Shown: positions 1 to 64,000 of the stretch, piece after piece
Layout: every line of letters begins with the position of its first letter
Position numbering within the stretch: the first letter of the stretch is position 1
Origin: an uncultured Verrucomicrobiae bacterium
Lineage (GTDB): Bacteria; Verrucomicrobiota; Verrucomicrobiia; Palsa-1439
Direction of reading: 5' to 3'
Length of the DNA stretch: 64,000 nt
NCBI GenBank assembly: GCA_963836315.1
Contig: CAWIJG010000002.1
Location: 867,001 to 931,000 of the forward strand
Position numbers and translations under genes: made by a program
Notes under the pieces: generated by a model
What the model saw: only the letters and a program-made list of their open reading frames with translations
What the model was told of the DNA's origin: nothing
Database searches by the model: none

Positions 1-362
1 GGATGGTGGTTTCTTGGTTCATGGTGTGTCCTTTTAACTCACACACTTATCCACACCAAGTGTCCACCAAATCGGGGCAAGGGCAGTTTACACTGGCCAG
101 CCACGGAGTGAATTCTTACCATCAGAGACTCGATCTGCTGCCCTCGTACTTCAAATTCCATCCACGCATCACCAGTCCCGCCGCCCGCTTTTCGTTATCA
201 TTCTGAGCCGACGCTCCGCCACGTCCCCGGCCGCCTCCCCGCTCCGAGTCGTTTGCGGAACTGAATTCTGGTTCTTCCTTCAACCTCCCGTCTCCCGGCT
301 CGCGTGTCGTTTACGGAGTCTGTCTCCTGAATCCTCTCGCTCCACACCACCCGTCGCCCGCC

Positions 363-389
363 ATGATATGCTCCAGTGGAGCATATCAT
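363..389. repeat. 27-bp perfect palindrome ATGATATGCTCCA-G-TGGAGCATATCAT (13-bp arms)
   Basis: Read directly: 363-375 is the exact reverse complement of 377-389. Lies in an ORF-poor region. Confidence 0.9.
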
Positions 390-499
390 TCAAAAGGGGG
401 GAGTCGTTGACCTCTGACATATTCCGGTTTGCAGGCCGCTCAGTCCCTTACCCCGCCTCTTTCCGATCATCGTCCCTCAATGCCACAGCCGAATGCCTG

Positions 500-520
500 A
501 GACATCAGTATCTGATGTCT
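500..520. repeat. Inverted repeat / hairpin AGACATCAG-tat-CTGATGTCT (9-bp arms, 3-nt spacer)
   Basis: Read directly from sequence; arms are exact reverse complements. Confidence 0.8.
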
Positions 521-931
521 GAAGCCGGGCGTTGTCCCGATTTGAACTGGCTAAATTCAGCTTCCAGTCGCATTCTCTCGTCAAGCCAGCCAGGGCATGG
601 TGATAATCAGGAGCGTTTATGAAGTTCAGAATAATCCTGCCGAGTATCTACGCGATTCTTTACATCAATATCGGTTATTGTGGTGCTCACCGCGAAGGGG
701 ATGTTTGCGGGGTTTTGGTCAATTTGTGTGACTACTCCCTGGAGTGAACTTCTGCCATTGTTGCTCTATAAACTCTTTGAACCGCTTCCCCCGAATCCGT
801 GGTTTACGTGGTCTGTTCAAATCGCTTTTGCCGCATTCAACGGGCTGATTTATTTCTTTACTGGGTGGGGAATTGATAGCTGGCTGGCGTCGCGCAAACG
901 GTAGTTATCGCACCATCTACCACACGGGAAG

Positions 932-974
932 CCGAGTCCGACGGAGCCGAAACGAAGCTAAACCGAGTCCGACG
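932..974. repeat. 12-bp direct repeat CCGAGTCCGACG, two copies (932-943 and 963-974)
   Basis: Read directly; copies are identical and 31 bp apart, within the ORF-poor leader region. Confidence 0.7.
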
Positions 975-981
975 AGATGCC

Positions 982-1003
982 CTATCGGGCAAACGCCCGA
1001 TAG
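982..1003. repeat. Inverted repeat / hairpin CTATCGGGC-aaac-GCCCGATAG (9-bp arms, 4-nt spacer)
   Basis: Read directly; exact reverse-complement arms. No U-tract on either strand, so not a canonical terminator. Confidence 0.8.
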
Positions 1004-1266
1004 AGCAAATGCCGCACGTCGTACTCCCGCGGCAACCTCTGGCGCGACGGCGGACCCGCGTCCCCCGTCCCGATAGATGTCACGTGTCCGGCTGACGAAC
1101 CCACGCATCGTCAGACGAACCGTCTTGCCACCTCAACTCGCCGTGCGAAAAGCTTTATCCGCCTAAAAAGCCGTGCCCGACGACAGCACCCAGTCCGCCA
1201 ACAGGGTTTTGACACTGAAACTCTTCTTCTTGGTCTTATTATTGACAGTTTCACTGGCCGTGGCAC

Positions 1267-1683
1267 TCACCGTGACCGTCTCCAGCACCGGTACCCGGTC
1301 TTCGATAGCTTGACCTTGGAAATCTTCAGGCTTTTGACAGTGATGGTAATCCCCGGCGGGATCTGGGCCAGGACAAAATCCACCACGTTGCTTTCCAGCG
1401 CTGCCTGGCCGTCGGCGCCAACCGCCAGCGTCAGTTGTTTCGTCGTGTTTGTATAAGTTCCGTCGACCTCGTTGGTCCCGACCAGCAGACTCCACGTTCC
1501 GTCATCCAAAAACACGGCGGTCGCCGCGTTCGTCTCCGCCACTTTAAGCTTGCCGACCGATAATAGGTTTATGGCGTTCACGTCCCAGACTGAATTCGTG
1601 TTCGCGCCGAACGCCGCCAACTGCCCGATGAATCCCGCCAGACATGCCGCCACCAAACAAACAACCCCTGTGTGTTTCCTCAT
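1267..1683 (-). CDS. Hypothetical secreted protein (N-terminal signal peptide)
   Basis: 138-aa ORF with ATG at 1683. N-terminus MRKHTGVVCLVAACLAGFIGQLAAFGA is signal-peptide-like. No recognisable domain. Confidence 0.5.
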   Translation of the reverse strand: MRKHTGVVCLVAACLAGFIGQLAAFGANTNSVWDVNAINLLSVGKLKVAETNAATAVFLDDGTWSLLVGTNEVDGTYTNTTKQLTLAVGADGQAALESNVVDFVLAQIPPGITITVKSLKISKVKLSKTGYRCWRRSR

Positions 1684-1877
1684 GGTCCTGCCACCTTTCT
1701 AATTTGGCGCCGGATAACGGGCTCGCGTGTGTACACCACACCTCGCCTCGTTGCCAGACCCGGCAACCGGTTAAGTTTTCTCACGCCTGCGACGCCCGCA
1801 CCATTCCACAAGACAAGGCCCCCGTCAAGCCACTCCGCTCTATGGGGTCAACGCTCACTCACGCATTGCCTGTCCGG

Positions 1878-2717
1878 TCACTGCTCGCGCTGCATGAAGG
1901 GATTCCGTCTGCTCCGCGCCGTGAGCCGGTGGACATTGTCCCCCACCTTCCGCATCCACTCCAGCTCCTCCTCGGACAACGGGCCAAGTTCCAGCGTCTT
2001 GAGGTTGGCCTCCATCTGTTCCGCCGTCGCGGGTCCGGTCAGACAAACATCCACATCGGGATTCGAAAGCACGAACCGATAGCAGTCCACCGCACTTGGT
2101 GTCCGTAAGCCGATTGGCGTATTCCTCGGGTCGATCAGCGTCCCCCATCGAGTGCCGGTGTAGCAGACCACTCCCGCCTTCGGTTCGCCCTGCCTCTCCA
2201 GATACGGGAACGCCTCTTTCTCTGCCCCCCGGTGCGCGGCGTTGTAGCGCATCATCAGCACGTCCACTCGCAAGTCCCTCGCAAATTGCTGGAACATCCG
2301 CCGGTCGTGACCGGACACCGCGATGTGCCGAACCCGGCCACGCTCCCGCAGTTGCAGGGCTCTCTCCATCAGCCGAGGGGACAGCGGCCCGTTGTGCCAG
2401 CCCAGCAGCAGAATGTCGGCGTAATCCAACCGCAAGCCGCGCAGCCCCGATTCGATCCTGTGTCCGAGCAGGAGGCCATGGCGCGAATACGACTGCAGCA
2501 CCACCACGATCTTGTCCCGATGCCGACTCGCGATATGACGGATGGCGTCACCCATCCCTTTGCGCCGCGCGCTGCCCCAGTAGAAGTAGTTGCACCCACG
2601 CTCAAACGCCTGTTCGTACGCTCCGGCGGGTGCGCCGTATGAGGAGCCGAAACCCAGGCGGCCCACCCTCAGTCCGCTGCGGCCCAGCACCCGTGGCATT
2701 GTGAAACTATTCGTCAT
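1878..2717 (-). CDS. Aldo/keto reductase family oxidoreductase
   Basis: 279-aa ORF. Overall AKR-like sequence (LGFGSSYGAP..., YADILLLGWHN, RHIAVSGHD). ATG at 2717. Confidence 0.7.
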   Translation of the reverse strand: MTNSFTMPRVLGRSGLRVGRLGFGSSYGAPAGAYEQAFERGCNYFYWGSARRKGMGDAIRHIASRHRDKIVVVLQSYSRHGLLLGHRIESGLRGLRLDYADILLLGWHNGPLSPRLMERALQLRERGRVRHIAVSGHDRRMFQQFARDLRVDVLMMRYNAAHRGAEKEAFPYLERQGEPKAGVVCYTGTRWGTLIDPRNTPIGLRTPSAVDCYRFVLSNPDVDVCLTGPATAEQMEANLKTLELGPLSEEELEWMRKVGDNVHRLTARSRRNPFMQREQ

Positions 2718-2726
2718 TGCGTCGAA

Positions 2727-3623
2727 TCAAGCATGCAACTTCTTCTCCGGCCAATCTGCCAGTGGTGGAATCCCATCACGACCTCCCAGCCGCAGGCTCA
2801 CGCGGGCCGCCGCCCAAGCCCCGAAATCCAGACACCCCGCCGCATCCCAGCCTTGAACCAAACCGTAGATGAATCCCCCATGGAACACATCCCCGCACCC
2901 CGTGGTGTCCATGGCTTGCACCCGATAGGCGGGTCTCTCGATCACCCCGCCCCGATCCAACGCCACATATCCCTTCTCTCCAAGGGTGACTCCGACAACT
3001 CGTGGCCCCAACTCCGCCAGCCGACGGCAGGCCTCCAAGGGCCGGTCGTCGCCAATGAGGGCCCGGGCAAACGTCGCCGACGCCACAAAACAGTCGCTCT
3101 GCTTGGCCAATTCCAGCATCCCTTCCCGCAGGGTGCCGGCATCCACCACAACCTGAATCCCCGTTGCCCTCGCAATCTTCGCCGCCGCCAGCGACGCCTC
3201 GATGAACAGGCCGTCGGTGTGCAACACCCGCGCCGATCGAATGAGATCGTGATTCAGTTCGTTCGGCCCCAACGCCACTCCCGTTGGACGCCGCCAAAAA
3301 ATAGTGCGCTTTCCGGTTCCCGCCTCCACCGCGATGAACGCGAACTGGGACCCGCACCCACGACGAACCAGAAGCCCGGTCGTATCCACCCGCTCCTCAT
3401 CAAGGCTGCGTCTGATCTCCTCGCCGAACGAATCCTCGCCGATGACACCGGCGATCGCGCAGGAGATCCCCCAGCGAGACAACGCCACCAGCGCGGTGGC
3501 CACCGGTCCGCCGCCTTGCACGGTCATGTCTTTGAATTCGCACTTGGTATCGGCCTCCGGGTAGGACGGAACCAGGGCAAGGTGATCCAGTGCACACTGC
3601 CCCAGTCCGTAGACCTGAATCAT
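2727..3623 (-). CDS. PfkB-family carbohydrate kinase (ribokinase-like)
   Basis: 298-aa ORF with the PfkB signature DTTGCGDVFHGGFIYG near the C-terminus. ATG at 3623. Confidence 0.8.
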   Translation of the reverse strand: MIQVYGLGQCALDHLALVPSYPEADTKCEFKDMTVQGGGPVATALVALSRWGISCAIAGVIGEDSFGEEIRRSLDEERVDTTGLLVRRGCGSQFAFIAVEAGTGKRTIFWRRPTGVALGPNELNHDLIRSARVLHTDGLFIEASLAAAKIARATGIQVVVDAGTLREGMLELAKQSDCFVASATFARALIGDDRPLEACRRLAELGPRVVGVTLGEKGYVALDRGGVIERPAYRVQAMDTTGCGDVFHGGFIYGLVQGWDAAGCLDFGAWAAARVSLRLGGRDGIPPLADWPEKKLHA

Positions 3624-3811
3624 TGTCGTGTCACCGGTTCGTGGGACTTCCGTCCGGTAACCCGCTCGTAGGCTCTGCCGAACGGACAGATCCGTCCCTC
3701 GACTCTCCTGACGAACTCATACGCCAGGCCGCGCTGCTTGCGTCGCGCCTGATGGCAGACCGGACAGTTCTCGCACACCGTGGCGAGCACTTTGTCTTGG
3801 CGGGGGTTCAC
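3620..3811 (-). CDS. Possible small Cys-rich protein (CxxCxxC...CP), translationally coupled to the PfkB kinase
   Basis: 63-aa ORF whose TGA overlaps the kinase ATG (ATGA at 3620-3623). Motif VCENCPVCHQ...ICPFG. GTG start only; a plus-strand shadow ORF covers the same DNA. Confidence 0.2.
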   Translation of the reverse strand: MNPRQDKVLATVCENCPVCHQARRKQRGLAYEFVRRVEGRICPFGRAYERVTGRKSHEPVTRQ

Positions 3812-3940
3812 GTGTCGTCACAGTATCACCTCTGACCACGCTGACAAGTGTGGAACAACAGGAGTTCGCAGGTCGCTCACTTGACTTGCTTCGGAGACGG
3901 ACGAGTATTCTGACCATGCGGCATAAACACTCTGTTCGTC

Positions 3941-4903
3941 ATGAATGAAATCCTCGGGTTTATGGTTCGCCATGGGTTGCCGGTCTTGTTCGTGATCGTC
4001 TTCATCGAACAATTGGGCGTGCCTCTGCCGTCCCCGCCGTTTCTCTTGGCTGCGGGCGGTCTGGTGGGCATCGGCAAAATGAATCCCATGCTGGCGCTCC
4101 TTCTGGCTGCTGGGGGCTCGTTGGCGGCGGACACCATCTGGTTCTACCTCGGTCGCTATCGCGGCAGTCGCATCATAAAGCTTCTGTGCCGTATTTCGCT
4201 CGAGCCGGACACGTGTGTCTTGCGAACCGAGAACGTCTTCGCGCGCTACGGCACGCGCGGCATTGTGTTTGCAAAATTCATTCCGGGTCTTACCACTGTG
4301 ATGCCGCCGCTGGCAGGAATGTACGGGGTGAGCATCCGTCGGTTCCTCGCCTTCGACGGCCTTGGAGCGCTTCTTTATTCAGGGTGCTTCATTCTGCTGG
4401 GGCTTCTTTTCAGCAGCCAGCTCCAACAGGTGGCCGATGCGTTGGATCGACTGGGACGTGGCGCGCTTGTGCTGTTGGGGTCGCTTTTCGTGGCGTACAT
4501 CGCGTTTAAGTTCATCCAACGACAACGCGTGTTGCGGAAATTGCGCATCGCGCGAATTACCGCGGAGGAACTTCGTCAACGACAGGAAGGTGGTGAGGCG
4601 GTCTTCATCGTGGATCTGCGCTCGGAGTTGGCCGTCCAGGGCGACCCGTATCGCATTCCCGGCGCGCGGCATTTGCTCGCGGACAACGTCGAGAAATGGC
4701 TCCCCAATATCCCTCGCAATCAGGAGGTCATCCTCTATTGCTCGTGCCCAAATGAAGCCAGCGCCGCCCGTGCGGCGTTCATCCTCTACAGGCGCGGAAT
4801 CACCCGCGTCCGACCCCTGTTGGGAGGCTTGGATGCCTGGCGGGAGCGGAAATATCCGCTGGAACCGCACCTCGACTTCGCAGCCCAGGAACCAACCCGG
4901 TGA
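3941..4903 (+). CDS. DedA-family membrane protein fused to a C-terminal rhodanese domain
   Basis: 320 aa. N-terminal ~200 aa is DedA-like (FIEQLGVPLPSPPFLLAAG, multiple TM). C-terminal ~100 aa is rhodanese-like with a Cys loop (EVILYCSCPNEASAARAAFIL). Confidence 0.75.
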   Translation: MNEILGFMVRHGLPVLFVIVFIEQLGVPLPSPPFLLAAGGLVGIGKMNPMLALLLAAGGSLAADTIWFYLGRYRGSRIIKLLCRISLEPDTCVLRTENVFARYGTRGIVFAKFIPGLTTVMPPLAGMYGVSIRRFLAFDGLGALLYSGCFILLGLLFSSQLQQVADALDRLGRGALVLLGSLFVAYIAFKFIQRQRVLRKLRIARITAEELRQRQEGGEAVFIVDLRSELAVQGDPYRIPGARHLLADNVEKWLPNIPRNQEVILYCSCPNEASAARAAFILYRRGITRVRPLLGGLDAWRERKYPLEPHLDFAAQEPTR

Positions 4904-4954
4904 ATTCCGCCACCAATTCAGACCACCGCCTGATGCCGTAGTGTCTCAAGTTTC

Positions 4955-4971
4955 AAATCCGTTTCGGATTT
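4955..4971. terminator. Hairpin AAATCCG-ttt-CGGATTT between convergent genes (candidate bidirectional terminator)
   Basis: 7-bp stem, 3-nt loop, read from sequence. Sits between the DedA-rhodanese stop (4903) and the Usp stop (4975). No strong U-tract. Confidence 0.3.
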
Positions 4972-4974
4972 CAC

Positions 4975-5885
4975 TCACGCATCACTTGTCCCGGTGGCAC
5001 CGGAGGATTCTCCGGGGCGGTTCAGAAGGCGGTTGATCAGACCGCCGAGGCCGTGATCGGGTTCTGTATCGCCTCGCACCACTAGCACGGGTAATTCGGC
5101 ACGGTTGACGATTTCGCGGGTGATGTTGCCCATGATGTACCGGCGCAGCCGATCATGAGCAGGACAGGAACCGGACACTACCAAGCCGTATTCCGTGCGC
5201 TGCAATTCTGCCAGTAATTGATCCAGAACCAGGCCGTGTCGCAGGTGTACTTCGCACGGAACCGCCATCTTCTCGAGCAGCTCCTTCTGGTAGCGCAGGC
5301 AGCGACCGAGTTTGGAACTCGATTGCAGGATCTGGTCGACATCCTCTTCCGACTTGACCAGATTGGCATAGACGGCCGGCGGTTCCGCCAGAACGTGCAG
5401 CAAATCAACCGTCGTATTCACACACCGCGCAATCTCCCCGGCCATTTGCACCGCCGCGTCCGCTTTATGCGTGCCGCCATCGCATACCAGAATGCGACGC
5501 AGTTGGGTGCAATCGCCGATGACCACCAGCACCGGCGGTTCGACCGATTCGATGATCTTGTAGGCGCGGGCCGACACCCACAACGGTCCCCGGTCCCTTT
5601 GCGTACCGCCCCGACCACCACGAGATCGTATTTGGCCTCCCGCGTCCGCTTGATGATCTCACGCACGGGGCGGCCGGCCTTGGTGATCAACTCGGCATTG
5701 AGATGATACTCCTTCAGGATTTCTTGCGCTCGTCGAAGCGCCTGCAACACCGTGTCCTCCTGGCCCGCCTTTTCGACAATTCCCAGGATCGATGCCTCCG
5801 CCTGGCATGCCGCCGCAATCGATGCGCCAAATCGCACCGCGTTCTCCGCCTGGATTGAACCGTCGCTGCAGAAAAGGATTTTCAT
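4975..5885 (-). CDS. Tandem universal stress protein (two UspA domains), interrupted by an apparent 1-bp frameshift
   Basis: Domain 1 (MKILFCSDGS...DLVVVGA) is in the frame starting 5885. After a frame change within 5583-5612, the other frame continues the same domain (...VSARAYKIIESVEPPVLVV) and a full second domain (RRILVCDGG...ELPVLVVRGD). C4 runs at 5588-5591 and 5609-5612. Confidence 0.7.
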
Positions 5886-5901
5886 GCGTTCATCCGCTTC
5901 C

Positions 5902-6828
5902 TTAGAAATGGTGGCCTGTCATCAGGCTGTAAATGATCAGTCCGGCCCCGAGCAGCGGCAGGGGCACGAACGCCAGCCGGATGCGTGTGCCGTGAAAGTA
6001 CTGGGTCAACGTCGCCCCGATTTGCGCGCCGATGGCCGCGCCCGTGTGCATGACCAGCGCGATCAGGATGTCCACGTTGCCCTTGATGGCGTGTGTGAAC
6101 GTTCCGTAGCTCGCCGAAATCACTACTTCGAACAAATCGGTCCCGACCGCCACGTGCGTGGGCACGCCGAGTATGTACACCAGCGCCGGCATGCGGATGT
6201 AACCCGCCCCGCCGCCGAGGAATCCGCTGAACACCCCGCCGATATAGGCCACTCCCAGAATCGTCCACAACGAGATCTGCTGAATGCCGGAACTGGGCAG
6301 GGAAATCATCGGCGGAAAATGAAACCGATGGAACCTCTTGGCGATGTAGGCGATGGCCGACCGGTCTTGCTTGGGTTTGCCGGGTGTCGCGGATTTGGCG
6401 CCGACGGCTTCCTTCCCCATCTTCATGGTTTGCCAGCACTCCCACGCGATGAAGGACGAAATCCCGACGAGCACGATAACAAACGCGATGGCCACCACTA
6501 CGTCCACGTTCTTATGGCGCTTCAACTCCTGAATGATTTGCGCCCCGGTCTCGACCCCTACGATGGTGGCGGATGCCATGATCAACCCGAGCTTGATGTC
6601 CACGTTGCCCAGCGCGCGATGTTTCTTTGCCGCCACGATTGATTTTCCGACGATGTGCGCCAAATCCGTGCCCACCACGAAGTTCATCGGCACCCCGAAC
6701 GCGAACAGCGCCGGCCCCGCCAGAAAGCTTCCGCCAACGCCAAAAAAACCGCCGCAGATTCCTATAATGAATCCGATGATAATCAGGTAAACGGGATGGA
6801 TGTGGGTGCCGGAAATCAGGAAATCCAT
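5902..6828 (-). CDS. TauE/SafE family sulfite/anion exporter (DUF81)
   Basis: 308-aa polytopic membrane protein with two internally repeated halves and Gly-rich TM helices (GICGGFFGVGGSFLAGP, GGVFSGFLGGGAGYIRMP), typical of TauE/SafE. Confidence 0.75.
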   Translation of the reverse strand: MDFLISGTHIHPVYLIIIGFIIGICGGFFGVGGSFLAGPALFAFGVPMNFVVGTDLAHIVGKSIVAAKKHRALGNVDIKLGLIMASATIVGVETGAQIIQELKRHKNVDVVVAIAFVIVLVGISSFIAWECWQTMKMGKEAVGAKSATPGKPKQDRSAIAYIAKRFHRFHFPPMISLPSSGIQQISLWTILGVAYIGGVFSGFLGGGAGYIRMPALVYILGVPTHVAVGTDLFEVVISASYGTFTHAIKGNVDILIALVMHTGAAIGAQIGATLTQYFHGTRIRLAFVPLPLLGAGLIIYSLMTGHHF

Positions 6829-6831
6829 GTC

Positions 6832-7035
6832 TTACCTCTCCCGGCTCCGAATGACCCGCAACAGTGCGGTGGTGAGCATTTCCAACCCAACGCCCTGTAT
6901 GATGATCAACGCGAGCGCCACGATCGCGTACACGGTCTTGTTCTGGTCGAAGATGTGTTTGAGCCAGCCGCCGAGAAAATGGAGGACCAGAAAAAAATAT
7001 GCAAACACGAAAACGGCGTACACGCCCAATTCCAT
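6832..7035 (-). CDS. Small membrane protein (2 predicted TM helices) immediately upstream of TauE
   Basis: 67 aa from ATG at 7035 (MELGVYAVFVFAYFFLVLHFLGGW...). Its stop is 3 nt before the TauE start. A GTG at 7080 is an alternative start. Confidence 0.4.
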   Translation of the reverse strand: MELGVYAVFVFAYFFLVLHFLGGWLKHIFDQNKTVYAIVALALIIIQGVGLEMLTTALLRVIRSRER

Positions 7036-7188
7036 GAGGAACGAACTCAGTGACGCACTTTTCTTGGAGCGACTCGCCACGAGGTTTCTGTGACCTCCTT
7101 TACAGTCTCACTGTAGCATGTGTTGGGAAATCCGCTCAGAATTTAAGGCCGGCTGCGCCACCACCGTCGCCCGGTGCCGGGGAAATGC

Positions 7189-8418
7189 TCAAATTGCCGT
7201 GTCCATGATCTCGCCCGGAATCTTTTCCCCGGTGGCGATGGATTTTCCGCCAGCCAACCCCAGAGCCAGCGTGACCAGGCTCATCGCCGCGAACAGGCCG
7301 ACGCATCCCGGCCAGCCGCCGTTCAGCCAAAACCACGCGGGCAGCGCCGTGCCCACGCTGCCGCCGATGTAATAGAAAGTCACATACAGACCGGCGGCGG
7401 AAGAACGGGCGCGGCCCGCCACCTGGCCGGTTAGCACCGTCGCCGATGCTTGCGAGACAAACATGCCGGAGGAAAATATCGCCAGCCCGGCAATAACCGT
7501 CGGCAGCCAGTGTACCAGCGTCAATAGCAGCCCACTCAGGCTCATGCCCACGGCCAGCAACGCCGTGCGGCGAAAGCCGTTGCGATCCAGGAATCGTCCC
7601 GCCAGCGGGGTGACGACGCAGCCAAACAGATAGATGGAAAACACGCTGCCCAACTCGGCGGTGCTCAAACGAAACGGCGGGCGGGCGAGAAAAAAGTTCG
7701 CGTAGGTGAACACGCCCACCAGCGAGAACAGCACCGTGAAGCCCATGCAGCAAATCAAAAGCAGGCGCGGGTTTCGCAAATGCCCCCACGTGTCGCCGAG
7801 GGATTTGAACACATGCTGGCCGGGAACAAAATTCCTGGCCAGCGGCAGCCACTGCCGCACCGCCAACGCGCCCAGCAAATCCAAAACGCCCAATACGATG
7901 AACGCCGCATGCCAGTTCCAGTACGCGGCGATGACGCCGGTGAGAAATCGTCCCAGAAAACCCCCGAAAACCGTTCCCGCCACATACGCGGACATCACGG
8001 TGCCGGTCCTGCCCGCGAACTCCTCATTGATGTAGGCGATGATCACGGCGATGACGCCGGGGACGAATACCCCTTGCATGAAGCGCCAGAAAATAAGCGC
8101 GGACAGGCTTCGGGCCGTGGCCGCCAGCAGCGTGGGTACCGCCATCGCGAAAAGGGCGGGCACGATGACTTTCTTCCGCCCAATGCTTTCCGCAAGCAGG
8201 CCAATCACCGGGGCCGTGATGGCGACCGACAACGTGACGGCACCCACGGTCAAACTGACCTGTACCTCGGTCGCGTGAAAGAAGTTCTGGAAGAACGGCA
8301 GCAGCGGCTGCGTGCAATAGACGTTCAGAAACGTGCCGGCCCCCGCGATCATCGCGGCAAAAACGGCAAACCCAAACGGCTTTTCCGCCTGCGCCGCCGA
8401 TGTTGCGACCGAATTCAT
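7189..8418 (-). CDS. MFS transporter
   Basis: 409 aa, 12 predicted TM segments, MFS-like loop motif (AESIGRKKV). Confidence 0.8.
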   Translation of the reverse strand: MNSVATSAAQAEKPFGFAVFAAMIAGAGTFLNVYCTQPLLPFFQNFFHATEVQVSLTVGAVTLSVAITAPVIGLLAESIGRKKVIVPALFAMAVPTLLAATARSLSALIFWRFMQGVFVPGVIAVIIAYINEEFAGRTGTVMSAYVAGTVFGGFLGRFLTGVIAAYWNWHAAFIVLGVLDLLGALAVRQWLPLARNFVPGQHVFKSLGDTWGHLRNPRLLLICCMGFTVLFSLVGVFTYANFFLARPPFRLSTAELGSVFSIYLFGCVVTPLAGRFLDRNGFRRTALLAVGMSLSGLLLTLVHWLPTVIAGLAIFSSGMFVSQASATVLTGQVAGRARSSAAGLYVTFYYIGGSVGTALPAWFWLNGGWPGCVGLFAAMSLVTLALGLAGGKSIATGEKIPGEIMDTAI

Positions 8419-8526
8419 GAGTCAACAGCATAGGGGCGAAACGCGCGGAAAGGAAAATCAATAAAACGGGGCCAGCTCTTACTTTCGAAGCGCGAAATCC
8501 AAAACTTGTGTTTCGTTCCTCGTGTT

Positions 8527-10044
8527 TTATTCTTCTTGTGCTTGTCCTGTCGCCGCGGCAATCACTCGTTCAGCCGTGGCTTCCTGCCGACTGAACTCCG
8601 CGACGATCCGGCCCTCCCGCATCACGAGAATCCGGTCGCTCATCGCCAACACTTCCGGCAGATCGGAGGAAATCATCAACACCGACATGCCCGCCGCGGC
8701 TAGCTCGGCAATAAGCCGATGCACTTCCGCTTTCGCGCCGATGTCGATGCCGCGCGTCGGTTCATCGAGCAGCATCACCTTCGGTTTGGTCGCCAGCCAT
8801 TTTGCCAACACCACCTTCTGTTGGTTGCCACCCGATAATTCCCGGAGGGGCTGCTCGATGTCCTGCAACTTCACGTCGAGACGATTGACCTCGCCCTGCG
8901 CAACCTCCCGCGCCTCCGCGTCTCGCCGCCAACCAAATCTCGCCAGCCGGTCGACAATCGCCAGCGTCGCGTTCTGCCACACGCTCATCGGCATCAGCAC
9001 GCCGTGGTGTTGACGGTCCTCCGGCACGAGCGCCACCCCTTTCGCCATCGCCTCGCGTGGCCGATTGTTCTGGACCGCTTCTCCATCGACAAGGATTTCC
9101 CCGGCATCGACCTTCTCGATCCCAAAAATCGCACGCGCCACTTCCGTCCGTCCCGCGCCGACCAATCCCGCCAGCCCGACCACTTCACCGGCGCGCACCC
9201 GCAGATTAATGTCCGAGAATTGTCCCGCACGCGTCAACCCGCGCGTTTCCAGCAAGGTGGCGCCAATCCCATGCCTCGCTTCCCGGGCAAACAACGTTTC
9301 CATCGGGCGTCCCACCATCAACCGGAGAATCTCGTCAATCGACGTCTCTTTCGTCAGTCGTTCGCCGACGATTTCGCCGTCGCGCAACACGGTGATGCGC
9401 TCGCAAATCTCAAAAATCTCCTCCAGCCGATGCCCAATGAATGCCAATGCCGCGCCCTGGTCGCGCAGCTGCCGCATGACTCCGAACAACCGCTTGACCT
9501 CGCTCGGCGTCAACGCCGCGGTCGTCTCATCCATCAACAGGATCTTCGCGTGCTGCGACAGCGCCGCCGCCATCTCCACCATTTGTCGGTCGGCAATCGA
9601 CAGCCCGCGCACCTTCGCCCGGGGATCAATCTTCACACCCAGCGATTCCAGCGTCTTCGCCGCCTCGCAAGCCATCGCTTCCCAGTCAATTCGTCCTTGG
9701 CGGCACGGTTGGCGGCCAATAAAAATATTCTCCGCCACGCTTAGATCGGGAAATGTCAGCGGCTCCTGATGGATCAACGCGATCCCCTGCGCAATGGCGT
9801 CGTGCGGACGGTGAAAGTGAACCGCTTGGCCGTTGACCTCGATCGCGCCGGCACGCGGCACGTGCACGCCGCCGATGAGTTTCGCCAACGTGGACTTGCC
9901 CGCGCCGTTTTCCCCAACCAGTCCATGAATCTCGCCGGGCAGCAATTCGAGATTGGCGTTCTTGAGCACATCCACGCCCCCAAACGTCTTGTGGAGGCCG
10001 ACGGCTTTGACCAGCGGCGTTTGTTCACTCATGGGAATCGCCAT
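8527..10044 (-). CDS. Sugar-type ABC transporter ATP-binding protein with two fused nucleotide-binding domains (RbsA/MglA/XylG-like)
   Basis: 505 aa with two Walker A (GENGAGKST; GLVGAGRT) and two signature regions (LSGGNQQK). Start is 12 nt after the upstream glycoside-hydrolase stop. Confidence 0.85.
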   Translation of the reverse strand: MAIPMSEQTPLVKAVGLHKTFGGVDVLKNANLELLPGEIHGLVGENGAGKSTLAKLIGGVHVPRAGAIEVNGQAVHFHRPHDAIAQGIALIHQEPLTFPDLSVAENIFIGRQPCRQGRIDWEAMACEAAKTLESLGVKIDPRAKVRGLSIADRQMVEMAAALSQHAKILLMDETTAALTPSEVKRLFGVMRQLRDQGAALAFIGHRLEEIFEICERITVLRDGEIVGERLTKETSIDEILRLMVGRPMETLFAREARHGIGATLLETRGLTRAGQFSDINLRVRAGEVVGLAGLVGAGRTEVARAIFGIEKVDAGEILVDGEAVQNNRPREAMAKGVALVPEDRQHHGVLMPMSVWQNATLAIVDRLARFGWRRDAEAREVAQGEVNRLDVKLQDIEQPLRELSGGNQQKVVLAKWLATKPKVMLLDEPTRGIDIGAKAEVHRLIAELAAAGMSVLMISSDLPEVLAMSDRILVMREGRIVAEFSRQEATAERVIAAATGQAQEE

Positions 10045-10056
10045 TGTGCTTCCCGC

Positions 10057-12654
10057 TCATCGCGCGAGCAATTGCACCGGGCCAAGGAGACCGCTCGGGT
10101 GCACCTGCGCTTGGACTGGATCGTAGTCTTTGTAGGCCCGGTTGACGAAAAAATACCCGGGCCACTTGCTCGGATCTTTCCAGTCGGTCGCAATGGGCGC
10201 GATGGCATTCTCGGCCCGGTTCGCCACCTTGACGACGATCTCGTTCTTTCCGTCGCGCACCAGACCGGTGACCTCAACCCGGAACGGAACTTCAAAAACG
10301 GTTCCCGCCGGCTTTCCATTCACGCTGACCGACGCGACATCGCGCACGTCGCCTAGATCCAAAATCACGTCTCCCCGTGGCTCACCAGACAGATGGAATG
10401 TTGTTCGATAGATCGCCGTGCCTGCGAAGTGTTTCAAGTCATCGGTCCCCGTCCAGTCAATCAACTGGGGGAAACTCCTTTCAAACGGCCTGCGCCCGTC
10501 GATGTGTCGGAACTCGACCCGCCACGGACCCTGGACTGTGGCGATTGGCTTCTCCGGGCGCGCCGGAACAGAGGCGCGTCCCGGGGCGGCTTTGTCGCGT
10601 CGGATCATGACCAAGCGCGACTCCTTCGGACCGATCTCGATGTCAGCCGCCACGCGTCCACCATCAACGTGGTACGAAGATGGTTCGATCTTGCCGCTGC
10701 GCGCGTCCCAGATTTCCAGACAGCCCTTCGCGCGGAAAGAAAACGTCTGGCGAATTTGATTCGTCGGTGACGGGTTGTGCAGCAGGAACAAATCATAATC
10801 GGCTCCCTGACGGTGCAACCAGCGGACTTGAGTCAGATCATCTGCCTTCAATTGCGGCTCGATATCCAAGCCTTGCAGAATTGCCGGGATGTTTTGCTCA
10901 TCGGCCAGATACGTGGTTCCTTTGCCAATCTTTCGCGGCGCTGTTCCTGCTTTCTCGAAGAAGAGATCCGCTGCATTCTGACGGAGCTCGGCTGTCTGCG
11001 CATCATGGTTCTTGAAAGTCGGGATTTCTGACGGCAGTTGCTCCGCCACAACCGTCAGGCCATCCTTAACCAGTGCCTGAACCTTTTCGAGCGTCTCCAA
11101 CGGCATGACCGACGCGTCCAGAATCAACACGCGGTAGCGGCTGGCTCGATCAATGGTCCGATCGGTCACACGATCAGACAACCATTGCGGCAAGCCCCGC
11201 GCGTTATAGACGCACACGTCCGCCACAGGCCGGCCCGAGCGAAGCAACAGGCAGTTGCGGCTCAGAGTATCGGCAAGAACGCGGAAGTACGGCCAGAAGG
11301 TATTGTTATGGTCGATCTCGCAGGAGGCGTAGAAGGTCCAGCCGGGAAAACCGGCGCCCGGCGGCGAATAATTATATCCGTGAAACACAAGTTGATTGGC
11401 GCCGTCGGCAATAATCTCATCCGCTTGTTGACGAAGATCGTGCAGGGTCACCCGCCAGTGTTCCGTCAGCCACGTGAAGCTTTCGCAGGAAACCACCGGA
11501 TGACCGTACACGTGCGCTGCCGTCAGCGCCATGTTGGCCCCAATGGCCGTGTCATCCGAAGATTTGAAATCCATCTCGAATTCGGGGAAGTCCGCCATCC
11601 CGTAGGAATCTTCCCAATCGGTCGGGCTGCCGTGCGCCTGTGCGCGTGATTGCAAGCCGTGCTGGTGGCTCCAGCGCGTCAGTTCCCCATAACAATTCTC
11701 CACGATCAGATCACGAAGCGTTTGTTCGTAATCCCATTTCACCTGCGCGGCGATGCCTCGACCCGACCCGTCGAGCAAATGCAGATAGGGCGTCAGGTCA
11801 TAACCGCGTCGCGCACGGAACTGTTGGAGAAAATCCGTCGTCCACGTGGGCCTGCCAAGTTCCCAACTGTCCATGAACAAGCTCTCGAACGTCGGGCCCG
11901 CAAGCTTGCCGACTCGATCCAGCACCGGCTGCACGCAATGGTCCAGATGAAAATCCATCGCGGCTGCGCTCAAATGATCCAATACCGGGCCTCTGTCCCG
12001 GGGATTCGCTCGTTTGTGCGCGCCCACCCCGCCAAGTTTCGCCCAAAAACACGTTGCCAACCATTTGCCTTCGGGCACAGACACGGAGATCTGCCCGTCC
12101 GACGGCAGTTCGTTAGTCACCACCTGTGCGGCCTCGACGGTCCCGTCCCGCCGCAACGTTACCGCAACCACCGGCCCGCGCGGCTGGAAGATCGCCTCTC
12201 GCTCCCCCGGGCCGTCGAGCGGAACCGTTTGTGACTCCAGGCTCTGGCCCGCATGCGCGTTATCAATCCATGGTCCGGCATACGGCCAGCCGCTTCCCGG
12301 AGTCAGGTCCACTTTCATGCCCAGCTTGGCGGCTTCCTCAATGCACGCCGCGACACGGTCCGCCCATTCGGGTGAAGCGTACACCACCGGCTTGTGGCCG
12401 GGCACCGCGGGCAAAGCATCGTACAAAGACTGGATCTCCACTCCCGCCAACCCTTGCTCCTTCATCCCCTTCAGCTCGCGCGCCAATTCCTGCCGCGTCA
12501 CCGCCCCGCCGAACCACCAGTAGCGCGTGCGCGGTCGGTATTCCATCGGCGGATTGGCGAAGTCGCGCTGCAGTTGCGCCGCCGTCGGCAACCCTTCCGC
12601 CATGGACGCGGATGCCAGGAAACCGCCGAACAGAATGGCGCAAAAAAGTCTCAT
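10057..12654 (-). CDS. Secreted glycoside hydrolase, possibly GH106-type alpha-L-rhamnosidase (family tentative)
   Basis: Start placed at internal ATG 12654, giving signal peptide MRLFCAILFGGFLASASMA; the track ORF extends into the upstream gene. N-terminal motif DFANPPMEYRPRTRYWWFGG resembles the GH106-like N-terminus. Confidence 0.6.
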   Translation of the reverse strand: MRLFCAILFGGFLASASMAEGLPTAAQLQRDFANPPMEYRPRTRYWWFGGAVTRQELARELKGMKEQGLAGVEIQSLYDALPAVPGHKPVVYASPEWADRVAACIEEAAKLGMKVDLTPGSGWPYAGPWIDNAHAGQSLESQTVPLDGPGEREAIFQPRGPVVAVTLRRDGTVEAAQVVTNELPSDGQISVSVPEGKWLATCFWAKLGGVGAHKRANPRDRGPVLDHLSAAAMDFHLDHCVQPVLDRVGKLAGPTFESLFMDSWELGRPTWTTDFLQQFRARRGYDLTPYLHLLDGSGRGIAAQVKWDYEQTLRDLIVENCYGELTRWSHQHGLQSRAQAHGSPTDWEDSYGMADFPEFEMDFKSSDDTAIGANMALTAAHVYGHPVVSCESFTWLTEHWRVTLHDLRQQADEIIADGANQLVFHGYNYSPPGAGFPGWTFYASCEIDHNNTFWPYFRVLADTLSRNCLLLRSGRPVADVCVYNARGLPQWLSDRVTDRTIDRASRYRVLILDASVMPLETLEKVQALVKDGLTVVAEQLPSEIPTFKNHDAQTAELRQNAADLFFEKAGTAPRKIGKGTTYLADEQNIPAILQGLDIEPQLKADDLTQVRWLHRQGADYDLFLLHNPSPTNQIRQTFSFRAKGCLEIWDARSGKIEPSSYHVDGGRVAADIEIGPKESRLVMIRRDKAAPGRASVPARPEKPIATVQGPWRVEFRHIDGRRPFERSFPQLIDWTGTDDLKHFAGTAIYRTTFHLSGEPRGDVILDLGDVRDVASVSVNGKPAGTVFEVPFRVEVTGLVRDGKNEIVVKVANRAENAIAPIATDWKDPSKWPGYFFVNRAYKDYDPVQAQVHPSGLLGPVQLLAR

Positions 12655-12680
12655 ACGTTCCAAGCCACGAGTATGCCGCG

Positions 12681-14831
12681 CTACGGTGCGGGCTTCAATC
12701 CCTCCCAGCGCACAACCCATTGGCCATTGTCGGGAAAACCGGGGGCGCTTCTTCTCGGTGCGCCGCTTGTTCCGCCGAAGCCAACAGGCGAAGGCGAATC
12801 CCAGCCCGCCGCCATCATCGCCACGGCATACAGCAAGCCGCCATTGCCGGGTAGGTAAATCGTCAGGCCGGGGCGCTGATAATTGTGGCCGTTCACGCGG
12901 TAATGGTTCTTCGGCGTGTCGAGCAGCAACGCGTCCACCGCCCGTTCCGGTTCGCCCAGACGCGCCGCGCACATCGCCACCATCGGGTAGTCCCAGCCCC
13001 ACGTGTCGAGCCAATTCCAATTGTCCCAGATCCAGTCCAGCGTTCGGCGCATTGTGTCGAGATCCACCCCCGGTCCCGGCAACATCCCCAACGCGCCGGT
13101 CACCGACGGATGATCGTTCATCCATTTCTTTTCGGAGTACGTTCCCGTCGCGGTTTCCGCGAACAAATACTTTGCGTCGGCGACCGATGGCTTGGCCAGA
13201 TGCTGCAACACGTCATCCCACTTCTTGACGCGTGGCGAGCCGAGCCGCTCGCGCCATTGCTGCGCGGTCTCCAAACCCCAGCGCCAATAAGTCAGTTCAA
13301 AGACGGGATTCAGCGTGTGGTCTTTCGGGAAAATCTCCTGCGCGCTCTGCAGCACCGGCCCGAGCACGTACCGCTTCTTCGCCTCGTCCCGCGCCGGGTA
13401 CGACGCCATAAACTCGGCGGTCTTGAACACGATTCCTTTGTACCTCTCCAGCGTGGCGCGATCCGGGTGCGTTCGGTAGCACAACTCCGCGTAGAAAATC
13501 GGGTGGGGTTGCTGCCAGATCAGAAAGGGCCCCACCGGCGACGGCGATTCCGCGCCGCTCGGGTCGGTCATCTTCGGCCAGCGCGCGCCGGCGTAGCCCT
13601 GTCGTTTCGCCGTCCCTTCGGCGCGCGGCAGGATGGACTGATAGTAGCCCAGGCTTTTCTCAAGGAGCGGCAGGCGGTTCCACAATGCGAAGTGCGCCGC
13701 GTGCCACCAATGCATCTCCAGGTGAAATTTCCCGTACCAACTATTGTACGCCAGTCCGGTTTCCTGCGGCGGATAACTCCCGGCGCATTGAATCGCCGTA
13801 AGATACTGGGATAACACGATGCGCCGCTCGAGTTCCCGCCACCGCGGATCCTTGCTGCCGGACAAATCAATCGCGCCGCCCGTGCTCCAGAAGTTGTTCC
13901 AGTGTTCACGCGCTGCATCGCGTGTTTGGTCAAATGATGGTAGGAGGGCGATGGCCTGCTTCGGCGTAAATACACAGACAAGTTCCAACGCATCGGCATC
14001 CTTGGCCGGTGTTAGCAAGAACTTGTGTTTGGCAACTTCGGTGAGCTTTGCGCCGGCTGTCCACTTCGCATCAACCCAATAGCGGTCATTGTCCAGTTTG
14101 CGGGTGAACTCCCCAACGTTACTCTTGTCCTGCCGAAAAATCGTCTCATGCGCCTCAGGCTTGCTCCAGTCCGCCGTGCACATCTCGCCAGTCCCGTAGG
14201 GGAAATGAATCTGGATGCCAAGCTGTCCCCGCTTCAACAATGGCGACCGCACGTGCACGGCCAGAAGATCACTCGAAGGGTGGCATACGGTCTCCACTTC
14301 CACTGGTTGGCTGTCAAACTTGAAATGACTGACGAGCACACCGTCCCACAAGTTCAGGGTCTGTTCGATGTCCGTGAGATCACTTGTCGTCGCCGGTGAA
14401 CCATCGGCCTTGTTAAGTTGAAAACCGATGCGACCGAGATGAAGCCGGTGCGGATTGGCGCGCAGCCAGTCGCTTTCGGGAGTCCCCGACGCGTCGGCGT
14501 AACCCACCTGGCGCCCAAACACGTCGAATTCCTTGCACCGAAACTTGTCGATGCTCCAGCCCCCCGGGTTCGGCGACCTATGCCAGCCCCATTGCGAGAG
14601 CGTGCCGAGCGGAGTCGTCTTTTCGTACGCTTCCGCAAATGTCTGCAAGCCGGTCACATCGGCCGTGAATACGAACTCGCCGTTGCCCACTTGCAGCGGG
14701 TTTTCTGTGTCGAATTTTGTAAGCACCACGTCGTGCCGGGTTACCAGCGCGCGGCGGTCAATTGGGGGTGTCCCGGTATCCGCCAGCGCTGTTGTTGTCA
14801 ACACCCACAAACCAAAGACGGCGAAGCGCAT
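12681..14831 (-). CDS. Secreted putative glycoside hydrolase (family undetermined)
   Basis: ATG at 14831 with GAGGG Shine-Dalgarno-like sequence upstream; signal peptide MRFAVFGLWVLTTTALA. ~715 aa, Trp/His-rich. Any fold or family assignment is a guess. Confidence 0.5.
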   Translation of the reverse strand: MRFAVFGLWVLTTTALADTGTPPIDRRALVTRHDVVLTKFDTENPLQVGNGEFVFTADVTGLQTFAEAYEKTTPLGTLSQWGWHRSPNPGGWSIDKFRCKEFDVFGRQVGYADASGTPESDWLRANPHRLHLGRIGFQLNKADGSPATTSDLTDIEQTLNLWDGVLVSHFKFDSQPVEVETVCHPSSDLLAVHVRSPLLKRGQLGIQIHFPYGTGEMCTADWSKPEAHETIFRQDKSNVGEFTRKLDNDRYWVDAKWTAGAKLTEVAKHKFLLTPAKDADALELVCVFTPKQAIALLPSFDQTRDAAREHWNNFWSTGGAIDLSGSKDPRWRELERRIVLSQYLTAIQCAGSYPPQETGLAYNSWYGKFHLEMHWWHAAHFALWNRLPLLEKSLGYYQSILPRAEGTAKRQGYAGARWPKMTDPSGAESPSPVGPFLIWQQPHPIFYAELCYRTHPDRATLERYKGIVFKTAEFMASYPARDEAKKRYVLGPVLQSAQEIFPKDHTLNPVFELTYWRWGLETAQQWRERLGSPRVKKWDDVLQHLAKPSVADAKYLFAETATGTYSEKKWMNDHPSVTGALGMLPGPGVDLDTMRRTLDWIWDNWNWLDTWGWDYPMVAMCAARLGEPERAVDALLLDTPKNHYRVNGHNYQRPGLTIYLPGNGGLLYAVAMMAAGWDSPSPVGFGGTSGAPRRSAPGFPDNGQWVVRWEGLKPAP

Positions 14832-14839
14832 TCCTGCCC

Positions 14840-16612
14840 TCACGGATTAACTCTCACCTGTCCGATGAGGTAAGTTGCCGGCGCAACAGGAACATCGTTG
14901 GTGACGGATATCTTTGCCGGATTGCTGACGAGGCTGCGATGACCGGTGCGGAACACCAGCCGGTTCAGCCAGGCCGTAGACTGTGCGAACGCGGCGTCCT
15001 TCAAAACCGGTTTGCCATCAAGCGTGACCGCAAATTTTCCAACAACGGCGTCAGCGTCGATCTGGAACGCCATCCACTGGTTGGCAGCATACAAGGCGCA
15101 ATCGACCGTGTTGCTTCCATCAACGGCGCGGATCTTTCCATCGTCGCCAAGGCTCAACCGCACGGGATGCGCGCCTCCCAGGTCGCTAAACAACTCGATT
15201 TCCATCAAGCCCCCGTTGGGCTGCATGGCAAACAGACGGAATGATGCGCTGACTTTTTTACTTTTCGGAAAAACTAGGGCCGCGACCGCATGCTCATATG
15301 GGTCACGGTCTTCGAGTCGCAAAGCCTTCGTCTTTCCGTGGTCCGTCGTTTCGACCACGGTTACCGGTGCCCATTGGGGACTGCAGATGTTCCACCCGGC
15401 AAAATCGTCGGCAGCCGGCCTCGTTCGCCCGGCATGCACGGGCACGGGGATTCGACTGACCCAGATGTCTTCCTTGCTCACGCTGTAGGCTACCCACAAG
15501 CCGGTGTCCTTCCACGAACCATCGTTGGACCATTCGGAAACGCCCCGCGCGTATTGCGGGCCCATGTTCTTATTCGCGCCTTCGTAGCGTTGAATCGGCA
15601 GTTCACCATGAACCACGCACATATCGCGGAAGGCGACGCCGTCATCACTGGTCACAATGACCAAAGGGAAACGCTTCTCTTTGTCGGGTTCATACAACAG
15701 GGCGAACCGGCCATCGCTCGTGCGTTGTCCCCAAACCTTGCCGTTTCCCGTGACCAGCGAAGGCGGACGGACCGGCTTGGACCACGTGCTGCCCTCGTCC
15801 TTGGAGATCGTGACCCAGCCTTTCTTGCCGATCCCCACCAAGGCGCCGTCCTTGCGGTGGAAAAACGACATCGCTTTCAACTGCATGCTTTTGTCATCCG
15901 ACTCATGCCACTTCATCCGGCGGTCGCCGAGCAGGTTGCCGAAATCCTGTTGTTCCAGAAAAGGGCGTTGATTCAGCAGTTGAACACACGCATCGACGAA
16001 TCCCTTGTCGGTCGAACTGCCGAACAGAGGAGGCCCGTCCTGTCCGTTGCCGGTTGAAGGCGCTGACAACGTGAATACGGGGCCTAACGTGTGATTGGCC
16101 AAAATTTCCCGCCCCACCAACGGACCTTTCAACGTTTCGCTGAGTTTGGTCAGTCCCAGCCGCAGTCCGGCAATTGCCAGCATCCGGCCATTGGTCGCCA
16201 GAAAGAAATGCATCCGCAGCGGGGTGGAGACGCCTTGGGGAAACAACTCCGCCGGCGCTGACCAATGCTCGCCGTCAGCCGATGTGCTGTACAATTCATG
16301 CCACGGCCAGACGTCCTCGTCTTTCTCACCGGAAGTCCAGGAGACGTATAGGCGTCCCTTCCAGCACGCCATGTCCACGTGGTGGTTATAGGTCCAGCCC
16401 TTGCCGTCGGCCAGACCCGGCGCGGTTCGCGTGGCACGAAACACCTCGATGTTCCACACGCCAACCGCCGGCGGCAGTCCGCCATCGGGTAAACTCAAAT
16501 CTAACTTGCCTTGCTCCGGTCCGTCAATGCGTAGGGCGTCTTGCGGAGTTGCCGTCGCCGCGGCAACCAGCATGAGTAGGAGGACGGGAATCAATGGGGA
16601 CGACAGTTTCAT
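14840..16612 (-). CDS. Secreted BNR/Asp-box sialidase-like (six-bladed beta-propeller) glycosidase
   Basis: Start ATG 16612 overlaps the upstream stop (ATGA at 16609-16612); signal peptide MKLSSPLIPVLLLMLVAAATA. Asp-box repeats STSADGEHWS, SKDEGSTWS, TSDDGVAF. Confidence 0.7.
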   Translation of the reverse strand: MKLSSPLIPVLLLMLVAAATATPQDALRIDGPEQGKLDLSLPDGGLPPAVGVWNIEVFRATRTAPGLADGKGWTYNHHVDMACWKGRLYVSWTSGEKDEDVWPWHELYSTSADGEHWSAPAELFPQGVSTPLRMHFFLATNGRMLAIAGLRLGLTKLSETLKGPLVGREILANHTLGPVFTLSAPSTGNGQDGPPLFGSSTDKGFVDACVQLLNQRPFLEQQDFGNLLGDRRMKWHESDDKSMQLKAMSFFHRKDGALVGIGKKGWVTISKDEGSTWSKPVRPPSLVTGNGKVWGQRTSDGRFALLYEPDKEKRFPLVIVTSDDGVAFRDMCVVHGELPIQRYEGANKNMGPQYARGVSEWSNDGSWKDTGLWVAYSVSKEDIWVSRIPVPVHAGRTRPAADDFAGWNICSPQWAPVTVVETTDHGKTKALRLEDRDPYEHAVAALVFPKSKKVSASFRLFAMQPNGGLMEIELFSDLGGAHPVRLSLGDDGKIRAVDGSNTVDCALYAANQWMAFQIDADAVVGKFAVTLDGKPVLKDAAFAQSTAWLNRLVFRTGHRSLVSNPAKISVTNDVPVAPATYLIGQVRVNP

Positions 16613-19600
16613 GAATGACCGAACTGTGATTCGAAGGTGTAGCTTCCCGACTCGACGGCAAACACGGCGCGGTCGCCTTCGCGGCGAAGGAACTTCACGC
16701 CCGGTCGCTGTTCGGCAGGCGCGCCGCCTTCCCGCACTGCCGTGTCTGCGCGCGCGGGCACGAAGACCGTCGCGGTCGTGTTTGCGGGAATCGTCGCCTT
16801 CAATACAAACCGTTCGCCGTCGTGTTCCCATCGCACAGCGATCGGGCCGTGGATTGACTCGTAGCCTGCCTCGACCCATGTGAGATCACCAACGGGCTGC
16901 GGACGAAGCATGATCTTCTTGAAACCCGGACCTGTCAGGTCGCCATCGATGCCGGCTAGGTCCCTGTAAAACCATTCCGTGATTTGTCCGAGCATAAAAT
17001 GATTATGCGAGGAACTGAGGTTCGCGTCCCACGATTCGGTAAGACTCGTCGCCCCCTTCCTTAGTTGGTAGCCATAGCCGGGCTTGTCGTCCTGGTTGAT
17101 CATCCGGTAGACCACGTCGGAACGCCCACCTTCGGCGAGAGCCTGAAGGAGGTAGCGGAAGCCGACGTCGCCCGCCGTCATCGCGTAACCGTGCTGTTCC
17201 ACATCGCGCACGAGCGCCGCCAGTATGCGGGCACGGCAAGCGGGCTCCACGATGTTCATCACCAACGGCAGCGCGTTGGCGCACTGCGAGCCGGTGGCAT
17301 AAGAACCGGTGTCGCTGTGGAAAAAGTGGCGATTGTAGCTTTCACGAATTCTCCCGGCGCGCCTGTTGTAGTGTCTGGCGTCATCCGCGCGGCCCAGAAG
17401 CGTGGCGGCCTTGGCAAGAATCGTCGCGTCGGTAAAATAGAACGCCGTGGCCGTGACGGGTGGCGGCGTAAGCTGGGCGGCCCCGGGTTTTTTCGGGCCG
17501 AGATCGCACCAGTCACCAAGCCCCTCGGACACGATATCATCGGTGGCACGAGTTTCGAGATAGGCGAAGTAGCGTTTCATGGCGTCGAAGTGGGCGCGCA
17601 GCAGGTCGAGGTCGCCGGTAAATTGGTATTGCTGCCACGGCACTAGGATGAAGGCCGAACCCCATTCCGTCGCGGTGCGGAACGTGCCTTTAAACTTCGC
17701 GTATTCCGGCGCGGTGGTCGGCACAAATCCGTCATCGGCCTGCGCGTCGGCCATGTCGTGCATGCCCTTGGTGAAAATCCGCGCGACATCAAACTCGTAG
17801 CGGATCGCCGGGCCGTTGAGGTGATACTGCTCAAGCCACCCCAGCTTCTCGCGGTGCGGACAATCGGTCAGAATAGAAACCATGTTCGACCGTTGCGCCC
17901 AGCGCACGAGGGTACGGATGCGGTTTAGCAACTCGTTCGATGTGGCAAACCGCCCGAGCGGCGCCGCGCTCGAATGCACCACGACGCCCTTAATTGATGC
18001 GATCCGCGGCAGCCGCTTCGTTTTTCCGAGCGGTGCCGGCCCGCCGGCCTCCGGCGGGAGAAACTCGGCTTTCAGGTACCGGCAACCCACGTAGAAAAAC
18101 TTGGGGAACCACGTCTCCTCGCCGTCCGTGGCCTTGGTGTATTGCCACCACGAACTCCCGCGACTTTCGCCTCCCATGGTACTGCGATTAATTGTGCCGT
18201 CAGCGTTGACAACCTCGGCTGGCGTGAGCCGCACAGTGCTGCCCGCCGGTCCGCTCACGCGGACGCGGGGCATAGTCGAGACGTTTTGGCCGAGGTCATA
18301 TACCACGGTACCGTCGGGAAATGCCTGCGCCGCGACCGGCCGTCGCGTCTCGATGGCGCGTAACGGCTCGGTCCCGTCACTGTGGCCGCGTAATGTGTCG
18401 CCGGCCCGGATGATCGCCACCGCCCGCAGCCATGCGTGGTCGTCGAAACCCGGCTGGGTCCAACCCGCCGGTTCCAGCCGCGCATCGGTATCTTCGCCGC
18501 CGTAGATGTTATTGAAGGTGATCGGCCCGGTCAGCGTGCGCCACGTCCCGTCGGTGCCGACGAACTCGACCGTGCCATCCGCATATTCGAGCCGCAGGTG
18601 CAGGATCGCGCGCAACGGGCCGAAGGAGCCGGTGAATTTCACGAACCGATTTCGGCGGACGACATTATACATGCCGTTGCCGAGGATGACCCCGACGGTG
18701 TTGGTGCCCTCGCGCAGCAGGTCGGTCACGTCCCGCGTGTCGTAGAGCGTCGTTCGTTCATAGTTGGTCCACCCCGGCGAGAGCAGATCGTCCCCGGCCT
18801 TCGCGCCGTTGAACTCGAGTTCGTACTGACCCAGCCCACACACATGCACCACCGCGCGGCGCAATCCCGGCCTTACAGAGAATTCGTGGCGTAGCAGCAG
18901 CGACTCGGTCGCGCCCGGCGCGGCAATCCAGACGCCCTTCCAATCCGCCGGCTTGAGTAACCCCATTGTCCAAGTCGCGTTCGCACTCCAGGGCGAGGCG
19001 TGACCGTCGCAGTCCCAGGCCCGCACCTTCCAAAACACGGGCTGCGATGATGCCAGTGGCGCGCCCGCGTAACGAATAAAGGTGGTTTCATCCGACGCAA
19101 CACGTCCGCTGTCCCAAAGATCGCCACGATCCTGCGCAAGGATTTCCGCCGCCGACGCCACCAACACTTGCCACGCGGTTTGCCGCTGGCCGCGTTGGTC
19201 GCTCGCCACGCGCCAGAACAACCGGGGTTGTCCGACATCGATGCCGAGCGGATCCGTGGCGAATTCGCACCGCGGGTCGGTGACGTGAAGACCGGCGTCG
19301 GAACTCTCCAGCCCTTCTGCAACCATGAGTTTCTTCGGGTCGAGGACAACGTGTTTGATGTGCTGGCGATTCCATGTGTACGTAATGTGAATCAGGCCGT
19401 CGGATGCCTGGATGACGGCGGGATACGCATAGCCATATTCACACGGCTCAGCTTCAAGGGTGAGCACGTGCTGCCACTTCACGCCATCCGACGAAATCGC
19501 CACGTCGAGCGGATAGCGAACGCCCTTCGTCGGGCGCTCCGGTGGCGGCACGGAATGATTGTAAACCAGCAATTGGCGGCCATCGGACAGCGTGACGGCG

Positions 19601-27215: not shown

Positions 27216-29342
27216 ATGTTTTCGAAAATCGGTCCGGTCGCGTTATTGGCGGGCCTATTGGCTGCCTGCTCCACCGTAAAGCACCCTTCGGTCACCCACA
27301 TGGATTCCCTCCAAGAGTTTCAGAAACGCGCCGGCCGGTTCCACAGCATCATCACCGTGCCGACATTTGAGACAACGACGAACGAAGTCCAGGGGTCGGT
27401 GAAGCAAGCCATTGTTTCCGGCAACGTGGCCCTTGACCGCATCGGCAAACTCGGCCCGGGCGAAGTGACGTTCACCAACACCGTGCGGGCGCTCGATGAT
27501 CTCGAGTTTCAACTCGGTCTCGTGGACAATCGGCTCTCGCTCATCAAGGAAACCAGCACGGACGCTGCTGTCCGCGACGCCGCGACGGACTCGCTGAAAG
27601 AACTTGAGGAATGGATGGTGAGCCTAGACTATCGTGAGGACGTTTATCGCGCCGTCAAGGCCTATGCCGACACCAAGCCCCGACTGGAAGGCGAGGACGC
27701 CAAGCTTCTTTCCGAAACCATGCGCGACTACCGCCGGGCCGGGCTGGAGTTGCCCAAGGCCGACCGCGACGAAGTCGAGCGGATGCGCAAGGAACTGTCG
27801 CGGTTGACGACCGATTTCGACACCGACATCACGAAGGCGGAAAAGTCGCTCAAGTTTACGAAGGCGGAACTCGACGGCGTGCCGGAAGATTTTCTGAAGC
27901 AAATCAAGTCCGGCGACGATGAGTACACCGTGATGGCGAACATCACCTGGCATTACATCACCGTCATGGACAACGCCACGCGTGAGGACACGCGGAAACG
28001 GTTGTATATCGAGCAGAGTAATCTGGCGAAGGAAGAAAATGTGCCGTTGCTCGAAAAAATTCTCCCATTGCGCGACGACATCGCCAAAAAACTCGGCTAC
28101 AAGACTTGGGCGGATTACCAAACCGAAGTCAAGATGGTCGAAAACGCGGCCACGGCCATCCGCTTCCTGGAAGATCTGAAAACCGGCTTGCAGCCCAAGT
28201 TCCGCGCCGAGTTGGAGGAGTTTCGCCAACTCAAAGTCAAGGAGACCGGCGACACGAACGCGACAATCAACGTCTGGGACTGGCGGCATTACAGCAACCA
28301 GTTGAAGAAGGACAAGTACAACGTGGATGCCGAGCAATTGCGCGTTTACTTCCCGTATCAGCACGTGCTCGAAGGTATGTTCACCATTTACCAGAGTATC
28401 TTTGGATTGAAGTTCGAGCGCGTCGATCCGCCGTACAAGTGGATCGGTGATTTGCAGCTCTACACCGTGTCGGACGCGAACACCGGCGAACCGCTCGGTT
28501 TGTTCTACCTCGATATGTTCCCGCGCGAAGGGAAATACAATCACTTCGCCGAATTCGGCATCATTGACGGCAAGTTGTTGCCGGATGGAAGGTACCAACG
28601 GCCCACCGCCGCGCTGGTCTGCAATTTCCCGGCGCCCACGACCGATCATCCTTCATTGATGTCGCATGATGACGTGGTGACCATCTTCCACGAATTCGGC
28701 CACGCCATGCACTCAATCCTGACCCGTGCGAAATACAGCCGCTTCGCCGGCACAAGCGTGCCACGCGATTTCGTCGAAGCCCCGTCGCAAATGCTCGAGA
28801 ACTGGCCGTGGGACAAGAAGGTTCTGGACCGTTTTGCGGCTGACTACCGCGATCCGTCGAAGAAAATCCCCCCGGCGATTCTCGCCAGCCTCAAGGAAGC
28901 CCGCCTCGCCACCGAAGGCACGCGGTACGAGCGTCAGCTCTCATTCTCGCTGCTGGATCTGGCGTTGCACACCCAAATCCACGACACCAACGCCCAAGAT
29001 GTTGTGAAACTGTCTAATCAGGTGCTCAGCGAGGTGTTCCTGCCGGTTCCCGATGACACGGCGTTCGTCGCGTACTTTGGCCACTTGATGGGCTACGACG
29101 CCGGCTATTACGGCTATGCGTGGGCTGACGCGATCGCCGCTGACATGAACACGGTGTTCGAGAAAGCACCCGACGGCCACCTTGACAGGCAGGCGGGCAT
29201 GCGGCTGCGCAAGGAAATCTACGAGCCCGGGGATTCCCGCGACGTGAACATCTCCATCGAGAAATTCCTCGGCCGCCCGCGCTCGATCGAGCCGTTCCTG
29301 AAGAGGATCGGGATTGGCGGCGAATCCACCAAGAGCCCGTGA
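27216..29342 (+). CDS. M3-family zinc metallopeptidase (oligopeptidase A / Dcp-like), lipoprotein
   Basis: HEXXH zinc motif (TIFHEFGHAMHS). Start placed at ATG 27216 with lipobox LLAGLLAAC; the track starts at an upstream TTG. Confidence 0.85.
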   Translation: MFSKIGPVALLAGLLAACSTVKHPSVTHMDSLQEFQKRAGRFHSIITVPTFETTTNEVQGSVKQAIVSGNVALDRIGKLGPGEVTFTNTVRALDDLEFQLGLVDNRLSLIKETSTDAAVRDAATDSLKELEEWMVSLDYREDVYRAVKAYADTKPRLEGEDAKLLSETMRDYRRAGLELPKADRDEVERMRKELSRLTTDFDTDITKAEKSLKFTKAELDGVPEDFLKQIKSGDDEYTVMANITWHYITVMDNATREDTRKRLYIEQSNLAKEENVPLLEKILPLRDDIAKKLGYKTWADYQTEVKMVENAATAIRFLEDLKTGLQPKFRAELEEFRQLKVKETGDTNATINVWDWRHYSNQLKKDKYNVDAEQLRVYFPYQHVLEGMFTIYQSIFGLKFERVDPPYKWIGDLQLYTVSDANTGEPLGLFYLDMFPREGKYNHFAEFGIIDGKLLPDGRYQRPTAALVCNFPAPTTDHPSLMSHDDVVTIFHEFGHAMHSILTRAKYSRFAGTSVPRDFVEAPSQMLENWPWDKKVLDRFAADYRDPSKKIPPAILASLKEARLATEGTRYERQLSFSLLDLALHTQIHDTNAQDVVKLSNQVLSEVFLPVPDDTAFVAYFGHLMGYDAGYYGYAWADAIAADMNTVFEKAPDGHLDRQAGMRLRKEIYEPGDSRDVNISIEKFLGRPRSIEPFLKRIGIGGESTKSP

Positions 29343-29345
29343 CCG

Positions 29346-30980
29346 ATGCGACGGAATCGGCGAAAGGCGTGGTGTGGGTGCGGGCTTTTCCTGTTCCTGG
29401 TGCTATTACTCACAGGCTGCAGTCGGCGCGAGACCCGCGTCGAAGTGGGTGATCGGGCGCAGATCCTCTATGAAGGCAACGGCGGAGAACCGCAGGAGCT
29501 TGATCCGCATATTGTCACCGGGGTTTCCGAGCAACGCCTTCTGATGACATTGCTGGAGGGCTTGTTGAGCCAGGATCCGGTGGATTTCCATCCTATTCCT
29601 GGCGTGGCAGAGAAATGGGACATCTCGCCGGATGGGAAGATCTACACATTTTATCTGAGAAGGGATGCGCGCTGGTCAAATGGCGACCCGGTTACCGCCC
29701 ACGACTTCTGGGAATCCTACAAGCGAATCCTCGCGCCGTCGCTGGCGGCCGAGTATGCCTACATGCTGTTTCCCGTAACCAACGCACAAGCGTACAATGA
29801 AGGCAAGATCACGGACTTCAACCAAGTTGGTTTCAAGGTGCTGGATGACTACGCGTTTCAAATCACCCTGGAGAACCCGACTCCCTATTTGCTGTCAGTC
29901 ATCAATTACCATTCTTCCTGGATGCCAGTACATATGCCGACCCTTCGAAAATATGGGGACCCGTATCAGCGCGGGAACAAATGGACGCGTGCGGGGCGCT
30001 TTGTCGGCAACGGCCCGTTTGTGCTGTCACAATGGAGAGTCAATGACGTCGTCGTGGTAAAGAAGAGTCCGACCTATTGGGACCGGGGCCGCGTGCGTCT
30101 CAACGAGATTCATTTTTTGCCCATCGAGAGCGACGACACGGAAGAGCGGGCGTTTCGCGCCGGGCAGCTTCACATTACGGAAACCTTGCCGTTGACGAAG
30201 ATCGATTTCTACAAAAAGAATTATCCCGACCTGCTGGACATTGAGCCCTATCTCGGGACGTATTTCTATCGCATCAATGTCACCAGGCCGCCGCTCAACG
30301 ATAAGCGCGTGCGCCGCGCGCTGGCCCTGACAATCGACCGCAAAAGCCTTGTGGAAGATGTTTTGCGGGGCGGCCAACTGCCGGCGTTCTGTCTGACGCC
30401 TCCCGGCACGGGGGGCTACACGTCCCGCACGCAATTGCACGAAGACATCGCGGAAGCGAAACGATTGCTGGCCGAAGCCGGTTATCCGGACGGGAAAGGG
30501 TTTCCGCCAATCGAACTTCTTTATAACACCGTGGAAGCGCACCGCATCATCGCGGAGTCGATTCAGCAAATGTGGAAGAAGAACCTTGGCATTGATGCGC
30601 GGCTCGTGAACCAGGAATGGAAGGTCTATCTCGATGCACAGCGTACGCTGAGTTATCAGGTTTGCCGCGCTTCGTGGATCGGCGATTACGTCGATCCCAA
30701 CACCTTCCTCGATATGTGGCTGACCGGGGGGGGAACAATGAAACCGGCTGGTCGAATCTCCAATACGATCACCTCATCGCTGAAGCCGCCCGCACCACAG
30801 ACCCGCAGCAGCGGCTGGAGGTGTTTCAAAAGGCGGAAGCTATTCTACTCGACGAACTGCCGATCATTCCCATCTATTTCTACACGCACGTCAATGCGCG
30901 GCGGCCGGAAGTCAAAGGTTGGTATCCGACACTTTTGGACTATCATCCGTATCAATATGTGTACCTGGCGCCGAACCTGA
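29346..30980 (+). CDS. Peptide ABC transporter substrate-binding lipoprotein (OppA/DppA family 5), interrupted by an apparent frameshift at a G8 run (30726-30733)
   Basis: Lipobox LLLTGC. Family-5 SBP-like body. The C-terminal ~80 aa (GNNETGWSNLQYDHLIAEAART...) reads in another frame after the G run; one added G joins the frames. Confidence 0.8.
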   Translation: MRRNRRKAWCGCGLFLFLVLLLTGCSRRETRVEVGDRAQILYEGNGGEPQELDPHIVTGVSEQRLLMTLLEGLLSQDPVDFHPIPGVAEKWDISPDGKIYTFYLRRDARWSNGDPVTAHDFWESYKRILAPSLAAEYAYMLFPVTNAQAYNEGKITDFNQVGFKVLDDYAFQITLENPTPYLLSVINYHSSWMPVHMPTLRKYGDPYQRGNKWTRAGRFVGNGPFVLSQWRVNDVVVVKKSPTYWDRGRVRLNEIHFLPIESDDTEERAFRAGQLHITETLPLTKIDFYKKNYPDLLDIEPYLGTYFYRINVTRPPLNDKRVRRALALTIDRKSLVEDVLRGGQLPAFCLTPPGTGGYTSRTQLHEDIAEAKRLLAEAGYPDGKGFPPIELLYNTVEAHRIIAESIQQMWKKNLGIDARLVNQEWKVYLDAQRTLSYQVCRASWIGDYVDPNTFLDMWLTGGGTMKPAGRISNTITSSLKPPAPQTRSSGWRCFKRRKLFYSTNCRSFPSISTRTSMRGGRKSKVGIRHFWTIIRINMCTWRRT

Positions 30981-30996
30981 ACTGATTTCGCTGACC

Positions 30997-31914
30997 ATGC
31001 TTCGTTTCATCGCCAAACGATTTCTGGAAATGATTCCGGTCCTGTTTGTGATCGCCACGATCACGTTTTTCATGGTGCGCCTCGCGCCAGGCGGACCGTT
31101 CACCACTGAAAAAACCATTCCTCCGGAGATTCAGAAGAAGATTGAAGCCTTTTACGGATTGAACAAGCCGCTCTTCCAACAGTATCTCGATTACATGGGC
31201 AACCTGCTCAAGGGTGACTTGGGGCCATCCTTCAAATACGCGACGTGGTCGGTCAACGAACTCATCTGGTCGGCCTTCCCGGTTTCCCTGGAACTCGGCT
31301 GCTACGGTCTGGCGATTGCATTGATTCTTGGACTAGGTGCGGGCATCGTCGCCTCCTTGCGCCAGAATTCGGCACTCGACCACGTCTCCATGTCACTGGC
31401 GATGGTCGGCATTTGCGTCCCGACGTTTGTATTGGGGCCATTGTTGATCCTGATGTTTGGGCTGGGGCTGGGCTGGGTCAACGCTTCCGGCTGGGATTCC
31501 GCACGTGACCGCATCCTGCCGTCGCTTACGCTGGGCGTGTTTTACGCGGCCTACATTGCGCGATTGGCGCGTAGCGGCATGCTGGAAATCCTGAACCAGG
31601 ATTTTATCCGTACGGCGCGCGCCAAGGGGGCGTCCCCCAAACGGATCATTCTCAAACACGCGCTCAAGGGCGGCCTGTTGCCGGTCGTGTCGTTCCTCGG
31701 TCCGGCCGTCGCCGATATCATCACCGGCTCGTTTGTGGTGGAAACAATTTTTCAGGTGCCCGGCCTGGGCCGGTTCTTCGTGACGGCGGCGTTCAATCGT
31801 GATTACACGATGGTGCTCGGCACGGTTCTGTTCTACGCCGTGCTGATCATTCTGCTCAACCTTGTTGTGGACATCGTTCAAGTTTGGCTGAATCCGAGAT
31901 TACGGTTTGAATAA
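30997..31914 (+). CDS. Peptide ABC transporter permease (OppB/DppB-like)
   Basis: Start at ATG 30997 (MLRFIAKRFLEMIPVLF). 6 TM, EAA-like loop region. Confidence 0.85.
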   Translation: MLRFIAKRFLEMIPVLFVIATITFFMVRLAPGGPFTTEKTIPPEIQKKIEAFYGLNKPLFQQYLDYMGNLLKGDLGPSFKYATWSVNELIWSAFPVSLELGCYGLAIALILGLGAGIVASLRQNSALDHVSMSLAMVGICVPTFVLGPLLILMFGLGLGWVNASGWDSARDRILPSLTLGVFYAAYIARLARSGMLEILNQDFIRTARAKGASPKRIILKHALKGGLLPVVSFLGPAVADIITGSFVVETIFQVPGLGRFFVTAAFNRDYTMVLGTVLFYAVLIILLNLVVDIVQVWLNPRLRFE

Positions 31915-31915
31915 G

Positions 31916-32821
31916 ATGCAACAAGCCATTGCTCCAGAGCTGCCGCAAACAACGCCCCTTATCAAAGAGGAGGCGGGCGGTTCATTGTGGCAGGACGCCT
32001 GGCACCGGCTTTGCCGGAACAGGATGGCTGTGGCCAGCGCCGTGATCCTGACCGTGCTCACGCTCCTGTCGGCGTTTGCGCCCTGGATTGCCCCGTATTC
32101 CTATGAGGAACAAAACCTTGCGCTTCGGGCCGTGCCCCCGCAAGCCGGCCATTGGCTCGGCACCGACGCCCTCGGTCGCGATCAACTCACACGCTTGTTA
32201 TATGGCGGGCGCGTGTCGCTCATGGTGGGCATCGTCGCCACGGGCGTGGCGCTGGTCATTGGTGTAACCTACGGCGCGATCTCTGGCTTTTACGGCGGCA
32301 TGGTCGATGTGGTGATGATGCGCACCGTGGACATCATCTACGCGCTGCCGTTCACGATTTTTGTCATTTTGCTGATGGTCTTTTTCGGGCGGGATATCCG
32401 GCTGTTATTTGTGGCCATCGGCGCGGTCGAATGGTTGACCATGGCGCGCATCGTGCGCGCCCAGGTGCAAGCGCTCCAAAAACAGGAATTCATCGAGGCT
32501 GCACGCGCGCTGGGGTTGCGACGGCGGCGGATCATCTTCGTGCACATGCTGCCAAACGTTATTGGCCCGATCATTGTGTATGCCACGTTGACGGTGCCGG
32601 CGGTCATGCTGCTGGAGGCGTTCCTGAGTTTCCTCGGGCTGGGAGTCCAGCCGCCGATGAGTTCGTGGGGCCTGATGATCAAGGACGGCGCGGATCGGAT
32701 GGAGGAATGTCCCTGGCTGCTCATCGCGCCGGGCGTGACGCTGGCCACGACATTGTTTTGCCTGAACTTCCTCGGCGATGGGCTGCGCGACGCGCTCGAC
32801 GTGCGGACTTCGAAGGATTGA
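31916..32821 (+). CDS. Peptide ABC transporter permease (OppC/DppC-like)
   Basis: Start at ATG 31916, 2 nt after the upstream stop. BPD-transporter-like TM core. Confidence 0.85.
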   Translation: MQQAIAPELPQTTPLIKEEAGGSLWQDAWHRLCRNRMAVASAVILTVLTLLSAFAPWIAPYSYEEQNLALRAVPPQAGHWLGTDALGRDQLTRLLYGGRVSLMVGIVATGVALVIGVTYGAISGFYGGMVDVVMMRTVDIIYALPFTIFVILLMVFFGRDIRLLFVAIGAVEWLTMARIVRAQVQALQKQEFIEAARALGLRRRRIIFVHMLPNVIGPIIVYATLTVPAVMLLEAFLSFLGLGVQPPMSSWGLMIKDGADRMEECPWLLIAPGVTLATTLFCLNFLGDGLRDALDVRTSKD

Positions 32822-32824
32822 CCC

Positions 32825-33823
32825 ATGCCCCTGCTCACCGTCACCAATCTCACCGTCTACTTCCACACACGCAACGGTGTGGTGCGCGCCGTCGAGGACG
32901 TTTCGTTTGAAATCGAGAAAGGCCAGACCGTCGCCATCGTGGGCGAATCCGGTTCCGGCAAATCCGTCACGTGCTATTCGTTAATGGGTCTGGTCTCACA
33001 GCCGCCGGGAAGAATCGAGAGCGGCTCCGCCATCTTCGACGGCAAGATCGATTTGCTGAAATGCCCGCCCCAGGAGTTGAACCGGATCCGCGGCAAGCGC
33101 ATCGCGATGATTTTCCAGGACCCGATGACGTCGCTGAATCCATATTTGCGAATTGAAGACCAGTTGATCGAGCCGCTGATGATTCACGAAGCTATCGACC
33201 GGCGCGACGCCGTCAGGCGCGGCATACGCGCGCTGGAGGAGGTCGGCGTGCCGGACGCAGCCCATCGGATTCGCGGTTACCCACACGAATTCTCCGGCGG
33301 CATGCGCCAGCGCGTTATGATCGCGATGGCGCTCATCACCCAGCCCGAATTGCTCATCGCCGATGAACCGACCACCGCGCTGGACGTCACGATCCAAGCG
33401 CAGATTCTCGATCTGTTGAAGGACCTCAAGAAGAAAACCGGCATGAGCATCCTGTTGATCACGCACAACCTCGGCATTGTTGGCGACCTTGCGGACAAAG
33501 TCGCGGTCATGTACGCGGGCCGTATTGTCGAACAAGCGCCCGCCGCCGTGCTCCTAAAAAAGCCGCTGCATCCCTACACCGTCGGATTGATGCGCTCGAT
33601 CCCCAAGCTCGGCACACACGCCAAACGACTCCAGTCGATTCCCGGGACCGTGCCGGATGCCACGCGGTTGCCGGCAGGCTGCAAGTTCCACGCGCGTTGC
33701 GACCGCGCCCAAAGCGATTGCACGCTCGATCCCGAACCGATGTTGGTCGAAGCCGACGGCAGCACACGCGATGTTCGCTGCCCCTACTGGGACAAGCCGG
33801 ATTTGAAGAGGATCATCCCATGA
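32825..33823 (+). CDS. Peptide ABC transporter ATP-binding protein (OppD/DppD-like)
   Basis: Walker A GESGSGKS, signature FSGGMRQR, C-terminal oligopeptide-type extension. Confidence 0.9.
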
Positions 33824-34743
33824 GCCTCGTCGAAGTCAACCAGCTCAAGGCGTATTTTCCGGTTCGCGCGGGCGTGCTGCAGCGTCCGGTCGGCTGGGTG
33901 CGCGCGGTGGATGGCGTGAGTCTCGCGGTCAACGAAGGGGAAACGGTCGGCCTCGTTGGCGAGAGCGGCTGTGGCAAGACCACGCTGGGACGCACGATGT
34001 TGCGTTTGATTGAACCGACCGCCGGCGAGATCCGGTTCGACGGACAGGACATCACCCAACTCGACCGGACCGGCCTGAAGCCGTTCCGCCGCAAGGCGCA
34101 GATGATCTTCCAGGATCCGTACGGCTCCCTCAACCCGCGAATGACCATTGGCAACATCATCGCCGAGCCGCTGCGCATCCATAAACTGTGCGCGAATAAG
34201 AACGGCGAACGCGAGCGGGTCGCCGAATTGCTGCGCTCGGTCGGTCTTTCGCCTGAACACGCGCGCCGCTATCCGCACGAGTTCAGCGGGGGCCAGCGCC
34301 AACGGATCGGCATCGCGCGCGCGCTCGCCGTGGAACCAAAGTTCATCATCTGCGACGAGCCCGTCAGCGCCCTCGACGTCAGTGTGCAAGCGCAGATCAT
34401 CAACTTGCTGCAGGAACTTCAGGAGAAACTCACGCTCACGTATCTGTTCATCGCCCACGATCTCGCGGTCGTCGAACATATCAGCAACCGTGTCCTGGTG
34501 ATGTACTACGGAAAGATCGTTGAGGAAGCGAGCGCTGAGGATATTTATCGCAATCCGGTTCATCCCTACACGAAAGCGCTGTTGTCCGCTGTCCCGACGG
34601 TGGAACCGTCGGAGAAGCGCCCGCGCATCATCTGGCCACCGCTGGGCACCACGGCCGACCAAGCGCGTGCTTCGCTGCAGCAGAAGAAACTCGAGCGACA
34701 CGAAGTGCGGCCGAACCATTGGGTGCTGGAGGAAATCGCCTAA
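33820..34743 (+). CDS. Peptide ABC transporter ATP-binding protein (OppF/DppF-like)
   Basis: Start ATG 33820 overlaps the upstream stop (ATGA). Walker [10 protein letters not shown], signature FSGGQRQR. Confidence 0.9.
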
Positions 34744-35861
34744 GCTGGAATTCGCGCGGCCAACTCCCGTGCCGCCGAAGCGAGAAGTTCTTCAGCACGG
34801 GCTAGGGCCTCGTCCATCGCCATTCCCGGCTTCATGGACGCCAGCGCGAACTCGATTCCCCCGCGCCGGCATAGTTCTTCAGAAACCTGCACGCTGCCCG
34901 CAATCACGATCACTTTCACCTTGTGCTCCGCCGCAAGCCTGGCAACGCCGGACACAACTTTGCCCCGCAGAGATTGTTCATCAAAGCGGCCTTCGCCTGT
35001 GATCACCCAGTCCGCGTCAGCAAGTTCAGCCTCCAGTTGGTTCGCCCGGATGACCGTCTCGATACCCGGCACCAGCCGGGCATTCATGAACGCCATTGCT
35101 CCCGCCGCCAAACCGCCGGCCGCTCCTGCGCCGGGCACATCGGTGATTTCCCTTTCCAACTGCTCCTTGACCAACTCCCCGAGATGCTGCAGTCCCTTGT
35201 TGAGCTGCTCGACCATCGGCTCCGTCGCCCCTTTCTGTGGGCCAAACACCCGGGCTGCCCCATGCTCGCCACAGAGCGGATTATCAACATCACAGAGCAC
35301 TTCAACCGCGGGCACTCTCAAGCCAATGGGCGGCACAATCTGTGCGATTCTCTGCAATTCACCGCCGCCAAAGCCAATCATCTTCCCTTGCGCATCCAGA
35401 AACTGCCAGGCGATCGCCATCGCCGCGCCGATGCCGCCATCCATCGTCGCGCTGCCACCAACCGCCAGCCAAATGCGCTTCGCGCCGTGTTTGATCGCCG
35501 CCCGAATCAACTCACCGGTTCCGTATGTGGTCGTCAGCAGAGGATTTCGTTGTTCGGGTTTCAGCAAAACCAATCCGCTCGCGTTCGCCATCGCGACAAT
35601 TGCCGTGGCATCCTTGGGCAACCATGCATATTTTGCCACACAACGCATATTGGGGAGGGGGCCCATGACGGAGACCGCGAGCCATTCGCCTCCCAGCGCC
35701 GTGAGAAGAACCTCGTCGGTTCCCTCGCCGCCGTCGGCCATCGGTTTCGTAACAACGCGCAGCCCCGGACGCGCCGAAAGCAGGGTGCTATGCACAATCT
35801 CGCAGGCCCGCGCCGCCGTGAGGCTGCCCTTGAACTTGTCGAGCGCGACGACGATCTTCAT
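34740..35861 (-). CDS. glxK: Glycerate kinase
   Basis: Start ATG 35861 ([14 protein letters not shown]). Glycerate-kinase-like throughout ([17 protein letters not shown]). Confidence 0.8.
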
Positions 35862-35912
35862 ACCGCGATTATATGACACCAATGACGGGGACGCACGCGA
35901 AGATGGAATCAC

Positions 35913-36398
35913 TCAATGAGAGTGCGCGGGATTCGTGCATTTGCACAACTGTCGATCTCTCCACAGGCCGTACGCCATAACCACCGCCCCGGCGACAAGC
36001 AGTGACGGCGTAACATACGGACCCAGATATACCGATCCAAAGCGACCCGTAATGTTTAGCAACAAGCCAGCAATCACCAGGCGAACCGGCGCGAAGTTTC
36101 GATGATGACGCAACCCGAGCAGGCAGCCGCCCAATCCGAAGATCGCGGCCACGCCAATGGTGACAATGTCCATGGTGCGACTCCAGCGAATCCATTTCAT
36201 CATCAGCAGCACGGGAAAGAAAATTTGCACGACAGGTACCACCGCACAATGCACGGCACAAATTGCGGACAACCACATACCCAGCCGATCCAGTTTGGCA
36301 TGGGTGTGGACCGGCGCGTCACAACCACCGAGCGGTCGCAACGGTGCGTGAGGGGCCTCCGCGATCGGGACGAATACGGTATTCGTGTCAATGCTCAT
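35913..36398 (-). CDS. MerC-like inner-membrane protein with Cys motif (putative metal-binding)
   Basis: Start ATG 36398 (MSIDT...), 161 aa, ~4 TM. First helix has SAICAVHCAVVP, resembling the MerC Cys motif; C-terminal CKC. Overlaps the upstream stop by 1 nt. Confidence 0.4.
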   Translation of the reverse strand: MSIDTNTVFVPIAEAPHAPLRPLGGCDAPVHTHAKLDRLGMWLSAICAVHCAVVPVVQIFFPVLLMMKWIRWSRTMDIVTIGVAAIFGLGGCLLGLRHHRNFAPVRLVIAGLLLNITGRFGSVYLGPYVTPSLLVAGAVVMAYGLWRDRQLCKCTNPAHSH

Positions 36399-36958
36399 TA
36401 CCCGTCGATCTTTTCCGCCGTGAGCACGTAAAGGCTGACCAGATAGCCGTCCTGCTTGGTCTCGCCCACGTTGAAATGACCGCGCACGCGGATGACGTCG
36501 TTGGCGAACTTCGTGGTCTGGCCCGGCGGCATTTTCACCACGACAATGTGATTGACGGCGGGCGGCTGGCCGTAGCAGCAGCCCCACAATGATGGCACGA
36601 GGATAAACTCCGTGATGTTCTTCACTTCGCTCAACGGCATCATGAAGCCGATCATCTCGATTTCTTTTCCATCCAGCCTCTTGATGAAATCGGGAATCGG
36701 CGTCTTGCCCTCGATGTACGTCCAGCTTTTCAGTGTGTCGAATGACAAGCGGGTGTACCTCGCATCCTGCTGATCCAACCCTCCCGACGAAGCCGAAGCC
36801 TGTGCCACCGCGCCCTGGGCCAAATCCAGTTTCATCATCTTCTTCTGTAACAACTGTTGCTGGATAAAACTCGCCAGGCCCGGCAGCAGCACCAAGCCGA
36901 TCACGATCGCGCCTGTGCTGAATGATTTTATCTGTTTCCTAGTCATGGCGACGCCCAT
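36398..36958 (-). CDS. DUF3299-like periplasmic protein (tentative), partner of the FtsX-type ABC transporter
   Basis: Start ATG 36958 (alternative 36946). Signal/TM segment TGAIVIGLVLLPGLASF. Conserved-looking core LVPSLWGCCYGQPPAVNHIVVV. Confidence 0.45.
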   Translation of the reverse strand: MGVAMTRKQIKSFSTGAIVIGLVLLPGLASFIQQQLLQKKMMKLDLAQGAVAQASASSGGLDQQDARYTRLSFDTLKSWTYIEGKTPIPDFIKRLDGKEIEMIGFMMPLSEVKNITEFILVPSLWGCCYGQPPAVNHIVVVKMPPGQTTKFANDVIRVRGHFNVGETKQDGYLVSLYVLTAEKIDG

Positions 36959-36969
36959 AATATACACGT

Positions 36970-38334
36970 TTAGCTGGTCGGTGCCAGATTTCTGGCCACA
37001 TCGGTGCGATAGGCTCCCAGCGCCGGCCCAAGGCCGCTGAGGGCTCCCAACACGACCGCTACACCCAGAATATACCATTCCAAGGCCTGAATGTGAAATG
37101 CCGGAATGACGAATCCCGACGCCTTGTAAAGGAACCCGTTGGACGCGGCGACGACCAGATGCCCGCCGGCGAGACCGGCAGCCGAGCCGATCAGACAAAT
37201 GGTCATGGCTTCCAGCAGCACGATGGAGAAAATCGTCGCCCGCCTCGCGCCGAGCGCGCGTAGGATGGCGATTTCCCGCCGCCGTTCGCTCATCGAGTTG
37301 TAGATCGAAACCGCGATGGCCACGCCCGCGACAATCAGAATCAGTATCGCCTGAGCCAATAGCAGCCGGTCGATATTTCCAACGATATCGAACAGCTTGC
37401 GTATCTCCGCCGCAGGGAATGCCGCCATCGCATCCTGACGGTCGTTGATCTCACGATATAACGGAAACGCGTGGATCGGGCTGCGCAACTTCAGCACAAT
37501 GGACGAAACCTGGCCCGGGTCCGGGTCGTTGTCTTTCTCCTCCACCTTCGCGGGAGCAGTTGGCTCCCGGAGTTCATGCCCTTCGATGTGATAGAAGCTG
37601 TCGAGGTTGATATAGATCGCGCGGTCACACGCCGTATGCGTTGGGGCGAGAACGCCGACCACCGTCCACGGGTTCTCCGTGTGCTCTTTGGCCTCGGCGG
37701 ACGGTTGCACCCCGTGCGCCGCGATAAATGTCTGGCCAATTTTTAGGCCCGTTTCCGACGCGACGGTCGAACCGATGACGGCCTCGAAGGGGTGTTCCTT
37801 GGATTCGGGCTGCGGGGCGGTGGGCTTGACTTCTTCACCGCGCTCTCTGGCCTCGCGTTCCCTCGCCCGCTGTTCGGCTTCTTGAAACGCGCTCTTCAAC
37901 GCTGTCTCGGAGAAATTGAAGATTCGGCCCGCCGCCAATTCCGGTTTGCGCCCTGGCTCGAACTCGAACTCCTTGAAGAACGCATCGGTCGTGCCCACAA
38001 TGCGGAAGCCGTGATAGTTGTCGCCGACCGAAAACGGCACGGCAAGCTTCACGCGTTTATCGTCGCGCAACTGCTCGAATAATTTCCACGAAATATTTCC
38101 GGGGGAAATATCGAGGTTGTACACCGTATTGAGCACCAACTGCAGCGGGCTGCCCTTGGCGCCGACGACCATTTCGTAACCGAGGGTGCCCTGCTCGAAC
38201 CGTTGCTGCACGCCCTGCTTGATCAGCAGGATCGCCACGGCCAATGCCACGCCCAGCGCCACCGATGTGCCCGTCAACCACGTGGCCAACGCGCGTTGGC
38301 GCATGTTCTTGATGACGATCTTGAAGAGGTTCAT
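36970..38334 (-). CDS. FtsX/MacB-type ABC transporter permease with a large periplasmic domain
   Basis: 454 aa: N-terminal TM, ~250-aa periplasmic domain, then a C-terminal 3-TM FtsX-like bundle. ATGA overlap with the upstream ATPase. Confidence 0.8.
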   Translation of the reverse strand: MNLFKIVIKNMRQRALATWLTGTSVALGVALAVAILLIKQGVQQRFEQGTLGYEMVVGAKGSPLQLVLNTVYNLDISPGNISWKLFEQLRDDKRVKLAVPFSVGDNYHGFRIVGTTDAFFKEFEFEPGRKPELAAGRIFNFSETALKSAFQEAEQRAREREARERGEEVKPTAPQPESKEHPFEAVIGSTVASETGLKIGQTFIAAHGVQPSAEAKEHTENPWTVVGVLAPTHTACDRAIYINLDSFYHIEGHELREPTAPAKVEEKDNDPDPGQVSSIVLKLRSPIHAFPLYREINDRQDAMAAFPAAEIRKLFDIVGNIDRLLLAQAILILIVAGVAIAVSIYNSMSERRREIAILRALGARRATIFSIVLLEAMTICLIGSAAGLAGGHLVVAASNGFLYKASGFVIPAFHIQALEWYILGVAVVLGALSGLGPALGAYRTDVARNLAPTS

Positions 38335-38993
38335 GACAATTCCTCCAGGCGGATGACTTTCTCGAATTGCTCCTGCACCTTCGGGTCGTGCGTGACGACC
38401 AGCAGCGTGTGTTTGTTCTCGGCGCAGATTTTCCGCAACAACTGCAGCACCACCCCGCCGTTCTTGGCGTCGAGGCTGCCGGTCGGTTCGTCCGCCAGCA
38501 CCAACGACGGCTCGTTGACCAGCGCGCGGGCGATGGCGACACGCTGCTGTTCGCCGACTGACAAGGCGCGCGGCTTATGATGCAGGCGCTTGCCGAGGCC
38601 CACTGTTTCCAGCAGTTTCGTGGCGTGCTCGGCGCCGCTGCCGTGACTGGCGAACATCTGTCCCAGCAGCACGTTTTCCAGCGCGGTGAAGCCCTGCAAC
38701 AGGTTGAACGATTGGAACACGTACCCGATGTTGGCCGCGCGGAAGCGGTCGCGCGCGGCTTCCGGCAGCTTCGTCACGTCGGTCCCGTTGAGCAGAATCT
38801 CGCCGCTGTCGGGCAATAAGATGCCCGCGATCAGGTTCAGCAGAGTGCTTTTCCCCGAACCGCTCTCGCCGACGAGTGCGACCTGCTCACCGGCGCCGAC
38901 GGTGAAGCGTCCAATCTGGATGACATCCAGGACGGCGCCAGCGTCTTCGCGATAGCTCTTGCTGACATTGTGTAATGACAATACTTCGTTCAT
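38331..38993 (-). CDS. ABC transporter ATP-binding protein (LolD/MacB-type)
   Basis: 220 aa with Walker [10 protein letters not shown], signature LSVGEQQR and Walker B LVLADEPTG. Confidence 0.9.
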   Translation of the reverse strand: MNEVLSLHNVSKSYREDAGAVLDVIQIGRFTVGAGEQVALVGESGSGKSTLLNLIAGILLPDSGEILLNGTDVTKLPEAARDRFRAANIGYVFQSFNLLQGFTALENVLLGQMFASHGSGAEHATKLLETVGLGKRLHHKPRALSVGEQQRVAIARALVNEPSLVLADEPTGSLDAKNGGVVLQLLRKICAENKHTLLVVTHDPKVQEQFEKVIRLEELS

Positions 38994-39005
38994 CCGTTGC
39001 CCTCG

Positions 39006-39476
39006 CTATTGATGGTTGGGCGCCTTGACTGAGGCGTTATGATTTGTAACCAATTCATTGTATTTGCGAATGCTGGCGTTCAAATCGGCGGCCAGTTGTT
39101 CGATCCGGGTGTTGGCTTCCTTCATGCGCTCGTCGCGCAGCGCCACGGCATTCGCCCAGTTCGTGATCGCGGCCTTGAGTTGATCCCGCTCCCCCGTGAG
39201 TTGCGCGTTGGCGTCTTCGACTGCTCCTAGTTTTTGTTCCGCCTGCGCGCGAAGAGACCGTTCATTGGCAAGCGATATCTTAAGCTGGCTCAAATCCTCA
39301 TTCAACCCTTTCAACGTATTCGCTTGCTCGTCGATTTCAACGACCTGTCGCAGGCGCACCTGATCGAGGTGGCGAATTTCAAGATTCAAGCGCCGATCCC
39401 GCGCCCACTGAACGATACACAATGCCGCCAATGCCAAGACGCCGAACAGATTCACGTATTTCAGTCGACCGTTCAT
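39006..39476 (-). CDS. Membrane-anchored coiled-coil protein, unknown function
   Basis: 156 aa. N-terminal TM (LFGVLALAALCIVQW), then heptad-rich Ala/Glu/Leu/Gln sequence. ATGA overlap with exbD. Confidence 0.5.
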   Translation of the reverse strand: MNGRLKYVNLFGVLALAALCIVQWARDRRLNLEIRHLDQVRLRQVVEIDEQANTLKGLNEDLSQLKISLANERSLRAQAEQKLGAVEDANAQLTGERDQLKAAITNWANAVALRDERMKEANTRIEQLAADLNASIRKYNELVTNHNASVKAPNHQ

Positions 39477-39904
39477 GGTTGTGGAAGTGTCACGTCGCGG
39501 ATTTCGAAGGCGACTTTCTGGATACCGGTCGAACGCACGAGGTCCAGAACATGGATCACCGTGCCGTAGCGGACATCCTGATCGCCGCTGATGAACACGC
39601 GGACATTCTCGTTCGTGTGGTGCCAGGCGTTCAGCCGCTGCGCCAATTCGTTCGCGCCGAGCGGCTGTTTGTCGAGATAGACGGCACCGTCTTTGTCCAC
39701 GGAAATGCTCGCGAAATCGCTCTTCGTATCGAGCGTCGCCGTGGTGGCGGTCGGCAGGTTCACCTTGACGCTTTTCAAGTTGACCATGCTCAGGCTGACC
39801 AGCATGAAACTGGCGAGCAGAAAAAACATGATGTCAATCAACGGGATGATTTCAATCCGCGCATCGGATTCCGCCGAATGTTTGGGACCCAGTTTAACAG
39901 GCAT
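39473..39904 (-). CDS. exbD: Biopolymer transport protein ExbD/TolR
   Basis: 143 aa, single N-terminal TM (IIPLIDIMFFLLASFMLV), ExbD-like periplasmic domain. Confidence 0.85.
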   Translation of the reverse strand: MPVKLGPKHSAESDARIEIIPLIDIMFFLLASFMLVSLSMVNLKSVKVNLPTATTATLDTKSDFASISVDKDGAVYLDKQPLGANELAQRLNAWHHTNENVRVFISGDQDVRYGTVIHVLDLVRSTGIQKVAFEIRDVTLPQP

Positions 39905-39910
39905 GGCAAG

Positions 39911-40621
39911 TCACGGTTTGAGCGTTGCTACGGGTTCCACTTTATTCTGAAGGTTTCGGGCGCGTCGGCCGGCAAAGGCTTCCAGATCATGCCCGTGGTG
40001 TTTGGCTGATTCAACCAGCAATTCGACATGGTTGATGGTTTGTTCGAGTCGGGATCGGTACCGGGCCAGGCGGCGATTGTAGAAATTGAATGGCAACAGG
40101 CAGAGAATCGCCGTGCTCAGACCGCAGGCTGTGGCAATCAGCGCTTCAGCGATGCCGCCGCTGACTTTCACCGCCGCCAACTCCTCCTGGCCGACGAAGC
40201 TGAACGACCTCATGATGCCGGTGACCGTGCCGAGCAATCCCAGCAACGGCGCCAGAGTGATCAGCGTGCCGAGCACCCAGACATATTTCTCGCCCTTCTC
40301 GACTTCGTCGTTGGCGCGCAGTTGCATCGCGCCGAGCATGGACGTATGGGCGTGCAGCAGGCCTTCGTGAACCGTGCTCAAGAACGGATCGTCGCTGGCG
40401 TCGGTCAGGCGCACGGCGCGGTCGAAATCGCCGGTGGCGATGGCGTCAAACGCGTCGCCCAGAGTCTTCGTGTTGGCGCGACGCCGCAGGCCGGTCCACC
40501 ACAGTGCGCGCTCGACGATGACCACGAGCGCACCTAGGAATGCGAGAAGAATCGGCCACATGACCGGCCCGCCCTTGATGAAGAAGTCGACGACGACATT
40601 GGCAAGGATGATGGGTATCAT
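39911..40621 (-). CDS. exbB: MotA/TolQ/ExbB proton-channel protein
   Basis: Start at ATG 40621 ([26 protein letters not shown]). Conserved C-terminal helices ([27 protein letters not shown]). Confidence 0.85.
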
Positions 40622-40634
40622 AGTTTGAGTATTC

Positions 40635-41360
40635 TCATTGGGTTGTGAGTTGAAAGCGGATGGCGACATCGTAAATACGCGCGTCACCGGCCGAAAATCG
40701 CCACTTATATCGGACGGTCCGCAGGGCGGATTCGTTCAACAGCGGCCAGGGACAGGGCTGGATCGCTTCCGCCGAGATGACCTGGCCGCTTTCGGCAACC
40801 TTCAGGCGAACAACAACTACGCCTTCCTGATGTTGCTGAATTGCCTGCGGGGGATACTCCGGCGAAAGTTGTCGGCCTTCTCCCTCACCGAACGTGAGAC
40901 GTTGCACCGCTGCCACCTGGGATGGCCTGGCATACGCTGCCTGGTTGAACGGAACGACACGGGTCGGACCTTCCACAGGGACCGCGAACGCAATGGCCGC
41001 CGACGGTTGCGCCACGGGAATCGGCGGCGGAGCCATGGCGTCCGCCGGCAGCGGCACGGAAGATCGGGAGCCCGGCAGGCGTTCATTCTCACTGGGAACC
41101 GCAGGCTCCTTGCTCAATTCCACGACGAGCCTTTCGACTTTGACAGATTGAGGCGTGCTGACGGATTGGTGCGGACGCGCGTACGGCAGCATGAATCCGA
41201 GCAGACCGACTGCCAGACAAACGACCCAGGCCACCAAGGTCAACACGGGAGTGAGTGGGGCATCCTCGTCTGGCTCGAGACCGATGTGGGCAATCAGGTT
41301 CATCGGGCGCGCCGTTGCCGTCGGCCCGGCGAACCGGGTTGTTTCGTTGGCCATCGTCAT
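40635..41360 (-). CDS. tonB: Energy transducer TonB
   Basis: 241 aa: N-terminal TM, Pro-rich linker, C-terminal TonB-like domain (PEYPPQA..., [13 protein letters not shown]). Confidence 0.8.
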
Positions 41361-41378
41361 GCAGCCTGCAGGTTCTAG

Positions 41379-43790
41379 TTAGAATTCATAACCGACCGAG
41401 CCGAAGAAGCCGCGGCGTTCGCCATATTGCGCGGCGTTGACGCCCACGCCGCTGCCGCTGCGCAACTGATAGATGTTGTCGGTCACATTGACGACGTCCA
41501 ACCGGACTTTTACCGTTTGCTTCGGCGCGACCTTGAAACATTGTTCCACGCCGACGTTCACCGAGTAATATGCCGGCACATGCGCTCCGTTCGGTATGGG
41601 ATTGCCTGTTGGCGTCCCGTCCTCCGTTCCGTCTCCGTCCTGTCTTAATCCGCTTCCGTAGAGCGCGTCCAGGTAGACGCGCGTGCTGCCGCGGGCCTCG
41701 TTCCAAAGATATGAGATGCCCGAGGAGCCGCTCACGGTCTGGTCGTGATCCAGATAGATCCAATGGTTTCTGACGTATGCGGCGTCGGTCGGATCGAATA
41801 GGAACTGCGCCGAATTCCAGTCTTTGCCCTGCGCCCTGGAAACCGCCACGTTGAGATACGTCGACAACCCGTTGGTAATGTACGACGTGGTGAATTCCAC
41901 GCCATACACCCGGCCTTCAGCGTAGTTGAACGCCGAGAGGATGAGGGTCTGCCCGAACAAACCGTCGTCGAGCTGGTTCTTGGCGCGCTTGTAGTAGCCA
42001 TCCACGCCCATTTGCAATCCGGGCAATAATTTCTGGCTGACGCCGGCGTCGAAGTAATGGGAGCGCTCAGCTTTGACCGGATCGTCCAAGTCAGTGGCCG
42101 ACGCGTTCGAAGTGCCGTTGAATTTCGCCACCGTGCCGCCCGACACGTTTTCCACCGGTGGCGGCGTGAAGTAGCGCGCATAGCCCGCGTGCAGCGTTGT
42201 TGCGTCCGTGGGTTGGTAGATGAGGTTGACGCGCGGGCTGAGCTGGTTTTCGTCATCAAACGACGAGTTGAACACGTCGAAACGCGCGCCAAAATTGAGC
42301 GTGAGCTTGGGCACGATCTTCCATTCGTCCTGCAAATACACGCCGTAAAACGAGCCGTGGAGCACATGGTCATCCCCGATGGGAAAGGCCGGCCCGCTTG
42401 GATTCCCGCTGCCATCCAGTGGAAACACCTCTGTCGTGGAGTTGGCCCGAACCGTTTCGTCCAGAAACGACACACCGCCGCGCAGCGTGTGTTGCTCGTT
42501 GATGAGCCAACTGGCGTCGGTTTGCAGCCCGCCGGAGTACAGCGTCCGGTCCACGTCGCTGGCCACACCGTTGAAGAAAAGATCGCCCACCGGGTCCGGA
42601 GTGAAATGCACGCTGCTGTTGCGGCCAAACACGGAGGTTTGAAAATTCAAATCGCCCGCGGTCTTTTGGTAGGTGACCACGCCGTAATAGTTCTGTTCGT
42701 TTTGGTTTTCATTCAGCCCCGATGAATTAAAGGCCGACGGCCCTTGCGTGGTGTTCCACGGGTTCCCGCCGGGCGCGGTTCCGACCAGCAGTCCCGGCGT
42801 ATTGGGCACCTGAAAATCGCTGTAGGACGCGCTGCCCATGAAATTGAGCCGGCTCGTGTCGTCCAGGATGTACGACAGATACGTGAAGGTCTTGTACTGA
42901 TCCGTGGTATCGTGGACTGCCGTGGCGCTGGACGTGGGGTTTTCAATGCCCAGTTCGTTGTGTTCGTAACTGCCATCGATGAAGTAATTCAGTTTTCCCT
43001 GCGAGCCCCCGTACTCAAAACTTGGCCGCAACGTGTCATAACTGCCGCCATACATTTCCACTTCGCCGCCATTGTCAAACGCGCCGCTCTTGGTCTGGAT
43101 GTCCACAACGCCCGCCGTTCGGAAGCCGTACTGGGCCGGCAGCGAGCCCGTGATGAGTTGCAAACTGTCCACGAAGCGAGGATCGAGTTCCAACCCAAAC
43201 CCCGTGATGCCTTCCGGCAACAGCACGTCGTTGATACGATATTGCAGATTGGCGTGCTCGCCCCGAACGTGCAAATCACCATTCGCCGCCGAATCCTGCG
43301 CCACACCCGGCGCGCGCAAGATCACCTGATTGAACGGCGCGTTGTCGCCCTGTGACTCCGATTCGAGTTGTACTTTGCTCACGGAATACGCCGTGGCCCC
43401 CAAATCCGGCATGATCTGACTGCGAGCCTGATCCAGTTTACCGTAGACCGTCACTTCCGGCAACCTGGTTACATTGGTGGTGTTCTCGGAACTCGCGGGC
43501 ACAGATACGACCGTGGTGCTGTTGGTTGGAACCGCCGGGGCGACAGGCGCGGCGGGCGGATTGTTGGTTTCGACCGTCGGCGGAGGAAGCGCCGCCGGTG
43601 GAGCTGTTGGTTTGGGCCGCCTCCGTCGAAACGGAGGCGGGTGGATTGTCGGTCTGGGCGTGAACGGCGCGGCTGTACAACAACGAAGTGAGACGACAAC
43701 AGCGAAACAAGCGCGGGCGTAACCGGGACGCCCCAATTCGTGGAGCCAAACGGCATCTTGCTTGAAGTTCGATTTCATTTCCAATTCCAT
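41379..43790 (-). CDS. TonB-dependent outer-membrane receptor with a Pro-rich N-terminal extension
   Basis: 803 aa. The C-terminus ends in an aromatic residue (...GFFGSVGYEF), typical of a beta-barrel. AGGAG Shine-Dalgarno-like sequence ~10 nt upstream of ATG 43790. Confidence 0.8.
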   Translation of the reverse strand: MELEMKSNFKQDAVWLHELGRPGYARACFAVVVSLRCCTAAPFTPRPTIHPPPFRRRRPKPTAPPAALPPPTVETNNPPAAPVAPAVPTNSTTVVSVPASSENTTNVTRLPEVTVYGKLDQARSQIMPDLGATAYSVSKVQLESESQGDNAPFNQVILRAPGVAQDSAANGDLHVRGEHANLQYRINDVLLPEGITGFGLELDPRFVDSLQLITGSLPAQYGFRTAGVVDIQTKSGAFDNGGEVEMYGGSYDTLRPSFEYGGSQGKLNYFIDGSYEHNELGIENPTSSATAVHDTTDQYKTFTYLSYILDDTSRLNFMGSASYSDFQVPNTPGLLVGTAPGGNPWNTTQGPSAFNSSGLNENQNEQNYYGVVTYQKTAGDLNFQTSVFGRNSSVHFTPDPVGDLFFNGVASDVDRTLYSGGLQTDASWLINEQHTLRGGVSFLDETVRANSTTEVFPLDGSGNPSGPAFPIGDDHVLHGSFYGVYLQDEWKIVPKLTLNFGARFDVFNSSFDDENQLSPRVNLIYQPTDATTLHAGYARYFTPPPVENVSGGTVAKFNGTSNASATDLDDPVKAERSHYFDAGVSQKLLPGLQMGVDGYYKRAKNQLDDGLFGQTLILSAFNYAEGRVYGVEFTTSYITNGLSTYLNVAVSRAQGKDWNSAQFLFDPTDAAYVRNHWIYLDHDQTVSGSSGISYLWNEARGSTRVYLDALYGSGLRQDGDGTEDGTPTGNPIPNGAHVPAYYSVNVGVEQCFKVAPKQTVKVRLDVVNVTDNIYQLRSGSGVGVNAAQYGERRGFFGSVGYEF

Positions 43791-44000
43791 AAATTCTCCG
43801 CTCCTGGTTTAACAGGCTTGTGCACCTGGAATGGAGGCAGGAGAACCCTTCCCATTCAGATCGGTGATGCTCGCACCTACGGTGCTGATCTTTCAAAAGC
43901 GCCGGGTCGCCCGGGGGTATTTGGGCACAATTCGTCTGGCGATCCAGATGAGTGAGCGCGCAAACCCGCTTCCCGAGCGGGTGCGACTTGGATACCTGCG

Positions 44001-44282
44001 TTATGCCGAGGCTGGCGGAGGAGCGCGACTGGGGGAGAAAGAAAATGACGGCGCGGAATACGAGATGAAATCGAAGGTCTCGAGCGGCGTTTCCAGAAGA
44101 CGATGAACAAGGACGGGAAGGACATTGGGAACATCGGTGATGGCGTTGAGCTGCCACGCGCACGCCGCGCAATCGTTGTGGTGGTCACAATTGCCCTCGT
44201 CATGGTGATGATGCACCACGCCGAAGAAGAGCGTCACGCTCAGGTAGATACCGCAAACTATCGATGTCAGCCAATAATTCAT
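44001..44282 (-). CDS. Small membrane-anchored His/Cys-rich protein (candidate metal-binding), upstream of the TonB-dependent receptor
   Basis: 93 aa from ATG 44282: one TM (YWLTSIVCGIYLSVTLFFGVV), then HHHHDEGNCDHHNDCAACAW. Could be a chance ORF in high-GC DNA. Confidence 0.35.
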   Translation of the reverse strand: MNYWLTSIVCGIYLSVTLFFGVVHHHHDEGNCDHHNDCAACAWQLNAITDVPNVLPVLVHRLLETPLETFDFISYSAPSFSFSPSRAPPPASA

Positions 44283-44352
44283 CAGGCCGGCGGGAATCTG
44301 GACTTGCGCCGGAAAAATGTCAAGCGGCAAACAACATACGCTCCGGGCGACG

Positions 44353-45618
44353 TCACGGGAACAGGCCGCGGGCTTGTTTAGCCTGGGCGATCTTGGTGAT
44401 GCCGAGGGCGAGCGCGGCGTCGCGCATGTAGAGTTTCTTCTTTTTGGCCATTTGCGTCACCTGCTGGTAGGCCAATTCGAGTTGGCGATACAGTTTGTCG
44501 TTCACTTCCGCCTCGCCCCAGAAGAAGCTCTGCAAGTCCTGCACCCACTCGAAATAGCTGACGATCACGCCGCCGGCGTTGCAGAGCACGTCGGGAAGGA
44601 CGAGAATATCGTCCCGCTGCCGCAGCACGGTGTCGGCTTCGATGGTGGTGGGGCCGTTCGCGGCTTCGGCGAGCACGCGGCAACGGATCTTGCCGACGTT
44701 TTCCCCGGTGATCTGGCGTTCGAGCGCGGCGGGAACGAGGACTTCGCACTCGAGCTGCAGCAGTTCCTCGTTGGTGACGCGGTCGCCGTCTTCGGTGAAT
44801 CCCTCGAGGCTGCCGTGTTTGGCGGTGTAGTCGATGAGTTTATTCACATCGAGACCCCGTGGGTTGAAAAAACCGCCGGTCTGGTCGCTGATGCCGACGA
44901 TCTTCGCGCCAAATCGGTGGAGCTGCTGCGCCGCGACGGAGCCGACGTTGCCGAACCCCTGGACAACGACGCGCAAGCCCTCGGATTTCAGGTCCAGGTT
45001 ATCCAGCGCGCGGTTGACGAGATAGGCGACGCCGCGGCCGGTGGCTTCCTTGCGGCCGGCGGAGCCGCCGAGCGACAGCGGTTTGCCGGTGACGATTTGC
45101 GGGACGGGATTGCCCTCGTGCATCGAATAGGTGTCCATCATCCACGCCATGACCTGCTCGTTGGTGCCGAGATCGGGCGCCATCACATCGACGTGGGGCC
45201 CGATGAACGGGATCATTTCCTGCGTAAAGCGGCGGGTCATGCGTTCGAGTTCGCCGCGGCTCATCCGGCGCGGGTCGCAGGTGACGCCGCCCTTCGCGCC
45301 GCCATAGGGCAGGCCGCACAGCGAACACTTCCAACTCATCCACATTGCCAGCGCCGCCACTTCGCCGAGGGTGACGTCGGGATGATAACGAAGTCCGCCT
45401 TTGGTTGGGCCGACCGAGAGGTGATGCTGGACGCGGTAGCCGGTGAACATCTCGGTGTGCCCGTCATCCATACGGGTGGGGATTGAGACGATGATGGCGC
45501 GCTTGGGCATCTTCGTACGAACGCGTTCGCTCTGCCCGAGGTCGAGGATATCGGCGACGCGGTCGTACTGCTGGCAGGCCATGACATACGCCGGGGACTG
45601 CATCAACTCATCAAGCAT
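44353..45618 (-). CDS. gdhA: NAD(P)-specific glutamate dehydrogenase
   Basis: Motifs GPTKGGLRYHPDV, catalytic GGAKGG, Rossmann GFGNVGS. Start at ATG 45618 (MLDELMQSPAY). Confidence 0.9.
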   Translation of the reverse strand: MLDELMQSPAYVMACQQYDRVADILDLGQSERVRTKMPKRAIIVSIPTRMDDGHTEMFTGYRVQHHLSVGPTKGGLRYHPDVTLGEVAALAMWMSWKCSLCGLPYGGAKGGVTCDPRRMSRGELERMTRRFTQEMIPFIGPHVDVMAPDLGTNEQVMAWMMDTYSMHEGNPVPQIVTGKPLSLGGSAGRKEATGRGVAYLVNRALDNLDLKSEGLRVVVQGFGNVGSVAAQQLHRFGAKIVGISDQTGGFFNPRGLDVNKLIDYTAKHGSLEGFTEDGDRVTNEELLQLECEVLVPAALERQITGENVGKIRCRVLAEAANGPTTIEADTVLRQRDDILVLPDVLCNAGGVIVSYFEWVQDLQSFFWGEAEVNDKLYRQLELAYQQVTQMAKKKKLYMRDAALALGITKIAQAKQARGLFP

Positions 45619-46510
45619 GATCCTCTCCTTCGCTGGATTTCGGCACGACCACACGCAACGCGCGGGGCACGACCGAAAACGTCACCGGCGCGTCGCCTGC
45701 GTCTTCGCCGTCCAACTCGAACGGCGTCGCGCGGGGCGCGGTGCAGACCAGACGGTCCGCCTGGAAGTACTTCACGTCACCCAGATCGATATGCGCGCCG
45801 CGCAAGATGCCCTGCCCGTAGCGCAGGACGTCAAGGTAGCCGCATTTTTCAAACACGCACACATCCAGCAGCCCGTCGTCCATCCGCGCCTTCGGGAAGA
45901 GCGCGAACCGTCCGCCGTAGAAGCGCCCGTTGCCGACGAGGACCGCGACGCCGCCGACCGAGCCGCTGCCGTTCGCGGAAACTTCGACGCGAGGATGCGG
46001 CCCGGACAGGGTCTTCAACCCCGCCCAGACGTAGCTGAGCGGCCCGATTTTCTTCTTCAACTCCCAACTGGCGGCGCGCACTGCCCGCGCGTCGAACCCG
46101 ACGCCGGCCAATTGCATGAAGTAGCGGGCGACGCCATTGGATTCGGCGCGGGCCAGATCGATCGTGCGCGTGCGTCCGGTTTCGATGACGGCCCACGCGG
46201 CCTCGACGCGGCGGGGGATGCCGAGTTCCTGGGCGAAGACATTGACCGTGCCGAGCGGCAGGACGCCGAGGGCCACGCCGGACGTGCCGATGCCGTTGAT
46301 GACTTCGTTGATGGTGCCGTCGCCACCGGCGGCGACGATGACCCGGCAGCCCTCGGACACGGCGCGGGCGGCCAATTGCCTGGCTTCACCGGCTTGTTGC
46401 GTCGGCGCGAACGTGACGGACGAGCCGGCCTTAAACTCCAGAAAGCGGCGGATCCGCTGGGATTTCTCGCCGCGCGCAGCGGGATTGAAGATGACGAAGA
46501 GCTTGTCCAT
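45611..46510 (-). CDS. Diacylglycerol-kinase-family lipid kinase (YegS/BmrU-like)
   Basis: 299 aa with MDKLFVIFNPAARGEK and AAGGDGTINEV, typical of the DAGK catalytic domain. Confidence 0.8.
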   Translation of the reverse strand: MDKLFVIFNPAARGEKSQRIRRFLEFKAGSSVTFAPTQQAGEARQLAARAVSEGCRVIVAAGGDGTINEVINGIGTSGVALGVLPLGTVNVFAQELGIPRRVEAAWAVIETGRTRTIDLARAESNGVARYFMQLAGVGFDARAVRAASWELKKKIGPLSYVWAGLKTLSGPHPRVEVSANGSGSVGGVAVLVGNGRFYGGRFALFPKARMDDGLLDVCVFEKCGYLDVLRYGQGILRGAHIDLGDVKYFQADRLVCTAPRATPFELDGEDAGDAPVTFSVVPRALRVVVPKSSEGEDHA

Positions 46511-46579
46511 TGTTGAAGCGCGCGTCTATTGTAGGGGAGAATCTGAAGCAAGCCAAATACGAACTCGTGGAGGCATGAA

Positions 46580-47932
46580 GTGAAGGCGGTCAAAGTCATC
46601 CTGATCATCGTTGCCGTGCTGGTCGCGCTGGTGATTCTTGTGGTCGGCGCGGGAATCTTTGTTACGGATCGCTATCTGCAGTCGGCGGCGTTCAAGGAAA
46701 CGGTGCTGAAGACCGCGCACGACGAACTGGGCGCGGACGTGCGCATCGAAGAACTGCATGCGTCGTTGTTCAGCGGCGTGGAACTGCGCGGCGTAGTTGT
46801 CGGGAACCCGGCTGGATTTACCGGCGACATGGTCACGGCTGAGGCCTTTGTGTTGCGGTATCGATTGTGGCCGTTGTTACGCCGGCGGGTGGAGATTGAA
46901 CAGCTTTCGCTGGACAAGCCCGTCATCACGCTGGCCCAAAACGATGCGGGCGATTGGAACTATGAGAAGTTCGGCGCGAAGGAAGGCAAGGCCAAGCCGG
47001 CAGCCGCGACCCCGCCGCCGGCCGCAACCACGAAGTCCGCCGCACCGACTTCGGTGGACGTTGTTCTCTCCAAGCTCGCGATCGCGCGGGGGAGCGTGTC
47101 GATGGTGAGCGGGAAAGACAAGCCGCTCGTGAAGTTGGATGGCATCAATTTCTCCAGTTCGGTGAGTCTCCTCGACAACAAACTTGCCGGGACGGGCAAG
47201 GCGGGGATCGACAAGATCAATCTGGGTGACGCGCTGTTCGTGGAGAAAGTGGCCACGCCCGTGACATTCGATGCGGACAAGGTGGCGCTGACGGCGTTGA
47301 GCGGCAAACTGGCGAAGGGCACGCTGGCGGGGGACGTCGCGTTAAGAATCAGCGGCGGGTTTCAATACGTTGTGAACTTGCAGGTGAATGACAGCGACGT
47401 GGGGGCGTTTTTCCAAGAGGCGGGCAAGAAGCCGGTGTTGAGCGGCACCCTGAAGGCGAACGTGGCGGTGGCGGGCACGGGCGGGTTGCCGACGATCATC
47501 GGCAACGGGCGGGCGGAGATTGATAACGGCCAGTTGATGGAGATCCCGTTGCTGAACGTGCTGGCAACCGCGCTGCAGATCGACATGCTGCGCGATTTGA
47601 AATTCAGCGAGTGCGTGGTGGAGTTTTCGATCAGCAACAACGTGGTGCAGACGCCGGTCATCCGGCTCACATCGCCGCAAATCCAAATCACCGGGAAGGG
47701 TTCGGTGTCGCTCGATGACCATTCCCTGAGACAGGACATGACGCTCACGTTTGCCAAGGGAGCGCTGGATCGCACGCTGCCCGAAATCCGCGGTCTGTTC
47801 GCCGAACAGCCGGACGGTTCGCTGGCGCTGGATTTCAAGGTGACAGGCCCGTATGACAAACCGAAGACCGATTTGGGCAAGCGTGTCCTGACGGGCGTTG
47901 GGGAACAGTTGCTGCAAAAATTCTGGAAGTAA
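46580..47932 (+). CDS. AsmA-family outer-membrane biogenesis protein
   Basis: 450 aa, N-terminal TM anchor, AsmA-like repetitive beta-rich body. GTG start at 46580 with GGAGG 7 nt upstream. Confidence 0.65.
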   Translation: MKAVKVILIIVAVLVALVILVVGAGIFVTDRYLQSAAFKETVLKTAHDELGADVRIEELHASLFSGVELRGVVVGNPAGFTGDMVTAEAFVLRYRLWPLLRRRVEIEQLSLDKPVITLAQNDAGDWNYEKFGAKEGKAKPAAATPPPAATTKSAAPTSVDVVLSKLAIARGSVSMVSGKDKPLVKLDGINFSSSVSLLDNKLAGTGKAGIDKINLGDALFVEKVATPVTFDADKVALTALSGKLAKGTLAGDVALRISGGFQYVVNLQVNDSDVGAFFQEAGKKPVLSGTLKANVAVAGTGGLPTIIGNGRAEIDNGQLMEIPLLNVLATALQIDMLRDLKFSECVVEFSISNNVVQTPVIRLTSPQIQITGKGSVSLDDHSLRQDMTLTFAKGALDRTLPEIRGLFAEQPDGSLALDFKVTGPYDKPKTDLGKRVLTGVGEQLLQKFWK

Positions 47933-47934
47933 CC

Positions 47935-48513
47935 ATGCGCATCATCGCTGGTCTCGCGAAAGGAATGACGCTGGCGGTGCCGCGCACGGGGGTGCGGCCG
48001 ACGACGGATCGCATCCGCGAGGCGGTGTTTTCCAGTCTGGGGGAGCGGGTGATCGGCGCGCGGGTGTTGGATTTGTTTGCGGGAACGGGAGCGCTCGGGC
48101 TGGAGGCGGCGAGTCGCGGCGCGGAGTCGGTGATGTTTGTTGAGAATGCGCGTGGTGCGCTGGGATGCCTTGAGCGAAACCTGGAGGCGTTTCGGCGGAA
48201 CCGCGATGTGAGGTGCACATTCTCCGTGTCGCGCACGGCGGTCGAATCGCAGATCAAGGCGCTGGCGGTTGCCGGGGAGGATTACTCGCTGATTTTCGCC
48301 GATCCGCCGTATGGTGAGGCGGCGCAGGCGTTGTTGCGGGACGCGACGCTGCCGGAATTGGTGGCGAGCGATGGATGGTTCGTGCTGGAATCAGCGAAAC
48401 GCGATGCGCTGGCCGTGAGCGAGACGTGGGAGCTGGTGCGGGGGGCAGTGTACGGCGACACGCAGGTGAACTTCTTTCGGTGCAAGATCGCTTCGTCCGG
48501 CGTGCCGAAGTAG
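47935..48513 (+). CDS. rsmD: 16S rRNA (guanine966-N2)-methyltransferase RsmD
   Basis: 192 aa with SAM-binding motif LDLFAGTGALGLEA and the DPPY motif (FADPPYGE). Confidence 0.85.
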   Translation: MRIIAGLAKGMTLAVPRTGVRPTTDRIREAVFSSLGERVIGARVLDLFAGTGALGLEAASRGAESVMFVENARGALGCLERNLEAFRRNRDVRCTFSVSRTAVESQIKALAVAGEDYSLIFADPPYGEAAQALLRDATLPELVASDGWFVLESAKRDALAVSETWELVRGAVYGDTQVNFFRCKIASSGVPK

Positions 48514-48579
48514 TCGTGCCGCTTGGGCAACTTTCTCGATAGTCAATGACCGACCTCCTAGACGGATCGCTCGTGGTCG

Positions 48580-48858
48580 TCAGGTGTTGGTCTGAGGTTC
48601 GAGGTTTTGGGGGGCAGACTCGGATGCCTTGGTTAGCCGACCGGCATGCTTGGTCGACTCTCGGACCATCGGCTGCATGAAAGTTTCCCTGATACCCGAG
48701 ACGATTTCACGCGTCACCACCAGTCCGCCGCAGGGTTGCCATCGGTTTTTCATCAACCTGTTTACTTCGGCAACCAGATTCTCAGCGGTCGAGGCGGTCG
48801 CAATCCTGTATTCTGTAAATCTCGTTGGCCGGTTTTCCGTTTTTAACCATCCAGGCAT
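48580..48858 (-). CDS. DUF1737-like small protein (tentative)
   Basis: 92 aa from ATG 48858 (MPGWLKTENRPTRFTEYRIATASTAENLVAEVNRLMKNRWQPCGGL...). The 193-aa track ORF has a low-complexity N-terminal extension that I discount. Confidence 0.4.
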   Translation of the reverse strand: MPGWLKTENRPTRFTEYRIATASTAENLVAEVNRLMKNRWQPCGGLVVTREIVSGIRETFMQPMVRESTKHAGRLTKASESAPQNLEPQTNT

Positions 48859-49783
48859 AATTTCACCACGGGAAGCAGTCGGAGATGATGGTAGCGTTTT
48901 CCGATAAGGTTGCAAGCCCAGGACGGATTTGGCAGGGCGGTGGCTTCGTACGGCCGACATTACTTTCGATTGTGGTCGGGGAGGGATGGCGTGACGAACG
49001 ATTTGCAATATTGAAGAGTTGACCCCGATGAGTGGACACGATGTGGTACTGAGGGTTTTCTGGGTCCGCACCGCGGACAAGGGCCACGCGAGATCGGGCG
49101 AGAGTCCGAGGCGTGGTCTAGAACCAGATGGGTGACTGAACAAAACAGCCAGACGAAACAACCCAGGCGCAGACAGTCAACTCGGTACGCGGTGAGAGGT
49201 TCAACCGAAGAAGAAGCAACGAAGGCTGGGAAAGCCAGTGGAGGAAACTTTTGTCTTGATCGGAACCTTTAATGGGTGCCCCCCCTACCTACCGGGGAGT
49301 GCATATCGGGAATCGATAGTTCTTGCTGGACGCGGGGGTGCGGCAGTGGTATAAGGGCGATAGTTGCTTGACATAAGATGGACGGCGTACAGAACCCATG
49401 GGAATTGCAGATTGGAGATCTCAGAGAGACGGCGAGGGAACGTCGGTTGGGAGGGGGAGGCTTCTACTAAGGTGCTTTTTGCGAAACGAAGCCAAGTTGA
49501 AAACACGTAAGTATTTGGTCATGAAGTCACTACACAAACTGGAAGGTGGGTTTGAGCGAAGAAAACGAACCCAATTGGGGGCATTTGGGGGTGGGAAATG
49601 GGTTCGTTCTGGCAGGAACGGAGCCAAAACGAAAGGAAAGGAGACAGAATTCAGCTCCGAGAAGGATTCGGATCGGGGAGTCTGAAGACAGGAGGTGGAG
49701 GGGGGCGGAAACGCGTGGTGGCGGGGTGAGGCGGGATCAATCGATGGCGCGGAGGTTGCGGTCACTTGCGGGGTGGACTGGCT

Positions 49784-50623
49784 TCAGCGAGCGGCCACGG
49801 CGGAGAATTTTTCTGCCAATTCCTCGTGGAGCATGCTGGCGACGAGCGGGAGGCGTTTTTCAACTTTTTCGACGGCTTCATGCGCTTCCTTCGGCTTGCC
49901 CATCTCCGCGTAGGCGAGGCAGAGCCAGACCCAGGGCGTAGCGTCACCCGAGTTGATCGAAATGGCTTTTTGGTAGGCCCGCACGGCCTTGTCGTACTGC
50001 GCTTGGAGGTGGTAGACGTTGCCAAGGTTGTTCCACGCGACGACGAAGTTTGGCTTCAACGCAATTGCCTTTTCGTATGAGGAAACGGCGTCGTCGTACT
50101 TGCAGCGCGCGGCATAAGCGTCGGCGAGATTGCACCAAGTTTGCGCGTCGCCCGGCCTTGCAGTCAGGAGTTGAAAACAAACGGAGATTAACTCGGTGTA
50201 TTTGCCCTGCTTCTTGTAGGCTTGGACGAGGCGCGCCAAGGCGGATGGATTGCTGGACTGCCGTTTGGTGATTTCCAGGCAGAAATCGATCTGGTCGAAG
50301 TCGTCTTCCTCCTTCTCATAGGCAGCATCGAGGCGCACCCATGCACGCTCATCGTCGGGATGAAGGCGAACGATTTCCTTCGAAAACGTCAGAAGATCGA
50401 TAGGATGAGTTTCGTCCTTGACGCTGAGTTGGAGAAAAGTCCAGGCGTGTCGATTCCCGGGGTGAGCTTTGACGATCTCCTCGCAGAATTGCATAAACTC
50501 CGAGGATTTACTCTCCTGGGTGCAAATCGTATATAGCTTGGACCACGCTTTGGGGTGGTCTGGCTTTTGCCGAACGGCCTCTTGATGGCGTCGTATCAAC
50601 CAGTTAGCGAAGTATTGCTGCAT
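49784..50623 (-). CDS. Tetratricopeptide-repeat (TPR) protein
   Basis: 279 aa with repeated W/Y-x-N-L-G/A-x-x-Y TPR signatures (AWNNLGNVYHLQAQYDKAVRAYQKAI). Confidence 0.75.
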   Translation of the reverse strand: MQQYFANWLIRRHQEAVRQKPDHPKAWSKLYTICTQESKSSEFMQFCEEIVKAHPGNRHAWTFLQLSVKDETHPIDLLTFSKEIVRLHPDDERAWVRLDAAYEKEEDDFDQIDFCLEITKRQSSNPSALARLVQAYKKQGKYTELISVCFQLLTARPGDAQTWCNLADAYAARCKYDDAVSSYEKAIALKPNFVVAWNNLGNVYHLQAQYDKAVRAYQKAISINSGDATPWVWLCLAYAEMGKPKEAHEAVEKVEKRLPLVASMLHEELAEKFSAVAAR

Positions 50624-50737
50624 AACCCGTGAACCTCAACAGGTTCTTACTAGCAGCCTACGGGCCATACCGCCCCGCATCAGGGTTATTCGATTAGCCG
50701 GCTGAGTTCGCCGACCGCCTGCCCGACCGGGGCACGG

Positions 50738-52141
50738 CTATTCGACAATGCGCATCTGAACCGCATTGATCAGCTTATCGCGAGCAAGGATGTCGGAAAT
50801 AACCACCACTTGATCGCCCTTCGCAAGCAGGTCGCGCTCCAGAAGAGATTGCTGCGCCCGCAAAATCGTGACCTCGGGGTCTTCGCTGAACTGAATCACG
50901 TGCGGCATCACACCCCAGTAGAGATTGAGCTGGTTGCGTATCCGCTCGGAGTTTGTGAACGCAAAGATCGCCGAGTGCTCCGGTCGCAGCCACGACGTGT
51001 ATTGCGCCATGTGTCCATACCGGGTGAAGACAAGGATCCCCTTGGCTTTCAATTCATTGGCCATGACCACGGCAGAACGTACGATCTTCTGGCGTTCTTC
51101 GGCCAATTCGACCTTCTCCGCGAAACGCGCCCCCCCGCTGCGTTCAATCCGCTGGGCGATGCGGTCGAGCACTTCGAGGCATTCGAGGGGATACTTCCCG
51201 ACCGTTGTCTCACCCGAAAGCATGACCGAATCGGTCTGCTCGAACACCGCGTTCGCCACATCCGTTACCTCGGCGCGTGTCGGCATCGGATTCTCGATCA
51301 TCGACTCCAGCATGTGAGTTGCAACGATGACCGGCTTCCCGTAACGGATACACGCCTTGACCGTGCGGCGCTGGATAATCGGCAGCTCCTCGTATGGGCA
51401 TTCGATGCCGAGATCGCCCCGCGCCACCATAATGCCGTCCGCCGCATCAATCAGGTCAACCAGATTGACGACTGCCTGCTCATCTTCAATCTTGGCGATA
51501 ATCTTCGCATCGGAATCGCGGGCGCTCAGCATCTCGCGAAGCTCCACGATGTCCTTCCGCTCCCGGACAAAGGACAGCGCGATAAAATCAATCCCCAGCG
51601 AAATGCCCAGTTCGATGTCGTGCCGATCCTTTTCGGTGATCGACGGCATGTTGATCTTAACGCCCGGCAGGTTGATGTGGCGACGGGAACCGAGTTCCCC
51701 CTCCGTCAGCACCTCACATCGCATCCGCCGATGCAGCTTCTGCAACACCCGTAGCCGGATGACCCCATTATCCACCAGCACCGTATCACCTTCGTGGATG
51801 TCCTTGACGAGGTTCGGGTAATTGACGTCCACCGACTTCTCCTCTTCGCTCTGCGCGCCTTTGACCGTAAACTCAAAAATGTCGCCCGGCTTCAATTCCA
51901 GCGGAATAGGCAGGTCCCCGGTGCGAATCGCGGGGCCTTGCGTGTCCATCATGATGGCGCAGGGAATCCCGGCCGTCTCCGAGGCGGCGCGAATCCGTTG
52001 AAACACCGCGCGGGTCCACTCGTGCGTCGCATGGCTCATGTTCAACCGGGCGACGTTCATGCCCCCCCGGATCATCTTCTCCAACATTTCCGCCGACTCG
52101 ATACTCGGGCCGATCGTGCACGTGATTTTCGTGTGTCTCAT
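50738..52141 (-). CDS. pyk: Pyruvate kinase
   Basis: 467 aa: TKITCTIGPS N-terminus, ARLNMSHATHEW, MVARGDLGIE. Confidence 0.9.
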   Translation of the reverse strand: MRHTKITCTIGPSIESAEMLEKMIRGGMNVARLNMSHATHEWTRAVFQRIRAASETAGIPCAIMMDTQGPAIRTGDLPIPLELKPGDIFEFTVKGAQSEEEKSVDVNYPNLVKDIHEGDTVLVDNGVIRLRVLQKLHRRMRCEVLTEGELGSRRHINLPGVKINMPSITEKDRHDIELGISLGIDFIALSFVRERKDIVELREMLSARDSDAKIIAKIEDEQAVVNLVDLIDAADGIMVARGDLGIECPYEELPIIQRRTVKACIRYGKPVIVATHMLESMIENPMPTRAEVTDVANAVFEQTDSVMLSGETTVGKYPLECLEVLDRIAQRIERSGGARFAEKVELAEERQKIVRSAVVMANELKAKGILVFTRYGHMAQYTSWLRPEHSAIFAFTNSERIRNQLNLYWGVMPHVIQFSEDPEVTILRAQQSLLERDLLAKGDQVVVISDILARDKLINAVQMRIVE

Positions 52142-52190
52142 GGGTGCCGTTACTGACCATAGAATACGCAGCGCCGCTAAAAAAGAAAAG

Positions 52191-52219
52191 ATTGCAAAAC
52201 GACGGCGTGAAAATTATCG
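52191..52219 (+). promoter_or_regulatory. Candidate sigma70-like promoter for coaD (TTGCAA, 17 nt spacer, TATCGT)
   Basis: Hexamers read by eye, ~25 nt upstream of the coaD ATG; a GGGAGG Shine-Dalgarno-like sequence follows at 52235-52240. Divergent from pyk. Confidence 0.3.
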
Positions 52220-52243
52220 TTACCACCAAGGGCAGGGAGGTTC

Positions 52244-52738
52244 ATGTTGAAGATTGCAGTCTACCCGGGCAGCTTCGATCCCATCACCAACGGTCATCTC
52301 GACATCGTGCGCCGGGTTTCCCAAATGTTTGATCGCGTGATCGTTGCGGTGGCCGTCAATCAGGAGAAAAAACCCCTGTTCAGCGCGCCCGACCGGATGC
52401 GGTTGGCCGCCGGAGCGGTCAAGGGACTGAAAAACGTGTCTGTGGACAGTTTCGATGGCCTGCTTGTGAATTACGCCCGCAGCAGGCGCGCCAGCATTCT
52501 CGTTCGCGGATTACGGGCTGTTTCTGACTTCGAGTTCGAATTCGAACTCGCCCTCATGAACCGCAAGCTGGATTCGGGCATCGAAACGATCTTCTTGATG
52601 ACCAAGGATGAGTACACCTTTATCAGTTCAAGGCAGGTCAAAGAGATCTGTCGACTCGGCGCCAATGTGAGCAATTTCGTGCCACGCGGTGTCGAACGTG
52701 CATTGAGACGCAAATTTGCTTCGAAGCCCCCGGATTGA
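52244..52738 (+). CDS. coaD: Phosphopantetheine adenylyltransferase
   Basis: 164 aa with the PGSFDPITNGH nucleotidyltransferase motif. Confidence 0.9.
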   Translation: MLKIAVYPGSFDPITNGHLDIVRRVSQMFDRVIVAVAVNQEKKPLFSAPDRMRLAAGAVKGLKNVSVDSFDGLLVNYARSRRASILVRGLRAVSDFEFEFELALMNRKLDSGIETIFLMTKDEYTFISSRQVKEICRLGANVSNFVPRGVERALRRKFASKPPD

Positions 52739-52769
52739 CATCCGTAGCGCTTGGGGCGAAAGGGGAACC

Positions 52770-53234
52770 ATGAAAATCAACGTCAAGCGTATCCCGGAGG
52801 ATGGGGAAACGCTGCGCGGGAGCGATCCTTCCTCGATCATGGATCTGGACGAACCGGACGCCCGGTTCGAACACGACGTGGAGTATGACTTGCTGGCGCA
52901 ATTGCAGGGCAATGCGCTGCTGGTCACGGGCCAAATCAGCACGCCGGCGATGCTCCGGTGCAGCCGATGCCTCCGCGTATTCGAGTTGCCGCTGAAAGTG
53001 GAGGATTTTGCCTTCCACCAGGAACTGAAAGGCGAAGACTTCGTGGACTTGACTGCCAATATGCGCGAAGATATTATCCTCGAACTTCCACAGCGGGCCC
53101 TTTGTACCGAGGGTTGCCGGGGATTGTGCCCGCATTGTGGCAAGGATTTAAATAAAGGGCCGTGCCGATGTAAGCCGTCAGAAGGCGATCTGCGCTGGCA
53201 TGCGTTGGATAACTTGAACCTGAAATTGAAGTAA
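52770..53234 (+). CDS. yceD: YceD/DUF177 family protein (large-subunit rRNA accumulation), upstream of rpmF
   Basis: Start at ATG 52770. C-terminal Cys cluster CTEGCRGLCPHCGKDLNKGPCRC. Conserved yceD-rpmF-plsX synteny. Confidence 0.7.
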   Translation: MKINVKRIPEDGETLRGSDPSSIMDLDEPDARFEHDVEYDLLAQLQGNALLVTGQISTPAMLRCSRCLRVFELPLKVEDFAFHQELKGEDFVDLTANMREDIILELPQRALCTEGCRGLCPHCGKDLNKGPCRCKPSEGDLRWHALDNLNLKLK

Positions 53235-53249
53235 CGGAGAGCATTTCCC

Positions 53250-53432
53250 ATGGGTGTCCCGAAACGTAGAATGTCGAAAATGCGCCTGCGCACTCGCAAG
53301 GCTTCGCACCGTCCCAAGGCGCCGCAGCTGTCCAAGTGTTCCCAATGCGGCGCGCGGGTGCGGCCCCACCGCGTGTGCCCGTCCTGCGGTTATTACAAAG
53401 GCCGACAGGTCGTATCTGTAACCGCCGCCTAA
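53250..53432 (+). CDS. rpmF: 50S ribosomal protein L32
   Basis: 60 aa: MGVPKRRMSKMR... with zinc-ribbon CSQCG...CPSCG. Confidence 0.9.
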   Translation: MGVPKRRMSKMRLRTRKASHRPKAPQLSKCSQCGARVRPHRVCPSCGYYKGRQVVSVTAA

Positions 53433-53439
53433 TCCTGCC

Positions 53440-54489
53440 ATGAGACTGGCCATCGATGCGATGGGTGGGGATTTTGCCCCCCGGAACATCGTTGCCGGGG
53501 CCGTGGAAGCTCTCCGCGACAATAACCGCATCACCCACCTCTACCTCGTGGGCGACCAGACCCGCATCGACGAGAACTTGCGCAACCTCGGCCCACCCGA
53601 CAAGCGCATCGAGGTCGTCCACGCCAGCGAAGTCATTGAGATGAACGACCCGCCCGTGCTGTCCGTCCGCCGCAAAAAGGATAGTTCGATGGGCCGCGCC
53701 ATCGATCTGGTGAAGAGCGGCGCCGCGGACGCAGTGGTCTCCGCAGGCAACACCGGCGCGCTCCTCACGGCGGCGCACCTCAAACTACGCACCCTCGAAG
53801 GCGTCGATCGACCCAGTTTGGTCGTGCTCCTGCCCGCGCCCGGGAACATTTCGGTATTGTTGGACGCCGGCGCCAACCTCGAACCGCATCCCTCCAACCT
53901 CGTCCAGTACGCCATCATGGGTAGCCTCTACTCCAAACAGATCCTCGGATACGAGCGGCCACGTGTCGCGCTCCTGTCGATTGGCACCGAGGACATGAAG
54001 GGCAACGAGTTGACCCTCGAAGCGCATCGGCTGCTCAAGCAGACGGACCTGAATTTTGTCGGCAACATCGACGGCCACGACTTGTTTTCCAACCATGCGG
54101 ACGTGATTGTGACGGACGCGTTCGTCGGGAACGCGGTCTTGAAAGCCTGCGAGAGTACCGCCCGCCTGGTCGGCGGCTGGCTGAAAGACGAACTGAAGAA
54201 GAATCCACTGCGAATGCTGGGCGCGGTACTCGCCGGCGGCGCGTTCAAAGCGCTCAAACGCAAGGCGGATCCCGACGAATACGGCGGAGCCGTCTTGTTG
54301 GGGATTAACGGCATCTGCATCAAGGCGCACGGCGCCAGTTCGCCGAAAGCCGTCAAGAATGCCATCCGCGGGGCCACGGAGTTCATCGAGTGCCAGTTCA
54401 ATGAGCACATCGTCGACGAAATCAGAAAGTTCCATGACAAAGTCCACCAAACCCAATTTACGCAATCCCAGGTCGAGACTGCTTCTTAG
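53440..54489 (+). CDS. plsX: Phosphate acyltransferase PlsX
   Basis: 349 aa: MRLAIDAMGGDFAP N-terminus, PlsX-like throughout. Confidence 0.9.
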   Translation: MRLAIDAMGGDFAPRNIVAGAVEALRDNNRITHLYLVGDQTRIDENLRNLGPPDKRIEVVHASEVIEMNDPPVLSVRRKKDSSMGRAIDLVKSGAADAVVSAGNTGALLTAAHLKLRTLEGVDRPSLVVLLPAPGNISVLLDAGANLEPHPSNLVQYAIMGSLYSKQILGYERPRVALLSIGTEDMKGNELTLEAHRLLKQTDLNFVGNIDGHDLFSNHADVIVTDAFVGNAVLKACESTARLVGGWLKDELKKNPLRMLGAVLAGGAFKALKRKADPDEYGGAVLLGINGICIKAHGASSPKAVKNAIRGATEFIECQFNEHIVDEIRKFHDKVHQTQFTQSQVETAS

Positions 54490-54493
54490 GCCC

Positions 54494-55471
54494 GTGCACA
54501 TCGTCGGCACGGGCTCGTACGTACCCGACCGCGTGCTTACGAACGCCGATCTGGAAAAATTGGTCGATACCACCGATGAGTGGATCACGACCCGCTCGGG
54601 CATCAAGGAGCGCCGCATCGCTCCCGACTGGATGTGCACGTCCGACATGGCCGCCGAGGCCGCCCGCCGCGCAATGGAGCAGGCCAATGTGCGCGAGGAC
54701 CAGATCGATTTGATCATCTGCGCCACGATCACGCCGGATATGCCGTTCCCCGCAACCGCGTGCCTCATCCAGCAGAAAATCGGCGCCAAACGCGCCGCCG
54801 GTTTCGACATCGAAGCGGCCTGCTCGGGCTTCCTCTACGGCATGGAAATCGGACAGCAGTTCATCACGTCGGGGACTTACAACACGGTACTGGTCATCGG
54901 CGCCGAAAAGCTTTCCACGATTATCGACTGGCAGGACCGCAGCACGTGCGTGCTCTTCGGCGACGGTGCGGGCGCGGCAATCCTCCAGAGCCGCGGCGAG
55001 GAATATGGACACGGGATTCTCACGACCTGCATGGGTGCGGATGGCGCGCAGGCGGACATCCTCTTGATGCCCGCAGGTGGCGCGCGTTATCCTGCATCGA
55101 AAGAGTCGGTAAGCGCCGGCATGCACCATTTGAAGATGGCCGGCAAAGAGGTCTTCAAAAGCGCCGTCGTCGCCATGCAGACCGCCGCGGAAGAGGCGTT
55201 GCGGCGATGCAACCTGACCATCAACGATATCAAGTGCGTCATCCCGCATCAGGCCAACATCCGCATTCTCGAGGCCATCGCCGGGCGCATCGGCGCGCCC
55301 ATGGAGAAGGTATACGTAAACCTGCACCGTTACGGTAACATCTCCGCTGCGTCGGTCGCGATTGCACTCGATGAAGCAGCCCGGGAAGGGCGCTTCCAGC
55401 GTGGCGACTTGATTCTGTTGGTCGTCTTCGGCAGCGGTTTGACCTGGGCCTCGTGTGTCATCCAGTGGTAA
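54494..55471 (+). CDS. fabH: Beta-ketoacyl-ACP synthase III (FabH)
   Basis: Active-site Cys (EAACSGF) and the C-terminal His/Asn region (PHQANIRI, FGSGLTWAS). Start placed at GTG 54494; an in-frame ATG at 54434 overlaps plsX by 56 nt. Confidence 0.85.
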   Translation: MHIVGTGSYVPDRVLTNADLEKLVDTTDEWITTRSGIKERRIAPDWMCTSDMAAEAARRAMEQANVREDQIDLIICATITPDMPFPATACLIQQKIGAKRAAGFDIEAACSGFLYGMEIGQQFITSGTYNTVLVIGAEKLSTIIDWQDRSTCVLFGDGAGAAILQSRGEEYGHGILTTCMGADGAQADILLMPAGGARYPASKESVSAGMHHLKMAGKEVFKSAVVAMQTAAEEALRRCNLTINDIKCVIPHQANIRILEAIAGRIGAPMEKVYVNLHRYGNISAASVAIALDEAAREGRFQRGDLILLVVFGSGLTWASCVIQW

Positions 55472-55554
55472 ATACGACTAAGGGGGCGCTCGTTGACACC
55501 GGGCATGGCCGGTGCTAAGTTGACGGACGGTTCTGTGCGGGAGAGTGAGATAAT

Positions 55555-55923
55555 ATGGGTGTGACCAAGAGAGACTTTTCAGGAGTTTTTGACCTGGAGC
55601 TGAAAGAGAAACGCTCCCGCAAGGCAGCTGTTCTTGATAAGGCGTTCGTTCTGAGTCCCAAAGGCATGACGTTTTTGACCGATACGTTCATGCCCGAGTG
55701 GATGGAAGTTGGCGTGGAGATGCGCTTGCCAAATTCGGGAGCGCGAAGGGATCAACATAGGGATATCGATTGTCGCGGAGTCGTCGTGCAGTGTACGCGA
55801 CGCGAGCAGGGCAAGGGCTTTCAGGTGGTGCTGATGTTCCTGGACCTGCCGAAGCGGGCGCAAGCCCAGCTCAGTGCCGCTCCCTCCGCCGTTGCCCCCC
55901 TCAGCATCTCGATCTCACGCTGA
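55555..55923 (+). CDS. Hypothetical protein, possibly a degenerate PilZ-like domain
   Basis: 122 aa with GGAGAG Shine-Dalgarno-like sequence upstream. EKRSRK and NSGA segments loosely resemble PilZ RxxxR / D-x-S-x-G motifs. Stop is 5 nt before pilT. Confidence 0.35.
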   Translation: MGVTKRDFSGVFDLELKEKRSRKAAVLDKAFVLSPKGMTFLTDTFMPEWMEVGVEMRLPNSGARRDQHRDIDCRGVVVQCTRREQGKGFQVVLMFLDLPKRAQAQLSAAPSAVAPLSISISR

Positions 55924-55927
55924 CTCT

Positions 55928-57022
55928 ATGGAGTATCTTCACAGCCTCCTGAAATTCGCCGTCAACATGGGTGCCTCCGACATCCATGTGAAACCCGGCC
56001 ATCATGCAACCATCCGCATTTCGGGTGAATTGTTCCCCGTACAGGTGGATCCCCCGACCAAAGAGCAAGTCGAGGAAATCGTCCGGCACATGCTGCCGAA
56101 GCACCTCGAGGCCCGGCTGGACCGCGAGAAGGAAGCGGATTTTTCCTACATCGACCCCGCCCTCGGCCGGTTTCGTGTGAATGTCTTTTACCAGCGCGGG
56201 GTGTCGTCGTTCGCCATGCGTTATGTCAAGACGCATGTGCCGTCGTTTCGGGATTTGAATCTTCCCGAGCAGATGGGAACAGTCGCCAGCGCGGAGCGCG
56301 GGATCATCCTCGTCACGGGCCCGACGGGCTGCGGCAAATCCAGCACGCTGGCTGCAATGGTTCAGCACATTAACGAGACCGAGAAATGTCACATCATCAC
56401 CCTCGAAGACCCGATCGAGTACATTTTCGAGGACAAACAATCGGTCATTGAACAACGCGAAGTCGGGCTCGATACGTTGAGTTTCGAGCGGGCGCTCGTC
56501 CATGTCATGCGCCAGGACCCCGATGTCATCATAATCGGCGAAATGCGTGACAGCCAGTCGTTCATGGCCGCTCTCGCCGCCGCCGACACCGGCCACCTGG
56601 TCATCACGACCCTGCACACCACGACGGCGTATTCCGCCATCGGACGGACTCTCGATTTCTTTCCCGCACATGAACGCGACCAGATTCGCCGCCAGATCGC
56701 CGCCAATCTGCGCGCAGTCGTCTGTCAACGACTTGTCCCGGCCATCGCCGGCAGCGTCGTTCCCGCTGTCGAAATCATGCTCAACTCGGCGACCGTGCGA
56801 AAGTTCATCGAACAGAACATGCTCGATAAACTCTCCGCCGCAATCGAAACCGGCGCCGACGATGGCATGCAAACGTTCAACCAAGCCCTCTACAAACTCG
56901 CGAAGGCGAAACTGATCACGGAAGAGGAGGCTCTCGCCAAGGCCACCAATCCCGACGCCCTCAAGATGAATTTCCGCGGAATCTTTCTCGACGAATCCCG
57001 CCGCATTCTCGCCAACGACTAG
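55928..57022 (+). CDS. pilT: Type IV pilus retraction ATPase PilT (PilT/PilU family)
   Basis: Start ATG 55928 (MEYLHSLLKFAVNMGASDIHV). Walker A GPTGCGKSST, Asp-box, His-box (TLHT). Confidence 0.85.
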   Translation: MEYLHSLLKFAVNMGASDIHVKPGHHATIRISGELFPVQVDPPTKEQVEEIVRHMLPKHLEARLDREKEADFSYIDPALGRFRVNVFYQRGVSSFAMRYVKTHVPSFRDLNLPEQMGTVASAERGIILVTGPTGCGKSSTLAAMVQHINETEKCHIITLEDPIEYIFEDKQSVIEQREVGLDTLSFERALVHVMRQDPDVIIIGEMRDSQSFMAALAAADTGHLVITTLHTTTAYSAIGRTLDFFPAHERDQIRRQIAANLRAVVCQRLVPAIAGSVVPAVEIMLNSATVRKFIEQNMLDKLSAAIETGADDGMQTFNQALYKLAKAKLITEEEALAKATNPDALKMNFRGIFLDESRRILAND

Positions 57023-57111
57023 AATCGTCAGCGCCGTCCTGCTGCCACGCTCGTTGAAATCCGCCGCGCGCCTGCTATACTCCCCGCTTGTTTGCAGGCG
57101 AGGGCGAGTTC

Positions 57112-58473
57112 ATGGAAGATACGATCGCGGCCATTTCCACTCCCATTGGCGAAGGTGGTATCGCCATCATTCGCGTTTCCGGCCCACAGGCCTTTGACCT
57201 TGCCGACCGTGTTTTTCATTCCCGCCGCGGACGGCCGTCCGAGTTCCCCTCCCATACGCTGCACTTCGGTACCATTGGTTCGAATGGCGCCGTCATCGAT
57301 CAGGTCATGCTCGCTGTCATGCGCTCACCCCGTACGTACACGAAGGAAGACACCGTCGAGATCAATTGTCACGGCGGCGTGCTGACCGCCCGCAAAGCTC
57401 TGGCACTTTGCCTGCAAAGTGGCGCCCGTCTGGCCGAGCCCGGCGAATTTACCAAACGCGCCTTCCTGAACGGCCGCCTGGACCTGACGCAGGCGGAGGG
57501 TGTCATGGATCTGATTCGCGCCAAGTCAGATCGCGCCCATGCAGCTGCGGTTCACGAGTTGGAAGGCCATCTTTCCGCAAAAATCAACCAAGCCCGCGAC
57601 CGATTACTGACGATTCTGGCCCACATTGAAGCTCATATCGACTTCCCTGATGAAGACCTTGGCCCGGAAGTACGCGCGGATCTGCTTCGCGGCACGGAAG
57701 AAACCCTGAACTTCCTCCGGTCCCTTCTCGCAACCGCCCGCGAAGGTAAGATTCTACGCGATGGTATATCCGTCGCGATTGTCGGACGTCCCAACGTGGG
57801 TAAATCCAGCCTCCTCAATGCCCTCGTTGGGAAAGACCGATCGATTGTCACGCCGATTCCAGGAACCACGCGCGACACGATCGAAGAGAGTGCCAGCATC
57901 AAGGGCGTTCCGTTTCGATTCACGGACACAGCCGGCATTCGTCGTTCGCGAGGAGCCGCCGAAAAGCTTGGAGTTGGTCGAAGCCGTAACACGTTGGCCA
58001 CCAGTGAGATAGTGCTGCATGTGTGCGACGCCTCAAAGCCGATGACTTCCGCTGACTCCGATATCATGAGGGCCTGTCCCAATACGAATACGATACTGGT
58101 TCTGAACAAAGCAGACCTACCTCGGCGCTTTCGTTTATCGCCTGAGATTCGAGGTCGTGAGTACCTCCTTGTATCAGCGCTACGAGGGGACGGCTTGGAC
58201 GTTCTTCAAACAGAACTGCTCGATCTCGCTTATTCCGGCACCGTGGGCACCGCCGACATCGATGTTGCCATTAATACGAGACATACAGCTTCGCTTGAAG
58301 CAGCAGATAAATACTTGACAGAAGCATGCCATCAACTAAAGGAAGTTGTGGCCATTGAGATCGTCTCTCAACAGCTTCGCCTAAGTCTAGACTGCATCGG
58401 CGTGATCGTTGGTAAGACAAGCACTGATGACATGCTGGACAGGATCTTTAGCACCTTCTGCATCGGCAAATGA
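57112..58473 (+). CDS. mnmE: tRNA modification GTPase MnmE (TrmE)
   Basis: Start ATG 57112 ([11 protein letters not shown]). G-domain [15 protein letters not shown]-terminal CIGK motif. Confidence 0.9.
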
Positions 58474-60284
58474 GTAATACGTTCAGATATCCAAACCAAT
58501 ACGACGTAATCGTAATCGGTGCAGGTCACGCAGGGACAGAGGCAGCACTCGCCAGCGCACGCATGGGTTGCGAGACGCTTTTGCTGACTACAAATCTCGA
58601 TACCATCGGACAAATGTCCTGCAACCCGGCAATTGGTGGCCTCGCCAAAGGTCATCTTGCCAGGGAGATCGATGCTCTTGGTGGCGAAATGGGCATTAAC
58701 ACCGATCAGACCGGCATTCAGTTTCGGATGCTCAACACGAAAAAGGGGCCTTCCGTCTGGGCTCCGCGCGCTCAGTGCGATAAAAAGGCCTATCAATTCC
58801 GCCTTAAATGGGTCGTCGAGAAGCAATCGAGGTTGGATGTAAAGCAGGCGATGATCGATGAAATTCTTGTCGAGGGAGATAAAGTCGTCGGTGTCGTCAC
58901 GAAGATGGGTACGCGTTTCGATGGCGCAAGCGTCATCGTGACCACTGGAACGTTTCTTAGGGGTCTGATCCATATAGGGGAATCGAAGATGGAGGCAGGG
59001 CGCGCAGGTGAGCCTGCGGCTTACTCGTTGTCCGACAACCTAAAGCGTCTGGGCTTCGAACTGGGCCGCTTAAAAACTGGCACTCCTCCAAGGCTAAACA
59101 GGCGATCGATCGACTTCTCCAAGATGGATGTGCAGCCCGGAGAAGAACCAATTCCGTTCTTTTCCTACCGCACTCAGCGAACGTTCCACGTGGAACAACT
59201 GCCATGCTATCTCACATACACTACCGAAAAAACTAGAGATGTCATACAGGCCAATCTCCATCGTTCGCCCATGTACTCTGGTCAGATCGAAGGAGTAGGA
59301 CCTCGCTACTGCCCCTCAATCGAAGACAAGTTCGTGAAGTTCCCAGAAAAGGAACGCCACCAGATCTTCCTCGAGCCGGAAGGAAGAGCCACCGATGAAT
59401 TCTACGTAAACGGTGCTTCCACCAGCCTTCCAGAGGACGTTCAGATCCAGATGATCCAGACCATAGTCGGTCTTGAGAATGCGCAGATCATGCGACCTGC
59501 TTACGCCGTAGAATACGACTACAGTCTCCCTCACCAACTACACCCCACCATGGAGACAAAGCGGATTGAAAACCTCTTCTTCGCTGGCCAAATCAACGGA
59601 ACTTCAGGATATGAAGAAGCTGGTGCACAGGGCCTAATAGCCGGAATCAACGCTGCTCTGAAAATCAAAACTGCTACTCCGCTAATACTCACACGCGCAG
59701 ATGGTTACATCGGCGTGTTAATTGACGACCTCATTACCAAGAGTACTGACGAACCGTATCGGATGTTCACATCCCGAGCGGAGTACCGCCTCTTGCTCCG
59801 CCAAGACAATGCCGACCTCCGCCTCACACCCTTGGGTCGTAAGGTCTCTTTGGTCGACAATGAGCACTGGGCTCTATTTCAAGAGAAGAGCCAATCTATC
59901 GAACGAGAGCTCAGCCGCCTTAACAAACTACGGAATGCTTCATCCTCTTATGCCGAAATCCTCTGTCGACCTGAGATCACTTATAAGTCGCTCCCCATTG
60001 CCGACCCAAGTCTCCCTGACGACATTTCCCAAGAGGTGGAAATCCAGATTAAGTATGCCGGCTACATAAGGCGCGACATCGAACAGATCGGACGGTTCCG
60101 TAAGCTTGAAGACAAACGCCTTCCTGCTTGGATGGACTACAATAAAATCGACGCTCTCAGGTTCGAATCTCGTCAGAAGTTGTCTCGCTACCGCCCTGAT
60201 TCAATCGGCCAAGCATCCCGAATTCCAGGGGTCACGCCCGCTGACATCGCCATCCTTCTTGTTTGGATCAAACGGGCCGGATAG
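58470..60284 (+). CDS. mnmG: tRNA uridine-5-carboxymethylaminomethyl synthesis enzyme MnmG (GidA)
   Basis: FAD-binding N-terminus [16 protein letters not shown]. 604 aa. ATGA overlap with mnmE. Confidence 0.9.
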
Positions 60285-60288
60285 ATAG

Positions 60289-61455
60289 CTATCTTGAGTC
60301 AAGAATTAGTCTTCTGAACTCACCGAATAGAAACTCCGCATCATGTGGCCCCGGAGAGGCTTCCGGATGATACTGAACACTGAAGATTGGTAGCTTTTTG
60401 TGTCGCATCCCTTCAACTGTCTGATCATTCAGATTGATCTGTGTAATCTCGACGTCATCTTGATTCAAGCTTGCCGGGTCAACAGCGAATCCGTGGTTTT
60501 GAGCAGTGATTGAAACCTTCCCGCTCGTAAGATCCTTCACCGGTTGGTTCCCACCCCGATGCCCGAATTTCAGCTTGAAAGTCCGTCCTCCAAATGAAAA
60601 TCCCAAAATCTGATGCCCAAGACAAATCCCGAAGATCGGGACTTCACCCATCAGATCTCGTACCGCCCCGTGCGCGTAGTCCAAAGCTTCCGGGTCGCCT
60701 GGCCCGTTCGACAAAAACACACCCTGCGGCTTATAGGTGAGTACTTCACTCGCCTTGGCGGTTGCTGGTACGACCTGAACACGAAACCCGTTCTGGCGTA
60801 GTTTACGCAGAATGTTGTATTTGATGCCGAAATCGAATGCCACAATTGGAATGTCCGCTTCCGGAAGATCGTTCGCGTACTGCACTTTCCCATCGACCTT
60901 TCGCCCAATGTTCCATGCCTGACTGACCTCGTCTTCGGGGTCCCACAAAAACGCTTTCCGATGTGTGACCTCCTTCACATAATCCACACCAAGGATGCCC
61001 CGCCAGTCACGCGCTCGCTCGACTGCTTCCTGATCGCTTATCTCCTCCGTCGATATGCAGCTCTTCATGGCGCCTTTGACTCGTAAGATTTTCGTCAGCG
61101 CGCGAGTATCAATGCCTGAAACTCCGGGAATACTGTGCTTGACAAGATATTCTGGAAGAAGAGCTTCCGACCGCCAATTTGATGCCACAGCGGAAAGCTG
61201 ACGCACCACTAGCCCTGCCACGTGCGGGCGCCAACTCTCAACGTCCCTGGAATTCGTTCCACAATTCCCGATTTCCGGATACGTCATCGCAACGATCTGG
61301 CCCTTGTAAGACGGGTCGGTGAGAATCTCCTGATAGCCGGTCATCGACGTGTTGAATACAGCTTCGCCACAAGCCGAAGCCTTGGCTCCAAACCCGACCC
61401 CGCGGTACACCGTGCCATCTTCGAGGGCGAAAACTCCGTTCAATTCCGTTGCCAT
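60289..61455 (-). CDS. carA: Carbamoyl-phosphate synthase small (glutaminase) subunit
   Basis: Start ATG 61455 (MATELNGVFALEDGTVYRG). Glutamine amidotransferase triad region (GICLGHQ, HPE). Confidence 0.9.
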   Translation of the reverse strand: MATELNGVFALEDGTVYRGVGFGAKASACGEAVFNTSMTGYQEILTDPSYKGQIVAMTYPEIGNCGTNSRDVESWRPHVAGLVVRQLSAVASNWRSEALLPEYLVKHSIPGVSGIDTRALTKILRVKGAMKSCISTEEISDQEAVERARDWRGILGVDYVKEVTHRKAFLWDPEDEVSQAWNIGRKVDGKVQYANDLPEADIPIVAFDFGIKYNILRKLRQNGFRVQVVPATAKASEVLTYKPQGVFLSNGPGDPEALDYAHGAVRDLMGEVPIFGICLGHQILGFSFGGRTFKLKFGHRGGNQPVKDLTSGKVSITAQNHGFAVDPASLNQDDVEITQINLNDQTVEGMRHKKLPIFSVQYHPEASPGPHDAEFLFGEFRRLILDSR

Positions 61456-61456
61456 C

Positions 61457-62727
61457 TCATCCGTGTCCGTTCTCTCGCCAAACGACCTCACCATTCACAA
61501 TCGTCGCCAGCGCTCGCCCGCGAAGCTTCCATCCATCGAACGGTGTGTTGCGGGACTTGCTCGCAGACCGCGCGACATCGTAGGTCCACTCACGTTCCGG
61601 GTCAACGACGGTAATGTCCGCATCCACGCCAATTGCGAGCGTGCCTTTCTTCAACCCCAGCAAGCGGGCCGGGTTCATAGTGAGTTTTTCAACAAGAGCC
61701 CGCAGGTTCAGAACCTTCTTCTTCACGAGTTCCAGTGAAAGCGCCAGTTCGGTTTCCAATCCAATGATCCCGAATGGCGCGAAATCAAATTCCACTTCTT
61801 TCTCATACGTGCAGTGCGGCGCGTGATCGCTGGCAATGACTTCCAGCGTGTTGTCAGCCAACCCTTCCAAAATCGCTTCCCGGTCCCGTTCCGTGCGCAA
61901 CGGCGGATTTATTTTGAAGTTCGTGTCGTAGGTCTTCACGCACTCCTCCGTCAATGTAAAATGATGCGGACACGCTTCGCCGGAAATCTTGATGCCGCGC
62001 TTCTTTGCCTGTCGAATGAGTTCCACCGAACCCGCCGACGAAACGTGCTGACAATGGATATGCCAGTCCGTTTGCTCGGCAATCAGTATGTTTCGCGCCA
62101 CGATCACATCTTCGCCAACGGCGGGCCAGCCGCGCAACCCAAGTGCCGCGCTCCAATGGCCTTCGTTCATCACGCCATCCGCCACCAGATTGTAGTCCTG
62201 GCAATGATCCAGGAGCGGCAGGTCGAACATTTTCGCGTACTCCATCGCCCGCCGCATCAACTCGTTATTCTGCACGCAATGCCCGTCGTCGGTGATGGCC
62301 ACCACCCCCGCCTTCTTCAGCGACCCAATCGGGGCCAACTCTTCACCCTTCAGCTCCTTCGTGATCGCTCCCGTCGGGAACACGTGGACACACGCCGCCT
62401 CCGCCGCGCGCTGCTTGATGAAAGCGATGGTCCCCGTATTGTCCGCCGCCGGCGTCGTGTTGGGCATGCACACCACCGACGTGAATCCGCCACGCGCCGC
62501 GCAACGCGTCCCCGTCTCAATCGTTTCCTTGTCGCTCCGCCCCGGTTCGCGCAAATGCACGTGCATGTCGATCAACCCTGGTAAAACGATCTTTCCGGTC
62601 GCGTCGATCACCTCCGCGCCCTTCGCGGCGGTAAACGCAATCCTGCCATCCACCACCCACACGTCGCGCACCTCGTCCACGTTGCTTGCGGGATCGATTA
62701 CGCGGCCGTTCCTGATCACGAGCGAGT

Positions 62728-62731
<4 letters not shown>
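61457..62731 (-). CDS. pyrC: Dihydroorotase
   Basis: Metal-binding [10 protein letters not shown], amidohydrolase fold. Start placed at GTG 62731 overlapping the pyrB stop (GTGA); the track ATG at 62836 would overlap pyrB by 109 nt. Confidence 0.85.

Positions 62732-64000
<1,269 letters not shown>

Follow-up and report, generated by a model that had tools for sequence, protein, structure and literature searches.

PadR-family repressors act as dimers that read palindromes symmetrically, and a dimer occupies about 18–28 bp of DNA (PMC5728393). In promoters, the proteins of PadR subfamily 2, about 110 aa long, bind inverted repeats of the ATGT-N8-10-ACAT type (PMC3506622); LmrR binds the promoter of its own gene (PMC4534193). 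The site described here is a 27-bp palindrome found in a 64-kb stretch of DNA (the window) from an uncultured Verrucomicrobiae bacterium. On comparative sequence evidence, it is the predicted operator of a previously uncharacterised verrucomicrobial clade of PadR subfamily 2, an autoregulatory repressor site being in itself ordinary. The system resembles those of LmrR (Lactococcus lactis lmrR and lmrCD promoters) and of Bacillus cereus bcPadR1/2 in its small regulator (111–125 aa) with one winged helix-turn-helix (HTH) and a single C-terminal helix. With LmrR it shares the dyad-symmetric site in the promoter of its own gene and the presence of more than one site near the gene, as for PlmrR (PMC4534193, PMC3506622). 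It differs from both in that the dyad spans 27 bp (13-1-13), lies directly against the start codon and contributes the -10 hexamer, and in that the clade is verrucomicrobial.

The parallel with the Bacillus subtilis PadR–padC system concerns the palindrome read by one dimer via two winged HTH motifs and the size of the DNA, 28 bp in the complex (PMC5728393). The B. subtilis protein, unlike the one considered here, belongs to subfamily 1, is about 180 aa long and recognises an 18-bp core of 6-bp repeats with a 6-bp spacer; in the clade of the window-type site, Ser or His takes the place of the conserved alpha-3 tyrosine. The canonical PadR box, ATGT-N8-10-ACAT, is not matched by the palindrome, which reads ATGC-N9-GCAT (three of four bases per half), and this mismatch points to a clade-specific operator. 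Dyads of the orthologues also read ATGT-N5-ACAT, ATTC-N9-GAAT or ACAT..ATGT.

The initial annotation had placed at 363–389 a palindrome of 27 bp with arms that are exact reverse complements, and it lies at exactly these positions (Table 1). The two 13-nt arms, 100% complementary around a 1-nt spacer, form the longest perfect inverted repeat in the window, the runners-up having 10-nt arms, and the size of the dyad suits a dimeric winged-HTH protein. The site is AT-rich, as had been described (G+C of 11/27, i.e., 41%, versus ~60% for the window). The annotation also held that a palindrome of this length is unlikely by chance in 64 kb. Arms of at least 13 nt appeared in only one of 60 dinucleotide-preserving shuffles of the window (p ~0.02), which makes it unusual for one window. 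By our own estimate, however, chance alone would produce one or two palindromes of this kind in a several-Mb genome, so that its significance had to be judged from conservation and recurrence. No second copy of the half-site was found in the window at up to two mismatches. At three mismatches there were 20 matches against 9.2 expected, none of them paired, and the excess was treated as an effect of composition.

Table 1. Features of the palindrome region and of the clade operator (positions in the window unless another contig is named)
Feature	Position	Strand	Sequence or remark
IS3-family insertion sequence	1-85, continuing in L001 11109-12382		1274 bp
Upstream repeat module	189-238	+	TTTTCGTTATCATTCTGAGCCGACG..CCGCCTCC; 92% to L009 unit 64-113
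Window-lineage stretch between the two modules	239-342	+	~104 bp; degenerate direct repeat 245-259, 303-317
-35 position, degraded	339-344	+	GCTCCA, 2/6 to TTGACA; 17 nt upstream of the -10-like hexamer
Repeat block (promoter spacer, dyad, downstream flank)	343-447	+	TCAAAAGGG..GTCGTTGAC..TGACATATTCC..TTGCAGG; 79% to L009 unit 117-221
-10-like hexamer	362-367	+	CATGAT; base before the dyad and its first five bases
Perfect 27-bp dyad (13-1-13)	363-389	none	ATGATATGCTCCA-G-TGGAGCATATCAT
Second hairpin/dyad	495-525	+	GCCTGAGACATCAG-TAT-CTGATGTCTGAAGC; -20 kcal/mol, z = -4.0
Clade operator consensus			ATGAT-n6-CA-n-TG-n6-ATCAT
Site pattern of the clade dyad			ATGATnnnnnnCAnTGnnnnnnATCAT

That the palindrome is non-coding agrees with our analysis, as the ORFs starting within it showed no coding signature. 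A hidden small protein, encoded by the ORF MLQWSISFKR... with its start in the dyad, was considered and rejected: differences among the copies fell equally on the three codon positions (7/7/7), an indel and a stop codon occurred among the copies, and no relatives were found among predicted proteins. The term "leader region" used for the surroundings turned out to be inaccurate. The palindrome lies within a 533-bp intergenic stretch (86–618), bounded by a terminal inverted repeat of an IS3-family element on one side (278 bp away) and by the gene starting at 619 on the other (229 bp away).

A near-identical contig (L001, ENA sample ERZ25039529; 99.3% identity) reaches beyond position 1 of the window, and the window proteins cluster at at least 90% identity with proteins of Verrucomicrobiia MAGs. 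In this contig the IS3-family element is complete: it comprises OrfA (HTH_Tnp_1), which starts at window position 22 on the minus strand, OrfB (rve) and an A-run frameshift site, and its 25-nt terminal inverted repeats (TGCCCTTGCCCCGATTTGGTGGACA), of which the left one occupies 61–85, are perfect. The element occupies an identical position in both assemblies, and its flanking 3 bp (AAC and AAG) form no exact duplication. Over 10.2 kb, alignment of the window with L001 opened 19 gaps, a sign that one of the assemblies, or each of them, may contain indel errors.

On the other side of the palindrome, the overlapping ORFs 619–747 and 680–904 together make up one conserved membrane-protein gene of ~96 aa with a 1-nt frameshift. 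Its relative P0082 is 61% identical, matching across both parts, and the C-terminal end reads YFFTGWGIDSWLA[ST]RK. The frameshift lies near 660–680 in both assemblies, L001 having a further 1-nt homopolymer deletion; the gene is either a pseudogene or carries a long-read homopolymer error. It has a Shine–Dalgarno sequence of its own (AGGAG, 609–613) and a promoter-like site at 578–607. Farther downstream, an imperfect hairpin, TGCCCTATCGGGC-AAAC-GCCCGATAGAGCA, is present at 978–1007; it may be a terminator lacking a U-tract, and its CCCGATAGA recurs at 1069–1077. The gene for a signal-peptide protein at 1162–1683 (minus strand) encodes 173 aa in L001 and is split into ORFs of 138 and 110 aa in the window.

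A search for the motif elsewhere, proposed in the initial annotation as a check, showed that it is not unique. The identical 27-mer was found in the related Verrucomicrobiia MAG SPRUCE 672 (locus L008, 3990–4016), ending 2 nt before the ATG of a padR gene. The encoded protein of 125 aa matches the Pfam family PadR (PF03551, E = 1.9e-15) and aligns end to end with structures of PadR subfamily 2, e.g., 4EJO and LmrR (3F8B/3F8C). MAG SPRUCE 672 has two padR copies, 92% identical (L008 on contig 219 and L027 on contig 218), with common upstream regions and different downstream genes, which may be paralogues or else variants from different strains placed in one bin. An exbB-exbD-tonB-tolB-pal-like cluster lies downstream of one of them. 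Neither the 64 kb of the window nor the adjoining 3.7 kb of L001 was found to contain a padR gene, and the only weak tblastn match of padR in the window lay inside the pyruvate kinase gene. A regulator of the matching S-type (helix TTVSRVLRH) was not located for the source genome either, the close homologues that were looked up coming from other samples.

The recurrence of the site was scanned with its 19-nt core in one genome per species, and eight loci were obtained. Four of them, with six core copies, all belong to MAG SPRUCE 672, and their similarity to the window extends into the flanks. The other four (Vecturithrix, Janthinobacterium, Hyphomicrobium, and an actinomycetotal locus) had unrelated flanks and no PadR match. 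Their number is, by our own estimate, close to what chance would give for 18 specified bases in 596 Gb, and these four outlying loci look like chance. In one of them (L003 5237–5263, Janthinobacterium sp. Mn2066) the core sits in a different perfect 27-bp palindrome, GGAATATGCTCCA-C-TGGAGCATATTCC, nested in a longer imperfect inverted repeat, again with unrelated flanks and no PadR match nearby. A scan of metagenomes added ten core loci; these came without exception from SPRUCE peat samples, in contexts already found. Viral contigs gave no match to the palindrome.

The search for homologues of the PadR protein returned about 50 clusters. A 13-1-13 dyad with 11–13 of the 13 arm positions matching precedes padR in all ten orthologue lineages (58–93% protein identity), ending in each case 2–3 nt before the start codon. 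Many homologues of 121 aa start with MI[YDC]VSDIYH..M, the peptide obtained by translating ATGATAnnnGTCAGTGACATnTATCAT in frame, and more than 20 further clusters were called with this read-through N-terminus, MI[YDC]VSDIYH. Downstream of padR, different lineages have different genes.

Within the padR-linked dyads, the outer bases ATGAT...ATCAT and the central CA-n-TG are conserved, and positions 6–11 vary symmetrically on both arms (ATGC/GCAT, ATTC/GAAT, GGTC/GACC, TATG/CATA, and CATT/AATG). The inner half-site goes along with the alpha-3 recognition helix of the cognate protein: CTCCA occurs with TVSRVLRH or TVHRVLRH, GTCA with TVYHVLHH, and TTCA with TLYNVLRH. Inside the CTCCA group, ATGC versus GGTC at positions 6–9 pairs with Ser versus His in the helix. 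The covariation as a whole is a descriptive one across ten lineages.

Scanning all fetched DNA with the family pattern revealed further dyads near padR, each of the type proper to its lineage. In L008, L025–L027, L029 and L032, two or three stand in tandem upstream of the gene; others follow padR ahead of the next gene (L022 4470, a perfect dyad, and L024 4514). The copies before padR are found, for example, at 4690, 4809 and 4972 in L025, at 3826 and 3990 in L008, and at 2947, 3056 and 3280 in L032, with a spacing of 109–224 bp from centre to centre. Such multiple copies suggest cooperative binding or looping at an autoregulated promoter. The flanks of the secondary dyads in distant lineages are unrelated to those in the window; hence it is the dyad matched to its cognate protein that is conserved, and not a larger repeat.

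The dyad is also embedded in a regular promoter layout. All ten padR-linked sites have a TTGnnn hexamer, with three to five of six matches to TTGACA, 17–18 nt upstream of (C/T/G)ATGAT, and the last five bases of this -10 hexamer are the first five of the dyad. The left tip, ATGAT, is invariant in nine of nine sites and its mirror image in the right arm varies, as expected if the left tip doubles as the -10 element. Transcription should therefore start inside the dyad, near its centre. Positional conservation, symmetric covariation and promoter geometry together point to the dyad as an autoregulatory PadR operator, so the suggestion in the initial annotation of an operator for a dimeric HTH regulator gains strong comparative support, with an identical 27-mer abutting a PadR-family gene and the dyad recurring in ten orthologue lineages.

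In the mechanism that we propose, a dimer of a PadR subfamily 2 protein, from a family conserved in Verrucomicrobiia, would bind the dyad as its operator. At padR itself the dyad extends over most of the -10 hexamer and over the likely start of transcription; the bound dimer would occlude both and block RNA polymerase, resulting in negative autoregulation. The sequence itself, the constant position of the dyad, its covariation and the geometry of the promoter are observed, whereas binding, repression and any effect in the window are our inference.

The copy in the window is a promoter-operator module without padR, lying in a patchwork of duplicated and decaying copies. The repeat block around the dyad and the upstream module both correspond to parts of a 391-bp unit that is tandem in L009 and present also in L005 and L006 of the MAG, and the window itself holds a single copy of the module. 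A different IS3-family element (L009 3–1189) adjoins the upstream end of the tandem operator-repeat array, much as in the window, and such repeat-rich intergenic regions may accumulate insertion sequences.

We consider it likely that the palindrome is an orphan copy of the PadR subfamily 2 operator, probably still bound, which may serve either as a decoy or reservoir for the repressor or, facing the gene at 619–904, as a roadblock or a weak promoter under regulation. The main rival, that the site is a non-functional relic, i.e., a duplicate of the padR promoter-operator module in decay, its symmetry due to a recent copying event or to gene conversion, seems to us unlikely, although several features agree with it. 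The -35 hexamer is degraded (two of six matches to TTGACA versus four of six in most MAG orphan copies), a 104-bp stretch splits the two modules, padR is not nearby, and the neighbourhood contains an IS3 insertion and a frameshifted gene. The degraded -35 and the promoter-like site and Shine–Dalgarno sequence that the downstream gene has of its own mean that the window site could be such a relic. Against it stands the preservation of the dyad, identical to the L008 operator at 27 of 27 positions and to the MAG orphans at 26 of 27, whereas the right flank agrees at 40–42 of 60 (~70%); at the rate of the flanks, 27 unchanged positions would have a probability of 0.7^27, or ~7e-5 by our own arithmetic. 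The secondary sites in distant lineages, moreover, evolve along with their cognate operator. An identity of the dyad above that of its flanks points either to selection that still maintains binding or to gene conversion, and a perfect dyad amid decayed flanks and a decayed -35 suggests that the site most likely still binds the repressor.

The initial annotation had offered, as a second possibility, a stable RNA hairpin in a 5' leader. A 12-bp stem-loop acting instead of the DNA site or besides it, e.g., by masking the start of the padR mRNA or by stabilising the transcript, is in our judgement improbable. The stem itself is physically possible (-17 kcal/mol; predicted range -17 to -19 kcal/mol, z about -4.3) and would end 2–3 nt before the AUG. 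Compensatory changes keep the pairing, and among 12 transition-type asymmetries, 10 give G.U and two A.C on the sense strand, counts that are not independent. With the -10 hexamer formed by the left tip, however, the -35/-10 geometry makes the transcript start near the dyad centre, without the left arm. Moreover, of the 25 asymmetries, 13 are mismatches that would break the stem, the would-be loop, CA-N-TG at the centre, does not vary, and changes in the inner half-site go with changes in the recognition helix of the protein. Neither does the dyad resemble a known RNA element: in Rfam 15 the best match at the site scored 20.5 bits (gathering score 60, E = 1.5), and the repeat unit of the MAG had no match at E ≤1. 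No tRNA was found. An intrinsic terminator was likewise rejected, as the terminator scan was empty at the palindrome and its AT-rich stem is followed by TCAAAAGG on the plus strand and GGCGGGCG on the minus strand, with no U-tract.

A second hairpin, without a U-tract, lies ~130–140 nt downstream of the operator. It reads AGACATCAG-TAT-CTGATGTCT in the window versus CTGATACCTTA-ATGAC-TAAGGTATCAG in the MAG, at an equal position after a common TCAATGCC block. The MAG copies lie at 1781–1809 and 2172–2200 in L009 and at about 3143–3171 in L005, and the variants among them are G.U-compatible on the sense strand only (two lineages in all, the window and the MAG). A speculative reading, to which we give little credence, is that the orphan modules are a duplicating cassette that spreads the control of one repressor, each being a PadR-gated start of a non-coding transcript of ~130–165 nt ending at this hairpin. 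If true, it would amount to a repressor-controlled family of small RNAs or to the growth of a regulon by a dispersed promoter-operator repeat.

That the palindrome is a mobile-element junction, with its arms as abutting terminal inverted repeats of a MITE or IS and the 391-bp units as head-to-tail copies, is hardly credible: the arms do open with TG and close with CA, the motif is multi-copy and tandem with a 391-bp period in L009, and IS3-family elements adjoin the repeat both there and in the window, but the dyad has no relationship to the ends of the neighbouring IS3 element, no transposase goes with the repeat, the copy alignments showed no target-site duplication or bounded unit, viral contigs gave no match, and transposon ends would leave unexplained the constant position of the dyad before padR despite unrelated flanks. 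A 13-nt likeness of the IS3 terminal repeat to 532–544, considered as a remnant of an IS end, was at chance level by our own estimate. A replication origin was also considered and rejected, the DnaA-box-like TTATCCACA at 48–56 lying inside the IS3-family element and no switch of GC skew being seen at the window start.

Dispersed intergenic repeats that carry regulatory sites include the Correia elements of Neisseria and the enterobacterial REP/BIME and ERIC sequences. The repeat of MAG SPRUCE 672 seems to resemble them in being multi-copy, intergenic and modular, with a strong palindrome and both tandem and dispersed copies. Unlike them, it was found to have no terminal inverted repeats, target duplications or transposase, it seems to be derived from the promoter-operator of one regulator, and it is present in a single copy in the window.

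To our knowledge, the phylum of the Verrucomicrobiia has almost no mapped transcription-factor sites. The dyad gives a concrete operator consensus and a promoter layout for an uncharacterised PadR clade of Verrucomicrobiia, and the covariation between operator and recognition helix could help to derive rules of DNA recognition by PadR proteins. The orphan copies and the tandem arrays raise the question of whether dispersed operators act as decoys or serve to recruit genes into the regulon.

Follow-up and report, generated by a model that had tools for sequence, protein, structure and literature searches.

The window analysed here, a 64,000-nucleotide stretch of DNA from an uncultured Verrucomicrobiae bacterium, carries a single gene whose product, as several lines of evidence support well, joins a polytopic DedA/VTT membrane domain to a cytoplasmic C-terminus of rhodanese fold with a C267-x-C269-P-N-E active site. 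Genome comparison likewise gives good support to the view that the second active-site cysteine is selenocysteine (Sec) in many lineages of this DedA-rhodanese family. We tentatively propose that the protein may act as a membrane-tethered thiol/selenol oxidoreductase in the defence against oxidative, electrophile, or quinone stress. Current research examines DedA proteins as undecaprenyl-phosphate flippases and polymyxin-resistance determinants. The original prediction had suggested a regulatory or sulfur-relay role for the tethered domain, and redox or sulfur-relay activity at the membrane is plausible; the non-canonical active-site loop, the Sec/Cys alternation, the altered DedA residues together with Cys83/Cys92, and the redox-gene neighbours of the relatives go beyond it.

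The reading frame runs uninterrupted on the plus strand from the ATG at 3941 to the stop at 4901-4903 and encodes 320 aa. Both parts exceed their Pfam gathering thresholds, VTT_dom (PF09335) at aa 29-154 (E = 1e-14, 55.5 bits versus 33.9) and Rhodanese (PF00581) at aa 207-302 (E = 9.6e-13, 48.9 bits versus 22.2), in agreement with the predicted order of a DedA-like polytopic region followed by a rhodanese domain within one ORF. A second, independent contig (L001) encodes a protein with 100% identity and matches the window at 99.3% nucleotide identity across 10.2 kb, with 19 gap openings that all lie outside the fusion gene. Moreover, PF09335 and PF00581 are both present in 120 of the 120 best homologues, and the N-terminal MNE... 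start is kept among homologues. Since the identical protein occurs on an independent contig and both domains recur in these best homologues, an assembly artefact is excluded and the fusion is confirmed as real.

The same architecture is found in thousands of homologues. A survey of the fusion across genomes, as had been proposed, places it in at least 592 species genomes and at least 545 clusters (50% identity, E ≤ 1e-30); the scan for related genome loci was seeded with a 12-sequence alignment. The family spans Verrucomicrobiota, Nitrospirota, Acidobacteriota, Methylomirabilota, and some Proteobacteria including Ralstonia, a distribution that is well supported. The fusion is thus no novelty: in PGAP annotation homologues appear as “DedA family protein/thiosulfate sulfurtransferase GlpE”, JGI names the fusion too, and two mBio papers mention it for P. 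aeruginosa PA1209 without an assigned function (PMC10127716, PMC12893004). Todor et al. 2023 place rhodanese fusions in COG0586 (PMC10127716).

Table 1. Features of the DedA-rhodanese gene, in window coordinates.
Feature	Position	Strand	Basis
Whole gene, DedA/VTT-rhodanese fusion, 320 aa + stop	3941..4903	+	ORF list, Pfam, 100% identical protein on independent contig
Glu23, retained equivalent of essential YqjA/YghB Glu39	4007..4009	+	Alignment, column counts over 150 cluster representatives
VTT/DedA domain core, aa 29-154, with two predicted re-entrant helices (aa 31-43, 106-127)	4025..4402	+	Pfam PF09335, AF2 secondary structure, alignment with E. coli YqjA/YghB/DedA
Pro32, equivalent of YqjA Asp51	4034-4036	+	Alignment, column counts over 150 representatives
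Family-specific cytoplasmic segment LCRISLEPDTCVLRT, with Cys83 (4187-4189) and Cys92 (4214-4216)	4184..4228	+	Translation, alignments, SCAM bracketing
KFIPGLT, with Lys112 at the YqjA Arg130 position and Thr118 at the essential Arg136 position	4274..4294	+	Alignment, column counts
Last transmembrane helix and Arg/Lys-rich linker, aa 173-206	4457..4558	+	Translation, hydropathy/charge, AF2 helix 173-200, YqjA C-terminus cytoplasmic by SCAM
Rhodanese-fold domain, aa 207-302	4559..4846	+	Pfam PF00581; PDB sequence matches 6mxv, 3tp9, 3nhv; Foldseek
Active-site loop YCSCPNEAS, with Cys267 (4739-4741) and Cys269 (4745-4747, TGC)	4736..4762	+	Translation, PDB alignments

The AF2 model (pLDDT 84, pTM 0.76) superimposes in Foldseek on the solved rhodaneses 3gk5, 3mzz, 3iwh, and GlpE 1gmx with target TM-scores of 0.73-0.87 and an rmsd of 1.5-2 Å. 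The Cys loop noted originally is present (window positions 4736-4774 translate to YCSCPNEASAARA), and Cys267 aligns to the canonical catalytic Cys of 6mxv and 3tp9. With the sequence C-S-C-P-N-E-A-S, the loop exceeds that of 3tp9 (CRTGGR--S) by two residues, is acidic, and contains no basic residues; Glu272 occupies the usual Arg position. Of the description as sulfurtransferase- or phosphatase-like, the placement of Cys267 at the catalytic position stands, whereas the loop follows neither the C-X4-R/T nor the C-X5-R pattern. A Cdc25/Acr2 phosphatase or arsenate-reductase reading was rejected because the C-X5-R motif is absent, there being no Arg five residues after either Cys in CSCPNEASAAR.

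The codon aligned to Cys269 is TGA in 37 of the 72 parsed species genomes and encodes Cys in the other 35; TAA or TAG never occurs there. After the TGA, the sequence continues in frame as PNEA[TS]SAR..., and the frame stays open for 42-69 codons to a normal stop. Further, all predicted Sec loci carry a SECIS-like 6-bp hairpin (AGCGCC-CGKGY-GGCGCU) 18-35 nt after the UGA, and third-position entropy at four of the hairpin codons is 0-0.18 bit in Sec forms versus 1.06-1.46 bit in Cys forms. Among the 150 best 50%-identity cluster representatives, 35 end exactly after residue 268 (...LYC[TS]): public databases list the Sec forms as truncated “DedA” proteins about 268 aa long, which is a systematic annotation error. 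A literature search on DedA with selenocysteine or selenoprotein found no paper describing DedA-fused forms as selenoproteins. Sec/Cys pairs mark redox-catalytic residues (review, PMC9312934). Because the C-x-C-P-N-E loop is non-canonical and Cys alternates with Sec, the chemistry would be thiol/selenol redox rather than thiosulfate:cyanide transfer or phosphatase activity.

The TGA at the Cys269 position, the open frame behind it, and the SECIS-like hairpin therefore identify the window gene as the Cys form of a Sec/Cys family; with TGC at codon 269, it is not itself a selenoprotein. Its hairpin at 4760-4779 (-17.3 kcal/mol, z = -1.1) is indistinguishable from shuffles, so that no SECIS remnant is discernible in the window. 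In 10 Sec-type loci, no Rfam SECIS family reached its gathering score, the sole matches being one tRNA and one group II intron. This null result is uninformative, as Rfam has poor coverage of bacterial SECIS elements.

In the membrane part, the predicted AF2 helix pattern, with the short helices 31-43 and 106-127 placed between long transmembrane helices, agrees together with the charge distribution with the SCAM model of YqjA; a PDB search matched no solved DedA structure, its hits covering the rhodanese part only. The cytoplasmic location proposed for the rhodanese domain is supported by the charge of aa 190-206 (7 K/R, 0 D/E) under the positive-inside rule and by homology to the experimentally mapped YqjA topology. 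YqjA positions V99 and L117, which SCAM places in the cytoplasm, flank the Cys83/Cys92 segment, and both Cys pairs (83/92 and 267/269) are accordingly predicted on the cytoplasmic side. Cys83 and Cys92 are invariant in two family alignments and present in 138 and 137, respectively, of about 148 representatives; E. coli YqjA, YghB, and DedA have no Cys in the aligned segment. The four-Cys signature is kept across the 150 representatives and in Ralstonia, while a distant Burkholderiaceae subgroup has no counterpart of Cys83/Cys92 and retains C-x-C.

Of the four charged residues essential in YqjA, E39 is kept (E23), R130 is replaced by K112, and equivalents of D51 and R136 are absent. Across the 150 cluster representatives, the Asp51 column is variable (V/A/L/F/T/I) and never acidic, and the Arg136 column of the family contains S/N/A/G/T. 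The DedA domain is probably not a canonical proton-coupled undecaprenyl-phosphate flippase; some transport function is possible, given the retained Glu23 and Lys112.

Gene neighbourhoods were compared by a tblastn census of 80 related genome loci (±6 kb). Across phyla, the family gene is accompanied by genes for nitroreductase (23 loci), MarR (16), YceI (13), and REC-Grx-TrxR-like proteins (8), and a WrbA neighbour scores 302.8 bits against a cutoff of 141. Neighbours vary by phylum, with RND efflux genes downstream in Nitrospirota. Verrucomicrobial relatives with 71-82% identity lie among genes for AhpC, a DsbA-like protein, ferritin, DUF302, glyoxalase, and a PIG3-like quinone oxidoreductase. 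The window gene sits among sugar-use genes (PfkB, AKR, MFS, ABC ATPase, GH106) without any redox neighbours; it is an ordinary Cys-form member of the family without informative neighbours. In Ralstonia, the neighbours are flagellar genes and an acetyltransferase and are equally uninformative.

Read by its annotation, the protein would combine a COG0586 DedA undecaprenyl-phosphate flippase of the UptA/YghB kind with a GlpE-type thiosulfate sulfurtransferase, either merely tethered or serving as a membrane persulfide relay. Both Pfam domains, the PGAP name, the canonical position of Cys267, the conserved Glu23 and Lys112, and the COG0586 placement all fit this reading, which we nevertheless consider unlikely. 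The protein reaches 25 bits against a cutoff of 102 for the GlpE model, 55.8 against 250 for the UptA model NF052604, and 43.6 against 236 for PRK10847 (NCBIfam). Moreover, the longer loop offers Glu272 and no basic residue where Arg is usual, the D51 and R136 equivalents are missing family-wide, and a simple persulfide carrier would not require the alternation of the second Cys with Sec. Todor et al. themselves call the link of DedA-rhodanese fusions to UndP “unclear” (PMC10127716).

Alternatively, the DedA domain could be the effector, transporting lipids or ions, with the rhodanese C-x-C and Cys83/Cys92 forming a switch set by the cytoplasmic redox state. Such gating would suit the position of Cys83/Cys92 just before the second re-entrant hairpin, which bears the YqjA substrate-site residues, the predicted cytoplasmic location of both Cys pairs, and the stress-gene neighbours of the relatives; inactive or regulatory rhodanese domains are common. 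We find a redox-gated transporter doubtful, however, since the DedA domain lacks the canonical transport residues D51 and R136 and we know of no example of a purely sensory Sec. Further, the subgroup devoid of Cys83/Cys92 retains C-x-C, and Sec typically occupies catalytic redox positions (PMC9312934).

It is quite improbable that the thiolates or selenolate bind a soft metal or metalloid (Se, As, Hg, or Cu) that the DedA domain then moves across the membrane. A binding site could be built from the four conserved Cys and rhodanese-fold arsenate reductases exist, but oxyanions would fit poorly in the acidic PNE loop, which has no C-X5-R motif. Several metal-binding selenoproteins are listed in PMC13188914; the recurrent neighbours of the family, however, are MarR, nitroreductase, WrbA, and YceI genes, and the neighbourhood census found no ArsR, MerR, or metal-efflux genes recurring beside it. 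Finally, the gene does converge, as originally described and as confirmed by the ORF list and Pfam, on Usp ORFs (4975-5885, minus strand) and TauE (5902-6828, minus strand), an adjacency shared with L001 of the same species, but a functional module coupling sulfite or sulfonate export to the rhodanese is very improbable because the genes are convergent, and it is contradicted by the tblastn census (TauE at 0 of 80 and Usp at 1 of 80 related loci) and by the entirely different neighbours of relatives at 71-82% identity.

The oxidoreductase that we favour would work at the cytoplasmic face of the inner membrane. Cys269, the Sec-equivalent residue, would be the attacking nucleophile, and Cys267 would resolve the intermediate to give a C-x-C disulfide. 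Cys83/Cys92, on the cytoplasmic helix-loop beside the second re-entrant hairpin, are a candidate second dithiol that could exchange with C267/C269; the existence of the Burkholderiaceae subgroup with C-x-C alone means that a two-pair relay could not be universal. Reducing power may come from cytoplasmic flavoenzymes or thioredoxin-type partners, whose genes adjoin the family gene in other lineages, while the DedA domain probably serves as the anchor of the enzyme and as a site where a membrane lipid, for example a polyprenyl or quinone species, is bound or presented. More speculatively, and with low confidence, the family might represent an unrecognised class of membrane-integral thiol/selenol oxidoreductases, in which a C-x-[C/U] rhodanese centre and a Cx8C pair in the DedA loop act on a membrane lipid (isoprenoid quinone, polyprenyl species, or oxidised lipid) within a repurposed non-flippase DedA domain, co-regulated with the WrbA, nitroreductase, YceI, and MarR quinone-stress genes. 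If true, the DedA superfamily would gain a redox branch and the bacterial selenoproteome a polytopic membrane protein.

The analysis turns a vague “membrane sulfurtransferase” label into a hypothesis of membrane redox catalysis, which is testable because a C-x-C/Sec centre occurs in many soil bacteria, two residues essential in YqjA/YghB are lost, and quinone- and oxidant-defence genes are found nearby. Tractable hosts are Ralstonia solanacearum/pseudosolanacearum GMI1000, where the gene lies on the megaplasmid, and P. aeruginosa (PA1209).

Compared by architecture and length alone, PA1209 and the COG0586 DedA-rhodanese fusions resemble the window protein in domain order (PF09335 N-terminal, PF00581 C-terminal) and similar length (311 aa). 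The papers on these fusions treat the rhodanese domain as a generic sulfurtransferase and mention neither the non-canonical loop nor selenocysteine (PMC10127716, PMC12893004). With E. coli YqjA/YghB and B. subtilis UptA, all undecaprenyl-phosphate flippases, the window protein shares the VTT/DedA domain, a predicted helix pattern that fits the YqjA re-entrant-hairpin model, an N-in/C-in topology, the Glu39 equivalent, and a positive charge at the Arg130 position. It differs from them in its low identity of about 23%, the absent Asp51 and Arg136 equivalents, scores far below the equivalog cutoffs, the C-terminal rhodanese domain, and an additional pair of invariant Cys in the cytoplasmic loop.

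The rhodanese domain has the fold and the canonically placed Cys in common with the sulfurtransferases GlpE and PspE, whose loop reads C-x-x-G-x-R/T; the window loop C-S-C-P-N-E-A-S, in contrast, is two residues longer and acidic and contains the second Cys/Sec. Its best NCBIfam match (aa 199-309; 75.1 bits, below the cutoff of 115) is NF041203, “rhodanese-related (seleno)protein”, a family (LYCAU) that corresponds to “Rhodanese-like form 3, CxU” (PMC13188914, PMC9312934). Both families share the L-Y-C-x-[U/C] motif (LYCSC in the window) and the Sec/Cys alternation at its second position, but NF041203 proteins stand alone with about 126 aa, whereas the window domain is fused to a 200-aa DedA membrane part and carries Cys, not Sec. 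Membrane-tethered or membrane-fused rhodanese domains have precedents in E. coli YgaP and in TsoB, the rhodanese/DsbD-fusion-like selenoprotein (NF045694). YgaP, unlike the window protein, has an N-terminal rhodanese with a canonical loop followed by two C-terminal transmembrane helices. TsoB is in addition a selenoprotein, joined to a thiol-redox membrane module, but it has a UxxxxU motif and a DsbD-type domain instead of DedA. The proposed layout of a C-x-[C/U] centre and a Cx8C pair recalls the two-pair arrangement of DsbB, VKOR, and DsbD, here predicted at the cytoplasmic face of the membrane.

The fusion gene is real and encodes a rhodanese fold with a non-canonical C-x-C loop. Its ORF (window 3941-4903, plus strand) runs uninterrupted through 320 aa in the ORF listing, and the VTT/DedA and rhodanese domains both exceed their Pfam gathering thresholds, in line with the original prediction of a single DedA-rhodanese ORF with a CSCPNEASAAR loop. 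Two separate genes are not what is found: the independent contig L001, from the same species, encodes a 100% identical single protein, and both Pfam domains are present in 120 of the 120 best database homologues. Window 1-10188 matches L001 3701-13895, from a second assembly, at 99.3% nucleotide identity across 10.2 kb, with 19 gap openings but none inside the fusion ORF; an assembly artefact is excluded as the source of the fusion. In the AF2 model (109 homologues as input; pLDDT 84, pTM 0.76), the C-terminal part superposes on the rhodaneses 3gk5, 3mzz, 3iwh, and GlpE 1gmx (target TM-score 0.73-0.87), while no solved DedA structure was found among the solved-structure matches.

Features of the fusion protein, the window, and related loci (L numbers) in other contigs and genomes.
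Feature	Position	Strand	Details
VTT/DedA domain	aa 29-154		55.5 bits (Pfam gathering 33.9)
Rhodanese domain	aa 207-302		48.9 bits (Pfam gathering 22.2)
Active-site loop	window 4736-4774	plus	translation YCSCPNEASAARA
Hairpin, window Cys form	window 4760-4779		8 bp
Hairpin, Verrucomicrobial Cys forms	L007/L008 ~6817-6842		11 bp in L007
In-frame TGA loci (37 species genomes)	~locus position 6805 in most		L030, L032, L040, L041, L043-L050, L053, L054, L056, L058, L061, L062, L064-L067, L071-L073, L075-L078, L080, L082, L083, L085-L087, L090, L091
Group II intron D1-D4 domain	L082 1762-1932	minus	Rfam, 130 bits
REC-Grx-TrxR-like/kinase pair, Verrucomicrobial	L002/L003 9550-12615; also L005, L006, L009, L012, L014, L016, L018, L021, L055		
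Burkholderiaceae subgroup, Cupriavidus sp. EM10	L096 5001-5914		VYCVCP[NS]E
Burkholderiaceae subgroup, Paraburkholderia largidicola	L097 5001-5879		VYCVCP[NS]E
63-aa Cys-rich ORF (…VCENCPVCH…RICPFG…)	window 3620-3811	minus	no Pfam match; no call in L001
Two overlapping Usp-domain ORFs, different frames	window 5418-5885 and 4975-5583 (span 4975-5885)	minus	
82-aa hydrophobic ORF	window 6832-7080	minus	no Pfam family; directly upstream of same-strand TauE, 3-nt gap

Alignment to solved rhodaneses places Cys267 at the canonical catalytic position and Glu272 at the position of the conserved loop Arg. Within the rhodanese superfamily, sulfurtransferase loops have six residues and Cdc25/Acr2 loops follow C-X5-R; neither fits C-S-C-P-N-E-A-S, which is 2 residues longer than CRTGGR-S of 3tp9. 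YCSCPN[ED] is invariant among close homologues. At 75 bits versus a cutoff of 115, NF041203 (“rhodanese-related (seleno)protein”, LYCAU) gives the top NCBIfam match; the GlpE model reaches 25 bits versus 102.

The residue two positions downstream of Cys267 alternates between Cys and selenocysteine in orthologues. When representatives were searched exhaustively, 35 of the top 150 clusters proved to be ~268-aa proteins that end exactly after residue 268 (...LYC[TS]). At the DNA level, TGA stands opposite Cys269 in 37 of 72 parsable loci among the 80 best genome loci, and TAA or TAG in none. PNEA[TS]SAR[VA]A follows directly in frame, the frame stays open for 42-69 codons past the TGA in 36/36 complete loci, and this stretch specifies the conserved latter half of the rhodanese domain (...RPLxGGxxAW...P). 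Moreover, every Sec locus carries a hairpin, AGCGCC-CG(U/G)G(U/C)-GGCGCU, 18-35 nt past the UGA. Third-codon-position entropy at four of its codons is 0-0.18 bit in Sec forms versus 1.06-1.46 bit in Cys forms, which indicates constraint at the RNA level, as expected of a bacterial SECIS. Hairpin position and the G-containing apical loop agree with bacterial SECIS elements; Rfam contains no model matching the hairpin. Sec forms prevail in Acidobacteriota and Rokubacteria and are also present in some Gamma- and Deltaproteobacteria (Nevskia soli among them), while all Verrucomicrobiota and Nitrospirota loci parsed, and the window gene, have Cys. In public databases, Sec forms appear as ~268-aa truncated gene calls named only “membrane protein DedA” (e.g., the homologues P0126, P0144, and P0151), which amounts to systematic mis-annotation of a probable membrane selenoprotein. 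Sec/Cys alternation is a classical mark of a redox-catalytic residue (PMC9312934). Reviews of the prokaryotic selenoproteome list a stand-alone CxU rhodanese (form 3, NF041203) and do not mention DedA, VTT, or PF09335 (PMC13188914, PMC9312934); a literature search on DedA and selenocysteine returned nothing relevant.

Cys-form Verrucomicrobial genes keep a hairpin at the SECIS position. That of the window is not better than shuffled sequences (z = -1.1), and such hairpins may be relics of a Sec ancestor or by-products of the S-A-A-R-A-A coding sequence. In the Dormibacterota locus, a group II intron domain precedes the DedA-rhodanese gene by ~4 kb.

The DedA part has lost the equivalents of two residues essential in its E. 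coli relatives. E39, D51, R130, and R136 are essential in YqjA/YghB (bioRxiv 10.1101/2021.10.18.464800). In the alignment with YqjA, YghB, and DedA (A5, ~23-26% identity) and in column counts over representatives, E39 is retained as Glu23 (E or D in 102 of 135 aligned representatives) and R130 corresponds to Lys112 (K 130, R 14). D51 is replaced by Pro32, in a column that is never acidic in the family, and R136 by Thr118 (S/N/A/G/T, never Arg). The UptA (55.8 versus 250) and PRK10847 (43.6 versus 236) models also score below cutoff. These losses and the low GlpE score stand against a flippase joined to GlpE taken at face value, the reading nearest to the PGAP name of the homologues, “DedA family protein/thiosulfate sulfurtransferase GlpE”.

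Additionally, the family carries a near-invariant segment, LLCRISLEPDxCvRRT, with a conserved second pair, Cys83 (138 of ~148 representatives) and Cys92 (137). Ralstonia shares the four-Cys signature (LLCRLSLSPDSC ... IYCACPNEASA). In a more distant Burkholderiaceae subgroup, C-x-C-P-[NS]-E is retained and the Cys83/Cys92 pair is missing; in L096 and L097, V and T take its place (LVRISLSLDT[ST]). The L096 Cupriavidus copy switches reading frame mid-gene, suggesting a frameshift or pseudogene. YqjA SCAM mapping places V99, L117, and the C-terminus in the cytoplasm (bioRxiv 10.1101/2021.10.18.464800), and these align with Leu81, Val99, and the end of the membrane domain in A5. Seven K/R and no acidic residues follow the last TM helix (aa 190-206), and loop aa 72-110 has 8 K/R versus 3 D/E. 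From homology and charge, Cys83/Cys92 and the entire rhodanese domain are predicted to be cytoplasmic, as had been proposed for the latter.

The window neighborhood is uninformative, while redox gene contexts recur in other lineages. Here, the gene is monocistronic: PfkB kinase and aldo/keto reductase genes diverge from it on one side, Usp and TauE converge on it at the other, and MFS, sugar ABC ATPase, and GH106 genes lie farther out. None of these neighbors is conserved in related loci (TauE 0/80, Usp 1/80, PfkB 0, AKR 0). A membrane redox or sulfur function, as originally envisaged, is plausible; a link to the Usp-TauE module fails. In Verrucomicrobial relatives (71-82% identity), the gene lies within a same-strand cluster, with AhpC-TSA, DsbA-like, DUF2630, ferritin, DUF302, hydrolase, glyoxalase, and PIG3-like Zn-ADH genes upstream, and a DsbA-like, a REC-Grx-thioredoxin-reductase-like, and a cNMP-binding histidine kinase gene downstream. 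The acidobacterial Sec-form operon reads MarR - YceI - nitroreductase - DedA-Rhd(U) - WrbA (WrbA confirmed, 302.8 bits versus 141), and the gammaproteobacterial order is DUF302 - gene - DinB/YfiT-like thiol transferase. A nitroreductase homologue lies ≤6 kb away in 23/80 loci from four phyla, Sec and Cys forms alike; RND efflux genes often follow in Nitrospirota. Defence against quinones, electrophiles, and oxidants typically involves WrbA, PIG3-type QOR, nitroreductases, MarR-type regulators, and the polyisoprenoid-binding protein YceI. The conserved Verrucomicrobial pair comprises a 553-aa receiver + glutaredoxin/mycoredoxin-like + thioredoxin-reductase-like protein and a 466-aa kinase; response regulators do not usually have a flavoprotein disulfide reductase as their output.

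Close to the fusion gene, the two Usp ORFs look like one ~300-aa tandem-Usp gene interrupted near 5585 by a frameshift. The split, seemingly present in L001 too, may reflect either a true pseudogene or an indel error from long reads. [quoted passage not shown] The stop of the 63-aa ORF shares an ATGA with the PfkB start, which points to translational coupling, and the 82-aa ORF may encode a small membrane partner of TauE.

The architecture itself is widespread, as the proposed genome survey confirms: 5,737 homologues at E≤1e-3 (90%-clustered database), 545 clusters (50% identity) at E≤1e-30, at least 592 species-representative genomes, and 158 PLSDB replicons, including the Ralstonia solanacearum/pseudosolanacearum GMI1000 megaplasmid. 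Among the matches listed, hosts include Verrucomicrobiota, Nitrospirota, Acidobacteriota, Methylomirabilota/Rokubacteria, Binatia, Dormibacterota, and some Proteobacteria, and the closest named relatives are Verrucomicrobiae/Verrucomicrobiia. It is also already known, since the JGI ([quoted passage not shown]) and PGAP names record it, as do Todor et al. 2023, who find rhodanese fusions among the COG0586 DedA proteins and call their “connection to UndP” “unclear” (PMC10127716), and a 2026 paper giving P. aeruginosa PA1209 (311 aa) as DedA + rhodanese, uncharacterised (PMC12893004). The added value lies not in the domain combination but at the family level; no description of this family as a selenoprotein or redox enzyme was found in searchable literature.

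Judged by sequence, the window gene is a Cys-form member of a DedA-rhodanese family in which Sec and Cys alternate and whose signature comprises four cysteines. We propose thiol/selenol redox catalysis, in which Cys269 would attack and Cys267 resolve, possibly with a relay via Cys83/Cys92 and with flavoenzyme or thioredoxin-type reductants, while the DedA domain may bind lipid or serve as an anchor and not flip UndP in the canonical way. Rival readings are the flippase joined to GlpE taken at face value, a redox-gated transporter, and handling of metal(loid)s. Among known systems, the family shares the rhodanese fold with GlpE (1gmx), has its top NCBIfam match in the stand-alone NF041203 (LYCAU), whose cutoff the window domain does not reach, and, unlike E. 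coli YqjA, YghB, and DedA, carries cysteines in the Cys83/Cys92 segment.

Follow-up and report, generated by a model that had tools for sequence, protein, structure and literature searches.

The opp locus and its substrate-binding protein gene

The window, which is the whole 64-kb stretch of DNA analysed here, carries an oligopeptide transport locus in which oppA, the gene for a substrate-binding protein, is preceded by a gene for an M3-family oligopeptidase and followed by oppB, oppC, oppD and oppF (Table 1). The Pfam matches across oppBCDF (30997-34743) are to BPD_transp_1, OppC_N, ABC_tran and oligo_HPY. oppA is thus linked to two permease genes and two oligo_HPY ATPase genes, an arrangement that is kept in relatives. 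The nearest relatives also keep the longer gene order tpiA-secG-M3 peptidase-oppA-oppBCDF-glycerate kinase, with an unbroken oppA in each of them.

As assembled, oppA is an ORF of 544 aa on the forward strand (29346..30980), which opens with a lipoprotein signal peptide, MRRNRRKAWCGCGLFLFLVLLLTG/C, the lipobox being read directly from the translation. The 5' part alone gives a strong match to SBP_bac_5 (Pfam PF00496; aa 83-461, profile positions 2-363 of 368, E 2e-94). When the frame is repaired as described below, many sequences from Verrucomicrobiia MAGs that are annotated as 'peptide ABC transporter substrate-binding protein' match the protein over 98-100% of its length, at 81-89% identity. 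The repaired protein is also collinear with solved OppA structures: aa 32-526 align with residues 7-498 of 2z23 (E 4e-114), and the alignments to 3tcf and 1b05 are similar (E~1e-114).

The gene product therefore shares with known OppA proteins of SBP family 5, cluster C (Yersinia pestis 2z23, E. coli 3tcf, Salmonella 1b05) a full-length alignment, the SBP_bac_5 domain and the downstream oppBCDF genes. In the junction region discussed below, the known OppA segment WCADYNEPSSFLNMMLSNSSNNTTHY aligns to SWIGDYVDPNTFLDMWLTGGGNNETGW of the window. Unlike the known OppAs, which are free in the periplasm, the window protein is lipid-anchored (lipobox LLTGC) and of Verrucomicrobiia origin. Its gene also differs in being paired with the upstream M3 oligopeptidase gene and, as assembled, in carrying a frameshift that removes the last 82 aa. 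Judging by homology and by the adjacent M3 peptidase gene, the product probably binds oligopeptides. No second SBP_bac_5 gene was found in the 64-kb window when it was searched with the repaired protein by tblastn.

Table 1. Coordinates of the opp locus, of the oppA frame break and of the two other broken genes in the window.
Feature	Position	Strand	Remarks
Tandem Usp gene	4975..5885	-	fragments 5418..5885 and 4975..5583; break at coding-strand GGGG (+ strand CCCC 5588-5591)
pgk	24565..25763	+	split at G7 25067-25073; fragments end at 25083 and start at 25092; one added G gives a 399-aa PGK
M3-family oligopeptidase gene	27207..29342	+	Pfam Peptidase_M3, E 2e-119; directly upstream of oppA; position kept in relatives
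oppA in-frame 5' part, aa 1-462	29346..30733	+	signal peptide, lipobox LLTG/C at Cys25, SBP_bac_5 domain; ends in the Gly-Gly-Gly tract
G8 homopolymer, frame-break site	30726..30733	+	inferred intact state G9 (GGG GGG GGG = Gly-Gly-Gly)
oppA 3' part in shifted frame, true C-terminal 82 aa	30734..30985	+	NNETGWSNLQYDHLIAEAART...APNLN, then stop
Out-of-frame tail of the assembled ORF	30734..30980	+	TMKPAGRISNT...WRRT, then stop
oppB	30997-31914	+	intact, full length; Pfam
oppC	31907-32821	+	intact, full length; Pfam
oppD	32825-33823	+	intact, full length; Pfam
oppF	33820-34743	+	intact, full length; Pfam

The oppA frame breaks at a G8 tract

An earlier note on this DNA, made from its sequence, had proposed that a peptide-binding protein gene is frameshifted at a run of eight Gs. 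This break is seen in the sequence, where the DNA at 30726-30733 reads GGGGGGGG. The tract is the longest G/C run and the sole G8/C8 in the 64-kb window, and it occupies codons 462-464 of 546, that is, a point 85% along the ORF. After ...DMWLTGGG the assembled ORF does turn to nonsense as described, continuing for 82 codons that are unrelated to OppA. The conserved OppA continuation, NNETGWSN...LN, is found in the neighbouring frame (ORF 30617..30985) and ends with a stop at 30985. The note had this conserved C-terminus start from inside the G run, and that is where the two tblastn HSPs of the repaired protein against the window join (aa 1-464 in frame 3, and aa 462-546 in frame 2 with 100%). 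Adding one G to the G8 gives a continuous OppA-like protein, again as proposed, with a length of 546 aa. The codon model likewise moves from phase 2 to phase 1 precisely at the G8, with a score of 14.8 in the 3' frame.

The ORF 30617..30985 (122 aa) was also considered as a separate gene. This was rejected, as the coding signal is in that frame only past the G tract, and as the conserved portion of the ORF is the OppA C-terminus.

The out-of-frame ORF stops just 5 nt ahead of the native oppA stop, and thus no polar effect on oppB, or on oppBCDF as a whole, would be expected were the break real. A real frameshift would however leave a product without the last 82 residues, which align to structured parts of OppA (~434-498 of 2z23), and such a truncated protein would probably not fold.

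The G8 run alone is no statistical anomaly. GGG makes up 20% of the Gly codons in the window, so that three successive GGG codons are an unremarkable chance event. Compared with dinucleotide shuffles, long runs are rarer in the window, not enriched (G8/C8: 1 observed against a mean of 3.09; G7/C7: 6 observed against 11.06 expected). What is non-random is the coincidence of frame breaks with G runs.

The intact state of the tract in relatives and metagenomes

The junction was compared at both the protein and DNA levels. At the protein level, a junction motif pattern matched 93 of 120 listed homologues. DMWLTGGG stands ahead of NNETGWSN in 52 of these 93 motif-matched sequences, and most of the others retain GGG with one or two substitutions nearby. 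At the DNA level, the junction was mapped by tblastn in 80 related genomic loci. In all 80, oppA is read through without a change of frame, and T is separated from NN by three residues. The G run at the site is at most 5 in every one of the 80 loci, the usual codons being GGC GGC GGC. In the closest allele (P0001/L081), which is 89% identical in aa and 83% in nt, this position reads GGC GGT GGA.

Removal of two Gs would also bring the tract back in frame, and G6 was therefore considered as the intact state. It was rejected since T and NN would then be separated by just two residues, where three are conserved. Thus, the three-residue spacing in relatives indicates G9, not G6, as the intact state of the tract.

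Two patterns were searched for in 241 million metagenome records. Neither the exact flanks with a gap of 6-10 nt nor a codon-degenerate pattern with G8 or longer at the site had a match in these records. Together with its absence from the 80 relatives, this indicates that the long tract is private to the window sequence.

Three genes in the window carry the same type of break

To follow the reading frame through the window, a codon-usage model was trained on its long ORFs, and the best coding frame was followed along both strands. In a census of ~56 genes with clean boundaries, only three in-gene same-strand frame switches were found: in oppA, in pgk and in a gene for a tandem Usp. All three are mended by exactly one added G on the coding strand, in agreement with the remark in the earlier note that the direction of the error in oppA is the same as in the other two genes. 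Other same-strand switches (at 10-21 kb, 36-39 kb, 52.7 kb and 54.4 kb) are ordinary boundaries between genes of different families and were discarded as candidates. Another approach, in which homopolymers of at least 5 were changed by +/-1 base and scored for ORF lengthening, was too noisy at 59% GC, and the codon-usage model was used instead. The lengthening approach flags pgk and misses oppA, as the out-of-frame tail of oppA stays open for 82 codons.

pgk is central to glycolysis and belongs to the conserved cluster pgk-tpiA-secG. The Pfam PGK profile is shared out between its two fragments (profile positions 2-163 and 165-379). Relatives have KKRGG(N/K)C(V/A)AGFL at the junction, and given this RGG the window pgk is precisely one G short of CGG GGG GGG. 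The tandem Usp gene was located by the frame model and Pfam. Its two overlapping fragments both match Pfam Usp, and one added base gives a two-domain protein of 303 aa. The break lies at just four Gs, fewer than would be expected of an error that depends purely on homopolymer length.

Not every long run in the window is broken. The two in-frame G7 tracts on the pyk coding strand (51130-51136 and 52062-52068) are called correctly, as are one A7 and one T8 (63217-63224).

Divergence of oppA

The 82-aa tail of oppA is without decay. Its identity to 30 homologues is 83% after the break compared with 80% before it, a ratio like that among the homologues themselves (91% after the break position, 88% before). 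In a relative-rate comparison, the window oppA is no farther from the outgroup alleles than the intact sister allele L001, so that no acceleration is seen. For oppBCDF and all other genes tested, the Pfam profiles are matched end to end, which indicates a genome that is not in decay.

Within the locus, oppA evolves fastest. For instance, L004 and L007 are 87% identical in oppA and 95-99% in the neighbouring genes. The flanking genes of the window are nearest to those of L003 (92-97%), whereas the window oppA is nearest to L001 and P0001 (86-89%) and just 82% identical to L003. This pattern suggests that oppA alleles may have been exchanged between lineages. The low identity to L003 was also considered as a sign of decay. 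However, oppA is fast-evolving in intact relatives too, and the window allele groups with the intact alleles L001 and P0001; the decay reading was therefore rejected.

A homopolymer undercall as the probable source of the break

The oppA frameshift is probably an undercall of a homopolymer in the consensus, in a gene that is otherwise intact, and of a kind shared with pgk and Usp. Under this explanation oppA would be an ordinary, functional gene for the lipoprotein substrate-binding component of an OppABCDF oligopeptide ABC importer, beside its M3 oligopeptidase gene. The true sequence would be G9, coding for the conserved Gly-Gly-Gly, and the G8 of the window would be a one-base undercall of the G homopolymer, with the missing G present in the DNA and absent from the assembly. 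The same error process would have broken pgk (G7 for G8) and the tandem Usp gene (G4 for G5). As pgk is essential and is broken in the same way nearby, along with Usp, the oppA break is most likely to come from sequencing or assembly and not from biology. The frameshift is no novel feature, and the gene is an ordinary OppA.

Undercalls of this type are typical of long-read (Nanopore-type) or flow-based sequencing, which may be where the window defects arose. In Nanopore assemblies, the main documented error of the consensus is the homopolymer indel, which shifts the frame and splits gene calls; at lengths 8-9 the accuracy of homopolymer calling depends on the nucleotide, and polishing is needed for bins with less than ~40x coverage (PMC9262707). 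The MFD long-read MAGs were assembled with Flye from Nanopore reads only and polished once with Medaka, and their authors warn of Nanopore-associated errors at low coverage and in homopolymers >6 (PMC12313526). Both Nanopore-only MFD MAGs among the relatives have a frameshifted pgk, L002 three times and L004 once, at sites that differ from that of the window. Their pgk fragments are 83-90% identical to the window protein and are without decay. pgk is in a single frame in four other related MAGs (L003, L006, L007 and L032).

The window thus resembles known cases of Nanopore homopolymer-indel error in its single-base deletion in a G run, in having several breaks of the same direction on one contig with an essential gene among them, in the lack of sequence decay, and in the same symptom appearing in Nanopore-only relatives. 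It differs from typical cases in that the two G7 tracts of pyk are called correctly and in that the Usp break is at a run of four; these two points speak against an undercall. The anatomy of the break, its repair by a single G, its conservation pattern and its co-occurrence with identical defects in other genes are matters of direct observation, and Nanopore error as the source of the defects is suggested by analogy.

One of the pgk breaks is shared by the two MFD relatives (L002:1313-2508 and L004:1186-2383). It is at the same codon position in both, VIEN/LLTQ, in the context ATCGAGAA. L002 has two further pgk breaks, and none of the sites in the MFD relatives is a long homopolymer. The break at a common site could point to a context-specific basecalling error, possibly related to methylation.

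The main import of an undercall concerns data quality, in that the genes would be intact and the assembly in need of homopolymer polishing. Read literally, the breaks would suggest that the organism has lost peptide uptake, glycolysis (pgk) and a stress protein, and would tempt one to propose phase variation. Frameshifts should be corrected before genes are called or metabolism is reconstructed from this contig or from comparable long-read MAGs in the clade.

Alternative explanations

The frameshift could instead be real, recent and non-adaptive, arising from a slipped-strand deletion in G9, perhaps in a background deficient in mismatch repair, in which case oppA would be a young pseudogene. 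Replication slippage would hit the longest G run, and since real slipped-strand mutations also concentrate in the longest G runs, location alone does not separate error from mutation. The absence of decay would also fit a very recent event, and the lack of a second SBP gene in the window argues neither way. However, this explanation needs pgk and Usp to have been inactivated recently and at the same time by one-base deletions of the same kind, and strong selection against the loss of pgk is to be expected. Elsewhere, moreover, the window is densely filled with full-length genes, and both oppBCDF and the neighbouring peptidase gene are intact and keep their synteny. A real mutation therefore seems unlikely.

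Phase variation is a less plausible candidate again. Here, the G tract would be hypermutable, slipped-strand mispairing would toggle oppA between G9 (ON) and G8 (OFF), and the assembly would have caught the OFF state. As in homopolymeric-tract phase variation in Neisseria and Campylobacter and in glpK of Mycobacterium tuberculosis, the window has a G tract of at least 7 in a coding sequence, where a one-base change switches the frame (PMC11898584, PMC5084427). G8 and G9 are within the known hypermutable length range (about 7 or more G/C), and the 7-bp poly-G of glpK is a precedent in a metabolic gene of a high-GC genome (PMC11898584). The undecayed downstream part of oppA would fit a recent and reversible event, and the fast evolution of oppA and its apparent exchange between lineages could hint at diversifying pressure.

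The earlier note had raised such a switch on peptide uptake as a possibility, and the idea found no backing in any of the comparisons made (relatives, metagenomes, enrichment, position and other tracts). The tract is absent from all 80 related loci, from the closest allele L081 and from the metagenome records. Long G/C tracts are depleted in the window, unlike in known phase-variable loci, where tracts are conserved in relatives and enriched. The oppA tract is 3'-proximal, far from the 5' end of the gene, and this is a further difference from those loci. The other G7 tracts fall in pgk and pyk, which are housekeeping genes, so that no functional bias is seen. Lastly, in the window unrelated housekeeping genes are broken simultaneously, which is not the case at known phase-variable loci, and a switch dedicated to oppA would leave the pgk and Usp breaks of the same type unexplained.

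A broader version is very unlikely. Here, the G8 would be genuine, and in this uncultured soil Verrucomicrobium lineage-specific G tracts would work as reversible mutational switches (oppA G9 ON, G8 OFF) in the manner of glpK. In a stronger form, ribosomal or transcriptional slippage on G_GGG_GGA would restore the frame, so that G-tract frameshifts in oppA and pgk are tolerated. Were G8 or a mixture of G8 and G9 the true state, the locus would be of modest interest as an example of a gene switched by a homopolymer in a bacterium other than a host-associated pathogen.

Recoding is the least probable of the explanations, to the point of being barely credible. The DNA would truly be G8 (and G7 in pgk), and the full-length protein would be made through a -1 ribosomal frameshift on G_GGG_GGA or through RNA polymerase slippage that adds a G. 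An A follows both tracts, the zero frame G GGG GGA formally fits X XXY YYZ, and in oppA as in pgk a -1 slip would restore the conserved protein exactly. Poly(A)-tract frameshifts in endosymbionts are rescued by polymerase slippage. However, known slippery sites and slippage tracts repeat A or U/T, not G, and no G-only slippery site is known to function. Furthermore, the 100 nt downstream of each tract form no more stable a fold than shuffled sequences (z -0.16 for oppA, +0.33 for pgk), the frameshift is in none of the 80 relatives, contrary to what would be expected of a conserved recoding site, and the Usp break (ACC GGG GAC) misfits the heptamer.

On the other side of the tract, the 100 nt upstream (30626-30725) give a more stable fold than shuffled sequences do (z -2.59; 4 of 200 shuffles are as stable). 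This fold includes a GAUCGGCG...CGUCGAUC hairpin within the coding sequence. It is probably due to chance, and it is on the wrong side of the tract for a frameshift stimulator.

Other features of the window

Three further regions of the window stand apart in composition or coding signal. Between a gene of the Cons_hypoth95 family (Pfam PF03602) and a TPR protein gene there are 1.27 kb (48514-49783) with no coding signal in any frame. This region has no Rfam or tRNA match, as was the case throughout the 64-kb window in the Rfam and tRNA scans, and its GC skew is strongly positive (+0.2 to +0.25); it also contains a C7 run (49279-49285). At the start of the window (1-1266), the first ~1.2 kb are without coding signal in the codon model, and GC is lower, at 53.5%. 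Finally, GC falls to 51-52% at 58000-61000, compared with a window mean of 59%. Codon-model scores are weak there over mnmG (58470-60284) and carA (60289-61494), which are both highly conserved housekeeping genes. The GC drop could be natural, or could mark a chimeric join or a collapse in the metagenome assembly.

Follow-up and report, generated by a model that had tools for sequence, protein, structure and literature searches.

What is the 925-nt stretch (48859-49783) that lies downstream of a TPR gene in a peat-soil Verrucomicrobiia genome, of which we analyzed 64 kb (the window)? An initial annotation considered it purine-skewed, non-coding DNA between convergent genes that could represent an uncharacterized ncRNA, a decayed mobile or phage remnant, or a long 3' UTR. 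In agreement with its claim that no protein-like open reading frame (ORF) is present, codon-position GC differed between frames by at most 0.15, compared to 0.3 to 0.48 in the flanking genes, no ORF of 40 or more amino acids in the stretch matched Pfam, and gene callers placed no gene at the stretch in the near-identical contig L001. As a comparator, L001 (98% identity to the window over the whole contig and ~99.5% in the stretch) is uninformative because of this near-identity and its long-read-type indels. Large protein databases contained only ORF calls without Pfam matches, overlying conserved DNA blocks between which the frame is not kept; these calls served as handles for retrieving homologous DNA. 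A hidden or decayed protein gene was rejected based on the Pfam search of ORFs of at least 40 amino acids, GC-frame analysis, and tblastx against all loci, and homology revealed no well-supported protein-coding gene in the stretch. Altogether, the results demonstrate that 48859-49783 is non-coding. Its placement between convergent genes was correct on one side only, since a small gene begins at its left border (start codon at 48858); the stretch is therefore downstream of TPR and upstream of this small gene, both on the minus strand, and the convergent pair is formed by rsmD and the small minus-strand gene (48580-48858).

The plus strand is purine-rich, as initially described: purines make up 62% of the whole stretch and 65 to 67% of 49351-49850, compared to a window mean of 48.9% (standard deviation, 4.4), and 49351-49850 contains the sole 300-nt intervals in the 64 kb with a purine deviation above 0.13. 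The right half of the stretch is the most purine-skewed part of the window. The GC content of the stretch (0.55) is lower than that of the rsmD side (0.62 to 0.65), as claimed, but not lower than that of the TPR gene (0.52 to 0.57). Similarly, the many GGAGG and GGGG blocks pointed out previously are indeed 7- to 10-fold denser than in the remaining window but do not constitute a signal, because base composition accounts for them; GGGG was observed 16 times with 16.0 expected, and GGAGG was observed 7 times with 3.9 ± 2.0 expected from mononucleotide and 4.5 ± 1.9 from dinucleotide shuffles. The same was true of GGA (36 observed, 38.6 ± 4.1 expected) and ANGGA (8 observed, 9.9 ± 3.0 expected) given the dinucleotide composition. 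Since motif counts follow composition, we rejected both a CsrB-like/CsrA-sponge reading and a ribosome-binding-site-like (GGAGG) reading. When the whole 925 nt was folded and compared with shuffles, neither the plus strand (z = -0.87) nor the minus strand (z = +0.03) showed excess folding energy, and a structured RNA spanning the whole region was rejected; the ncRNA proposal survives as a candidate for ~270 to 380 nt (49280-49659).

Comparison with 45 related loci revealed how this DNA came to lie between TPR and rsmD. In those loci, TPR and rsmD abut, with alignment ends -18 to +64 nt apart, compared to 1,273 to 1,333 nt in the window, and the interval 48514-49783 is wholly absent. These alignments indicate that the 1.27-kb block is an insertion confined to this lineage and not ancestral. 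On the rsmD side, relatives align only as far as ~48480-48497, and the spacer from the rsmD stop codon to the small-gene cassette (48514-48557) is lineage-specific, with no homolog found. On the TPR side, 49728-49783 is a TPR trailer that is C-rich on the transcribed minus strand and common to the closest relatives (78% identity to L003, L031, and L032), beyond which synteny breaks; the C/G ratio over the first 80 nt downstream of TPR is 2.7 here and 1.5 to 2.2 in relatives. A 3' UTR, as originally suggested, is plausible for these ~55 nt adjoining TPR but not for the remainder. The 3' flank of TPR is a hotspot, with each close relative carrying different cargo.

The small gene belongs to a cassette (48558-48921, minus strand) that occurs as the same DNA block in unrelated contexts (loci L023 to L030), at 79 to 86% identity. 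Its ORF (48580-48858) encodes 92 amino acids of a divergent DUF1737/phrog_143 family, of which we collected 14 small-gene homologs, mostly of 81 amino acids; in the window, the canonical start codon position reads ACG, and the ORF instead starts at an in-frame ATG located 11 codons before it. The conserved stretch upstream of the gene (48882-48921) contains TTGCAA-N16-TACCAT. Although 12 of the 14 family members match DUF1737 (PF08410), they do so below threshold (best E value, 5.5e-4), and the window protein scores 13.6 bits (E = 0.061) against a gathering score of 24 bits, suggesting that it is at most a distant relative of DUF1737. All 14 members match phrog_143 (best E value, 5.7e-6); this family is phage-associated. 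A 7-bp direct repeat, GACGGAT, is found on the plus strand at 48561-48567, inside the homology with L025, and at 48922-48928, just outside it; by a rough estimate, a repeat with copies within 10 nt of each cassette border would arise by chance in ~2% of cases.

Between the cassette and the conserved element described below lies orphan non-coding DNA (48929-49279, ~360 nt) without a coding signal, for which blastn and tblastx searches of 88 loci, phages, and plasmids revealed no homolog. In addition, a 48-nt motif (CTCCCCGNTCCGA...CGGANCTGAATTCTG) at 49633-49680 on the minus strand occurs a second time on the plus strand at positions 235-280 of the window; the local alignment scored 45, compared to 22.6 ± 2.5 in shuffles, and the pattern was found twice with 0.00 occurrences expected, while it is absent from the other loci. 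The idea of an island-like mobile or phage remnant was borne out in that the block is absent from 45 loci and carries a small gene of a phage-associated family. A phage or plasmid origin of the insert was rejected, as the 1.27 kb gave no blastn match in phages or plasmids and no viral contig carried the small gene or a 33-mer of the element; one viral contig carries just the 20-nt box. The insert is a mosaic with no single functional unit, and outside the core element it consists of filler, i.e., the TPR trailer, C-rich spacer, 360 nt of orphan DNA, and the separately inserted DUF1737-like cassette. We are highly confident that the whole is a non-coding mosaic insertion containing a conserved dispersed element.

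This element (49280-49659, 380 nt; nhmmer E = 2.3e-89), whose purine-rich plus strand is the candidate RNA strand, recurs at unrelated loci in metagenomes of peat-soil Verrucomicrobiia. Further copies were detected in loci L074 to L080, L081, L068, L033, L083 to L085, L086, L087, and L088 with nhmmer E values of 1e-26 to 1e-96, giving 9 distinct copies in 8 gene contexts, 7 of them besides that of the window. Whereas the window copy lies downstream of TPR, the L074 copy separates an MFS transporter gene from a type II secretion operon, the L081 copy precedes fabG-acpP-fabF, those of L068 and L033 are flanked by a PEP-CTERM gene and a glycosyltransferase-TPR gene, and that of L083 precedes ispH, with L086, L087, and L088 providing further contexts. 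The C/G ratio is 1.6 to 2.3 in every copy, and the C-rich strand is always the same; most of the purine skew of the stretch comes from the element's own C>G asymmetry. Relative to the next gene, the candidate RNA is co-directional in 5 of the 8 contexts and convergent in 3, an arrangement that fits a free-standing gene. The element is non-coding, given that the window, L074, and L081 copies do not keep the same reading frame from one conserved block to the other and that a box, AAACGAA[GC]CCAA, occurs in both orientations; a conserved small ORF (MTKYLRVFNLASFRKKHL..., or the frame ending in GGGFY and a stop) was rejected, since neither start codon nor frame is conserved.

Two upstream features of the element are conserved. 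A palindrome, ATATCG-N5-CGATA (49303-49318), just upstream of a -35-like hexamer, is a possible binding site for a regulator; of the 7 copies extending into this block, 6 retain TATCG-N5-(C/T)GATA, the L074 version being degenerate and shifted. It is followed by a promoter-like site, TGGACG-N17-TATAAG (49327-49355, plus strand), with TGGACG at 49327-49332, TATAAG at 49350-49355, and a TG at the extended -10 position. In all 7 block-reaching copies, TGGACG is invariant, the spacer varies in sequence but always measures 17 nt, and the second hexamer reads TAT[AG]N[GT]; the predicted initial transcribed sequence after the site is likewise conserved in 7 of 7. Our scan tool applies a sigma-70-type rule (hexamers 16 to 18 nt apart and a -10 hexamer with A2 and T6) that may not be the consensus of this lineage. 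By this rule, the homologous sites in L083 (TATAAT, 10/12) and L086 (TATGAT, 9/12, plus TG) were promoter-like, while no promoter was reported at TGGACG-17-TATAAG in the window copy because position 6 of its -10 hexamer is G.

Downstream of this site, block conservation delimits a candidate small RNA predicted to span 49362-49630 on the plus strand, both ends included in the prediction. It comprises a conserved 5' segment (GGCGATAGTTGCTTGACATAAG, from 49356), a variable middle (~49378-49443), and a conserved 3' domain (49444-49630) that harbors three copies of the AAACGAA[GC]CCAA box (49484-49495, 49562-49574, and 49616-49627). The 11-nt box was found more than 20 times, with 0.84 occurrences expected in 525 kb. 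Compared by eye, it fits neither the spacing nor the sequence of sigma-54, ECF-sigma, LexA, Cra, LacI-family, or DnaA-box sites. The boxes, five in number and alternately complementary, could just as well serve as DNA sites for protein binding, and pyruvate kinase in related species is preceded by partial box arrays devoid of the promoter block.

The 3' domain can form a long nested hairpin (49547-49627), identified from an inverted repeat and the alignment of 8 copies, in which an outer helix (49547-49556 with 49617-49626) encloses an inner helix (49562-49574 with 49596-49608, a 13-bp inverted repeat) and an apical loop that varies between copies. Across the 8 copies, 85% of cells are paired, compared to 80% in shuffles (a level reached by 0 of 500), and the covariation score is 0.229, compared to 0.155 (exceeded by 3 of 500), though related sequences can beat shuffles without real structure. 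Slid controls gave at most 57% pairing, and a model of two tight hairpins, which was no better than shuffles, was rejected. As most hairpin positions are invariant, this conservation says little by itself; 5 pairs have changes on both sides among the 8 sequences, with many columns invariant, and the RNAalifold covariation term is positive (penalizing) on both strands. The hairpin has 13 G-U pairs on the plus strand and 1 on the minus strand, an asymmetry that may simply follow from G-richness. Folding of the predicted RNA against shuffles gave z = +0.24 for the window copy and z = -4.0 for the L074 copy. No clean U-tract that would define the 3' end of the candidate RNA follows the full hairpin. 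A regex scan also identified a single canonical G-quadruplex motif (49577-49602, plus strand), one of only 3 in the window; it lies in the variable apical loop and is probably incidental, since conservation of the loop sequence does not extend to other copies. A G-quadruplex-forming element, for which the initial annotation had proposed a prediction, was rejected on these grounds.

We compared the element with known systems. The initial annotation had found no RNase P, tmRNA, or SRP motifs, and our searches extend this result: at the gathering score, Rfam 15 gave no match in the window (including RNase P, tmRNA, SRP, 6S, riboswitches, and omega/HEARO-type RNAs), permissive settings gave only two chance-level matches in 48400-49900 (E = 2.7 and 4.3), seven loci with other element copies had no match at E ≤ 1, and ARAGORN reported no tRNA or tmRNA. 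Like free-standing small-RNA genes, the element is intergenic and non-coding, has promoter-like hexamers conserved with a fixed spacer, conserved blocks around an insertion-tolerant variable middle, and a distal conserved hairpin, and is oriented independently of neighboring genes. Unlike them, it has no clean hairpin-plus-U-tract terminator, its structure support is modest, and it belongs to no Rfam family; it also lacks synteny between closely related species, unusually for a core small RNA. The candidate RNA resembles CsrB/RsmZ-type sponge RNAs in being purine-rich with a short repeated motif, but the motif is the AAACGAA[GC]CCAA box, not GGA, and is present in only 3 copies.

Repeat families offer another comparison. 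REPs are GTAG-tagged sequences of 20 to 40 bp whose copy numbers range from tens to thousands (Nunvar 2010; Bertels and Rainey 2011; Di Nocera 2013, PMC3733652), and GTAG REPs have been documented in Verrucomicrobia (PMC3733652). Like RAYT-mobilized REP/REPIN/BIME sequences, the element is extragenic, contains a palindrome, and lies between genes with facing 3' ends, and related loci show surrounding GTAG-tagged hairpins and a RAYT-like gene nearby, the latter seen only in locus L037. Unlike a REP, however, it is ~350 bp long and single-copy in 64 kb, and its hairpin arms (CGAACCCA/TGGGTTCG, enclosing a 19- to 50-nt loop) have no GTAG tag, for which reason REP/REPIN membership was rejected; a GTAG-plus-hairpin scan found no cluster in 48514-49783. 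We also rejected a MITE or IS-derived element, as terminal inverted repeats and target-site duplications are lacking and the 7-bp repeat flanks the cassette, not the element; no inverted repeat joining both element borders was found, and homology fades gradually at the borders, with flanks that differ between copies. The ERIC/IRU sequences of enterobacteria exceed 100 bp, form an imperfect long palindrome, lie in transcribed intergenic regions, and tolerate a variable internal insertion. The element shares their length, imperfect long palindrome, and internal variability, but it comes from a different phylum, has no sequence similarity to them, and apparently has a low copy number; we know of no conserved internal promoter in ERIC elements.

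Could the element nevertheless be a non-autonomous repeat spread by mobility or recombination, such as an ERIC/IRU- or BIME-type mosaic or a palindrome-associated repeat mobilized in trans? In that case, it would not itself function as an RNA, and the stretch would amount to selfish or junk DNA accumulated at a permissive 3'-3' gene junction. The recurrence of the element in unrelated gene contexts argues for this explanation, as do the TPR locus of the closest relative, L032, which lacks the element, and copy L077, which comes from the same metagenome (Ga0116116) as L032 in another context. Elsewhere, the element is embedded among REP-like "GTAG + hairpin" units, 4 or 5 copies have a GTAG unit directly at their promoter-side end, and a partial copy in L037 adjoins a RAYT-like Y1 transposase gene; the cargo hotspot at the TPR 3' flank is also in its favor. 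Yet no second full copy was present in the window or in any fetched locus, the borders have the repeat-free character noted above, and the copies are 11 to 35% divergent and therefore do not reflect a recent burst. Moreover, the strict 17-nt hexamer spacing and the upstream palindrome would be unexpected of a passive repeat, and the element's own hairpin lacks a GTAG tag. We regard a mobile repeat as unlikely, if worth keeping in view. Less probable still is a portable regulatory cassette acting at the DNA level, with a promoter, an operator, and five alternating 11- to 12-bp protein-binding boxes controlling the downstream gene and the hairpin serving as a leader or attenuator. The promoter does face a gene start 130 to 370 nt past the hairpin in 5 of the 8 contexts (an MFS transporter gene, fabG, ispH, a partial 83-aa ORF, and a 748-aa ORF), the box remains invariant in L083 although its pairing partner is mutated, which implies constraint on sequence and not on pairing, promoterless box arrays precede pyruvate kinase in six related species, and the box occurs as a perfect palindrome of 14 bp in L037 and L043. 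There would be nothing to regulate, however, in the window, L068/L033, and L088, where the promoter faces the 3' end of a convergent gene; furthermore, the downstream genes have no functional relation, and double-stranded binding sites leave the strand-asymmetric composition unexplained.

A third possibility places the signal on the minus strand, as a long 3' UTR or terminator zone of the pyruvate kinase-TPR operon in which Rho would be loaded by an unstructured tract rich in C and poor in G, and RNA polymerase would pause or terminate at the hairpin at 49608-49564 and the UUUUCUUCG that comes after it. Past TPR, the minus strand does resemble Rho-dependent terminator regions: its C/G ratio is 2.4 to 3.4 over the first 300 nt after the TPR stop codon (top 1% of all 78-nt windows), the folding energy of its first 144 nt is ordinary and low, a hairpin of -19.5 kcal/mol (z = -3.4) precedes a U-rich run, and the first 80 nt after TPR are C-rich in all close relatives too. 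Unlike such terminators, however, the skew spans ~900 nt and is a feature of a transposable or translocated element, not of the operon. The hairpin and C-richness accompany the element to L074, L081, and L083, where no gene lies upstream in that direction, and are therefore properties of the element and not of TPR; the terminator zone would explain at most 220 of the 925 nt, and the operon has a 3' flank of only ~20 nt in the 45 related loci. Nor does the hairpin qualify as an intrinsic (Rho-independent) terminator, defined by a G+C-rich stem, a loop of 3 to 8 nt, and an immediate U-run: the loop at 49564-49608 is 19 to 25 nt (25 nt in the proposed terminator hairpin), the U-rich run follows on the minus strand only and is interrupted, and the scan tool reported no terminator there on either strand. 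We consider the terminator explanation very unlikely.

The reading that we favor, at a probability of roughly 0.5, is a candidate small-RNA gene of ~250 to 270 nt on the plus strand embedded in inserted junk DNA; that the element is actually expressed as a small RNA from this strand is a tentative proposal, at slightly less than even odds. We infer transcription of the element, both RNA ends, and any function from sequence features. According to this model, the core (49280-49659) would be an independently transcribed gene on the purine-rich strand, in which the palindromic operator (49303-49318) and a sigma-70-type promoter (49327-49355) start an RNA near 49362. The RNA would run through the variable middle into the conserved 3' domain with its three boxes and end in or just after the hairpin (49547-49627), at a length of ~250 to 270 nt. 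An extension of the small-RNA model, which is a long shot, is that the 350-nt element constitutes a self-contained relocatable cassette of operator, promoter, small RNA, and hairpin, that is, a small-RNA gene that acts in trans and is itself mobile; together with REP/RAYT-type repeat clusters, it would travel from locus to locus and from genome to genome in peat Verrucomicrobiia, and its three boxes might titrate a protein or base-pair with a group of mRNAs.

To our knowledge, hardly any regulatory RNAs of Verrucomicrobiota have been characterized, and the lineages considered here, from peat and bog, are uncultured. A conserved element outside Rfam with a comparatively well-supported promoter and hairpin is a cheap, concrete target, which can be used with the existing SPRUCE and Stordalen metatranscriptomes and in a covariance-model survey. 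If it is merely a repeat, the finding would be an ordinary one, a strain-specific insertion at a 3'-3' gene junction. The association of the element with REP-like clusters and a rearrangement hotspot is also relevant to the shuffling of non-coding DNA in these genomes.

Between the stop of rsmD (48513, + strand) and that of the TPR gene (49784, - strand) lie 1,270 nt, more than in any other non-genic gap of the window. The left 350 nt of this gap hold a genuine small minus-strand gene (48580-48858, 92 aa), and because of it the purine-rich stretch at 48859-49783 is located 3' of TPR and 5' of the small gene, not directly between convergent genes as the initial annotation had placed it. The reported lack of a protein-like ORF was borne out: the codon-position GC difference within the stretch is at most 0.15, versus 0.3-0.48 in neighboring genes, a Pfam search of its ORFs returned zero matches, and no gene was called in the corresponding stretch of the near-identical contig L001. 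Over its whole length, L001 corresponds at strain level to window positions 46289-55016 (98% identity); its many single-base indels, most probably artifacts of long-read assembly without biological meaning, split its pyruvate kinase into two called genes.

The purine skew was likewise real and extreme for the window, with 62% purine over the whole stretch and 65-67% at 49351-49850, compared to 48.9% (sd 4.4) on average in the window. The lower GC held against rsmD (0.55 versus about 0.64) but not against the TPR gene, which it equals, and the GGAGG and GGGG blocks are present at the counts predicted from base composition; neither these purine-rich motifs nor the suggested G-quadruplexes stand independently. 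A second non-coding stretch of ~600 nt (window 23-618), between a minus-strand gene start (~22) and small plus-strand ORFs from 619, has a mirror-image skew, its + strand being 68% pyrimidine and 43% C at 160-360.

The flanking proteins assign the window to an uncultured Verrucomicrobiia lineage of peat and bog soils. Orthologous loci, 17 genomic and 40 metagenomic, were fetched via the TPR protein. Since the TPR and rsmD alignments end -18 to +64 nt apart in 45 of these loci, compared to 1273-1333 nt in the window, positions 48514-49783 in full are a lineage-specific interval. The TPR-rsmD adjacency is also broken in the closest relatives (L003/L031/L032, L033, L068, and L070; TPR 93-98% identical), with which the window shares only the first 24-55 nt past the TPR stop. 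Downstream of TPR, each close-relative lineage has cargo of its own: a PEP-CTERM protein, a Gly-rich repeat protein of 403 aa, or a glycosyltransferase-like membrane protein of 776 aa that carries TPRs at its C-terminus. The TPR 3' flank is thus a local hotspot of rearrangement within the sub-clade.

Several distinct parts make up the insertion as a mosaic. The small gene sits on a minus-strand cassette (48558-48921), a DNA block that is 79-86% identical in unrelated contexts (L023-L030), at least four in number. A 7-bp direct repeat, GACGGAT, at both cassette edges in the window suggests a separate insertion event. Database searches gave 14 homologs of the small gene, gene calling found it in two near-identical contigs, and its product is a distant DUF1737/phrog_143 relative; in the window, ACG occupies the position of the start ATG of 81-aa homologs, and the reading begins at an ATG that lies in frame 11 codons farther upstream. 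For 48929-49279, searches for homologs anywhere found none. There follow a conserved element (49280-49659, candidate RNA on the + strand) that recurs in other gene contexts, a 48-nt motif (49633-49680), and a TPR trailer common to close relatives (49728-49783). The 48-nt motif, CTCCCCGNTCCGA...CGGANCTGAATTCTG, occurs again at window 235-280, within the other, pyrimidine-skewed non-coding region.

The element family was entered through a chance 114-aa minus-strand ORF of the stretch, which, searched against a protein collection, matched a 176-aa "hypothetical protein" without a Pfam domain; contigs encoding the latter contain 270 nt homologous to 49311-49579 in an entirely different gene context. 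Repeated searches with such ORF handles and nucleotide profiles brought the family to nine distinct copies (E-values 1e-26 to 1e-96). Besides the single window copy downstream of TPR, these comprise copies flanked by an MFS transporter gene and a type II secretion operon (copy group L074-80), upstream of fabG-acpP-fabF (L081), 1.1 kb downstream of TPR after a PEP-CTERM gene (L068 and L033), upstream of ispH (L083-85), and in other contexts (L086, L087, and L088). All copies are rich in C and poor in G on one and the same strand (C/G ratio 1.6-2.3), so much of the purine skew is the family's own property. The copies gave no Rfam match, even at E ≤ 1. A coding role was rejected, as the relative frame of the element's two conserved blocks is not the same in the window, L074, and L081, and the most conserved 11-nt box is present in both orientations.

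Seven copies extend far enough for comparison of the upstream block. A palindrome, TATCG-N5-CGATA, is found in six of them and is degenerate and shifted in L074, while TGC-TGGACG, a spacer of exactly 17 nt and variable sequence, TAT[AG]N[GT], and directly thereafter GGCGATAGTTGTTTGACATA are conserved in all seven. In a comparison of copies, unchanging hexamers held a constant distance apart by a spacer that itself varies in sequence are what marks a promoter, and we regard the site as promoter-like. A promoter scan independently reported homologous sites in L083 (10/12) and L086 (9/12 plus TG) and no site in the window copy, where TATAAG stands as the -10 hexamer. Farther downstream the sequence varies over about 10-190 nt, a segment that in L088 includes an inserted REP-like unit, and then comes a conserved 3' domain with three boxes AAACGAA[GC]CCAA and two complements. 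Across the 525 kb of fetched DNA, the 11-nt box was counted more than 20 times (0.84 expected), always in intergenic clusters.

Box arrays (TGG[GC]TTCGTTT) without the promoter block also precede pyruvate kinase genes of six related species (L009 ~710-860, L013 3900-4370, L015 2070-2210, L037 1198-1349, L043 1030-1165, and L044 939-1370), with a perfect 14-bp palindrome of the box in L037 and L043; the region upstream of the window's pyruvate kinase (52142-52243) has none. Two adjacent boxes (GGCTTCGTTCGAGGAAAAATTGGGTTCGTTTCGCAAAAAA) stand in non-coding DNA of L082 (4190-4235), an IMG/VR contig classified as viral, with the rest of the element absent. A further short sequence, GAAGCCGAGTC[CG]GACGAG, recurs in non-coding DNA of the window (915-980) and several unrelated loci (L074 6536-6556, L081 4801-4843, and the variable region of the L088 element copy) and may be another dispersed repeat family.

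The best comparatively supported structure is a nested long hairpin on the + strand, in which 49547-49556 pairs with 49617-49626 (outer helix) and 49562-49574 with 49596-49608 (inner helix). Across eight copies, 85% of its cells are paired versus 80% in shuffles, a value reached by 0 of 500, and its covariation score is 0.229 versus 0.155 (exceeded by 3 of 500); slid controls gave at most 57% pairing, and G-U pairs number 13 on the + strand and 1 on the - strand. The stem columns are mostly invariant, and the RNAalifold covariation term is positive, which counts against structure. Predicted folding stability is not unusual in the window (z = +0.24) and is z = -4.0 in the L074 copy. Altogether, support for the hairpin is modest. 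A model of two tight hairpins gave no improvement over chance.

We rank first the reading that the element is a candidate free-standing small-RNA gene on the + strand, within inserted filler; its RNA would run from about 49362 to about 49610-49630. Transcription, both ends, and any function are inferred. It might instead be a passive mobile or recombining repeat, given that GTAG-type REP-like hairpins, a class documented in Verrucomicrobia (PMC3733652), surround it in other loci and that a RAYT-like gene adjoins a partial copy. Such "GTAG + hairpin" units crowd intergenic regions of related genomes: L037 (325-819), L074 (6480-6760), L081 (4650-4960 and 5360-5747), and L013 (3990-4270). The RAYT-like Y1 transposase gene of L037 (motifs DHLHAIL and NYILMNPV) itself seems to be broken up by a REP-like insert. 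Among repeats beside the L074 copy lies a 46-codon fragment (6791-6931; MNRLLFGDNLKWLRD...) similar to an N4/N6 DNA methyltransferase N-terminus, which has the look of a gene remnant.

A promoter and operator cassette acting at the DNA level would fit the orientation of the element, which is directed at a downstream gene in five of eight contexts. The C/G ratio of 2.4-3.4 and a hairpin of z = -3.4 are what a Rho-type or intrinsic terminator zone of TPR could present; however, such a zone accounts for at most 220 nt, and both features travel with the element. The initial observations were largely right and their interpretation partly so. The stretch is island-like inserted DNA, one third of which represents a candidate new family of non-coding RNAs or elements, and its remainder is unremarkable.
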